A stretch of 42,142 nt of DNA from Candidatus Limnocylindrales bacterium (GCA_035300625.1 DATGVG010000056.1:1-42142); one strand, 5' to 3'; shown: positions 1 to 42,142, numbered from the stretch's first letter. The notes: generated from the letters alone by a model not told the origin. Translations and numbers: made by a program.

Positions 1-2
1 AG

Positions 3-305
3 GTGCTCTGCACCCACACGGGGCTCCACTGGCAGCGGCCGCTGCCGGGCGGTGCGCGCCTGGTGAACGTGGGCGCGGTCGGGCGGCCCGCCAACGATGG
101 CCGGCCCGAGGTCTGGTACGCCTACTTCGCGGCGGCCTCGGAGGAGGCGGAGTTCGTGCCGGTGCGCTACGACCATGAGTCCTTGGCGCGGGAGATGGAA
201 GCGGAGGGGCTCCCGCCCGAATTCGCCGAGACGATCCGGACCGGCTGGTGGACGACCTGCCTCGAGATTCTGCCCGCGAAGGAGCGGGCCCGGGGAATTC
301 ACTGA
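3..305 (+). CDS. Metallophosphoesterase family protein, C-terminal fragment (5' end lies outside the window)
   Basis: The ORF runs in from the window edge. The pattern ...LVNVGAVGRP..DGRPEVWYAYF...VPVRYDHESLAREM resembles the C-terminal part of YfcE/MPP-type phosphoesterases (INPGSVG...Y..l......rV.YD). Confidence 0.6.
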   Translation: MLCTHTGLHWQRPLPGGARLVNVGAVGRPANDGRPEVWYAYFAAASEEAEFVPVRYDHESLAREMEAEGLPPEFAETIRTGWWTTCLEILPAKERARGIH

Positions 306-1600
306 GCGTCGTCCGCGAGTACATCGATCAGGTCCGGGGCGCCGGGCGGCGCGCGCGCCTCTATCTCGCGGGACTCTTCCTCGTCGGGCTGGGGCAGTCG
401 ATCTTCTCCCTGCTCCTGAACCTCTATCTCCGCAGGCTCGGGTTCACCGACTCGGGGATCGGCCAGATCCTCTCGAAGCTCTCCCTGGGCGCGGCGGTGG
501 CGGCCATCCCCGTGGCGTTCGTCTTCCGCGGGGCCGGGGCGCGCTCCGTCCTGGTCCTGGCGGCGGGGCTCCTCTCCCTCGTCTACATGCTCCAGACGAC
601 GATCACCCTTCCCGAATTGCTCCTCCTGGTCTCCCTGCTCTCCGGAATGGTGGCGACCGTGTTCCGGCTGTCGATCGCGCCGGTGGCCATGCGGGAGGGG
701 ACGGCCACGTCGCGGCCGTTTCTCTTCAGCGCCGCGTTCACGGTGTCGTTCCTCTCCGCCATCGTGGGCTCGACCCTGGGCGGGTGGCTGCCGCACCTCT
801 TCCGGCTCTTCACTGTGAACGACCTGCTCGCGCTTCGCCGGTCCCTCTACGTCGCCGCCGGCTGCACGCTGCTCGCGGTCATTCCATTCAACGCGCTCCG
901 CGCGGGAGAGCCTCCACGAGAGCGCGGCCCCCGCGAGTCCATCGGGGCCCAGATCGAGCGCGGATTCGCGCTCGCGTGGGGATACATCCGCGAGGTGGGG
1001 GAGCTGGATTGGATCCTGAATCTGAAATTGGTGCTGCCCTCGCTCATGATCGGCCTGGGGGCCGGGCTGATCATTCCGTTCCTGAACCTCTACTTCCGCG
1101 ACCGGTTCGCCCTGAGCGAGGCGAACATCGGAATTCTGTTCGGCGTCATGCAGGCTTTCATGGTGGTCGGCAATCTCTTCGGCCCCGCCGTCTCGCGGCG
1201 CCTGGGGCTGGTGGCGGGGGTCGTCGTCACCCAGCTCGCGTCCGTCCCGTTCATGGTCCTCCTGGCGCTGTCCCATTCCTTCCCGATCGTGGCCGCCGCG
1301 TTCTGCCTTCGGAGCGGGCTCATGAACATGAACCAGCCGCTGACCTCCCACTTCGCGATGGAGGTGGTGCCGGAACGCGACCACGCCATGACGAACAGCC
1401 TTTTGTCGCTCTCGTGGTTCCTCGCGTGGAGCGTGAGCGCCGATATTGGAGGGGCCATGATCGAGCGGATGGGCTACACACAGCCCCTCCTGATCGCGGC
1501 CGGTCTCTACGTAGGTGCTTCGGTGCTTTATTGGTACTTCTTCCGGGACGTAGAAGAAGGGCGAGTACCCCGCGGCGAGGTCGAGATACCCGACGCCTAA
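248..1600 (+). CDS. MFS transporter
   Basis: 450-aa ORF made of many hydrophobic helices, with MFS-like loop motifs (LYLRRLGFTDSGIG; GPAVSRRLG). The ATG at 248 overlaps the upstream gene, so the true start could lie further downstream. Confidence 0.8.
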   Translation: MDDLPRDSAREGAGPGNSLSVVREYIDQVRGAGRRARLYLAGLFLVGLGQSIFSLLLNLYLRRLGFTDSGIGQILSKLSLGAAVAAIPVAFVFRGAGARSVLVLAAGLLSLVYMLQTTITLPELLLLVSLLSGMVATVFRLSIAPVAMREGTATSRPFLFSAAFTVSFLSAIVGSTLGGWLPHLFRLFTVNDLLALRRSLYVAAGCTLLAVIPFNALRAGEPPRERGPRESIGAQIERGFALAWGYIREVGELDWILNLKLVLPSLMIGLGAGLIIPFLNLYFRDRFALSEANIGILFGVMQAFMVVGNLFGPAVSRRLGLVAGVVVTQLASVPFMVLLALSHSFPIVAAAFCLRSGLMNMNQPLTSHFAMEVVPERDHAMTNSLLSLSWFLAWSVSADIGGAMIERMGYTQPLLIAAGLYVGASVLYWYFFRDVEEGRVPRGEVEIPDA

Positions 1601-1779
1601 ATCACTTCTGCGCTGCAAGTTAACCCCTGCCAACTTCTGTTTTTTGACCACCTCAAGTTCCAGAAGGGCTTTGCCGATTCATGGACGGTCGGGAGGTGGG
1701 TGCCCGGGCAAGGACGCCGGCCAAAAGGGGCGCCATGGGTGGAAAACAGTAGTCCGTCTACAACAGAAGGGGGACGCAG

Positions 1780-2376
1780 ATGAAGCGTATTCACGTGGTT
1801 CTGGTTCTTGCGATTGCGGTGGTCGGCCTGACACTCGCGCCGATGGCGAATGCGGCCCGGGTGCCCAGCATGGGCACGCTGGAGCTGAACGCGGGTTACG
1901 CGAAGTCCTCCAACGACGTGACGGGTGGGAACGAGAAGATGGGTGGCGGACTCACGTTTGGTGCGGGCTACTGGCGAAACGCCTCGCCGCAGGTTTCCTG
2001 GGGCGCGGAGCTGGGCTTCGACAACCTTGGCAATGCGAAGTATGACAATGGCACCACGACGGACAACGAGATCTCGAGCAAGGCGTTCCGCGTGAACCCT
2101 GCGGTTCGGTTCAAGTTCGGTGCGCCGGTGGGTCCCTCGTTCTATGCTCAGGGCGGTGCTGGTCTGTATCGCGTTTCGTCGGACGTGAAGGACAGCGTCA
2201 TCGGCAACGCGAGCGCCAGCGAGTCCAAGTTCGGTTTCAACGTCGGCGCGGGAATGAGCTTCCCGGTCGGCCCGAAGTCGCGTGCGAACCTCACGGGTCT
2301 CTACCACTCGATTTCCACCTCGGGTACGAGCCTGAACTACCTCCAGTTCCGCGCGGGCATCGGCTTCAGCCTGTAA
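1780..2376 (+). CDS. Small outer-membrane beta-barrel protein (OmpW/OmpA-beta-barrel-like), paralog 1
   Basis: Signal peptide MKRIHVVLVLAIAVVGLTLAPMANA, alternating beta-strand pattern, and an aromatic C-terminal strand motif (YLQFRAGIGFSL). Shine-Dalgarno (SD) GAAGGGGGA lies upstream of the ATG. Confidence 0.75.
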   Translation: MKRIHVVLVLAIAVVGLTLAPMANAARVPSMGTLELNAGYAKSSNDVTGGNEKMGGGLTFGAGYWRNASPQVSWGAELGFDNLGNAKYDNGTTTDNEISSKAFRVNPAVRFKFGAPVGPSFYAQGGAGLYRVSSDVKDSVIGNASASESKFGFNVGAGMSFPVGPKSRANLTGLYHSISTSGTSLNYLQFRAGIGFSL

Positions 2377-2396
2377 CCGGTCAGGAGTCTTGCGAC

Positions 2397-2422
2397 GGGG
2401 CGGCGCCTCACGGCGTCGCCCC
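2397..2422 (+). terminator. GC-rich hairpin downstream of OMP paralog 1
   Basis: GGGGCGGCGCC-TCAC-GGCGTCGCCCC gives an 11-bp stem with one G-U pair, followed by GATTCGTTT. A near-identical element follows paralog 2. Confidence 0.55.
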
Positions 2423-2479
2423 GATTCGTTTGGGGCGGCAGGGTCACGATGCGGTCATCAAACCGAGGGGGGTAGCAAC

Positions 2480-3064
2480 ATGAAGCGGATCTATCTGGCA
2501 GTGGTCTTCGGAGCCGTGGCGGCGATGGCGTTCGCGCCGGTCGCCGGCGCCTCCCAGCCCAGCACGCTCGAGGTCAACGGCGGCTACGCGAAGTCTTCGG
2601 ACGACGCGACGGGCAACGGGGACAAGTTGAGCGGAGGGCTTTCCTTCGGCGGCGCGTATTGGCGCAGCGCCTCCCCGACCGTCTCGTGGGGCGCCGAGCT
2701 CTCGTACGACAGCATGGGCAATATCAAGTATGACAACGGCATCACCACCAACAACGAAGCCTCCGCGCACATCCTCCGGATCAACCCGGCGCTCCGGTTC
2801 AACTTCGGCAGGGGCGTGGGTCCGAACTTCTATGCGCAGGTGGGCGCGGGCTTCTACAACGTGACCGCGAAGCTGGACGACAGCTTCTTCGGAAACCTCC
2901 AGAACACCGACGCCAAGTTCGGGTTCAACGGCGGCGCCGGCATCACGATGCCGGTCGGGGAGAAGGCGCGCTTGAACTTCAACGGGCTCTACCACAACGT
3001 GACGATGAATCCCAACAACCTGAACTATCTCCAGTTCCGGGTGGGCGTCGGCCTCGGCATCTAG
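2480..3064 (+). CDS. Small outer-membrane beta-barrel protein, paralog 2
   Basis: The internal ATG at 2480 gives signal peptide MKRIYLAVVFGAVAAMAFAPVAGA. The protein is colinear with paralog 1 (GGYAKSSDD...SWGAEL...NPALRFNFG...FYAQ.GAG...KFGFN.GAG...LNYLQFR.G.G), roughly half or more identical by eye. Confidence 0.75.
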   Translation: MKRIYLAVVFGAVAAMAFAPVAGASQPSTLEVNGGYAKSSDDATGNGDKLSGGLSFGGAYWRSASPTVSWGAELSYDSMGNIKYDNGITTNNEASAHILRINPALRFNFGRGVGPNFYAQVGAGFYNVTAKLDDSFFGNLQNTDAKFGFNGGAGITMPVGEKARLNFNGLYHNVTMNPNNLNYLQFRVGVGLGI

Positions 3065-3087
3065 GCGGAAATTCCAGGAAGAAGAAC

Positions 3088-3114
3088 GGGGCGGCGCCTC
3101 CTCGGCGTCGCCTC
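3088..3114 (+). terminator. GC-rich hairpin downstream of OMP paralog 2 (a copy of the 2397-2422 element)
   Basis: GGGGCGGCGCC-TCCTC-GGCGTCGCCTC followed by GATTCGTTTCG. This block and its flank (3085-3123) match 2394-2432 almost base for base. Confidence 0.55.
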
Positions 3115-3162
3115 GATTCGTTTCGATCCCCGCCCTATCCCCACCGCGGGGCGGTGGCCCCC

Positions 3163-3681
3163 TCACCGCATCGCGGCGGCTCCGGGGAGCCACTCTCCGA
3201 CCTGGTAGTCGGACGCGGAATCCAAACGCGCTTTACCTCGGTCGTATTCCACTTCCATCGTCCGCACCTTGTCCGTGGTGCGCTCCTGGACCAGCACCTT
3301 CCGCCGGCCGTCCTTGTCGGGCGAAAGCACCGCCGCCTCCGTGAAGCCGTTCGGGACCAGCGCGCCGTAGAGGAGCGTGCGCTCCCCGTTGGCCGGCTCC
3401 ACGTAAACGGCCCAGCGGTTCGCGTTCCCCCAGAGGGGACCGGTCGGTCCCATGGCGACGTCGGCCGCGATCACCAGCCGCTCCAGTTTCCCGTCGCCGT
3501 CGAGATCGGCCGAAACCTCGCGCCGGTAGCCCCACCCGCCCACTTCCGCCGCGTGGACGCGCGCGGTGTCGACGGGAGCGGCGGCCGCGGGATTGTCGCC
3601 GCTCCACCCGCCCCGCTGGCACGCCGCGAGGGCGAGCAGGAAGAGCGGGGCGAGAAGCGCGCCATGGCGGCGGGTCGTCAC
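3163..3681 (-). CDS. Hypothetical lipoprotein
   Basis: GTG start; signal peptide with lipobox LLALAAC. It contains one DLDGDGKLE (FG-GAP/calcium-loop-like) motif. I recognised no family. Confidence 0.6.
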   Translation of the reverse strand: MTTRRHGALLAPLFLLALAACQRGGWSGDNPAAAAPVDTARVHAAEVGGWGYRREVSADLDGDGKLERLVIAADVAMGPTGPLWGNANRWAVYVEPANGERTLLYGALVPNGFTEAAVLSPDKDGRRKVLVQERTTDKVRTMEVEYDRGKARLDSASDYQVGEWLPGAAAMR

Positions 3682-3684
3682 GCC

Positions 3685-5079
3685 TCAGGCTCCGCCGGGG
3701 TGGGTCATGCCCTGGGGCGAGAAGACCTTCGCGATCTGCTCCTCGGTGAGGAGCTTGCGCTCGCGCACGATCTCCACCACCGTCTTACCGGTCCTCGCCG
3801 CTTCCTTGGCGACCTCGGCCGCGGCCAGGTAGCCGATCGTGGGATTCAGCGCGGTCGCCACCGAGATCGAGTGGTCGAAGTAGCGGCGGAGGACCTCCTC
3901 GTTGGCCGTGATCCCGTCCACGCACTTCTCGCGGAGCACGCGGAGCGTGGGGGCGAAGATCTGGAGGGCGCGGAGCAGATTGTGCGCGATCACCGGCATC
4001 ATCACGTTCAGCTCGAGCTGGCCCGCCTGGGCGGCATAGGCGATCGTCGCGTCATAGCCCAGCACCTGGTAGCAGACCATGTTCGTCATCTCCAGTATGA
4101 CCGGGTTCACCTTGCCGGGCATGATCGAAGAGCCGGGCTGCACGGCTGGGAGCCCGATTTCGTTGAATCCCGTCGTGGGGCCGCTTGCCAGAAGGCGGAG
4201 GTCGTTCGCGATCCGGGTCAGATCGAGTGAGAAGCCGCGGAGGTCGTTCGAGAGCCGGACGAAGGGCGCCATGGATTGCATGGCCTCGAAGAGGTTCGGA
4301 GCCGGCGTGAACGGCGCCTTCATCATCGCGGCCAGATGCGCCACCGCGCGCTCGCGATACCTGGGGTGCGCGTTGATCCCCGTGCCCGCGGCGTTTCCCC
4401 CCAGGCCCAGCGCCAGAAGACCCGCGCGGCTTCGCGTGAGCGACTCGACCCACCCCTCGACGGATACCTGATAGCCCGAGAATTCCTGGCCCAGCGTGAT
4501 CGGCACGGCGTCCTGGAGGTGCGTGCGGCCCGACTTGAGAACGTGATCGAATTCGCGCGCCTTGGCCGCGAAGGAGCGGCCGAGGGCGGCGGCCTCGTCG
4601 ATCACGGGCCCCGCGAGGGCGTACGACGCGAGCCGCATGGCCGTGGGGATGACGTCGTTGGTCGACTGGGCCATGTTCACGTCGTCGTTGGGGCTCACGA
4701 GCTTCAAGTCGCCGCGCTTTCCGCCCAATAGCTCGGCCGCGCGGTTCGCGATCACCTCGTTCACGTTCATGTGGAACGACGTGCCCGCCCCCGCTTGGTA
4801 GGCGTCGACGACGAACTGGGCGTCATGCTTGCCGGCCACGATCTCCTCGGCCGCGCGGACGATCGCGTCGGCCTTCTTCGCCTCCAACGCGCCCAGCTCG
4901 GCGTTCGCCTTGGCGGCGGCGATCTTGATGTGGGCCACGGCCCGCACCATCTCGGGGTGGAGGCGCTCGCCGCTGATGGGGAAGTTGGCGACCGCGCGCG
5001 CGGTCTGAACGCCGTAGTAGGCGGCGGCGGGCACTTCGAGAGACCCAAGCGAATCCTTCTCGGTCCGCGTCTCAGACAT
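3685..5079 (-). CDS. aspA: Aspartate ammonia-lyase (class II fumarase/aspartase family)
   Basis: Start chosen at internal Met MSETRTEKDSLG. Family signature GSSIMPGKVNP is present. The motifs YQAGAGTS and MAQSTNDV resemble AspA (YQGGAGTS) more than FumC (WQTGSGTQ). Confidence 0.75.
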   Translation of the reverse strand: MSETRTEKDSLGSLEVPAAAYYGVQTARAVANFPISGERLHPEMVRAVAHIKIAAAKANAELGALEAKKADAIVRAAEEIVAGKHDAQFVVDAYQAGAGTSFHMNVNEVIANRAAELLGGKRGDLKLVSPNDDVNMAQSTNDVIPTAMRLASYALAGPVIDEAAALGRSFAAKAREFDHVLKSGRTHLQDAVPITLGQEFSGYQVSVEGWVESLTRSRAGLLALGLGGNAAGTGINAHPRYRERAVAHLAAMMKAPFTPAPNLFEAMQSMAPFVRLSNDLRGFSLDLTRIANDLRLLASGPTTGFNEIGLPAVQPGSSIMPGKVNPVILEMTNMVCYQVLGYDATIAYAAQAGQLELNVMMPVIAHNLLRALQIFAPTLRVLREKCVDGITANEEVLRRYFDHSISVATALNPTIGYLAAAEVAKEAARTGKTVVEIVRERKLLTEEQIAKVFSPQGMTHPGGA

Positions 5080-5797
5080 GGGCGAAGTCGGCGGAGGCGA
5101 GCTGGACGGGGCGCCCCCACACCTCGCTGAACGACGCCGCCAGCCGCGCCGAGACATCGGCGCGCGATGGCGCCGCACCCAGGAGCGAAGCCAGGGAGCC
5201 CACGCCCAGGTGGCGGATGCCGCACGGGTGGATCAGATCGAAGTGGCGAAGGTTCGGATCCACGTTCAGCGCGAAGCCGTGGAACGCGACCCAGCGGCGC
5301 ACGGCGACCCCGATGGCGGCCACCTTGTGGGAGCCCACCCACACGCCGGTGTAGGGCGGGCGCCGCTCGGCGGCGAGGCCGAACGTGGCGATGGCGCGGA
5401 TCAGCCCCTCCTCCAGATCGCGAAGGTAGCGGTGGAGATCGCGGCCCGAGGGGAGCGCGTCCAGGGCGACGATCGGGTAGCCCACGATCTGCCCCGGGCC
5501 GTGATAGGTCACGTCGCCGCCGCGCTCCACGTCCACCACCTCGATCCCGAGCCGCGCGTAGTCGCCGGCGGGGAGGCGAAGGTTGGCTTCGCCGCCCGAG
5601 CGGCCCACGGTGAGCACCGGGTCGTGCTCGACCAGGTAGAGCACGTCGGGGGCGAGTCCCTGGGCGCGCGCCGCGACGGCGCGGCGCTGGAACGCGAGGG
5701 CCGCGCGGTACGGGACGCGACCCAGGTCGTAGGCGGGAATCGGGGGTACTGCGGCTTCGTCGGCGGGCGCGGGGGCTACCGGGATCGGCAGGGTCAT
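5072..5797 (-). CDS. lipB: Lipoyl(octanoyl) transferase
   Basis: LVEHDPVLTVGR...ERGGDVTYHGPGQIVGYPI...HKVAAIGVAVRRWVAFHGFALNV...IHPCG are classic LipB motifs. The gene overlaps the aspA start by 8 nt. Confidence 0.85.
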   Translation of the reverse strand: MTLPIPVAPAPADEAAVPPIPAYDLGRVPYRAALAFQRRAVAARAQGLAPDVLYLVEHDPVLTVGRSGGEANLRLPAGDYARLGIEVVDVERGGDVTYHGPGQIVGYPIVALDALPSGRDLHRYLRDLEEGLIRAIATFGLAAERRPPYTGVWVGSHKVAAIGVAVRRWVAFHGFALNVDPNLRHFDLIHPCGIRHLGVGSLASLLGAAPSRADVSARLAASFSEVWGRPVQLASADFAHV

Positions 5798-5801
5798 CCC
5801 G

Positions 5802-7271
5802 TCAGATCGCGTCGAGGAGCCAGTTCTCCGGATCCTCGAGCAGCTCCTTCACGCGGTGGAGGAACTGGACCGCGGGGGTGCCGTCCACCAGCCGGTGATC
5901 GAACGAGAGCGCGAGGGTCATCATCCAGCGCACCACGATGCGGTGGTCCCGCACGACGGCGCGCTCCTCGATGAGGTGGACGCCCAGGATCCCGACCTCG
6001 GGGACGTTGATGATCGGCGCCGACGCCGTGGCCCCGAACATACCCGCGTTCGTGATCGTGAAGGTCCCGCCCTGGATGTCCTCCAGCTTCAGCTTCTCTC
6101 CCCTGGCGCGGGTGCCCAGATCCTCGATCTCCTGCGCCATCTGGAGCAGCGTCTTCCGATCGGCGTCGTGCAGCACCGGGACGATAAGCCCCTGGTCGCG
6201 GTGCACGGCGATGCCGATGTTGTAGTACTTCTTGTAATGCACCTCGGTGTCGGTCATCGAGGCGTTCAGGATCGGGTGCTCGCGCAGCCCGCGCACCACC
6301 GCCTTCACGATGAAGGGCATGTAGGTGAGCTTGATCCCGTAGTCGCGCAGCACCTTCTCCTTCATCCGGCCGCGCATCTCGACCAGCGAGGTCATGTCCA
6401 CCTCGTCGAAGACGGTACAGTGCGCGGCGGTGTGCTTGGACTTGGTCATCTGCTGCGCGATCATCTTCCGCACCTGGGAGAGCGGCTCGACCGTCTCCTC
6501 GCGAGCGCCGGGCGCCGCGTAGGAGGGCACCGGGACCTGCTTCACCGGCGCGCGGGCCGCCGCGGGCGCGGGGGCTGGACTGGGCCCGCCCGGCGTACCC
6601 GCGGGCATGCGCGGCGGGGCTGCGGCCGGGGCGCGTCCCGGAGCCGAGCCCGCGACCTTCCGCGCCTCGAGATGGGTGACGACGTCCTCGCGTGTCACGC
6701 GTCCTCCCATCCCCGAGCCGCGGATCTGCGAAACGTCGACGCCGTTCTCCTTGACCAGCTTCCGGACGGCGGGGGAAAGCCGCTGGCCGTCCTCGGACGG
6801 TTCCCCTCCGTGAGGGAGCGGGGTCGGGGGAGCGCTCATGGTGGTCGCGCCGCCTCCTCCGGCCATGGGAGCCGACGGCGTCATGCGCGATCCCGCGGCC
6901 ACGGCGCCGAGCGGCGCGTCGCCCTGGGGCACCTCGCTGCGCGGCGGCACGGGCGTGGAGGGCGCGGCCTTGGCGGAGCCCTGGGGAGCAGCGCCCGCCG
7001 GGGCGCCCGAGCCGTTTTTGGGCATCGACTCGCCCGCGCCCAGGATCACGCCCAACTTCTCGCCGACCTGCGCCACCACGCCTTCCGCGGCCGTGATCTC
7101 GCCCAGGGTCCCGGCCGAGGGGGCGGGGAGCTCGATGTTGATCTTGTCGGTGATGATCTCGACGATCGGCTCGTCCTTGGCGATCGGCTCGCCGACCTTC
7201 TTCAGCCACTTGCCGATCGTCCCCTCGACGACGCTCTCGCCCAGCTGCGGCACTACGATGGTGACGGGCAT
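5802..7271 (-). CDS. 2-oxoacid dehydrogenase E2 (dihydrolipoamide acyltransferase)
   Basis: N-terminal lipoyl domain (EIITDKINIELPAPSAGTL), Ala/Pro linkers, a peripheral subunit-binding domain (SPAVRKLVKENGVD), and a catalytic domain with LSFDHRLVDG. SD GGAGGA lies before the ATG. Confidence 0.9.
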   Translation of the reverse strand: MPVTIVVPQLGESVVEGTIGKWLKKVGEPIAKDEPIVEIITDKINIELPAPSAGTLGEITAAEGVVAQVGEKLGVILGAGESMPKNGSGAPAGAAPQGSAKAAPSTPVPPRSEVPQGDAPLGAVAAGSRMTPSAPMAGGGGATTMSAPPTPLPHGGEPSEDGQRLSPAVRKLVKENGVDVSQIRGSGMGGRVTREDVVTHLEARKVAGSAPGRAPAAAPPRMPAGTPGGPSPAPAPAAARAPVKQVPVPSYAAPGAREETVEPLSQVRKMIAQQMTKSKHTAAHCTVFDEVDMTSLVEMRGRMKEKVLRDYGIKLTYMPFIVKAVVRGLREHPILNASMTDTEVHYKKYYNIGIAVHRDQGLIVPVLHDADRKTLLQMAQEIEDLGTRARGEKLKLEDIQGGTFTITNAGMFGATASAPIINVPEVGILGVHLIEERAVVRDHRIVVRWMMTLALSFDHRLVDGTPAVQFLHRVKELLEDPENWLLDAI

Positions 7272-7304
7272 CCGATCCTCCGAGCGCGGCCCGAAGCCGC
7301 CGAG

Positions 7305-8333
7305 TTAATAGGCAACCGTCTCGCGGATCGCCTGGGCGATCCGGTTGGCGTCGGGCAGATAGTTATCGGCCAGCACGGGTGCGAACGGCTCCTGGGGCGC
7401 GTCCGGCGGCGAGACGCGGCGGACCGGAGCGTCGAGGTCGCTGAATCCCTCCTCGGCGATCATGGCCGCGATCTCGGCCCCCACGCCCATTGTCCGCGAC
7501 GATTCGTAGACGCATAGGGCGCGCGAGGTCTTGTGCACCGACTCTAGAATTGTCTCCTTGTCGTACGGGGCCAGCGTGCGGAGGTCGATCACCTCGACCT
7601 CGATTCCCTCGGCCGCCAGCTTCTCCGCCGCTTCCAGCGAGCGGTGGAGCATCAGTGCGTAGGAGATCACGGTGGCATGGCGCCCTTGCCGGACCACGTT
7701 CGCCTTGCCCAGCGGCACGGTGTAGTCGTGGGTCGGGACGGGGCCCTTGGCCGTGCGATAGAGGCGTTTGTGCTCGTAATAGAGCACCGGGTTCTGGCCG
7801 CGGAACGCGGACTTCAAGAGGCCCTTCGCGTCGTACGGCGTCGACGGCGCGACGACGACGAGGCCGGGGGAGTGCATGAACCACGAGGCGTTGAACTGCG
7901 AGTGGTAGATGCCGCCGCCCACCGCGCCGCCGCAGCAGCAGCGGATCACCATGGGGCAAGTCCACATGCCGCCCGAGCGGTAGCGCATCTTGGCGGCGTG
8001 TTCCACGATCCCGTCCACCGCGAGCGAGATGAAGTCGTCGAACTGGATCTCGGGCGACGGGATCAGCCCCGCCAGCGCGGCGCCCACGGCGCCCTGCACC
8101 AGGAAGTTCTCCGAGATGGGGCTGTCGATCACGCGCATGGGGCCGAACTTCTCGTAGAGCCCCTTCGTCGCCTTGAAGACGCCCCCATAGCTCGCGATGT
8201 CTTCCCCGATCAAAAAGATCCGCGGGTCCCGCTCCATCTCCTCATGGAGCGCCTGCGTGATCGCCTCGATCATGTTGATCGTCTTCACGTCGGCCGGAGC
8301 GGCCGCCGGTGGTTGCGTCTCGAACGTCTTCAT
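7305..8333 (-). CDS. 2-oxoacid dehydrogenase E1 component, beta subunit
   Basis: Start at internal Met MKTFETQ (ATGA overlap with the upstream thioesterase stop). Transketolase-like motifs are present: IGEDIASYGGVFKATKGL, IDSPISENF, VIDLRTLAPYD. Confidence 0.9.
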   Translation of the reverse strand: MKTFETQPPAAAPADVKTINMIEAITQALHEEMERDPRIFLIGEDIASYGGVFKATKGLYEKFGPMRVIDSPISENFLVQGAVGAALAGLIPSPEIQFDDFISLAVDGIVEHAAKMRYRSGGMWTCPMVIRCCCGGAVGGGIYHSQFNASWFMHSPGLVVVAPSTPYDAKGLLKSAFRGQNPVLYYEHKRLYRTAKGPVPTHDYTVPLGKANVVRQGRHATVISYALMLHRSLEAAEKLAAEGIEVEVIDLRTLAPYDKETILESVHKTSRALCVYESSRTMGVGAEIAAMIAEEGFSDLDAPVRRVSPPDAPQEPFAPVLADNYLPDANRIAQAIRETVAY

Positions 8334-8791
8334 TGATGAATGCTCTCCCTTGTCGGCGGCGTGCCTTGCCGGGCTTTCAGGCGCGCGGCGCGGCGACCCT
8401 CGGCCTCGCGCCATTCGCGGCGGTCTTCATCGGTCTCCAAGAGCAGCGGCGGCACCGTGGCCGGCCGGCCCTGCTTGTCGATGGCGACGAACGTCAGGTA
8501 CGCCGTCGACGTCTGCCGCCGCTCCCCGGTCAACAGGTCCTCCGCCTGGACGTCCACGCGGATCTCCATCGAGGTGCGGCCGGTGAACGTCATGCGCGCG
8601 GCGATCAGGGCCAGCTGGCCGATCTTGATCGGCGCGAGAAACGACATCTGGTCCAGCGACACGGTCACCGTCTCGGTCCGGCAGTGCCGGTGCGCGACGA
8701 TGGCCGCGGCAAGATCGATCCAGTGCAGCACGCGCCCGCCCAGCACGTTGCCCTGCGTGTTCGCGTCGTTCGGCAGGACCAGCTCCACCAT
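8330..8791 (-). CDS. Acyl-CoA thioesterase (hotdog fold, YciA/Acot-like)
   Basis: LPNDANTQGNVLGGRVLHWIDLAAAIVA...VTVSLDQMSFLAPIKIGQ...RTSMEI is the typical 4HBT/BFIT-type thioesterase pattern. Confidence 0.75.
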   Translation of the reverse strand: MVELVLPNDANTQGNVLGGRVLHWIDLAAAIVAHRHCRTETVTVSLDQMSFLAPIKIGQLALIAARMTFTGRTSMEIRVDVQAEDLLTGERRQTSTAYLTFVAIDKQGRPATVPPLLLETDEDRREWREAEGRRAARLKARQGTPPTRESIHQ

Positions 8792-8828
8792 CTCGACCTG
8801 CGACGAGCGGGGGGAGCGACCCTCCCGA

Positions 8829-9797
8829 TCAGCTGAGGGGGGCGTAGACGTCCTCCAGGACTTCCTTGGGATCGGGGTGCGGGCTCTTCTCGGCGAAGTC
8901 GATCGCCTCCTCGATCTCGCGCTCGATCCGCTGGAGGGTGTGCTGCTTGTGCGCCTCGTCGATCACCCCGCGCTCCAGGAGCAGCCGCTCGAAGCGCGGC
9001 ACGGGGTCGCGACGCTTCCACGACTCCAGCTCTTCCTGGGTCCGGTAATTGGCCGGATCGATCTCCGAGTGGCCGTACCACCGGTACGTCTTCATCTCGA
9101 TCAGCGTCGGGCCCTCGCCGCGGCGCGCCTTCTTGACCGCCTCGCGCGTCGTCTCGTAGGTCGCCATCAGGTCGTTCCCGTCGATGGTGACCCCCGGGAA
9201 GCCGTAGGCCTTGGCGCGCTCGGACAGGTTGTCCACCGGCACGCCCAGGCTCTTCGGCACCGATTCGGCCCAGAGATTGTCCTGCACGACGAAGACGCAG
9301 GCGAGCTTGTGAATGCCCGCGAAGTTCAGCGCCTCGTGCCACACCCCGTTCGACGTGGCGCCCTCGCCCACGAAGGCGACCGCCACGTTGTCCTTCTTCT
9401 GGATCTTCCACGCGAGCGCCGAGCCCGTCACGATCGGCGTCTGCGCCGCGATGGTCGAGGCGGGCGTGACGATGCCCATCGGCTTCCAGCCGTAGTGGCA
9501 TGGGTGCGATTTGCCGCGGTCGGGGCTGTCCTTTCGCGCGAAGAGCTGCGCCATGAGGTACTTGATCGGCATCCCCTTCGTGATGACGGCGCCGATCTCC
9601 CGGTGCTGGATGCCGATGAAGTCGTCGGGGCGGAGCCCATAGCAGGAGCCGACGACCGTGGCCTCCTGGCCGACGGCGGAGAAATAGGTGCCGTGGAAGC
9701 GCCCCTGCTTGAACAGCCTGCGGCAGCGCTCGTCCACCTGGCGCACCAGGTTCATGTAGTAGTAGAGGCCCTTCAGCTCGTCGTTGGTGACCGCCAT
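8829..9797 (-). CDS. 2-oxoacid dehydrogenase E1 component, alpha subunit (TPP-dependent)
   Basis: Thiamine diphosphate fold motifs are present (FVGEGATSNGVWHEALNFA, VVQDNLWA). I prefer the start at Met 9797 (MAVTNDEL) because GGAGGAAGG lies immediately upstream; the longest ORF reaches 9827. Confidence 0.9.
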   Translation of the reverse strand: MAVTNDELKGLYYYMNLVRQVDERCRRLFKQGRFHGTYFSAVGQEATVVGSCYGLRPDDFIGIQHREIGAVITKGMPIKYLMAQLFARKDSPDRGKSHPCHYGWKPMGIVTPASTIAAQTPIVTGSALAWKIQKKDNVAVAFVGEGATSNGVWHEALNFAGIHKLACVFVVQDNLWAESVPKSLGVPVDNLSERAKAYGFPGVTIDGNDLMATYETTREAVKKARRGEGPTLIEMKTYRWYGHSEIDPANYRTQEELESWKRRDPVPRFERLLLERGVIDEAHKQHTLQRIEREIEEAIDFAEKSPHPDPKEVLEDVYAPLS

Positions 9798-9924
9798 CCT
9801 TCCTCCCCTGGGTTCGCGAACCAGCATGCGACGTTACCATAGGTTGCGCGGGCGCGCCACCCGGCGGCGCGCGTCTGATATGATGTAGAGCCCGGTCCGC
9901 CGCACACCACCTAGAGGAGAGACG

Positions 9925-11007
9925 ATGGCGCCGTCCCCGATTGCCGAAGCCCAAGTCCTGGATGCCCTTCGATCCGTCATGGATCCCGATCTCCACAAGG
10001 ATATCGTTTCCCTGGGATTCATCCGGAACATGACGATCGAGGAGGGCGTCGTGAGCTTCGACGTCAACCTGACCACCCCCGCTTGCCCGGTCAAGGAGCG
10101 GCTCCGCGAGCAGTCGCGCCGGGCGGTGATGGCGGTCCCCGGCGTCACCGACGCGCGCGTCAACATGACGGCCGAAGTCCGCCGCCCGCAGACGCCGAGC
10201 ACGTCGGCGCTCCAGAACGTGCGGAACATCGTGGCGGTGGGAAGCGGGAAGGGGGGCGTCGGCAAGTCCACGATCGCGGCCAACATCGCGGCCTCACTCG
10301 CCAAGAGCGGCGCGCGCGTCGGCCTTCTGGACGCGGACATCTACGGTCCCTCCATTCCCATCATGATGCGCTCGGCCCGTCCCGCCGAGCCCCGGCCCGA
10401 CAACACCATCGAGCCGGGAGAGGCGCACGGGGTCAAGGTCATGTCGATGGGGTACTTCACGCCGGGCGACCAGCCCCTCATCTGGAGGGGGCCGATGGCC
10501 CACAAGGCGCTCCAGCAGGGCCTTCTCAGCGTGAACTGGGGCGAGCTGGACTACCTGATCGTGGACCTGCCGCCCGGGACCGGTGACGTGCACCTGACCC
10601 TGGTGCAGACCGTGCCCGTGACCGGCGGGGTGATCGTCTCCACGCCGCAGGACGTGGGGCTCCAGATTTCGATGAAGACGCTCCGCATGCTGCAGCAGAC
10701 GAAGGTGCCGATCCTGGGCATCGTGGAGAACATGTCGTTTTACGTGTGCCCCCACTGCGGCGGCCGCGACGACCTGTTCGGACACGGAGGCGCCGAGGAG
10801 GCCGCCAAATCGCTGGACGTTCCGTTCCTGGGCGCGGTCCCGCTCGATCCCGCCATCCGCCGCGCCTCCGACGATGGGACGCCGGTCGTCATCGCCGAGC
10901 CCGAGTCCAGCGCGGGGAAGGCGATGGCCGAGGTGGCCGGGGCGCTGGCGCGCCAGGTGAGCATCCGGGCGTTCCGCCACCTGAGCCTCTCGATCGTGGA
11001 GGAGTGA
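9925..11007 (+). CDS. apbC: Fe-S cluster carrier ATPase Mrp/ApbC (NBP35 family)
   Basis: N-terminal DUF59-like domain (VMDPDLHKDIVSLGFI), deviant Walker A GSGKGGVGKST, and the CPHCG cluster-binding motif. SD GAGGAGA is present. Confidence 0.9.
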   Translation: MAPSPIAEAQVLDALRSVMDPDLHKDIVSLGFIRNMTIEEGVVSFDVNLTTPACPVKERLREQSRRAVMAVPGVTDARVNMTAEVRRPQTPSTSALQNVRNIVAVGSGKGGVGKSTIAANIAASLAKSGARVGLLDADIYGPSIPIMMRSARPAEPRPDNTIEPGEAHGVKVMSMGYFTPGDQPLIWRGPMAHKALQQGLLSVNWGELDYLIVDLPPGTGDVHLTLVQTVPVTGGVIVSTPQDVGLQISMKTLRMLQQTKVPILGIVENMSFYVCPHCGGRDDLFGHGGAEEAAKSLDVPFLGAVPLDPAIRRASDDGTPVVIAEPESSAGKAMAEVAGALARQVSIRAFRHLSLSIVEE

Positions 11008-11351
11008 CGCCGGTGCCGGCGCTCCACCCCGACCAGACCACCCCGGTCGAGTTGCGCAAGAAGGGGGGCGAGCGCTTCACCGTCCGCTGGGCGGACGGGC
11101 ACGAGTCCGCGTTCGGCGCCCGCACGCTCCGCGGCCGCTGCCCCTGCGCCCAGTGCGTCAGCGAGACCACGGGCCAGCGCCTGGTCTTCGAGGAGCACGT
11201 GAGTCCGGACGTCGCGATCCTCGCCGCGCGCACCGTCGGGCACTATGCGGTCCACTTCGACTGGAGCGACGGACACACCACGGGGATCTACTCCTTCGAC
11301 TACCTCCGCCGCATCTGCCCGTGCGACCTCTGCACGGGCCGGGCGGCCTGA
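11004..11351 (+). CDS. DUF971 (gamma-butyrobetaine hydroxylase-like N-terminal domain) protein
   Basis: The sequence FTVRWADGHESAFGARTLRGRCPCAQC...HYAVHFDWSDGHTTGIYSFDYLR matches the DUF971 pattern. The start is GTG 11004 (GTGA overlap with the mrp stop) or GTG 11013. Confidence 0.7.
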   Translation: MTPVPALHPDQTTPVELRKKGGERFTVRWADGHESAFGARTLRGRCPCAQCVSETTGQRLVFEEHVSPDVAILAARTVGHYAVHFDWSDGHTTGIYSFDYLRRICPCDLCTGRAA

Positions 11352-12595
11352 AGCACCCCGCCATCCGCGCCCTCGAGGGCCCGCTCGGCGGCTTCCACCG
11401 GCTGGAGGAGTGGAAGCGGACGCTCTTCGCGCTCTGGACGGCGCAGTTCTTCACCATGCTCGGCATCAGCATGTACCTGCCGTTCCTCCCCCTCTACCTC
11501 CGCAGCCTGGGCGTGACCGACCCCGCGCAGCTCCACCGGGTGAGCGGACTGTTGTTCGCCGCTCCGTTCTTCGCGGCCACGGTGGCGACGCCGGTCTGGG
11601 GGCTCCTGGGGGACCGCCACGGGCGGAAGCTGATGGTCGTGCGCGCCAGCCTGGGCCTCTCGGTGGCGACGCTGATCATGGGGTTTGCCCGCACCGTGCC
11701 GCAGCTCTTCGTGCTGCGACTGGCGCAGGGGGCGGTGTCCGGGTTCATCGCCGCCGCGCTCGCGCTGATGGCGTCGCGGGCCCCGCGGGAGCGGATGGGC
11801 TATGCGCTCGGCACGCTCCAGACCGCGATCCCCACCGGCACCATTCTCGGGCCTCTGATCGGCGGCACGCTGGCCGACCTGATGGGCTACCGGCACGTCT
11901 TCTTCGTCACGTCGGCCATGACCTTCATCGCGGGCGTCCTCGTCATCCTGCTCGTGCCGCGCGATTTTCCCCCGCAGAGCGAGGCGAAGTTCTCGAGCGT
12001 GTTCGACAATTACCGCACAGTCTTCGGCTCGCGGCAGTTCCGGATCCTCTTCCTGGTGCTCTTCGGAAGCCAGTTCGCGCTGATGTCGATCCAGCCGGTG
12101 ATGGCCCTCTATGTTGAATCGCTGGGAGCGAGCGGGCGGCTCCTGGCGACCACGACCGGAGTCATCTTCGCGGTGACGGGCATCGCGAGCGCCCTCGGGG
12201 CTCCGCGGTGGGGAAGGCGCGGGGACCGGAAGGGGTACCGCTCGACCCTGGCGCGCGCCCTGGCCGGGGCCGCTCTCTTCGCTCTCCCTCAGGGGCTGGT
12301 GGCCCGCACGTGGCAGCTCTTTCTGCTCCGCATCGGGTACGGCTCCTTCATCGGTGGGATCGTTCCTCCGGTGCAGGCTATGATCGGGATCAGCGCCCCG
12401 CCCGAGCGCCGCGCCGGCATCATGGGGGTCACGTCCACGGCGCTGATGCTTGGGAACTTGGCCGGGCCCCTGATCGGGGGTACGGTCGCGGGAAGCTTCG
12501 GACCCCGGTCGGTCTTTTTCCTGGCTACCGGAGTCTTCGTGGTTCTCCTGGCGGGCCTCTATCCGCGATTGGAAGAGCCGCCGCGCCCCACCTGA
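11321..12595 (+). CDS. MFS transporter (MdtG-like multidrug-type)
   Basis: About 12 predicted helices and the MFS motif GLLGDRHGRK. The start is uncertain. The first in-frame ATG (11456) would truncate TM1, so a GTG (11321) or CTG (11348/11402) start is implied. Confidence 0.75.
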   Translation: MRPLHGPGGLKHPAIRALEGPLGGFHRLEEWKRTLFALWTAQFFTMLGISMYLPFLPLYLRSLGVTDPAQLHRVSGLLFAAPFFAATVATPVWGLLGDRHGRKLMVVRASLGLSVATLIMGFARTVPQLFVLRLAQGAVSGFIAAALALMASRAPRERMGYALGTLQTAIPTGTILGPLIGGTLADLMGYRHVFFVTSAMTFIAGVLVILLVPRDFPPQSEAKFSSVFDNYRTVFGSRQFRILFLVLFGSQFALMSIQPVMALYVESLGASGRLLATTTGVIFAVTGIASALGAPRWGRRGDRKGYRSTLARALAGAALFALPQGLVARTWQLFLLRIGYGSFIGGIVPPVQAMIGISAPPERRAGIMGVTSTALMLGNLAGPLIGGTVAGSFGPRSVFFLATGVFVVLLAGLYPRLEEPPRPT

Positions 12596-12611
12596 GAAGG
12601 AAGGAGCCGCA

Positions 12612-13076
12612 ATGAAACGGATGATCGCGCCGGCCGCGTGGATTCTGACGTCGCTCCTCGTCGTGGGACCCGCGAGTGCCGCGCGGGCCGACACGCTCCA
12701 GGAAGAGGCGCAGATCCGAGGGGTGAACGCGCAGGAAGTGATCGCGCTCCAGGCGAACGACCGGAAGACCTTGAAGAAGATCTGGCACGATGAATTCCAC
12801 GTCACCAACCCGTTCAACAAATTCGTCGACAAGAAGCAGGTGCTTGAAATGCTCGACGAGGGAATGCTGGCCTTCTCCTCGCTCACCCGGAATATCGAGT
12901 ACGTCCGGATCTACGACCACACCGCCGTGGTTGTCGGGAGCGAGAACGTCGTGTGGGCCGGGAAGATGCCCGGCGCGGGGAATCACTCCGTCGTGCGGTT
13001 CACCTCCGTATGGCTGGAGAAGGGGGACACGTGGCAGGAGGTGGCCCGCCACGCGAGCATGGTCCTTGGACCCTAG
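12612..13076 (+). CDS. Secreted SnoaL-like/DUF4440 (NTF2-fold) protein
   Basis: Signal peptide MKRMIAPAAWILTSLLVVGPASAARA. Its size and the pattern (...DDF..T.P......K...L......G......... R.T.VW.K....W....H.S) are typical of DUF4440. SD AAGGAAGGAG is present. Confidence 0.55.
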   Translation: MKRMIAPAAWILTSLLVVGPASAARADTLQEEAQIRGVNAQEVIALQANDRKTLKKIWHDEFHVTNPFNKFVDKKQVLEMLDEGMLAFSSLTRNIEYVRIYDHTAVVVGSENVVWAGKMPGAGNHSVVRFTSVWLEKGDTWQEVARHASMVLGP

Positions 13077-13141
13077 GAGCTCGCTCTGATAACATCGCAC
13101 CCTTCCGCCACTTTCGCTGTTTCTGCCGCCCGGGAGGGGAC

Positions 13142-14125
13142 GTGCGATTTGGGACCACTCTAGCCGGCAGCTATCCCAAGCTGCCGAGCCGCGCGGGGGA
13201 CGTGAACCTTCGCGTCGTGAAGAACCGCCGTGATCAGGGAAAGGCGAGCGACCAGGACGTCACGGACGCGGTCCGCGAAACCACGCGGCGCGTGCTGGCC
13301 CTGGAGGAGCGGGCAGGGCTGGACGTCCTGATGGACGGGTGCGCCGCGTGGGACGATGCGCAGACCTACGTCGCGCGCGGGCTGGAGGGCATCCGGATCG
13401 CGGGACTGATCCGCTACCTCGACACCAACACCTACTATCGCCAGCCGGAGATCGCCGGCCCGGTCTCGTGGAAGTCTCCGATCACGGTGGAGGATTTCCG
13501 CGCCGCGAAGGGGATGACCTCACGGCCCGTGAAGGCGTTCCTCCCCGGCCCGTATTCGCTCTATCGGTTCTCGAAGGACCTTCACTACGCCGATCCGGTG
13601 CGAGCCTGCTCCGCGCTCGGCGAGGCCCTCGCGAAAGAGGCCGCGGCGCTGGAAGCCGCGGGCGCGTCGTGGATCCACCTCGAGGAGCCGTGGCTGGGAC
13701 GCGCGCGGGCCGAGGACGCCGCGGCCGTGCGCGCGGCGCTCACGCCCGTGCTCGCGGGGCGCACCCTGCGCACCGTGCTGCACGTTCCCTTCCGGGCCCC
13801 CAGCGCGATCTTCGCCTCGATCCGGGACCTCCCCTGGAACACGCTCGGTCTGGATCTGGTGGAAGCGCCCGCCGGCTGGGAGCTGATCCCCATGCTGCCG
13901 GAAGGGCGCGGCGTGGCCCTGGGCCTGATCGACGCGCGGAACACGAAGCTGGAGGATAGCGCGGAGGTCGCGCGGCAGGCCGCGCGGGCGGCGGGTCTTC
14001 GCCCCGACCTCCACTACCAGATCACTCCGACGGCGAGCCTCGAGTACCTGCCCGCCGACAGGGCAGAGGCCAAGGTCGCGCGGCTGGTCGATTCGGCCCG
14101 TCTCGCCGGAAAGGGGGACGCATGA
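13142..14125 (+). CDS. MetE-like TIM-barrel protein lacking zinc ligands (equivalent to the MetE N-terminal domain)
   Basis: GTG start after GGGAGGGGA. The protein is colinear with the next gene (GSYPK..., LPGPYS, IHLEEP) but has LHVPF in place of HICYG and TPTASLEY in place of DPDCGLK. Confidence 0.65.
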   Translation: MRFGTTLAGSYPKLPSRAGDVNLRVVKNRRDQGKASDQDVTDAVRETTRRVLALEERAGLDVLMDGCAAWDDAQTYVARGLEGIRIAGLIRYLDTNTYYRQPEIAGPVSWKSPITVEDFRAAKGMTSRPVKAFLPGPYSLYRFSKDLHYADPVRACSALGEALAKEAAALEAAGASWIHLEEPWLGRARAEDAAAVRAALTPVLAGRTLRTVLHVPFRAPSAIFASIRDLPWNTLGLDLVEAPAGWELIPMLPEGRGVALGLIDARNTKLEDSAEVARQAARAAGLRPDLHYQITPTASLEYLPADRAEAKVARLVDSARLAGKGDA

Positions 14126-15120
14126 TCACCCGAGGGCTCTGGACCACCACTGTGGGGAGCTTTCCCAAGCCGCCGCATCTGGAGAAGGCCCGCCAGGCGC
14201 ACGCGCGCGGCGAGCTGACCGCGGAGCGTCTTTTCGCGATGGAGCGCGAGGAGACGGTGAAGGTGATCCGCCAGCAGGAAGAGGTGGGGCTGGACATCCT
14301 GGTGGACGGCGAGCTCTACCGGGGCGACATGACCACGTACTTCGCCGAGCGCATGCCCGGCTTCGCCATCTCGAACCCGGTCCGCTCCTACGGCAACCGG
14401 TACTACCGGAAGCCGATCGCGGTCGGGCCGATCCGCCGCGACAAGGAGCAGACCGTGTCGTGGTGGCAATTCGCGCAGGCGCAGACCTCGAAGCCGATCA
14501 AGGGGATGCTCACGGGGCCGTACACGATGATGGACTGGTCGTTCAACGAGCACTACCCCACGCGCGAGGCGATGGCCATGGACCTGGCCGCCGCCGTGAA
14601 CGAGGAAGCGCTCGCGCTCCAGGAGGCGGGAGCCAAGTTCATCCAGATCGACGAACCCGCCGTCTCCGTGCGGCCGGAAGAGCTGCCGCTGGCTGTGAAG
14701 GCGCTGGGACGCGCGGTCCGGGGTCTCACGGCCAAGACGATCACCCACATCTGCTACGGCGACTTCGACGTGATCTACCCCGCGCTCCTCGACCTGCCGG
14801 TGGACATGATCGATCTCGAGATGGCGAACAGCCGCTACGACCTGCTCGAGCACTTCCGCGCCCAACCCTTCACGAAGGAGATCGGATACGGCGTGCTGGA
14901 CGTTCACAGCCACCGCATCGAGTCGAAGGAAGAAGTGAAGGAGGGAATCCGCCGCGGTCTTTTAGTGCTGCGCCCCGAGCAGATGTACGTGGACCCCGAC
15001 TGCGGCTTGAAGACGCGCACCGTCGAGGAGGCCTTCGCGAAGCTCCGCGTCATGGTGGACGCCGTTCGGGAGGTGCGGGCGGAGCTGGGAATCGCCGTGG
15101 AGCAAGGCGCCACCGCGTGA
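14122..15120 (+). CDS. metE: Cobalamin-independent methionine synthase catalytic (core/C-terminal-type) protein
   Basis: Motifs VGSFPKP, LVDGE, MLTGPYTM and IQIDEPA are present. Candidate zinc ligands are H-I-C (THICYGDF), E (DLEMA) and C (DPDCGLKTR). The start makes an ATGA overlap with the upstream paralog. Confidence 0.85.
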   Translation: MITRGLWTTTVGSFPKPPHLEKARQAHARGELTAERLFAMEREETVKVIRQQEEVGLDILVDGELYRGDMTTYFAERMPGFAISNPVRSYGNRYYRKPIAVGPIRRDKEQTVSWWQFAQAQTSKPIKGMLTGPYTMMDWSFNEHYPTREAMAMDLAAAVNEEALALQEAGAKFIQIDEPAVSVRPEELPLAVKALGRAVRGLTAKTITHICYGDFDVIYPALLDLPVDMIDLEMANSRYDLLEHFRAQPFTKEIGYGVLDVHSHRIESKEEVKEGIRRGLLVLRPEQMYVDPDCGLKTRTVEEAFAKLRVMVDAVREVRAELGIAVEQGATA

Positions 15121-16370
15121 CCGATTCGCGCTCGGCCGACCTCTCGGGGCTTCGCATCGACCGGGAGGCGCCGCGGCGCCCGCCCGGCCGGAAGCGGCTG
15201 GTGACGGCGGGGATTGTGGGCGCCGTGGTCCTGATCGGCGCGATCGCCATGGTCGCGAACGCGCTCCGCCCCAAGACGCTCGAAGTGCGCGTCGCCGCGG
15301 CGGAGGCCGTGGGCGGCGCCCCCGGCGCGGGCGGCTCCGAGGTGCTCACCGCCAACGGCTACGTCGTGGCGAGGCAGCGCGCATCGGTCTCGACCGAGGT
15401 CGGCGGGAGGCTCGCCGCCCTCTACGTGGCCGAAGGAAGCCGGGTCCGGAAGGGGCAGGTCCTGGGCGTGCTCCGGAACGACGAGCAGCTGGCCGCCGTC
15501 GAAAGCGCGCGGGCCGCGCTCGCGTCCGCCAAGGCGTCGCGCTCGGAGGCCGAGGCCGGCGCGTACGAGGCGGAGGTGGCGCGGAAGCGGCTGAACACGC
15601 TGCTCGCGCGGGGACTGGTGAGCCAATCCGACTACGACCAGGGCGACGCGCGGGCGAAAGTGGCCGCCGCGCGCACCGAGAGCGCCGTCGCCGCGGTCGC
15701 CGACGCCCAGGCGCGGCTGTCGGCCGCCCAGGTCGAGTACGCCCGCACCTTCATTCGCGCGCCGTTTTCGGGCGCGGTCCTCCGGAAAGAAGCCGAAGTG
15801 GGAGAAATCGTGAGCCCGATCCCCTCGAGCGGCGGGCTGACGCGCGGCGCCATCGTCACGATGGCCGATCTCGGCTCCCTCGAGGTGGACGTGGACGTGA
15901 ACGAAGGGTATGTTGCGCGCGCGCACGAGGGGATGCGGACCGAGATCACGCTGGACGCCTATCCCGGCGACCGCTACCCGGGCCGGGTGCGCCAGATCGT
16001 GCCCACCGCCGACCGTCAGAAGGCGACCGTGCTGGTCAAGGTCACCTTCGACAAGCTGGACGGGCGCGTCCTTCCCGAGATGGGAGCCAAGGTGACGTTC
16101 CTGGAGGACGCCGCGGGGAGCGGCGGAGCGGCCGCAGGCGCGCGCGTGGCCTCCGCGGCGGTGACGATCCCGAAAGGGGCGGTGGCCGAGCGCGACGGGC
16201 GCGCGGTGGTCTTCGTGGCGGAGGGAGGACGCGCGGCCCTGCGAAGCATCATGCCCCGGCCCTACGGGAGCGACAAGGTGGTCGTCTCCGGCGGACTCGC
16301 GCCCGGAGAGAGCGTCGTGCTGGATCCGCCGGTTCCACTGGCGGACGGATCGCGGATTCGGACCAGGTAG
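15117..16370 (+). CDS. Efflux periplasmic adaptor (HlyD/MacA membrane-fusion family)
   Basis: GTG start overlapping the metE stop (GTGA). It has an N-terminal TM anchor, a lipoyl-like motif ([22 protein letters not shown]), a coiled-coil hairpin, and IRAPFSGAV. Confidence 0.85.
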
Positions 16371-16383
16371 GGAGATCGGGCGA

Positions 16384-17064
16384 ATGAAGAACGGCGAGCT
16401 GGTGCGGCTCCGGAACGTGCACAAGCGTTACCGGCGCGAGCAGAACGAGATTCGCGTGCTCGAGGGGATCAACCTGGACGTGAAGGAAGGGGACTTCCTT
16501 GCATTGATGGGGCCGAGCGGGTCGGGCAAGTCCACCCTCCTGAATCTCATCGGCGGCATCGACAAGCCGACCGAGGGGGAGGTGTGGGTAGCGGGCGAAT
16601 CGCTCGGCTCCCTCTCTTCGAACGCGCTCGCCGCGTGGAGGGCGCGGCACGTGGGATTCATTTTCCAGCTCTACAACCTGATCCCGGTCCTCACGGCCTA
16701 CCAGAACGTGGAGCTGCCGCTGCTCTTGACCCGGCTCTCCGGGAAGGAGCGCCGCGAGCGCGTCGCCCTGGCGCTCCGGCTGGTCGGCCTGGAGGATCGC
16801 GCCAAGCATTTTCCTCGGCAGCTCTCGGGCGGGGAGGAGCAGCGGATCGCCATCGCGCGCGCGATCGTCGCCGACCCGACGCTCCTGGTGGCGGACGAGC
16901 CGACGGGAGACCTGGACGCGAAGAACGCCGACGAGATCCTCACGCTCTTGAAGCGGCTGAACGAGGAGATGGGGAAGACGATCATCATGGTCACGCACGA
17001 TCCGCACGCGGCCCAGCGCGCCAAGGCCACGGTGCATCTGGAAAAGGGAGTGCTCCAGTCGTGA
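16384..17064 (+). CDS. ABC transporter ATP-binding protein (MacB/LolD type)
   Basis: Walker [11 protein letters not shown]-loop, signature LSGGEEQR, Walker [13 protein letters not shown], and H-loop VTHD. Confidence 0.9.
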
Positions 17065-17092
17065 GCCCCCCGCCGGCCGGAGCGGCGCGCGC

Positions 17093-18241
17093 GTGAAATA
17101 CCTCCGCTACGTCGTGGCGCATTTGGCGCGCGCCAAGCGCCGGACGTTCCTCACCGTCTCGTCGATCGCGCTCGCGCTGTTCCTCTTTTGCACGCTCCGG
17201 ACCGTCATGACCTCGTTCGACGCGGCGCTCCGTGCCTCGGACGACACGCGGCTGGTCGTGCGCCACGCGGCCTCGCTCGTCTTTCCGCTGCCGCTTGCCT
17301 ACCGGGACCGCCTGGCGCAGATCCAGGACGTCGAGCACGTCGGGTACGGGAACTGGTTCGGCGGCTTCTACCAGGATCCCAAGAACCAGATCGCCGAGTT
17401 CGCCGTGGACGTGAAGAATTTCTTCCTGATCTACCCGGAGATTCTCCTCCCGGCCGACCAGCGCCGGGCCTTCGAGGGCGAGCGCACGGCCTGCCTCATC
17501 GGGCGGGGCCTGGCGAAGAAGTACGGATGGAAGCTGGGGGACGTGGTCCCGATCACCGGCACGATCTATCCCGGCGAATGGCGGCTGACCGTGCGGGGGA
17601 TCTACGCCGGGAAGACCGAGGACATCGACGAGAACACGATCTTCTTCAACTGGGAGTACCTGAACGAGTCGATGCCCGACGTGCGGAAGAACTGGGTCGG
17701 AATCTACTGGCTCCGGCTCCATTCCGCCTCGCTAGCCCCGGCGGTCAGCGATCGGGTGGACGCGATGTTCCAGAACAGCCCGCAGCCCACGAAGACGGAG
17801 ACCGAGAAGGCGTTCCAGGCCGGATTCCTCTCGATGATGGGGAACGTGAGCATGCTTCTGACGATCCTGGGTTCGGCGATCGTCTTCGCGATCATGCTGG
17901 TCACCGTGAACACGATGCTGATGGCGGCGCGCGAGCGGACCACGGAGATCGCCGTCCTGAAGACGCTCGGCTTCTCCAACCGGCTGATCCTCATGCTGGT
18001 CGGCGCGGAGGCGGTCCTCCTCTCCCTGGCCGGGGGAATCGTGGGATCCGCGGCGGCCTACGTCATCTTCCGGAACATCGACTTCACCGGGGGAGGAATG
18101 TTCGCCAATTTCCGCGTCCTGCCCGAGACGATCGGCTTCGGGCTATTGCTCGCCGTGTTCCTGGGACTCCTGAGCGGGCTGGTGCCCGCGATCCAGGCGT
18201 CGCGGCTCCAGATCGCGGGCGCGCTCCGGAAGGTGGCGTAG
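17093..18241 (+). CDS. ABC transporter permease (MacB periplasmic domain plus FtsX domain)
   Basis: GTG start. TM1 is followed by a large periplasmic domain and a C-terminal FtsX-type 3-TM bundle (RERTTEIAVLKTLGFS). Confidence 0.85.
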   Translation: MKYLRYVVAHLARAKRRTFLTVSSIALALFLFCTLRTVMTSFDAALRASDDTRLVVRHAASLVFPLPLAYRDRLAQIQDVEHVGYGNWFGGFYQDPKNQIAEFAVDVKNFFLIYPEILLPADQRRAFEGERTACLIGRGLAKKYGWKLGDVVPITGTIYPGEWRLTVRGIYAGKTEDIDENTIFFNWEYLNESMPDVRKNWVGIYWLRLHSASLAPAVSDRVDAMFQNSPQPTKTETEKAFQAGFLSMMGNVSMLLTILGSAIVFAIMLVTVNTMLMAARERTTEIAVLKTLGFSNRLILMLVGAEAVLLSLAGGIVGSAAAYVIFRNIDFTGGGMFANFRVLPETIGFGLLLAVFLGLLSGLVPAIQASRLQIAGALRKVA

Positions 18242-18272
18242 ATGGCGCTCCGCGAGCGGGGGCGCGGCTGAC

Positions 18273-19439
18273 ATGGCCCGCATTCCGCTGATCTACAACG
18301 TACGAAACCTCGGCCAACGGCGCGTCAGCACGGCGCTCACCGCTCTGGGAATCGCGCTGGTGGCGTGGGTCTTCATCTTCACCCTGGCGCTGGCCGGCGG
18401 CTTCCAATCCGCGCTTCAGGCGACGGGCTCGCGCGACAACGCCATCATCGTCCGGAACGGATCGACCGCCGAGCTGACCAGCATCATCACCCGCGACGTC
18501 GCGGCCGCAGTGGAGAGCCAACCCGAGATCGCGAGGGCCCCCGACGGGAGGCCGCTCGCGACCGCCGAGCTGGTCGTGGTCTGGAACCTGCCCCGGAAAT
18601 CGGGCACCACCACCAACGTCGTCGTGCGCGGAGTGGGACCGAAGTCGGCCGCGCTCCGGTCCAAGGTCCATCTCGCGGCGGGGCGCATGTTCCGTCCCGG
18701 CCTGGACGAGGTCGTCGTGGGCAAGATGGTGGCCGAGCGCTTCCAGAACTGCTCCGTGGGCGACCATCTGAAGCTGTCCGGGCGGGACTGGAACGTGGTC
18801 GGCGTCTTCGACGCGGGAGGCACCGGGTACGACTCCGAGATCTGGGGCGACGTCGAGCTGTTCATGCCGGTCTTCGACCGACCCGTCTATCAGAGCGTCA
18901 TCCTGCGCCTGGGCGACAACTCGCACTTCGCGGCCTTGAAGAAGCGCCTGGAATCCGACCCGCGCATGAGCGTCACCGTCCACCGCGAGGACCAGTTCTA
19001 CGCCGCGCAGGCCGGCGCCCTCGCCGGGCTGCTCCGCTCGCTCGGCATCTTCGTGACGCTGATCATGGCGCTCGGCGCCGTGTTCGGCGCCCTGAACACC
19101 ATGTACGCGTCCGTCGGCGCTCGCACCAAGGAGATCGGCACCCTCCGCGCCATCGGCTTCAGCGGCGGCTCCGTGCTGCTCTCGATCCTCGTCGAGTCCA
19201 CGCTGCTGGCGCTCCTGGGCGGCGCGATCGGCTGCCTCCTCGCGCTCCCCGTCCGGAACTTCACCACCGGGACCATGAGCTTCACCTCGTTCAGCGAGCT
19301 GGCGTTCCGCTTCGCCGTCACGCCGGGGATGCTGCTCTCAGGGATGATCTTCGCGGGAGCGATGGGGCTGGTGGGCGGGTTCTTTCCGGCACGGAAAGCG
19401 GCTTCGATGCCTGTGGTTGAGGCGTTGCGGCAGGCTTAG
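18273..19439 (+). CDS. ABC transporter permease (second MacB_PCD plus FtsX paralog)
   Basis: Same architecture as the preceding gene (GARTKEIGTLRAIGFS...AMGLVGGFFPARKAA). Confidence 0.85.
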   Translation: MARIPLIYNVRNLGQRRVSTALTALGIALVAWVFIFTLALAGGFQSALQATGSRDNAIIVRNGSTAELTSIITRDVAAAVESQPEIARAPDGRPLATAELVVVWNLPRKSGTTTNVVVRGVGPKSAALRSKVHLAAGRMFRPGLDEVVVGKMVAERFQNCSVGDHLKLSGRDWNVVGVFDAGGTGYDSEIWGDVELFMPVFDRPVYQSVILRLGDNSHFAALKKRLESDPRMSVTVHREDQFYAAQAGALAGLLRSLGIFVTLIMALGAVFGALNTMYASVGARTKEIGTLRAIGFSGGSVLLSILVESTLLALLGGAIGCLLALPVRNFTTGTMSFTSFSELAFRFAVTPGMLLSGMIFAGAMGLVGGFFPARKAASMPVVEALRQA

Positions 19440-19480
19440 CGCCGTGGTGACGGATAGCAGCCGAGCGCTACGCGGACAGA

Positions 19481-19550
19481 AGGCGGAAAAATCAATCCGT
19501 GGGACTCCGACTACGACGACCATTCGCCCCACGGATTGATTTTTCCGCCT
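19481..19550. repeat. Perfect 23-bp inverted repeat (long hairpin), AT-rich relative to its surroundings
   Basis: AGGCGGAAAAATCAATCCGTGGG (19481-19503) and its exact reverse complement CCCACGGATTGATTTTTCCGCCT (19528-19550) are separated by a 24-nt loop. The element starts 42 nt after the permease stop. Confidence 0.85.
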
Positions 19551-19735
19551 CCCTCATCCCCTAGGGTTCCACCCACCCCCCTTATTTTGTGTTGAGTACA
19601 TCGATGTCGAGGCTAGGAACCACGGCGCTGACTCCCTCAACACCAGAAGTGGTGGTGGTGGATGTAAGAGTGAACGAGAACCCGTCGCCGCCGTTTGTTG
19701 GACGCGTGGGGAGGAATGCGTAGGGGGCCTTCGCA

Positions 19736-19763
19736 GGAACTGCTCTGCTCGCAGAGCAGTTCC
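19736..19763. repeat. Perfect 28-bp palindrome (possible operator or hairpin)
   Basis: GGAACTGCTCTGC-TC-GCAGAGCAGTTCC, about 130 nt upstream of the hemC-like ATG. Confidence 0.8.
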
Positions 19764-19893
19764 GAGAACAGCCCCCGGAGCGTTGCCTCCCCACGCGCCA
19801 AACCCGCGTAGCGCCCGGTTCCCATGCAAGCCCACGCGCGAAGGGGGCGCCCCCCTAGACCCAAAGCCCCCCAAGTGCTAGCCTCGCCCTCCC

Positions 19894-20796
19894 ATGACCG
19901 CGCACACGATACGCATCGGAGTCCGAGGTAACCGCCTCGGCCTCTCCATCGGCCAGCAGACGCTGGAAGCACTTCGCCCGCATCTGGGCGGCGCGACCAC
20001 GGAGGTCGTGCCGATCGCCGATCCGGGGCTGCGCCCGTCCTCGCCGTGGCCGGGCGGCGCCCTGGAGCGCGCGCTCGCCCAGGGCGACGTGCAGATGGTG
20101 ATCCAGAACGCCAAGGACGCCTCGCCGGCAGCGACCGGGATCACGATCGCCGCGGTCACCGCGCGCTTCACGCCCTTCGACGTCCTGATCGCGCCCGACA
20201 GCGCGATCCTGGACGAGCTGCCCATGGGGGCGGCGCTCTCGGCGCACACGGCTCTCCGCCGCGCCCAGCTCCTCAACTACAGGGACGATTTCCGCATCGT
20301 CGATTTCGCGGGAAGCCTGGAGGAGCGGATCCGCATGCTCGAGGAGGGCGACGTGGACGGGCTGATCGTCTCCGCCTCCGCGGTGGAGCACCTGGGTCTA
20401 CAAGACCGCGTCACGGAGATCTTCACCACGGCGGTCCTGATCCCGGCTCCGGGACAGGGCTCGACCATCATCCAGGTCCGCACCGGCGAGAAGGAGCTGA
20501 TCAAGGCGGCCAAGCACGTGAACGACGCCGACGCGCGAGCCGAGTTCGACGCGGAGCGCGCCTTCTTCAAGGCGCTGGGCGCGGATTCGCGGGCACCGGT
20601 CGGCGCCCTGGCCCAGGGGGACGGCGCCTCGCTCCGCCTGGAGGGAGTCATCGCCGAACGGGACGGGGCCCGCCTGTTCCGCGACTTCGAGATCGGCGGC
20701 ACCGGCTCGGCCGCAGCGATGGGAGAACGGCTGGCGAAGAAGCTCCTCGCGGAAGGGGGGCGCCGCGCCCTCGCGACCGCGGACCTCGAGCAGTAG
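19894..20796 (+). CDS. Hydroxymethylbilane synthase (porphobilinogen deaminase)-like protein, atypical
   Basis: Colinear with HemC (IRIGVRGN, NAKD, HTALRR, PAPGQGS, AERAF...). It has Ser where the cofactor Cys is expected (LGADSRAPVG versus LEGGCQVPIG) and a shortened domain-1 loop. Confidence 0.7.
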   Translation: MTAHTIRIGVRGNRLGLSIGQQTLEALRPHLGGATTEVVPIADPGLRPSSPWPGGALERALAQGDVQMVIQNAKDASPAATGITIAAVTARFTPFDVLIAPDSAILDELPMGAALSAHTALRRAQLLNYRDDFRIVDFAGSLEERIRMLEEGDVDGLIVSASAVEHLGLQDRVTEIFTTAVLIPAPGQGSTIIQVRTGEKELIKAAKHVNDADARAEFDAERAFFKALGADSRAPVGALAQGDGASLRLEGVIAERDGARLFRDFEIGGTGSAAAMGERLAKKLLAEGGRRALATADLEQ

Positions 20797-20798
20797 TC

Positions 20799-22073
20799 AT
20801 GCTGGATGCCAGGCGGATCCGCACCGAACAGTCCCTGGTCGAAGAGGCCATCCGGTTCAAGAAGGTCCCCGTCAACCTCGCGCGGTACCTCGAGTGCGAC
20901 GAGAAGCGGCGTGAGCTGTTGGTCAAGGCCGAGTCGCTGAAGCACCGCCGGAACGAGGCCTCGGAGGCGATCGGGAAGAAGAAGAAGAGCGGCGAGGACG
21001 CCTCCACGGCCATCGCCGAGATGAAGGGCGTCGGCGACGAGATCAAGGCGCTCGACTCGCAGCTGGCCCAGGTGGACGCCGAGCTCCTCCGGCTGGTTTC
21101 CTGGATCCCCAACGTGCTCCACGAATCGGTCCCGCGCGCCGAGGCCGACGGCAATCGCGTCGTCCGCGCCGTGGGCGAGCCGAAGAAGTTTCCCTTTCCC
21201 GCCAAGCCGCACTGGGAGCTGGCGACTTCATTGGGGCTGCTCGACTTCGAGCGCGCCGGGAAAGTCGCGGGCGGCGGCTTCCTCCTGTTCACGGGGAAGG
21301 GGGCGCGCCTGGAGCGGGCGCTCATCAACTTCATGATCGACCTGCACGCGCGCGACCACGGCTACACCGAGGTATGGCCGCCGCATCTCGTCCGCGCGGA
21401 GTGCCTCCACGCGACCGGCCAGCTTCCGAAGCTGGCCGAGGACATGTACCACCTGGCCGACGACGACCTGTACTTGAACCCGACTGCCGAGGTGCCGATC
21501 ACCAATATCTACCGCGAGGAGATCCTGGACGGCGCGCGGCTGCCGATCCGCCACGTCGGCTATTGCGCCAGCTACCGCCGCGAGGCGGGGAGCTACGGCC
21601 GCGAGACCCGCGGCATGGTCCGGGTGCACCAGTTCGACAAGGTCGAGCTGGTGAAGATCGTTCGCCCCGAGACGAGCTACGACGAGCACGAGTCCCTCCT
21701 CCGGGACGCGGAGGACGTGCTCCGGACCCTGGGGCTCGCCTACCGCGTCGTGCTCCTGGCCGCCGGGGACCTCTCCTTCGCCGCGAGCAAGTGCTACGAC
21801 CTGGAGACGTGGGCGCCGGGTGAGGGGCGCTGGCTGGAGGTTTCCTCGTGCAGCAATTTCGAGGACTTCCAGGCGCGACGCGCCGGCATCCGCTACCGAA
21901 ACGAGAAGACAGGGAAGGCCGAGCTGGCGCACACGCTGAACGCCTCGGGCCTGGCCCTGCCGCGCACGTTCGCCACGCTGATCGAGGCCTGCCAGACGGA
22001 GCGCGGGACGGTGGTCCTTCCGGAGCCGCTCGTCCCCTATATGGGCGGAGTGCGCGAGCTGACCCCCGGCTAG
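20799..22073 (+). CDS. serS: Seryl-tRNA synthetase
   Basis: Start at internal ATG MLDARRIRTE. It has the N-terminal coiled-coil arm and class II motifs (FLLFTGKGARLERALINFM; YRREAGSYGRETRGMVRVHQFDKVE; TLNASGLALPRT). Confidence 0.95.
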   Translation: MLDARRIRTEQSLVEEAIRFKKVPVNLARYLECDEKRRELLVKAESLKHRRNEASEAIGKKKKSGEDASTAIAEMKGVGDEIKALDSQLAQVDAELLRLVSWIPNVLHESVPRAEADGNRVVRAVGEPKKFPFPAKPHWELATSLGLLDFERAGKVAGGGFLLFTGKGARLERALINFMIDLHARDHGYTEVWPPHLVRAECLHATGQLPKLAEDMYHLADDDLYLNPTAEVPITNIYREEILDGARLPIRHVGYCASYRREAGSYGRETRGMVRVHQFDKVELVKIVRPETSYDEHESLLRDAEDVLRTLGLAYRVVLLAAGDLSFAASKCYDLETWAPGEGRWLEVSSCSNFEDFQARRAGIRYRNEKTGKAELAHTLNASGLALPRTFATLIEACQTERGTVVLPEPLVPYMGGVRELTPG

Positions 22074-22083
22074 GCGGCCGACG

Positions 22084-23382
22084 ATGGCGCGCCCGAGCGA
22101 AGCCCTCCGGAGCTACCGCCCCTCCTACAAGGTCTACCTCTTCCTCGCCATGGTCGTCCTGAGCATGGCGCTGGTGGCGCACTCCCACTTCGTGATCCGC
22201 CGCCTGAACGAAGAGGCGCGCAGCCTGAGCACGGTGCTCGCGCGCTTCGTCGCTGTCTCCACGTTCGAGGCGGCGGAAGAGCCCGCGCTCCGCGCCATCT
22301 TCCGGGACGTGATCCGGAACATCAATTTCCCTGTGATCCTGACCGACACGCGCGGCCTGCCGCGCGCGTGGAAGGGGATCGGCATCGAGCCGTCCGCCGT
22401 CCCGGATTCGGTCCTGGCCCGGGCCGACGCGACCGGGGTGGTGCCGGCATCCGTGACGCGCATCCGCGAGATCGCGGCGCGGCTGGACCGGGTGAACCGG
22501 CCCATCGAGGTCGTGCGGCTGGGGCGCCCCGACGTCCTGGGCTACGTCCACTACGGCGAGCCCCCGCTGGTCGCCCAGCTCCGCTGGATTCCGTACATCG
22601 AGTTCGCGGGGATCTTCCTACTCCTGGTCTTTGGATTTGCGGGCTACCGCGGTCTCATGACGGGCGAGCAGCGCTCGCTGTGGGCCGGGCTGGCCAAGGA
22701 GACCGCGCACCAGCTGGGCACCCCGCTCTCGTCGTTGATGGGATGGACCGCGCTCCTTCGCGAGGGGAACCGGGAGGGTCGCCTGGACCCCCCGCGGGTC
22801 GAGGAGCTGACCGCGGAGATGGACCGCGACCTGGACCGCCTCCACCGGGTGGTGAACCGCTTCGCGCAGGTGGGCGCCACGCCGGTCCTCACCGAGGGGG
22901 ACCTGACCCGCACGGTCGGCGACACGGTTTCCTACATCCGGAGCCGCCTGCCGACCCTGGGGCGCGAGGTGACCATCGAGGAGCGCTACGAGGCGATCCC
23001 TCCGGTGCGCTTCCACAAGGAGCTGATGGCGTGGGTGGTCGAGAACCTCCTCAAGAACGCGCTGGACGCGGCGGACAAGCCGGACGCCCGGATCGAGGTC
23101 GCGCTTCTCTGGAAGCGTGACGAGCGGGCGGTGGAGTTGCGCGTGAGCGACAACGGCCACGGCATGACCCCCGACGAAAGGCGACGCGCGTTCCACGCGG
23201 GATTCAGCACCAAGCGGCGCGGCTGGGGACTGGGCCTGGCGCTTGCGACCCGCGTGGTGCGCGAGTATCATCGGGGGCGGATCTCCATCGTGGAGAGCGC
23301 GCCCGGACGCGGCACCACCGTCGCCGTGGCGCTTCCGGTCCCGCCGAAGCCCCGTCCCGCGGCGCCCCCATCCCGAGCCTGA
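22084..23382 (+). CDS. Sensor histidine kinase (two TM helices, periplasmic sensor, DHp plus HATPase)
   Basis: H-box ETAHQLGTPLSSLMGW, N-box NLLKNALDA, and G-boxes DNGHGM / GWGLGLA. Confidence 0.85.
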   Translation: MARPSEALRSYRPSYKVYLFLAMVVLSMALVAHSHFVIRRLNEEARSLSTVLARFVAVSTFEAAEEPALRAIFRDVIRNINFPVILTDTRGLPRAWKGIGIEPSAVPDSVLARADATGVVPASVTRIREIAARLDRVNRPIEVVRLGRPDVLGYVHYGEPPLVAQLRWIPYIEFAGIFLLLVFGFAGYRGLMTGEQRSLWAGLAKETAHQLGTPLSSLMGWTALLREGNREGRLDPPRVEELTAEMDRDLDRLHRVVNRFAQVGATPVLTEGDLTRTVGDTVSYIRSRLPTLGREVTIEERYEAIPPVRFHKELMAWVVENLLKNALDAADKPDARIEVALLWKRDERAVELRVSDNGHGMTPDERRRAFHAGFSTKRRGWGLGLALATRVVREYHRGRISIVESAPGRGTTVAVALPVPPKPRPAAPPSRA

Positions 23383-23395
23383 CCCGAGTCCAGGA

Positions 23396-24955
23396 ATGAG
23401 CCCCATCGAGCGGAAGATCCTCTGGGCCGACGACGAGATCGAGCTCTTGCGGCCGCACATTCTTCTCCTCGAGGAGAAGGGGTACCGCGTCACGTCCGTG
23501 ACCAACGGTAACGACGCCGTGGCCTGCGCGGCGCGCGAGCGTTTCGACGCGGTGCTCCTGGACGAAACGATGCCGGGGATGGGCGGGCTGGCCACGCTGG
23601 AGGCGATCAAGGAGCACAATCCCTCCATCCCCATCGTGCTGGTCACCAAGAACGAAGCCGAGTCGCTCATGGACGACGCGATCGGGCGGCGCATCGACGA
23701 CTTCCTCTTGAAGCCCGTCCGGCCCACCCAGATCTTCCTGGCGCTGAAGCGGCTGTTGGAGTCGGACCGGCTTCAAGAGAGCCGCCGCGCCCGCGACTAC
23801 GTCGCGGAGCTGGCGCGGCTCCGCGTCGAATCGGCGGGCGGGCTGGACTGGCGCGGATGGGTGGATCTGTACGGGCGAAGCGCACAGTGGGACGTCGAGC
23901 TGGACGCGGTGGACGACGAGGGGCTGAAGCAGGCGCAGGCCGACCAGCGCCGGGAGCTGAACGTGGAGTTCTCGCAGCTGGTCGAGGCCTCGTACGAGCG
24001 GTGGTCGCACGGCGACGGCGCCCCGCCGCTCTCGACCGACGTGGTGTCCCGTTGGGTCGCGCCGCATCTCCGCGCCGGGCGCCGGGTCACCCTCATCGTG
24101 ATCGACTGCATGCGCCTGGATCAGTGGCTGACGGTCGAGCCCCTGATCCGGCCCTTCTTCGACGTCGCGCTGGAGCACCACGTCTCGATCCTCCCCACCG
24201 CCACTCCCTACTCGCGGAACGCGATCTTCTCCGGGCTCTTTCCCGAGGAGATCCACCGGCAGCATCCGGAGTACTGGCAGGAGGCGTCGAGCGACGAGCG
24301 GAGCAGGAACCGCTACGAGCGGCAGCTCCTGGACCATCAGCTCGCCCGGCTGGATCTGAAGATGAAGCCCGCGAAATACTTGAAAGTCTACAACGCCGAG
24401 GAAGCGAACAACGTGCGCCGGAACATCGGGACGCTCAAAGAGTCGCCGCTGGTGGCCATCGTCTTCAACTTCCTGGACATGCTGGCGCACGGGCGCTCGG
24501 AATCGGATCTGCTCAAAGAGCTGGCCCCCGACGAGTCGGCCTTCCGCTCGGTCATGCGCTCGTGGTTCCTCCACTCGGCGCTATTCGAGGCGCTCAAGTG
24601 GCTCTCGAAGCAGGACGGCCTGGTGGTCGTGACCACCGACCACGGCGCGGTGCTCAGCCGCCGCTCGGCCCTGGTGTACGGAAACCGGGAGACCTCCACC
24701 AATCTCCGCTTCAAGTTCGGCACCAATCTCTCGGGCGAGGCGCGCCAGGCCGTCCACGTGAAGGACCCCGCGCGCTTCCGCCTGCCCGCCGAGGCGATGC
24801 ACAAGAGCTACATCATCGCGAAGGAGGACTTCTACTTCGTCTATCCCACCCGGTTTCACGAGTACGAGAACAAGTACCGGGGTTCCTTCCAGCACGGGGG
24901 GATCTCCCTCGAGGAGATGATCCTTCCCGTCGCCACGCTGACGCCGCGAGGATGA
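23396..24955 (+). CDS. Response regulator with receiver domain fused to a PglZ (alkaline-phosphatase superfamily) domain, PorX-like
   Basis: Start at ATG MSPIERKILWADDE. Receiver motifs are present (DAVLLDETMPGMGG, LVTK). The C-terminal part has the PglZ-like pattern (LIVIDCMRLDQW...TATPYSRNAIFSG...DMLAHG...TTDHG...GGISLEEMILP). Confidence 0.8.
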   Translation: MSPIERKILWADDEIELLRPHILLLEEKGYRVTSVTNGNDAVACAARERFDAVLLDETMPGMGGLATLEAIKEHNPSIPIVLVTKNEAESLMDDAIGRRIDDFLLKPVRPTQIFLALKRLLESDRLQESRRARDYVAELARLRVESAGGLDWRGWVDLYGRSAQWDVELDAVDDEGLKQAQADQRRELNVEFSQLVEASYERWSHGDGAPPLSTDVVSRWVAPHLRAGRRVTLIVIDCMRLDQWLTVEPLIRPFFDVALEHHVSILPTATPYSRNAIFSGLFPEEIHRQHPEYWQEASSDERSRNRYERQLLDHQLARLDLKMKPAKYLKVYNAEEANNVRRNIGTLKESPLVAIVFNFLDMLAHGRSESDLLKELAPDESAFRSVMRSWFLHSALFEALKWLSKQDGLVVVTTDHGAVLSRRSALVYGNRETSTNLRFKFGTNLSGEARQAVHVKDPARFRLPAEAMHKSYIIAKEDFYFVYPTRFHEYENKYRGSFQHGGISLEEMILPVATLTPRG

Positions 24956-24959
24956 GCCG

Positions 24960-25463
24960 ATGAGCGTCGAGATCCGCTCCCTGCTCCACAACGAGGGGGA
25001 GACGCGCGCGTTCGGGCACCATCTCGGGACGCTGCTCCGCCGCGGCGACTGGGTCGCCCTGATCGGCACTCTGGGCTCGGGGAAGACGACGCTGGTGCAG
25101 GGGATCGTGGACGGCGTCCACCCCGGGCGGCGGGGGAGAAGCCCCACGTACGTGATGGTCGAGGTCTACGGAGAGGGGCCGCGGATCGTGCACGCGGATC
25201 TCTACCGGATGGCCCGCCCGGCCGAGATCGAAACGCTAGGGCTCACGGATCTGGCCGAAGGGGACGCCGTGGTGCTGGTGGAATGGGCGGACCGGGCGCT
25301 GGAGCATCTGCCCGAGGACCGCCTGGAGCTGGACCTGCGCTACGTGCCCGAGGGCGGGCGCGAGATCCGCATCCGTCCGCGCGGCCCGCGTTGGGAGGAC
25401 GTGGCGCGCGAGGGACACCTCGACCGCGACCACTGGAGCCATGCGCTCTATCCTCGGGATTGA
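24960..25463 (+). CDS. tsaE: tRNA t6A37 biosynthesis ATPase TsaE
   Basis: Motifs LIGTLGSGKTTLVQGI, SPTYVMVEVY, HADLYR and LVEWADR. Confidence 0.85.
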   Translation: MSVEIRSLLHNEGETRAFGHHLGTLLRRGDWVALIGTLGSGKTTLVQGIVDGVHPGRRGRSPTYVMVEVYGEGPRIVHADLYRMARPAEIETLGLTDLAEGDAVVLVEWADRALEHLPEDRLELDLRYVPEGGREIRIRPRGPRWEDVAREGHLDRDHWSHALYPRD

Positions 25464-26112
25464 CACCGCGGGCGCGCGCGGCTCGGTCGCGATCGCCCGG
25501 GACGGGCGCGCGGGCCAATCCACGCCCCTCCCCGCGGGCGGACACTCGAGCGGACTCGCCGCCGCGGTCGAGCGTCTCCTCACGGCCGGCGGCATCGGGG
25601 TGCGAGACCTGGCCGGGATCGCGGTCTCCGAGGGGCCGGGCTCGTTCACCGGGCTTCGAATCGGCCTTGCCTGGGCGAAGGGAGCCGCGATCGGCGGGGG
25701 CGTGCCGCTTCTGCTGATCCCGGCGCACGAGGCCATGGCCCACGCGTCGCGCGCCTTGGCACCGCGCTTCGCCACCGTCACGCAGGGAGAGCGCGGGCGG
25801 GCGACCGCCGCGCTCTGGACCCACGAGGGAGGGACGCGGCTCATCTGGGGCCCGGAGAGCGTGCCGGAGGACGAGCTGATGGAGCGATTGCGCGAGGAAG
25901 CGAAGGGCGACGTCCCCGTCGCCGCGGCCACGGAATCCCTGGAGGAGCTGGTGCAGGACCTGGGCGGAACCCTTCTCGAAGCGATTCCTCTCGCGCCCGC
26001 GATCGCGGAATTGGGGGACCGCGCCCTGGCCGAAAAGCGGGTGGCCGATCCCCGGGAGGCGGCGCCGGTCTACGGGCGCGCTCCCAACGCACGGAAGCCC
26101 GCGGCGCGATGA
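25441..26112 (+). CDS. tsaB: tRNA t6A37 biosynthesis protein TsaB
   Basis: ILGIDTAG...GHSSGL...IAVSEGPGSFTGLRIGLAWAKG is the YeaZ/TsaB pattern. The gene overlaps tsaE by 23 nt. Confidence 0.85.
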   Translation: MRSILGIDTAGARGSVAIARDGRAGQSTPLPAGGHSSGLAAAVERLLTAGGIGVRDLAGIAVSEGPGSFTGLRIGLAWAKGAAIGGGVPLLLIPAHEAMAHASRALAPRFATVTQGERGRATAALWTHEGGTRLIWGPESVPEDELMERLREEAKGDVPVAAATESLEELVQDLGGTLLEAIPLAPAIAELGDRALAEKRVADPREAAPVYGRAPNARKPAAR

Positions 26113-26137
26113 GCGCGGCCGCCCGACTGGAATCGCG

Positions 26138-26623
26138 ATGAGCGCGCTCGCCCGGCGCGGCGATCCCGTGCGGATCCTCCCCCTGACCACGGCGCGGCTG
26201 GACGAGGTGGTCGCCATCGAGCGGACCTCGTTCTCCGATCCCTGGTCCCACGAGATGTTCCGGTCCGAGCTGGAGGTGGGGGGCGGCACCTACGCGCGCT
26301 TCGCGGAGCGGGACGGCGTCCTGATCGGGTACCTGTTCGCGGTATTGATCGAGGACGAAGCGCACGTGGGGAACCTGGCGGTGGATCCGACCGAGCGGCG
26401 GTCGGGGGTGGGCCAGATGCTCCTGGACGACGTGATCCAGACGGCCCGGAGGGTGGGGGCCCGGCGGGTCACTCTGGAGGTTCGGGAATCGAATGAAAGC
26501 GCCCGTAAGTTCTATTATAAGAATGAGTTCATGGACGTCGCGATCCGAAAGAACTATTATCGGAACCCCGTCGAGGATGCTATTGTCATGCTCCTAAGGC
26601 TCCGGGAGGGACCGGGCGCATGA
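26138..26623 (+). CDS. rimI: Ribosomal-protein-alanine N-acetyltransferase
   Basis: GNAT fold with RimI-type motifs (IERTSFSDPWS, NLAVDPTERRSGVGQMLL, TLEVRESNESARKFY). Its position after tsaE-tsaB is a common arrangement. Confidence 0.85.
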   Translation: MSALARRGDPVRILPLTTARLDEVVAIERTSFSDPWSHEMFRSELEVGGGTYARFAERDGVLIGYLFAVLIEDEAHVGNLAVDPTERRSGVGQMLLDDVIQTARRVGARRVTLEVRESNESARKFYYKNEFMDVAIRKNYYRNPVEDAIVMLLRLREGPGA

Positions 26624-27669
26624 CATGGCTTCGCAAGGCCAAGGAAGGGCTCAAAGCGCAGCAGCGGCGGCGCGACCTGCCGGACGGTCTCTGGGTCAAG
26701 TGCGAGGAATGCGGCGAGATCCTGTATCACAAGGAGCTCGAGCGGAACCTCTGGACTTGCGGCAAGTGCGGCTATCACTTCCGGATCTCCGCCCGCTCCT
26801 ACGTGAAGATCCTCCTCGATGAGGATTCCTTCCAGGAGCACTTCTCCGAAGTCGTCTCCACCGATCCGCTCCATTTCAAGGACTCCCGCAAGTACACGGA
26901 GCGCCTGAAGAAGGCGCGCGAGGAGACGGGGCTTACGGAAGCGGTCCTCTGCGGCGAGGGGGCCATCGAGCAAATGCCCTGCGTCGTCGCGTTCATGGAC
27001 TTTTCGTTCCTCGGCGGGAGCCTCGCCTCGGCGGCGGGGGAGCGGATCGCGCGAAGCATCCTCCTCTCGATCGAGTCGCGGAAACCCCTCATCATCCTGT
27101 CCGCCTCGGGCGGCGCGCGGATGTTCGAGGGGATCCTCTCCCTCATGCAAATGGCCAAGACCAACGCGCTCTTGGCTCGGCTCTCCGACGCGCGCGTTCC
27201 GTACGTCTCCATCATGACCCACCCGACGACCGGCGGCGTGACCGCTTCGTTCGCGTCGGTAGGGGACGTGATCCTGGCCGAGCCGAAGGCGTTGATCGGC
27301 TTCGCCGGGCCCCGGGTCATCAAGCAGACGATCAACCAGGAGCTTCCGGAGGGATTCCAGAGGTCGGAGTTCCTTCTCAAGAAGGGGATGATCGACCAGA
27401 TCGTCCACCGACTCGAGCTCCGGAAGACCCTGGCCTGGCTCTTGAGATATTTCGCGGCCACGTCGGTGCTGCCGCAGAAGCCGCGCCGCCGCGCCGGCGA
27501 GTCGCTGGCGCGCTTCCGCGCCGCCTCGGTCGCGTCGTCCGAGCCGATCGGAATTCAGCCCAGCGACAACGGGCACCTCCCGGCGCCGGCCCCGGCCCCG
27601 GCCCACGCGCCCGGTCCCCCCATCCCCCCACTCAAGCCGACTCCGACCGAGACCGCCTCTCAGGAATGA
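26620..27669 (+). CDS. accD: Acetyl-CoA carboxylase carboxyltransferase beta subunit
   Basis: N-terminal zinc ribbon (CEECGEILYHKEL...CGKCGYHFR), the motifs GGSLASAAGERI and SGGARM, and a Pro/Ala-rich C-terminal tail. ATGA overlap with rimI. Confidence 0.9.
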   Translation: MTWLRKAKEGLKAQQRRRDLPDGLWVKCEECGEILYHKELERNLWTCGKCGYHFRISARSYVKILLDEDSFQEHFSEVVSTDPLHFKDSRKYTERLKKAREETGLTEAVLCGEGAIEQMPCVVAFMDFSFLGGSLASAAGERIARSILLSIESRKPLIILSASGGARMFEGILSLMQMAKTNALLARLSDARVPYVSIMTHPTTGGVTASFASVGDVILAEPKALIGFAGPRVIKQTINQELPEGFQRSEFLLKKGMIDQIVHRLELRKTLAWLLRYFAATSVLPQKPRRRAGESLARFRAASVASSEPIGIQPSDNGHLPAPAPAPAHAPGPPIPPLKPTPTETASQE

Positions 27670-28976
27670 CCCAAACCGCGGGCGCCCCGCTCACGCGGCG
27701 CCTGGACGATCTCTATCGCTTCGAGCGGTCCGGGATGCGACTGGGCCTGGAGGGGATCGAGCGCCTGATGGCCATGGGCGGCCGCCCCGACCTCGCCTTT
27801 CCCTCGGTCCTGATCGGGGGAACCAATGGCAAGGGGTCCACCGCGGCGCACCTGGCCTCGATTTTCCGCGCCGCCGGGCTCAAGACGGGCCTCTACACCT
27901 CGCCGCACCTGATCCGCTTCAACGAGCGGATCCGCGTGGACGGCGCCGAGATCGGAGACGCCGAGCTGGAAGAGCTGCTCGAGCGCTGGTGGCCGCGGTT
28001 CGAGGAGGAGCGGCCGTCGTTCTTCGAGGCCGCGACCGCGCTGGCCTTTGACCACTTCGCCGCCGCCAAGCTGGACATGGCCGTGGTCGAGGTTGGGCTG
28101 GGCGGCCGCCTGGACGCGACCAACGTGCTCGTCCCGCGCGCGTCCGTCATCACCACCATTTCCAGCGATCACACCGAAATCCTGGGCAAGACCTTGCGTA
28201 GGATCGCCGCCGAGAAGGCCGGCATCGTGAAGCCGGGGGGAACGCTGGTCCTGGGCGTGCGCTCTCCCGATCCTCGCGCCGAGATCATGGAGAGGGCGCG
28301 GGAGGTCGGAGCGCGCGTCCTCCTCCTGGGACGGGACGCACGCTATACGCCGAAGAGCGTGACGCTCGCGGGAACGGCGTTCCGGCTTTCGACCGCGCAA
28401 TTCACGGGGAACGTGACGACGCCGCTCCTGGGCGCGCACCAGGCGCGGAATGCGGCCCTCGCCGCGCTCGCGGCCGAGACGGCCCTCGAGCCGCGCCCGC
28501 GCGGCGAGGTGGCGCGCGCCATCGCCCTTGGGATCGCCGCGACCCGGTGGCCCGCCCGCGCCGAGGTGATCGGCGGCGACCCGCCGGTGCTCCTGGACGT
28601 GGCCCACAATGTCGAAGGCGCCCGGGCGCTGGCCAAGACGGTGGAGGCGCTCTTTCCGCGCAGGAAGGTGGCGCTGGTGATCGCCCTCTCCCAGGACAAG
28701 TCGCACGCGGCGATCCTGAGCGCGCTGGCTCCCGTGACCAGCCGGTTCACGCTGACCGAATTCGGAGGGGAGCGGGCCACTCCCGCCGCGGAGCTCGCGC
28801 GGGCGGCGCCCGCCCGGCATTTGGCGAGCGAGGCGGTGCCGTCGGCGGCCGAGGCGGTGCGCGGCGCCGTCCTCTGGGCGCGGCGGGAAGGGGGAGTCGT
28901 GGTGGTGACCGGCTCCTTCTACCTCATGCCGGAGGCGCTCGCCGCCCTCGGGGGCGAGGTGCCCCGTGCGATCTAG
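27666..28976 (+). CDS. folC: Bifunctional folylpolyglutamate synthase / dihydrofolate synthase
   Basis: Mur-ligase P-loop GGTNGKGST, YTSPHL, and the DHTEILG-type motif. ATGA overlap with accD; accD-folC adjacency also occurs in E. coli. Confidence 0.9.
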   Translation: MTQTAGAPLTRRLDDLYRFERSGMRLGLEGIERLMAMGGRPDLAFPSVLIGGTNGKGSTAAHLASIFRAAGLKTGLYTSPHLIRFNERIRVDGAEIGDAELEELLERWWPRFEEERPSFFEAATALAFDHFAAAKLDMAVVEVGLGGRLDATNVLVPRASVITTISSDHTEILGKTLRRIAAEKAGIVKPGGTLVLGVRSPDPRAEIMERAREVGARVLLLGRDARYTPKSVTLAGTAFRLSTAQFTGNVTTPLLGAHQARNAALAALAAETALEPRPRGEVARAIALGIAATRWPARAEVIGGDPPVLLDVAHNVEGARALAKTVEALFPRRKVALVIALSQDKSHAAILSALAPVTSRFTLTEFGGERATPAAELARAAPARHLASEAVPSAAEAVRGAVLWARREGGVVVVTGSFYLMPEALAALGGEVPRAI

Positions 28977-31900
28977 GGCGCGCCCGGCGGCGCCCCCGGC
29001 GGCCCCTCTCGCCGCGCTGGTTCTGCTCCTTCTCCCCGCCGCCGCATCCGCCCAGGCGGACGTCGAGTCCTACCGGCTACGGGCCGACCGGCTGGAGGGA
29101 TCCTTGAACGGCGCGGAAAACGTCTACACCGCGATCCGCCCCATCCTGACCCACGGCACGACCACGGTGACCGGCGATTCCGCGCTGGTCTATCGGACCC
29201 GCGAGTTCGTGTTCTTTCGCGGCAACGTGAAGATCGTGGACAGCACCACCACCATGTGGGGGGATGAAGCCTCCTACGATCGGAAAGACCGCCGCGCCAC
29301 CCTCCGCGGCAACGTGCGGATCGAGGAGGGGGGGAGCAGGATCACGGGGCGCGAGGCCACCTTCTACCGCGACAAGAACCTCTCCGTGATCACCGGCTCG
29401 CCGCGCATGGTGGACTCGACGCGCACCTTGACGGCGGACCGGATCGAGTACGACCGGAACAACGACGTGGTCCTGGCGCTGGGCCACGTGGACGCGTCGG
29501 ACCAGGCCGACAGCACCCGGGTCCTGGCGGGCCGTGTCCGCTACGACCGGCGCTCCAACTACGCGTGGGCGGACATGTCGCCGCGCCTGGACCTGACGGA
29601 AGCGGGCGGGGTCGTGACCCATGTCTCCGGCGACTCGCTCGAGTTCGACCGTGAGAAGGACCAGGTCTTCGCGCGCGGCAACGTGCGCGTGGTGCGCGAG
29701 AAGCTCCAGGCGACCGCCGGACGCGCCGCTTTCTTCCGGCGCGAGAACCGGGCCATCCTGGTCGAGTCGCCGCGGGCGTGGGACCCCGAGGGCTCGGCGA
29801 GCGGGGACACGCTGGAGATCCGCCTCGCGCAGAATCGGGTCTCCTCCATGCAGGCCCGTCCCCACGCAAAGGTGGCTTACGAGGCCCATGCCGACTCGAC
29901 CCGGGCCGAGCGCACCACCGCGACGGGCGACACGATCACGCTGTTTCTGGAGAACGACGCGGCGCGGCGCGCCCTGATCGTGGGGCACGCGAGCTCGTTC
30001 TACTGGCCCTCCAGCGCCGACAGCGCCCGGGGCGGACGGAACGAATCGACCGGGGACACCATCATTGTGGAGTTCGACAAGGGGAAGCCCGCCCATGCCA
30101 CGGTTCTCGGGAGCGCCGTCGGCACCTATTACATGGCGGCGGAGGGGGACACGGCCGCCGCCGCGAAGCGGGAGCGGATCGTCTACCGCGGGCGCGAGAT
30201 CGGCTACGACCTTCGCAAAAACTCCGTCGACGTCCGGGGCTCAGCCGATGTCGGCTACCGGGAAATGCGCTTGAGGGCCGACCGGGTGCACTTCGACGCC
30301 GACACCGAGAAGATGCGGGCGGAGGGAAGGCCGGTGCTGGAGGACGCCGGCGACCGGATCGTGGGCCAGACCATGACCTACGATCTCAGGATCCGGCGCG
30401 GAGCGGTCATGGCCGGGCGGACGAAGTACGAGCAGGGGTACGTGACCGGGGACCGCGTGCTGCGCGTCTCGGAGAACATTCTCGACGTCAAGAACGGCAC
30501 CTACACGACCTGCGATCTTCCCGACCCGCATTATCACTTCGGCGCGGGCAAGATGAGGATTCTCCTCCACGACAAGGCCGTCGCGAAGCCGGTCGTGTTC
30601 TACATCAAGCACATCCCCGTGATGGCGATCCCGTTCTACGTGTTTCCGATCAATTCGGGCCGCCATTCGGGATTCCAGCTCCCCCAGTTCGAATTCGGAT
30701 CGTCGTCGGCCGCCGGCAAGTTCGTGCGGAACGTCGGCTATTACTGGGCGATCAACGACCACCTGGACGCGACGGGCTGGGGCGACTACTACCAGGACGC
30801 CAGCTGGATCGCGCACGGCCAGATGCGCTACCACAAGCGCTACGCATACCAGGGGGACTTCAGCGGGTCCTTCCAGAACCTGTTCGGCACCCCGCAGACC
30901 GGGGGACACTCGACGCAGCGGTGGGACCTCTCGGGCCGGCACTATCAGACGCTGGGGCTGAACTCGCAGCTGACCGCGGACCTGAATCTCACCAACTCGC
31001 CCACCTACCTGAGCGATCCCTCGATCGGCCGGTCGGTCCTCTACCGGACGGAGCGGATCCTCTCGTCCAACGTCGGCTACTCGAAGAACTGGAGCGCCGC
31101 CCACCTCGACGCGGGATTCGTCCGGAATCACTACCTGAGTCCCGACCCGGGCGGGCTGCGCCTCTTGCAGCAGCTCCCGTCGGTCCGGTTCCGGCTGAGC
31201 GCCCGCCCGATCGGTCGCGCGGACCGCCCCGGCGTGCCCGGACGGCTCCGCGGACTCGCCTCCGTGGTGTACAGCTACGACACGCAGCTCTTGAGCCAGC
31301 GGAACGTGACCGTCAACCGGTACGCTACGGTGGCCGACCAGCGGGACTCGATCACGGACGTGCGCACCGGCATGGTCCACAGTCTGACGATCACCGACAA
31401 CCGGAGCATCCTGACCGCGATCCGGGTCAGCCCCACGTTCAGCGCCAGGGGCATTTACTATTCGCGCGACGACTCCGGCGCCCGGAATCGCTTCGGCGGC
31501 AACTGGAATGCCGGGATCGGCGCGAACACCCAGATCTTCGGCACCATGACCCATTCGATCGGCCCGCTCCGGGCCCTGCGCCACGTCATCACTCCCTCGG
31601 TGTCGTTTTCCTACCAGCCGCGGATCCGGAATCTCACGTTCGTCGACACCACGGGATTCGCCCGCTCCCGCTTCGCCGGGATCCCGAGCATCTCGCTCAC
31701 GTCCGCCGAGTATCGGTTCCTGAGCTTTGGACTCCGGAACGACATCCACGTGAAGTGGGGCAGCCGCGAGCATCCGAAGACCATCAACAACCTGATCTCG
31801 TTCGGGAGCGGGGGGTCCTACGATCTGCTCGCGAAGCGGCAGGGAAAGCGTCCTCTCTCCGACATTTCCAGCTCGCTCACGCTCCGGCCCTTGGACCGGA

Positions 31901-32457
31901 GCGAATTCGACTTCGGCTTCGTGCACGACCCGTACACGGGGACCTTGAAGACGCTCACGGCGTCCACCGGGCTCGCGCTCACGGGCGTTTCCAAGGCGGC
32001 GTCCGATTCCACGCTCCAGATGTCGGACGAGCCCGGGGAGGCGGCGGTGCGGGAGGGGAATTATCTGAGGCCGGAGGGGCTCACCTCCACCAGCCTCCCC
32101 TGGCAGGTGGGGCTGTCGATCGGCTATCGGGGCAACCGCGACGTGTTTCCCGGCAGCGCGACCTTCGGCCGGTGGTCCTCGCAGGCGACGATGAACGGGA
32201 CCCTTGGGCTGAATCTCTCGCGCGGATGGCGCTTCGACTACAAAGCCCAGTACGAGATGCACACACGCACCCTGGTCTCGCAGTACTTCACCGTGAAGCG
32301 CGAGCTCCACTGCTGGGAGGCGCAATTCACGCGAAGTATTTCCGGCGACATCAAGGAGTACTACTTCAAGATCAACGTGAAGCTTCTGCCGGAGGTCTAC
32401 TACGAGCAAGGGAGTCGGGGACTCCGCGGCTTCGGCAGTGTGAACAATCTCTACTGA
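28966..32457 (+). CDS. Large LptD/OstA-like outer-membrane protein (extended N-terminal OstA-like repeats plus C-terminal beta-barrel)
   Basis: GTG start and signal peptide ...LLLLPAAASAQA. The first ~450 aa consist of repeated OstA-like beta-jellyroll strands (GNVKIVD..., GNVRIEE..., ADRIEYD, GNVRVV...). They are followed by TTCDLPDPHYHF and a long Y/G/N-rich alternating barrel region. Confidence 0.6.
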   Translation: MRSRARPAAPPAAPLAALVLLLLPAAASAQADVESYRLRADRLEGSLNGAENVYTAIRPILTHGTTTVTGDSALVYRTREFVFFRGNVKIVDSTTTMWGDEASYDRKDRRATLRGNVRIEEGGSRITGREATFYRDKNLSVITGSPRMVDSTRTLTADRIEYDRNNDVVLALGHVDASDQADSTRVLAGRVRYDRRSNYAWADMSPRLDLTEAGGVVTHVSGDSLEFDREKDQVFARGNVRVVREKLQATAGRAAFFRRENRAILVESPRAWDPEGSASGDTLEIRLAQNRVSSMQARPHAKVAYEAHADSTRAERTTATGDTITLFLENDAARRALIVGHASSFYWPSSADSARGGRNESTGDTIIVEFDKGKPAHATVLGSAVGTYYMAAEGDTAAAAKRERIVYRGREIGYDLRKNSVDVRGSADVGYREMRLRADRVHFDADTEKMRAEGRPVLEDAGDRIVGQTMTYDLRIRRGAVMAGRTKYEQGYVTGDRVLRVSENILDVKNGTYTTCDLPDPHYHFGAGKMRILLHDKAVAKPVVFYIKHIPVMAIPFYVFPINSGRHSGFQLPQFEFGSSSAAGKFVRNVGYYWAINDHLDATGWGDYYQDASWIAHGQMRYHKRYAYQGDFSGSFQNLFGTPQTGGHSTQRWDLSGRHYQTLGLNSQLTADLNLTNSPTYLSDPSIGRSVLYRTERILSSNVGYSKNWSAAHLDAGFVRNHYLSPDPGGLRLLQQLPSVRFRLSARPIGRADRPGVPGRLRGLASVVYSYDTQLLSQRNVTVNRYATVADQRDSITDVRTGMVHSLTITDNRSILTAIRVSPTFSARGIYYSRDDSGARNRFGGNWNAGIGANTQIFGTMTHSIGPLRALRHVITPSVSFSYQPRIRNLTFVDTTGFARSRFAGIPSISLTSAEYRFLSFGLRNDIHVKWGSREHPKTINNLISFGSGGSYDLLAKRQGKRPLSDISSSLTLRPLDRSEFDFGFVHDPYTGTLKTLTASTGLALTGVSKAASDSTLQMSDEPGEAAVREGNYLRPEGLTSTSLPWQVGLSIGYRGNRDVFPGSATFGRWSSQATMNGTLGLNLSRGWRFDYKAQYEMHTRTLVSQYFTVKRELHCWEAQFTRSISGDIKEYYFKINVKLLPEVYYEQGSRGLRGFGSVNNLY

Positions 32458-32488
32458 CGAATTTGGCGCGTCCGTGGGCGAAATATAT

Positions 32489-32517
32489 TTGACACCCCCT
32501 GGGGTGCGGCGTAACGT
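32489..32517 (+). promoter_or_regulatory. Candidate sigma70-type promoter for the HU gene
   Basis: TTGACA (32489-32494), 17 nt, then TAACGT (32512-32517), preceded by an AT-rich AAATATAT tract. It lies about 33 nt upstream of the HU start. Confidence 0.45.
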
Positions 32518-32549
32518 GGCGCCCACACCGCGAAAGGAGGTGAGGCAAG

Positions 32550-32840
32550 GTGAACAAGACGGAACTCGTCGCATACGTCGCCAAGAAGGCTTCGCTCTCC
32601 GCGCGCCAGGCGCGCGCAGTCGTGGACACCATCTTTTCCCCGGGCAAGGAGGGTCTGATCGCCTCCGCGCTCCTTTCGGGCAAGAAGGTCCAGATCACCG
32701 GATTCGGAACCTTCGAGACCCGGAAGCGGAAAGCACGCGAAGGTCGCAATCCTCAGACGGGCGAGCGCATCAAGATCGCCGCGTCCCGCTTCCCGGCGTT
32801 CCACGCCGGAAAGGCCCTTCGCGAACGGATCAAGAAGTAG
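32550..32840 (+). CDS. hup: HU family DNA-binding protein
   Basis: GTG start 7 nt after AAAGGAGGTGA. Motifs MNKTELV..., GFGTFETRKRKAREGRNPQTGERIKI and FHAGKALR are hallmarks of HU/IHF. Confidence 0.9.
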   Translation: MNKTELVAYVAKKASLSARQARAVVDTIFSPGKEGLIASALLSGKKVQITGFGTFETRKRKAREGRNPQTGERIKIAASRFPAFHAGKALRERIKK

Positions 32841-32870
32841 CACCCCCCCGAACGACTTCGGATGTGCCCC

Positions 32871-32896
32871 GGGGCGGGAGAAGAACCTCCCGCCCC
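32871..32896 (+). terminator. GC-rich hairpin downstream of HU
   Basis: GGGGCGGGAG-AAGAAC-CTCCCGCCCC is a perfect 10-bp stem, but no clear T-tract follows. Confidence 0.5.
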
Positions 32897-32966
32897 GAGG
32901 TGTCTCCGGGGCTCGATCCGGCCATTCCCCGCAGTCGATCCTCCGCCCCCGCCCCCGCCCTATTGG

Positions 32967-32996
32967 TTGAACCGCACGCCGGCTCCGGGGTATAGT
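32967..32996 (+). promoter_or_regulatory. Candidate sigma70-type promoter for the cytochrome fusion gene
   Basis: TTGAAC (32967-32972), 18 nt, then TATAGT (32991-32996), followed by a T-tract. It lies about 48 nt upstream of the proposed start. Confidence 0.45.
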
Positions 32997-33043
32997 TTTT
33001 TCGGTATCCGGCCGACCATTGACGCAAGGGGAGGTGATTCGCG

Positions 33044-34375
33044 CTGCTTCGCTACCGCTACCTGCTCTTCCTTATTGTCGGGCTTCTATTTGCGGCCTCG
33101 TCGCTCCAGGGCAAGGGCTCCCAGACGGACATCCTCATCCAGAGCACCAACGATGTCTTCAACGAGCTCGCGCCCTGTGGCTGACACGCTCACCCGCTAG
33201 GCGGCCTCGCCCGGAGGGCGAGCCAACTCAAGGTAGGCAGCCTCAAGTTCGCGAACCACTTCATCGTGGATTCCGGCGATTTCTTCGGCGTCACGGGGGA
33301 GCAGGACTCGCTGAAGTCGGCCTTCATGGTCCAGGCCATGGACCGTCTGGGCTACAGCGTCGCGACCATCGGCGAGCGGGAGCTCTCGTTCGGCCAGGCT
33401 TTCCTGATCGACACCTTCAAGAAGACCAAGATCGACCTGGTCTCGGCCAACGTCGTCTTCGCCGATACGAAGAAGCCTCTGGTGCGGCCGTACGTCATTC
33501 GGAGGGTGGGCACGGTGAGGGTGGCGTTCACGGGGTTCCTGGGCAAGGAAATGCCGCTGAAGCGCCACGCGGGCGACAAGGAATTGACGGTTCTGGAAGC
33601 CGCCGACGTCGCCAAGACCCTGATCCCCGAGCTCCGGAAGAAGGCCGACGTCGTGGTCGTCCTGTCGCACCTGGGCCTGACCGACAGCCAGAAGCTGACC
33701 ATCGAGGTCCCGGGAATCGACGTCATGGTGTTCGGACATCTGGTCGGCCTCTCGAAGGAAGTGGTGCAGACCCAGGGCGTGATCAACGTCCGGGGCGGGG
33801 AGCGCGGCCAGTACATCCCCTCCATCCACCTCGTGGTGGAGGACGGCAAGATCGCGTCCTATGACGGGGACGTGGTGACGCTGGATGACAAGATCCCGGC
33901 GGACGATTCCATGAACCACCTGGTGGACAACTTCCAGGACGAGCTGAACACCCGCTTCCAGAAGCAGAGTGAGCAGGCGGCCAACCAGGAGGCGCGGCAG
34001 ACCCAGGTCGCGCTCTCCGCCGACCATTACATGGGCGAGAAGAACTGCCGCCGCTGCCACGAGGCCGAATATCAGATGTACACCAGCCAGAAGCACGCGC
34101 ATGCCTTCGCGACCCTCACGAAGAACCAGCGCGATTCCACGCCCGAGTGCCTTCCCTGCCACGTCGTGGGCATGGGACAGGCGGGCGGCTTCGTCTCCAA
34201 GGAGAGCACGCCCGATCTCGTCAACGTGCAGTGCGAGAACTGCCACGGGATGGGGACGATGCACGGAAGCGGCCACGTGGTCGGTCCGGAAGTCTGCATC
34301 ACATGCCACACGGCGTCGCAGGACCCGACCTTCAATTTCGACGAGAAGCTCCCGAAGATCGTCCACTGGCAGTAG
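33044..34375 (+). CDS. Secreted fusion of a degenerate 5'-nucleotidase/UshA-like domain to a tetraheme cytochrome c, with one in-frame TGA at 33182-33184 (candidate selenocysteine, otherwise a disrupted gene)
   Basis: The conservative ORF is 33266-34375. It carries four CxxCH motifs: CRRCH 34046, CLPCH 34148, CENCH 34232 and CITCH 34295. The same frame upstream encodes LLRYRYLLFLIVGLLFAASSLQG (a signal peptide) and TDILIQSTNDVFNELAPCG, then TGA, then HAHPLGGLARRASQL...FIVDSGDFFG. This reads as one continuous UshA-like N-terminus. The proposed start is CTG 33044, 9 nt after GGAGG. Confidence 0.55.
33203..33224 (+). promoter_or_regulatory. Candidate SECIS-like hairpin downstream of the in-frame TGA
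   Basis: GG-C-CTCGCCC / GGA / GGGCGAG-CC gives a 7-bp stem, then a 1-nt bulge and 2 more bp, with a G-containing apical loop. The loop begins about 31 nt after the U of the UGA. Confidence 0.35.
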
Positions 34376-34382
34376 GCACCCC

Positions 34383-35420
34383 ATGAGCCACCGTCCGCTT
34401 CACCTCATCGCCATCACTCTGGCCGCGCTCGCGGCCGTCCAACCCGCGGCGCGCCCGGCGCGCGCGCAGACCTTGAAGCTGGGCTCGCTCCGCGTCTTCC
34501 ACTCCGACGTGGTGGGCCCCTGGGTCAGCTACCGCGTGCGCACCCAGAGCGGCCGCACGCCCGTGCGCGAGTTCACCCAGCGCGTGGCGATCGTGGCCCG
34601 GGAGAAAGTGGGGAACGGCGAGGGCTACTGGGTGGAGCTCAAGACCACGGACCGGTCGGGAGCCCGGATCGAGCGCGGACTTTTCGCGTCGGGACGTTCC
34701 GCCGCCGCGCCGAGCGGCGACGAGGAAGGCGACTCCGCCGCCGGGACCCAGGATCCGGACCTGGATGCGACGCACGGCGACGCGGAGGCACCGGACTCCG
34801 AGGCCGTGGAGGACGGGGGCCGCCCGCTTCGGCTGGTGCGGTACCAGATGCTCGCTCCGGGCGGGAAGCTCTACGAATACCCCGTGTCCTCGGCGTACTC
34901 CCTGCGGGCCGGCGGGGGCGTCTCCACGTACGAGCTGTTCGAATTCGACCCGACGGTGAAGCCGGTGCGGAGCTTCCTGGGTCCCGACACCCTCCGCATG
35001 GGACGCCGCGTTGTTCCGGCGGTGCTCGAGTGGAACTCGCGCACGGGCACGGACGACTGGCCCGTCATGGAGGACAGCACCTTCGCCTACAGGCTGGTGC
35101 TGACGCAGACGCTCTGGCGAAATCCGGCGGTCCCCGTCACCGGCTTTGCCCGCTCCCTCTTTCGCGTGACCACGAAGCGGGTCCCCGCGATGACCGACTC
35201 GGCGGCGAGGACCACCCACGCTCCCTTCGCGGCGGCCGCCTTCGCCTCCTCGGATACCACGCTCGGCCAGACCACGATGCAGCCGGGCGACGGGCACCTC
35301 CTCTCCTGGACGGAGCTGATCTTGACCGACCTGGGGGCCGACGCGGTGGCCGAGGTGACCCAAGCGCCCGAGCCCGCCCCGGCAGCCGAACAGGGCACGC
35401 CTCCCGCGCTGATCCGTTAA
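34383..35420 (+). CDS. Hypothetical secreted protein
   Basis: Start at internal ATG MSHRPLHLIAITLAALAAVQPAARPARAQ (signal peptide). It contains an acidic low-complexity insert (GDEEGDSAAGTQDPDLDATHGDAEAPDSEAVEDGG). I recognised no family. Confidence 0.5.
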   Translation: MSHRPLHLIAITLAALAAVQPAARPARAQTLKLGSLRVFHSDVVGPWVSYRVRTQSGRTPVREFTQRVAIVAREKVGNGEGYWVELKTTDRSGARIERGLFASGRSAAAPSGDEEGDSAAGTQDPDLDATHGDAEAPDSEAVEDGGRPLRLVRYQMLAPGGKLYEYPVSSAYSLRAGGGVSTYELFEFDPTVKPVRSFLGPDTLRMGRRVVPAVLEWNSRTGTDDWPVMEDSTFAYRLVLTQTLWRNPAVPVTGFARSLFRVTTKRVPAMTDSAARTTHAPFAAAAFASSDTTLGQTTMQPGDGHLLSWTELILTDLGADAVAEVTQAPEPAPAAEQGTPPALIR

Positions 35421-35510
35421 GCCCTTCAGAACGCCCCTTCTTGCGCCGATGACTCCGGCGAATCGCCCTCGACAGACGTCGCGGGCGGAAACGAGCCGGA
35501 GGAGGGCACG

Positions 35511-37220
35511 ATGCAGGGTGGACGGAAGCCGCTGGGACAGAGCCTGGTCGAGCTGGGAAACCTCTCCGCCGAGGGCCTTTCCCGCGCCCTGGAAGAGCAG
35601 CGCCGAACCGGTACCGCCCTCCGCGAGGTCCTCCTCCGGCTGAACCTGGCGCCCGAGTCCGCCATCCTCGAGTACTACGAAGAGCAGCTGGGGATTCCCC
35701 GCATGGATCTGAGCACCTACGTGCTCGAGCCCGAGATCGTGCATCTCCTCCCCGACCGCGTGGCGCGGCAGTACACCGTTCTCCCGCTGTTCAAGATCGG
35801 CTCCACCCTGACCATCGCGATGGCCGACCCGCTGGACGTGGTCGCCCTCGACGAGGTGAAGAAATCCACCGGGCTGGAAGTGGACGTGGTCGTCTCGTCC
35901 GAGTCGCAGATCAAGGAGGCGATCGACCGCCTGAATCCGGTGGGCGCGGGTCTCGACCAGCTGGCGCGGGAGCAGGCGCTGCGGCAGGTGGCGGCCGAAG
36001 TCGTGGCGCGCCCCGAGGAGGACGGGCCGATCATTCGGTTCGTCAACGCCGTCGTGCAGCAGGCGGTGCGCGAGGGAGCCTCGGACCTGCACCTGGAGCC
36101 CGAGGAGTCCTCGTTCCGCATCCGCCTCCGCGTGGACGGCATCCTGCGCGAGGTCTCCATCCAGGCGAAGGCGCTCTTCGCGCCGGTGGTGTCGCGCGTG
36201 AAGATCATGGCCGCGCTCGACATCGCCGAGCGCCGCCTGCCGCAGGACGGCCGCATCCGGATGAGCGTCATGGGACGCGACCTGGACCTGCGCGTCTCCA
36301 CGTTCCCCACGATCCACGGAGAGAACGTGGTGCTGCGGCTCCAGGATCGCTCGGCGGCGATGATCGACCTCAAGGAGCTGGGACTGGCGCCGCAGCCCCT
36401 GTCGGTCCTGGAGCGGATGATCCGGAAGCCGAACGGCATCGTGCTGGTCACGGGTCCCACCGGGAGCGGCAAGACGACGACGCTCTATGCCTGCATCCAT
36501 CGGATCAACAGCGTGGAGCGGAACATCGTCACGCTGGAGGACCCGGTGGAGTTCTACCTGAGCACGATCCGCCAGACGCAGGTGGATCCCGATGCGGGGC
36601 TGACCTTCGCGCGCGGATTGCGCGCGCTGTTGCGCCAGGACCCGGACATCGTCATGGTGGGCGAGATCCGGGACCCCGAGACCGCGGAGATCTCGGTCCG
36701 ATCGGCCCTGACCGGCCACCTGGTCCTCTCGACGCTCCACACCAACGACGCCGCCGGCGCCCTCCCGCGCCTCATCGACATGCAGATCGAGCCGTTCCTG
36801 CTCTCCTCCGCGATGCTCGGAGTGGTGGCCCAGCGCCTCGTCCGGCGCGTTTGCGAGAAGTGCAAGAAGCCGATCACGCCCCCCGCTGAACTGGTGGACG
36901 CGCTCTCCGTGGACCTGTCGCAAGGCACGTTCCAGCATGGGGTCGGCTGCCGCGCGTGCTCCGGAACCGGATACCGCGGCCGGGTCGGGATCTTCGAGGT
37001 GCTCGACGTGGACGAGGAGATGCAGGCGCTGATCACGCAGCGCGCCCCCTCGGAGGAGATCGGGCGCGCGGCGCGGCGCGCCGGCATGCGCACGCTCCGC
37101 GAGGACGCCGTCAGGAAGGCGGCGGAGGGCGTGACCACGCTCCAGGAAGTTCTCCGCGTCACGAAGCGGGACGGAGCGATGGCCGAAGACGACTCGGCGG
37201 CGCTTCCGGACCGCAGCTAG
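35511..37220 (+). CDS. Type II secretion / type IV pilus assembly ATPase (GspE/PilB family)
   Basis: T2SSE_N domain, Walker A GPTGSGKTTTLYA, Asp/His boxes (LRQDPDIVMVGEIRD; TGHLVLSTLHTND), and the tetracysteine motif CEKCKK...CRACSGTGYRGR. Confidence 0.9.
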   Translation: MQGGRKPLGQSLVELGNLSAEGLSRALEEQRRTGTALREVLLRLNLAPESAILEYYEEQLGIPRMDLSTYVLEPEIVHLLPDRVARQYTVLPLFKIGSTLTIAMADPLDVVALDEVKKSTGLEVDVVVSSESQIKEAIDRLNPVGAGLDQLAREQALRQVAAEVVARPEEDGPIIRFVNAVVQQAVREGASDLHLEPEESSFRIRLRVDGILREVSIQAKALFAPVVSRVKIMAALDIAERRLPQDGRIRMSVMGRDLDLRVSTFPTIHGENVVLRLQDRSAAMIDLKELGLAPQPLSVLERMIRKPNGIVLVTGPTGSGKTTTLYACIHRINSVERNIVTLEDPVEFYLSTIRQTQVDPDAGLTFARGLRALLRQDPDIVMVGEIRDPETAEISVRSALTGHLVLSTLHTNDAAGALPRLIDMQIEPFLLSSAMLGVVAQRLVRRVCEKCKKPITPPAELVDALSVDLSQGTFQHGVGCRACSGTGYRGRVGIFEVLDVDEEMQALITQRAPSEEIGRAARRAGMRTLREDAVRKAAEGVTTLQEVLRVTKRDGAMAEDDSAALPDRS

Positions 37221-37229
37221 CCGGCGCCC

Positions 37230-38447
37230 ATGCCCGTCTTCCAGTACCGCGCGACCAGCGTCGGCGGAGGCCCGCAGGCCGGCGTCGTCGAGGCGCCCGA
37301 CCTGGACCAGGCGATCGACGTCGTCCATCGCATGGGGCTGACCCCGATCCGCCTGGAAGCCCAGACGCCGACCCGCGCGACCACCGTCTCGAAGAGCCCG
37401 TTCCAGAAGCGCGTGACCACGCGCGACCTGATCCTCTTCACCCGGCAGCTCGAGACCATGCTGGAGTCGGGCCTGCCGATCCTTTCGTCCCTGGACATTC
37501 TCTACCAACAGACCGCGCACCCCGTGCTCCGGGTGGCGATCGACCGCGTCCGGGCCGATGTCGAGCAGGGGAGCACCCTGACCGAGGCGCTCCGCCGCTA
37601 TCCGCGCAGCTTCCCGCCCATCTTCGTGAACCTGGTCCACGCGGGGGAAGAGGGAGGTCTTCTCGGCCCGATGCTCGACCGGATCGGCGGACTGTTGGAA
37701 TACGAAGAGGAAACGGAGCAGCGGATCAAGGCGGCCACCTTCTATCCGATGCTCATCGTCGGCGAGCTGGGCCTGGCGTTCCTGGTGCTGGTCAAGTTCG
37801 TGCTGCCGCGCTTCGCGTCGCTCTTCCGGAGCCTGGACGCGAAGCTGCCGCTGCCGACCAGGGTCCTGATCGGGACCAGCGACTTCTTCGACCACTACTG
37901 GTTCCTGGTGATCACCGTGGCGATCGGATCCGCGGTCGGCGCGGTGTTGTGGTCCCGCACCGAACGGGGCCGGCGGCGCATCGATTACTGGATCATCTCG
38001 GCACCCCTCTTCGGCTCCATCTTCCTCAAGACCATCATGTCGCGGTTTGCCCGCGTGCTCGCGGCCCTGGTCGCCGCGGGCATCCCGATTCTCCAGGCCC
38101 TGGCCGTGGCGCGCGGGGTCGCGGGGAACAAGATCGTCGAGGAGGAGATCGACCGGATGCGGAACGGGGTCACGGCAGGCATGGGACTCGCCGAATCGGT
38201 GCAGGGGCGCAACGTCTTCCCGCCCCTCGTCGTCAAGATGCTGGCCGTCGGCCAGGAGACGGGCGCCATCGACAAGATGCTCGTACGGGTAGCCCGATAT
38301 TTCGACAGGGACGTCGATTACGCCGTCAAGAACCTGTCCACCGCGATCGAGCCGGTGCTCCTGGTGGTCCTGGGCGCGGCCGTGCTCTTCACCGCCCTGG
38401 CCGTTTTCCTCCCGCTGTGGAATCTGATGAATGCGTTCCGCCACTAG
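37230..38447 (+). CDS. Type II secretion / type IV pilus platform protein (GspF/PilC family)
   Basis: Two T2SSF repeats (FTRQLETMLESGLPILSSLD; FARVLAALVAAGIPILQAL), 3 TM segments, and GEETG/GQETG motifs. Confidence 0.9.
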   Translation: MPVFQYRATSVGGGPQAGVVEAPDLDQAIDVVHRMGLTPIRLEAQTPTRATTVSKSPFQKRVTTRDLILFTRQLETMLESGLPILSSLDILYQQTAHPVLRVAIDRVRADVEQGSTLTEALRRYPRSFPPIFVNLVHAGEEGGLLGPMLDRIGGLLEYEEETEQRIKAATFYPMLIVGELGLAFLVLVKFVLPRFASLFRSLDAKLPLPTRVLIGTSDFFDHYWFLVITVAIGSAVGAVLWSRTERGRRRIDYWIISAPLFGSIFLKTIMSRFARVLAALVAAGIPILQALAVARGVAGNKIVEEEIDRMRNGVTAGMGLAESVQGRNVFPPLVVKMLAVGQETGAIDKMLVRVARYFDRDVDYAVKNLSTAIEPVLLVVLGAAVLFTALAVFLPLWNLMNAFRH

Positions 38448-38470
38448 AGCCGCGGCCGTCAGTCGGGGGC

Positions 38471-38486
38471 CGGATTGCAAATTGCG
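38471..38486 (+). promoter_or_regulatory. Candidate sigma54 (-24/-12) promoter upstream of the major pilin gene
   Basis: CGGATTGCAAATTGCG compared with the consensus TGGCACG-N4-TTGCW. The GG and TTGC elements are at the correct spacing, about 100 nt upstream of the pilin ATG. Confidence 0.4.
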
Positions 38487-38588
38487 TTCAAGTACGCAGC
38501 CGCGGTGCCGATCATTCGCGTTGGAATCACCAGGCCCGCCCCGGTGGGGGGACGGGCGGTTTGAATCAGAGGCTAAGGAGGTCTCGGT

Positions 38589-38969
38589 ATGTTCCGCAGC
38601 AAGTCGGAGAGCGGGTTCACGCTGATCGAACTGGTCATCGTCATCGTGATCCTCGGCATTCTCGCCGCGGTCGCAATTCCCAAGTACGAGGACATGCGGG
38701 AGCAGGCACGCGTAGCGACGGTCAAGGGCCAGCTTGGATCGATCCGCTCTGCGGTCGCCATTCAGTACGCCCGCAACGCGCTGAACGGCAGCGCTACGTT
38801 CCCGACGCTTGACGGAACCATCTTCGGGGACGGCCGCGTCCCGAAGGAGCCGATCAACAATTCGAGCGCCGTGAAGACCACGCCTGGCGTGGACGACACG
38901 GGCGGCTGGCAGTACACGGCCGCTACCGGCATCGTGAAGATCAACGTGTCGGCGTATTCATCGTACTGA
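38589..38969 (+). CDS. Major (pseudo)pilin with prepilin-type N-terminal cleavage/methylation signal
   Basis: MFRSKSESG|FTLIELVIVIVILGILAAVAIPKY has the class III signal and Glu+5. Strong SD TAAGGAGG. The protein is 126 aa. Confidence 0.85.
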   Translation: MFRSKSESGFTLIELVIVIVILGILAAVAIPKYEDMREQARVATVKGQLGSIRSAVAIQYARNALNGSATFPTLDGTIFGDGRVPKEPINNSSAVKTTPGVDDTGGWQYTAATGIVKINVSAYSSY

Positions 38970-38970
38970 T

Positions 38971-39028
38971 CCGCTCACGGACGAGCGGTTCTGCAGTCGG
39001 CGAGGTGGGGGCGGATGCCCTCACCTCG
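38971..39028 (+). terminator. Two hairpins after the pilin gene (possible partial terminator or attenuator)
   Basis: CCGCTC-ACGGAC-GAGCGG followed by TTCT (38971-38992), and CGAGGTGGGGC-GGAT-GCCC(T)CACCTCG followed by TTCC (39001-39028). Confidence 0.4.
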
Positions 39029-39070
39029 TTCCACCATTCGGGGGAGACCCGGGACCACCGGGAATGAGCC

Positions 39071-41074
39071 ATGCGCCAAGCCGAGGCAGGATGCCTCGCG
39101 GCGGCCATCGCCGCCGCCGCGCTCTACGCCGTCACGCTCGCGCCGACTGTCGGCGCGGGGGATAGCGCGGAGCTGATCCTCGCCGCGCCGGCTCTGGGGA
39201 TTCCCCACCCGCCGGGCTACGCGCTCTGGCTCCTCGTCGCGCGGCTGGCCGCCGCGGTCCCCGTGGGCGCGATCGCCGCGCGCGTGAATGCCGTGTCCGC
39301 GCTCTCGACCGCCGCCGCCGTTGGCCTTTTCTGGCTCCTCGCCCGCCGCACCGGCCTTCGCTCCACCGCGTCCATCGTCGCGACCGCGCTCTTCGCCACC
39401 GCGTCCATCGTCTGGGCTTCCGCGGTCGAGGCCGAGGTCTACGGCCTCGCCACCACCGCGTTCCTCGCGCTGACCCTGCTGGCCCTGCGCGCGCGACGGG
39501 CTCGGAGCAGCGCCCGGGACGAGGCGCTCTTCTGCTTCACCGCCGGCCTCGCCACCGTGGCGCATCAGACGCTCCTCTTCCCGGCGCTCGTGCTGGGGGC
39601 GTGGGTCTTCTCGCGCGGCGAGCGCGGAGCGCGGGCGCTCCGGCTGGCGCGCGGGCTCGGATGGGCGGCGCTGGGCGGGTCGCCGGTGCTCGTCATCCTG
39701 GTGCGGTCGGGAGCGAAACCGTCCTTCGCGTGGACGGACCTGCACGGGCTCTCCGGCCTCGCCGACTATCTGCTCCGGCGGACCTACGGCGGCCTCGCGC
39801 AGAATCCGTTCCGCCTGGACCGCGCCGTGGACGAGATCGCCGGGATGGGGACGTTGATCATGGCTTCGGTGGGCTGGCTGGGCGCGGCCTTAGCGCTCGT
39901 CGGGGCCGGCCTGGTGCCGCGCGCCCGCCGGATGCTGGGGCCCGTCCTGGCGGCGGCGCTCTCGATCCCGGCGGCGCTGGTCGCCCTCCTCGCGTTCACG
40001 CCCGACGCCGAGCACCTGGCGCAGGTCGCGCCGTTCCTCGCGCCCGGAATCGCGGCCGCGGCCCTGTTCGCGGGAAGCGGCGCGAAGCTCGTGATGCGGC
40101 GGACGCTGCACCGGTGGCGCCGGCCGGTGGCGGGCGCTCTGATCCTGGCGGCTCTCGCGTGGATTCCCGCGCATTACGCCGCCGCCGATCGAAGCGGATT
40201 CCGCCTGGCCGAGCAGTACGGTCGCGACCTTCTGGCGGAGGCTCCGCCCTCCGCCACGCTCATCCTGGACGGCGACAACGAGACGTTCCTGGCGGCGTAC
40301 GCGAAGAGGAGCGAGGGCCTCCGGCCGGACATTGCGCTGGAGCATCGCCGCGGGTGGATTTTCGGTGACCCCTACGGACTCCGGGCTCGCCCGCGATCGG
40401 AGTGGACCGCCGTGGCGCACCGCGCGGAAGTGGAGCGGATCCGGAGCGGCTCGAGGCGGATCTGCTACGCGATCCCTCCCGCCGACCTCCTCGGGACGGG
40501 AATCCCCTTCACGCAGCGCGGGCTCCTGTACGAGGCGGGCGCTCCGGACGGCGCGGGTGCGGCCTCTAAGCCCTCACCCCCGTGGAAGCTCCCGGCCGGG
40601 TGGCCCCGCTCGTCGGATCTCCTGGGCGGGCATCCGGAGCGGTACGACTACGTCACCCGGAAGATGGCGGTCACGTACTCCGACGCCGCCGCGCGATGGC
40701 TCTGGTCGCGCCGCCGGTTGGACGAGGCCCTGCCCTGGTTCTTGGACGCGGCGCGCGTGGGCTACGACTTTCCGGGCGCGCACCTGAACGCGGCCACCGC
40801 GGCCGCGGCGACGGGACAGCCGGACCTGGCGCTGACGGAGCTCTTGACCGCCTGCCGTCTCGCTCCGTACGAGGCGGAGCCACCGGCCCACCTCGCGGTG
40901 TTCCTCGCGGCCGCGGGGCGCCCGCGGGACGCGGCGATCTGGTTCGAGCGGGCGTTCAAGGCCGAGCCGGGAGCGGCACTGGCCGCCGACGCGGCGCGCG
41001 CCTGGGAACGGGCCGGCGACGCGGCGCGAGCGGGCGAATGGACCCGCCGCGCGAGCGCGGGAGGTCCGGGATGA
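39071..41074 (+). CDS. DUF2723/TMEM260-like GT-C fold glycosyltransferase with C-terminal TPR repeats
   Basis: The N-terminus YAVTLAPTVGAGDSAELILAAPALGIPHPPGYALWLL matches the DUF2723/TMEM260 hallmark (GGDSGEL...LGVAHPPGYPL). About 10 or more TM helices follow, then a soluble TPR-like tail. Confidence 0.75.
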   Translation: MRQAEAGCLAAAIAAAALYAVTLAPTVGAGDSAELILAAPALGIPHPPGYALWLLVARLAAAVPVGAIAARVNAVSALSTAAAVGLFWLLARRTGLRSTASIVATALFATASIVWASAVEAEVYGLATTAFLALTLLALRARRARSSARDEALFCFTAGLATVAHQTLLFPALVLGAWVFSRGERGARALRLARGLGWAALGGSPVLVILVRSGAKPSFAWTDLHGLSGLADYLLRRTYGGLAQNPFRLDRAVDEIAGMGTLIMASVGWLGAALALVGAGLVPRARRMLGPVLAAALSIPAALVALLAFTPDAEHLAQVAPFLAPGIAAAALFAGSGAKLVMRRTLHRWRRPVAGALILAALAWIPAHYAAADRSGFRLAEQYGRDLLAEAPPSATLILDGDNETFLAAYAKRSEGLRPDIALEHRRGWIFGDPYGLRARPRSEWTAVAHRAEVERIRSGSRRICYAIPPADLLGTGIPFTQRGLLYEAGAPDGAGAASKPSPPWKLPAGWPRSSDLLGGHPERYDYVTRKMAVTYSDAAARWLWSRRRLDEALPWFLDAARVGYDFPGAHLNAATAAAATGQPDLALTELLTACRLAPYEAEPPAHLAVFLAAAGRPRDAAIWFERAFKAEPGAALAADAARAWERAGDAARAGEWTRRASAGGPG

Positions 41075-41598
41075 GCGCGATGCGTTCGGCGGGGCGCCCC
41101 GGCTTCGCCGGCGGATTCAGCCTGGTCGAGGTAATCCTAGTGATCGCGATCCTCGGGATCCTGGCCTGGATCTCGTATCCGAAGATCTCCGCGATCAGCG
41201 AGATCCGGCTGGACGCCGCCGCGCGCCGCGTGGCCTCCGACCTTCGCTATGCGCAGAACCGGTCGATCGGGACCCGCGTGATTCACGGGATCTTCTTCGA
41301 GCCCTCGCTCTCGCGCTACACGGTCTTTGCGCCGACGGTCGCCTCGCCGCTGGTCGATCCGGCCGACCGCGCGCGGACGCTGCTGGTCGACTTCACCCGG
41401 AAGACCGAGTTCAAGGGCGTGGCGATTTCGTCGGCGGCCTTCGGGACTTCCAAGGCGATCACCTTCGACTACTTCGGTGTCCCCCGCGACAGCGGCGGGG
41501 TGGACCTCGCGGCCACGGGTCGCGTGATCCTGACCTTCCAGGGGCTCTCCGACACGGTCGACGTGACCCCGGGAACGGGGAAAGTGGTGGTGCGATGA
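41071..41598 (+). CDS. Minor pseudopilin, GspH/FimT-like
   Basis: ATGA overlap with the upstream gene. Prepilin signal AGG|FSLVEVILVIAILGILA and the GspH-type motif AARRVASDLRYAQNRSI. Confidence 0.75.
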   Translation: MSAMRSAGRPGFAGGFSLVEVILVIAILGILAWISYPKISAISEIRLDAAARRVASDLRYAQNRSIGTRVIHGIFFEPSLSRYTVFAPTVASPLVDPADRARTLLVDFTRKTEFKGVAISSAAFGTSKAITFDYFGVPRDSGGVDLAATGRVILTFQGLSDTVDVTPGTGKVVVR

Positions 41599-42002
41599 CC
41601 CCCATCCGCGGTGCCGCGTCGGAGGCCGGCTTCACGCTCCCCGAGGTGGTCCTGATTCTGGTGATCGCCGCGATCGCCGTGCTTCCGCTGGGGATGCTCT
41701 TCGCGAACTCGTCCATCCGATCGGGGGAGGCGCGGAACGCCACCGTGATGGCCCAGCTCGCGCAGGCGAAGATGGAGGAGATCGCGGCCGACAAGAACTC
41801 CCCGTCGCGCGGCTTCACATATCTCGTTTCGGCCAACTACCCCGTCGAGAGCCCCGTCGCCGCGTTCACGGGGTATTCGCGGAGCGTCACGTTCGCGCCG
41901 GATTCGGTCTACGACGGGGTCACGTTCCGGACGGTCAGCGTCACGGTCACGTTCACGACGGTTCCTCCGGTGACGCTGACCACCTGGTTCACGAGCTACT
42001 GA
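41595..42002 (+). CDS. Minor pseudopilin (GspI/PilV-like)
   Basis: ATGA overlap and prepilin signal SEAG|FTLPEVVLILVIAAIAV. The protein is 135 aa. Confidence 0.7.
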   Translation: MTPIRGAASEAGFTLPEVVLILVIAAIAVLPLGMLFANSSIRSGEARNATVMAQLAQAKMEEIAADKNSPSRGFTYLVSANYPVESPVAAFTGYSRSVTFAPDSVYDGVTFRTVSVTVTFTTVPPVTLTTWFTSY

Positions 42003-42142
42003 TGGCGGCGCGGACCGGAGACGCGGGGGCCGCGATCCAGCCACGAGCAGGCCAGGCGGGCTTCACGCTGATGGAGCTGGTGATCGTGATCGTTCTCGTC
42101 TCGATCGCGGCGGGGCTGTTCACGGGGATGTTCATCCAGGCG
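42002..42142 (+). CDS. Prepilin-type protein, N-terminal fragment (continues beyond the window)
   Basis: The ATG overlaps the preceding stop by 1 nt (TGATG). Signal GQAG|FTLMELVIVIVLVSIAAG. Confidence 0.6.
   Translation, partial: MAARTGDAGAAIQPRAGQAGFTLMELVIVIVLVSIAAGLFTGMFIQA

Follow-up and report, generated by a model that had tools for sequence, protein, structure and literature searches.

A UshA-like selenoprotein with a Cys-Gly-Sec motif and a c554-like tetraheme module: a probable heme-coupled thiol/selenol oxidoreductase

We find an intact gene for a UshA-like selenoprotein in a stretch of 42,142 nucleotides from a Candidatus Limnocylindrales bacterium (GCA_035300625.1, DATGVG010000056.1:1-42142; hereafter "the window", meaning the whole stretch that was analysed). 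By profile and alignment, the gene is a member of the catalogued family NF041198 ("UshA_like_PCGU", UshA-like (seleno)protein), and comparative evidence given below identifies its codon 47, a UGA, as a selenocysteine codon. The explanation that best accounts for the whole of the evidence, to which we assign a probability of roughly 0.6, is that this is a periplasmic selenoprotein acting as a heme-coupled thiol/selenol oxidoreductase.

The full-length protein matches the NF041198 profile (519 positions) with 280 bits (E 3e-83), against an equivalog cut-off of 275 bits, and both the nucleotidase-like part (profile positions 5-264) and the heme part (positions 345-518) are matched in one frame. 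Furthermore, its A-P-C-G-U-H segment aligns with the PCGU or PCGC of 75 relatives, in the loop that follows the first beta strand. The fusion to a tetraheme module, to which the initial annotation had drawn attention, is therefore real but not newly seen, since both domains are contained in the profile and this is the standard architecture of the family. Sequences described as "COG0737, UshA-like", with the motif CxU, have been known since at least 2008, when 76 Sec and 92 Cys forms were reported from GOS data (PMC2398784), and the family appears again in reviews from 2022 and 2026 (PMC9312934, PMC13188914), none of these three sources giving it a function. The protein described here shares with the UshA-like CxU family of Zhang & Gladyshev (NF041198) the same P-C-G-U, the same two-part build and the existence of both Sec and Cys forms, and we see no essential difference between them.

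The family is close to universal in the phylum searched, where 198 of 201 genomes yielded a match to NF041198 at E <= 1e-20 (paralogues included), the curated cut-off was exceeded in 59 of the 201, and 120 of 121 high-quality genomes contained a match to the UshA-like family. Its wider range takes in Acidobacteriota, Latescibacterota, Nitrospirota, Myxococcales, and Gamma- and Deltaproteobacteria, in which the LptD-HU-gene-LolA-like order described below is absent. Given that the family is near-universal in the searched phylum and widespread elsewhere, its biochemical characterisation would reach far.

Table 1 Features of the selenoprotein gene and of the gene that follows it (positions counted from the first letter of the window)
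Feature	Coordinates	Strand	Residues or extent	Basis
Shine-Dalgarno GGAGG	33030..33034	+		Read from sequence; GGAGGTGAT kept 5' of start in clade relatives
CTG start codon	33044..33046	+		Frame closed 5' by TGA at 33035; clade comparison
CDS, UshA-like PCGU tetraheme selenoprotein	33044..34378	+	443 aa + TAG (444 codons)	Translation with TGA=U; NF041198 score
Predicted signal peptide (basic RYRY, hydrophobic core, SSLQG)	33044..33112	+	~1-23	Sequence features; model helix 2-20
5'-nucleotidase/metallophosphoesterase-fold domain, degenerate dimetal site	33119..33904	+	~26-287	phmmer, Foldseek, ligand mapping
Cys45-Gly46-Sec47 (TGT GGC TGA), CxU redox motif	33176..33184	+	45-47	Conservation in 75 relatives
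SECIS-like hairpin, 9-bp stem, GGA loop	33204..33224	+	Within codons for G-L-A-R-R-A-S	Covariation
Long helix joining the two domains	33905..34012	+	288-323	DSSP on AF2 model
Cytochrome c554-like tetraheme module	34022..34372	+		Pfam PF13435, 1bvb alignment, invariant columns
CxxCH 1	34046..34060	+	335-339
CxxCH 2	34148..34162	+	369-373
CxxCH 3	34232..34246	+	397-401
CxxCH 4	34295..34309	+	418-422
Downstream secreted partner gene	34383..35420	+	345 aa; begins 5 nt past stop	Homologue downstream in 27-28 related loci

Several observations bear on the reading of codon 47, whose TGA (33182-33184) falls within A-P-C-G-U-H at residues 43-48. The genome from which the window derives (2.54 Mb, 84% complete) contains selB (an N-terminal match of 331 bits; 368 bits when the matches in the frame are summed), selA (550 bits), selD (363 bits, with an in-frame TGA of its own) and a tRNA-Sec with anticodon TCA. 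Across the 201 genomes of the phylum, most of the N-terminal-domain matches listed have exactly one in-frame TGA, and translations of orthologues align in frame on either side of it, with some possessing Cys at that codon. Moreover, a SECIS-like hairpin begins 19 nt past the TGA, its loop being GGA or GGC among relatives. Over an alignment of 63 distinct sequences of Sec genes, the hairpin is paired in 84.7% of cells (73.6% in shuffles), and double-sided changes number 58 where 18.9 are expected, a count reached by none of 500 shuffles, while sliding the 3' partners brings pairing to 50% or less. Many of the compensating changes occur at synonymous third positions (e.g. CTC/GCG versus CTG/GCC), and 7.6 of the 9 hairpin positions are paired in Sec genes versus 4.5 of 9 in Cys genes, the amino acid motif being common to both. 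For the single sequence, the folding MFE z-score of the region 3' of the TGA is unremarkable (-1.0), because the region is GC-rich. The gene thus combines Sec machinery in its genome, a covarying hairpin 3' of the UGA and Cys orthologues, as bacterial selenoproteins do, and on this comparative evidence codon 47 is a genuine selenocysteine codon whose decoding is aided by the hairpin. A literature search on Eisenbacteria together with selenocysteine returned no paper.

The N-terminal domain was initially assigned to the calcineurin-like 5'-nucleotidase fold, and this assignment is borne out. With phmmer against the PDB, the closest matches are CpdB (3jyf, E 7e-18) and a 5'-nucleotidase (2z1a, E 9e-14), while an AlphaFold2 (AF2) model built with 75 full-length relatives (mean pLDDT 92, pTM 0.84) retrieves CD73, Thermus 2z1a, E. 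coli UshA and CpdB from the PDB in Foldseek searches, at E 1e-24 to 1e-21, over alignments of ~300-340 columns and with a TMq of ~0.56 over ~310 columns (CD73, 2z1a, UshA). The motifs quoted in the initial annotation are all present (NDVFNE within TNDVFNE at residues 35-41, DSGDFFG at 76-82, GERELSF at 110-116, Cys-Gly-Sec and four CxxCH), and the placement that it gave for Cys-Gly-Sec agrees with the model, in which the loop lies between strand 28-35 and helix 55-68, directly after the first altered motif.

Table 2 Correspondence between the active-site residues of E. coli UshA and the protein described here
E. coli UshA residue	Role	Residue here
D41	Site 1	D37, kept
H43	Site 1	F39
D84	Bridging	D79, kept
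N116	Site 2	E111
H117	Catalytic	R112
D120	Catalytic dyad	S115
H217	Site 2	H209, kept
H252	Site 2	H232, kept
Q254	Site 1	V234

Mapping of the ligands (Table 2) modifies the earlier statement that the metal ligands had been replaced, which holds for F39, E111, R112, S115 and V234 but not for D37, D79, H209 and H232; the initial annotation, which gave only the GD of DSGDFFG as kept, passed over H209 and H232. Both of the points on which that reading hung nevertheless stand, in that the domain is of the 5'-nucleotidase family and its metal ligands are not intact. Judging from the aligned residues, the protein has lost the catalytic His/Asp dyad along with metal site 1 and is not a conventional phosphoesterase: ligand mapping finds neither the full dimetal set nor the H117/D120 dyad, Pfam Metallophos scores 13 bits, below its cut-off of 21.5, and the 5'-nucleotidase C-terminal domain PF02872 gives no match in Pfam at E up to 1. 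The changes extend to the family, since the UshA residues H43, N116, H117, D120 and Q254 are rare or absent in it (His43 occurs in 8 of 75 relatives, and the others are not among the commonest residues). A canonical 5'-nucleotidase in the same genome, which serves as an internal control, has NDLHSH, DAGD, GNHD, THIG and GGHSH intact and a normal C-terminal domain.

Compared with UshA, CpdB and CD73, the protein therefore possesses the common N-terminal fold, motifs I-V in the same order, a helix that begins with GGxAR, and the long helix after the domain, but differs from them in the replacement of the site-1 ligands and of the His/Asp dyad, in the substitution of Asn116 by Glu, in the added Cys-Gly-Sec loop, and in having a heme module in place of the C-terminal nucleotide-binding domain. 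From the lengths of the Foldseek alignments (~300-338 columns), helix 288-323 would correspond to the interdomain helix of 5'-nucleotidases, and the heme module (residues 327-443) would then take the place of their nucleotide-binding domain.

The heme module can be assigned with some precision. Pfam Cytochrome_C554 (PF13435) is matched at E 2e-15 with 57.9 bits, against a gathering threshold of 20.8, and a match to the solved cytochrome c554 (1bvb, E 5e-9) aligns hemes 1-3 and places His351 on c554 His27; together with the four CxxCH and a c554-type pattern of distal histidines, these results point to the c554 family, with heme attachment predicted. Of the initial description of the module as c554/NrfB-like, the first half is upheld by PF13435 and 1bvb, whereas no match supports the second. 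Conserved distal histidines number three (His351, His407 and His441) for four hemes, so that one heme is without a distal histidine. By alignment this is heme 2, the c554 counterpart of which is five-coordinate, and heme 2 is consequently likely to be five-coordinate here as well. The cytochrome c554 of Nitrosomonas europaea (1bvb/1ft5) thus resembles the module in its four CxxCH, in the alignment of hemes 1-3 and of the His27-type ligand, and in having three distal histidines for four hemes, but it is a free electron carrier of 211 residues, whereas the module has ~115 residues, is fused to another domain and diverges after heme 3.

The pattern of conservation over the 75 relatives fits the idea, put forward in the initial annotation, of an oxidoreductase in which hemes are coupled to a Cys/Sec site. 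G46, U/C47, G53, G78, the four CxxCH, H351 and H407 are invariant, and C45 (72 of 75), G54, R57, R58, N136, D226 and H441 are nearly so. As the Cys-x-Sec pair and the hemes are conserved while the former metal ligands vary, the former would constitute the functional core. We propose that Cys45-Gly-Sec47, in its loop beside the former active site, cycles between selenol/thiol and selenenylsulfide, and that the four c-type hemes may pass single electrons between this centre and redox partners in the periplasm. The heme most likely to face the Cys/Sec loop would be heme 2, because it is unpartnered by a distal histidine and is five-coordinate in c554. Candidate substrates include peroxide, a low-molecular-weight S-S or S-Se compound, and protein thiols.

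In ferredoxin:thioredoxin reductase, CPC and CHC motifs adjoin a 4Fe-4S cluster, so that a one-electron centre is coupled to a dithiol. This enzyme and flavocytochrome c sulfide dehydrogenase may be regarded as mechanistic analogues, and as analogues only, in that a close Cys-x-Cys/Sec couple is fed by one-electron carriers; neither shows kinship in sequence or fold with the protein described here, and they use FeS or FAD where this protein has c-type hemes. A selenoprotein form of ferredoxin:thioredoxin reductase with CxU has been described (PMC13188914).

An alternative use of the same residues is that Sec47, or Cys45, acts as the sixth ligand or as a covalent modifier of heme 2, giving a catalytic heme ligated by His and Sec (or Cys) in the manner of SoxAX or TsdA, at which inorganic sulfur chemistry (thiosulfate/tetrathionate) would take place instead of a selenenylsulfide cycle. 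The shortage of distal histidines, the alignment of heme 2 with the five-coordinate heme of c554, the invariance of U/C47 and near-invariance of C45, and the pTM of the model, which suggests a fixed arrangement of the domains, could all be accommodated by such a ligand. However, c554 leaves the equivalent heme five-coordinate without recourse to an external ligand, CxU and CxC pairs are more typical of a dithiol/selenenylsulfide couple, and the locus has no neighbours from sulfur metabolism such as sox or tsd, all of which makes this alternative an unlikely one.

Sulfur chemistry had also been raised in the initial annotation by way of SoxB, with selenium and arsenic as further possibilities. 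The SoxB model (TIGR04486) is indeed the second-best NCBIfam match, at 86 bits (E 1e-24), and the two proteins belong to a common fold superfamily, but the score is far below the cut-off of 550 and the dimanganese ligands are degenerate. SoxB requires an intact dimanganese site, and this site is absent here. Moreover, a survey of the neighbours at the locus found envelope and housekeeping genes and no sox, tsd, ars or other sulfur, selenium or arsenic genes. The kinship in fold stands; the suggested sulfur, selenium or arsenic chemistry is without support, and that of sulfur or arsenic we reject.

A second alternative places a metal at the centre of the activity. All four site-2 positions of this protein (D79, E111, H209 and H232) hold residues capable of binding metal; they are kept together in 37 of the 75 relatives, this protein included, and tend to vanish together elsewhere, the remaining relatives having lost at least two of the four, so that the set is not universal in the family. 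One metal might therefore still sit at D79/E111/H209/H232, with Cys45 and Sec47 contributing to it, either as a metal-selenolate site wired to the hemes or as a residual mono-metal hydrolase, and the location of the CGU loop directly after motif I, where site-1 ligands formerly lay, would suit this. Yet half of the family is without the site-2 residues and retains CxU or CxC and the hemes, so that the function common to the family cannot centre on a metal; furthermore, hydrolysis of phosphoesters would need the His/Asp dyad, which is missing, and the Metallophos score given above falls short of its cut-off. We consider a metal-centred function decidedly unlikely. As an observation that counts against the redox reading in its simple form, a single metal ion may still bind in those members that keep site 2, and join in the chemistry.

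The surroundings of the gene offer further points of comparison. Upstream at the window locus lie accD, folC, an LptD-like gene (1163 aa) and HU, and downstream is the gene for a 345-aa secreted protein, which is probably co-transcribed with the selenoprotein gene, followed by GspE- and GspF-type genes. We sampled 79 related loci from other genomes that encode the gene, 66 of which include enough upstream DNA for comparison. Of these 66, 29 have LptD directly upstream (30 with that of the window); in 24 of the 29 (25 with the window) HU separates it from the selenoprotein gene, and a homologue of the secreted protein directly follows the gene in 27-28 loci. The loci with this synteny of LptD, HU and partner belong to Eisenbacteria, Krumholzibacteriota, bins labelled Fibrobacteraceae, and allied bins. 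The conserved LptD-HU-gene-LolA-like order is new in this analysis. For the downstream partner, neither Pfam nor NCBIfam gave a match; its AF2 model (pLDDT 72) weakly matches YmcC/LolA-superfamily proteins, which are open beta-barrels (E 7e-5 to 8e-4, TM 0.25-0.4). Adjacency to GspE is retained only in the closest clade, and a functional tie to the downstream T2SS/T4P genes was rejected for this reason. Taken together, the neighbours (LptD, HU, LolA-like and T2SS/T4P genes) suggest no redox substrate, which also counts against the redox reading. Biochemical work could start from three of these observations: half of the metal site is retained, heme 2 is likely to be five-coordinate, and the LptD-HU-gene-LolA-like order is conserved.

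A bolder reading of these data would be that the family constitutes a type of periplasmic enzyme so far unrecognised, whose wire of four hemes drives a Cys-x-Sec selenenylsulfide, perhaps assisted by half a dimetal site, and which serves Eisenbacteria and allied phyla, for the most part devoid of DsbB and VKOR, as an envelope thiol oxidase or as a peroxide-detoxifying centre, acting with a LolA-like partner and linked to the maturation of LptD; we think this improbable.

The narrower idea of an envelope protein-thiol oxidase or isomerase that replaces DsbB or VKOR, with electrons passing from envelope cysteines (e.g. those of LptD) to the hemes, amounts to a version of the heme-coupled oxidoreductase with a specific substrate. 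Among 100 genomes of the phylum with a completeness of 90% or more, DsbB was found in none, VKOR in 14 and a DsbA-like thioredoxin in 29, and searches of the window's genome found none of the three, although at 84% completeness these absences carry less weight. The scarcity of DsbB and VKOR, together with the LptD neighbourhood, leaves a little room, on circumstantial grounds, for oxidation of envelope thiols, as do the presence of the UshA-like family in nearly all high-quality genomes and the two Cys of the window's LptD, which lie at the domain junction and close to the C-terminus. On the other hand, many bacteria live without DsbB and VKOR, the family is found in Gammaproteobacteria and Acidobacteriota where the LptD gene order is missing, and the synteny with LptD is limited to related lineages, in which it may reflect simple inheritance. 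We accordingly hold this specific version to be very improbable, and retain the heme-coupled thiol/selenol oxidoreductase in its general form as the preferred reading.

With TGA read as U, positions 33044-34375 of the plus strand form a single unbroken frame of 443 residues, closed by a TAG at 34376-34378. The start coordinate of 33044 given in the initial annotation is upheld. An in-frame TGA at 33035 bounds the frame upstream, the CTG at 33044 is the first candidate after GGAGG, and between that TGA and the hydrophobic core of the signal peptide the frame contains no ATG, GTG or TTG. Of the 15 sequences that make up the window's clade (the window counted), 13 have a CTG 9-10 nt past GGAGG, and the equivalent position in other, more distant clades is ATG, GTG or TTG; on this comparison, the conserved CTG is the translation start. 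The N-terminus that follows has the features of a signal peptide, in sequence and in the model, and would direct export of the protein to the periplasm.

Public gene calls of close relatives, mostly from Candidatus Eisenbacteria, begin after the TGA, measure ~349-386 aa and are labelled "multiheme c-type cytochrome". Such starts drop both the signal peptide and the Cys-Gly-Sec centre, with the consequence that annotations are wrong across whole phyla. What sets this member apart within NF041198 is thus its CTG start and its truncation in public gene calls. That the TGA is a true stop, leaving a pseudogene or a 46-codon leader followed by a 369-aa cytochrome from a GTG at 33266, which would resemble those public calls, is scarcely credible and was rejected, given that the 46 codons 5' of the TGA are kept in frame across phyla, that relatives have Cys at the same codon, that the genome has Sec machinery and the gene a covarying SECIS, and that the 369-aa product would have no signal peptide, which is needed for the attachment of heme c.

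Paralogues of ~930-1000 aa are encoded by two other genes of this genome, on contigs C107 and C235. Each consists of a degenerate M61-peptidase-like N-terminal region, a UshA-like domain that contains N-C-G-C-K, and a tetraheme module of the same kind, and the copy that was scanned against NF041198, that on C107, scores 219 bits, under the family cut-off.

The selenoprotein gene, which encodes the UshA-like tetraheme protein with a Cys-Gly-Sec motif, begins at a CTG codon that is shared by 13 of 15 sequences of the clade (the window counted), lying 9-10 nt 3' of a GGAGG, and orthologues from other clades carry ATG, GTG or TTG in the equivalent position. In the public protein records related to window 33266-34375 (P0002-P0120), the start has been called 3' of the Sec codon; these called proteins, of approximately 349-386 aa, have neither a signal peptide nor the Cys-Gly-Sec motif, and are annotated either as 'multiheme c-type cytochrome' or as 'cyclic-nucleotide phosphodiesterase'.

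Within Eisenbacteria, Krumholzibacteriota and allied bins, LptD stands in this upstream arrangement in 30 loci and HU in 25, and the LptD-like protein of the window comprises 1163 aa with only two Cys. Downstream, a homologue of the secreted 345-aa protein is held at the equivalent position by 27-28 related loci; this protein contains an acidic low-complexity insert, and its AF2 model bears a weak likeness to open beta-barrels of the YmcC/LolA superfamily.

Features of the window and of its own genome
Feature	Location	Strand	Remarks
LptD-like gene, then HU	window 28966-32840		directly 5' of selenoprotein gene; conserved order
CTG start codon of selenoprotein gene	window 33044-33046	+	clade conservation
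Secreted 345-aa protein gene	window 34383-35420	+	begins 5 nt past selenoprotein stop
UshA-like paralogue	contig C107:10833-12149	-	L003/L006, L002/L005 (with C235 copy)
UshA-like paralogue	contig C235:3139-4440	+	L003/L006, L002/L005 (with C107 copy)
Canonical 5'-nucleotidase	contig C41:13101-13967	-	L007/L008
selD	contig C182:5179-6105	+	L012

Both UshA-like paralogues in the window's own genome are roughly 930-1000 aa long and combine a degenerate M61-peptidase-like N-terminal region with a UshA-like domain, which bears a Cys-Gly-Cys motif, and a tetraheme module as in the selenoprotein; the copy scanned, that on C107, falls below the NF041198 cut-off. The canonical 5'-nucleotidase of the same genome retains every metal-ligand motif intact, and provides a contrasting case within one genome for the degenerate domain of the selenoprotein.

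Searches of 100 genomes of the phylum, each at least 90% complete, recovered no DsbB; VKOR turned up in 14 of them, and a DsbA-like thioredoxin was present in 29. The window's own genome (84% complete) gave no match to DsbB, VKOR or the DsbA-like thioredoxin. The selD gene of that genome contains an in-frame TGA, and selenophosphate synthetase is therefore also a selenoprotein in the source organism.
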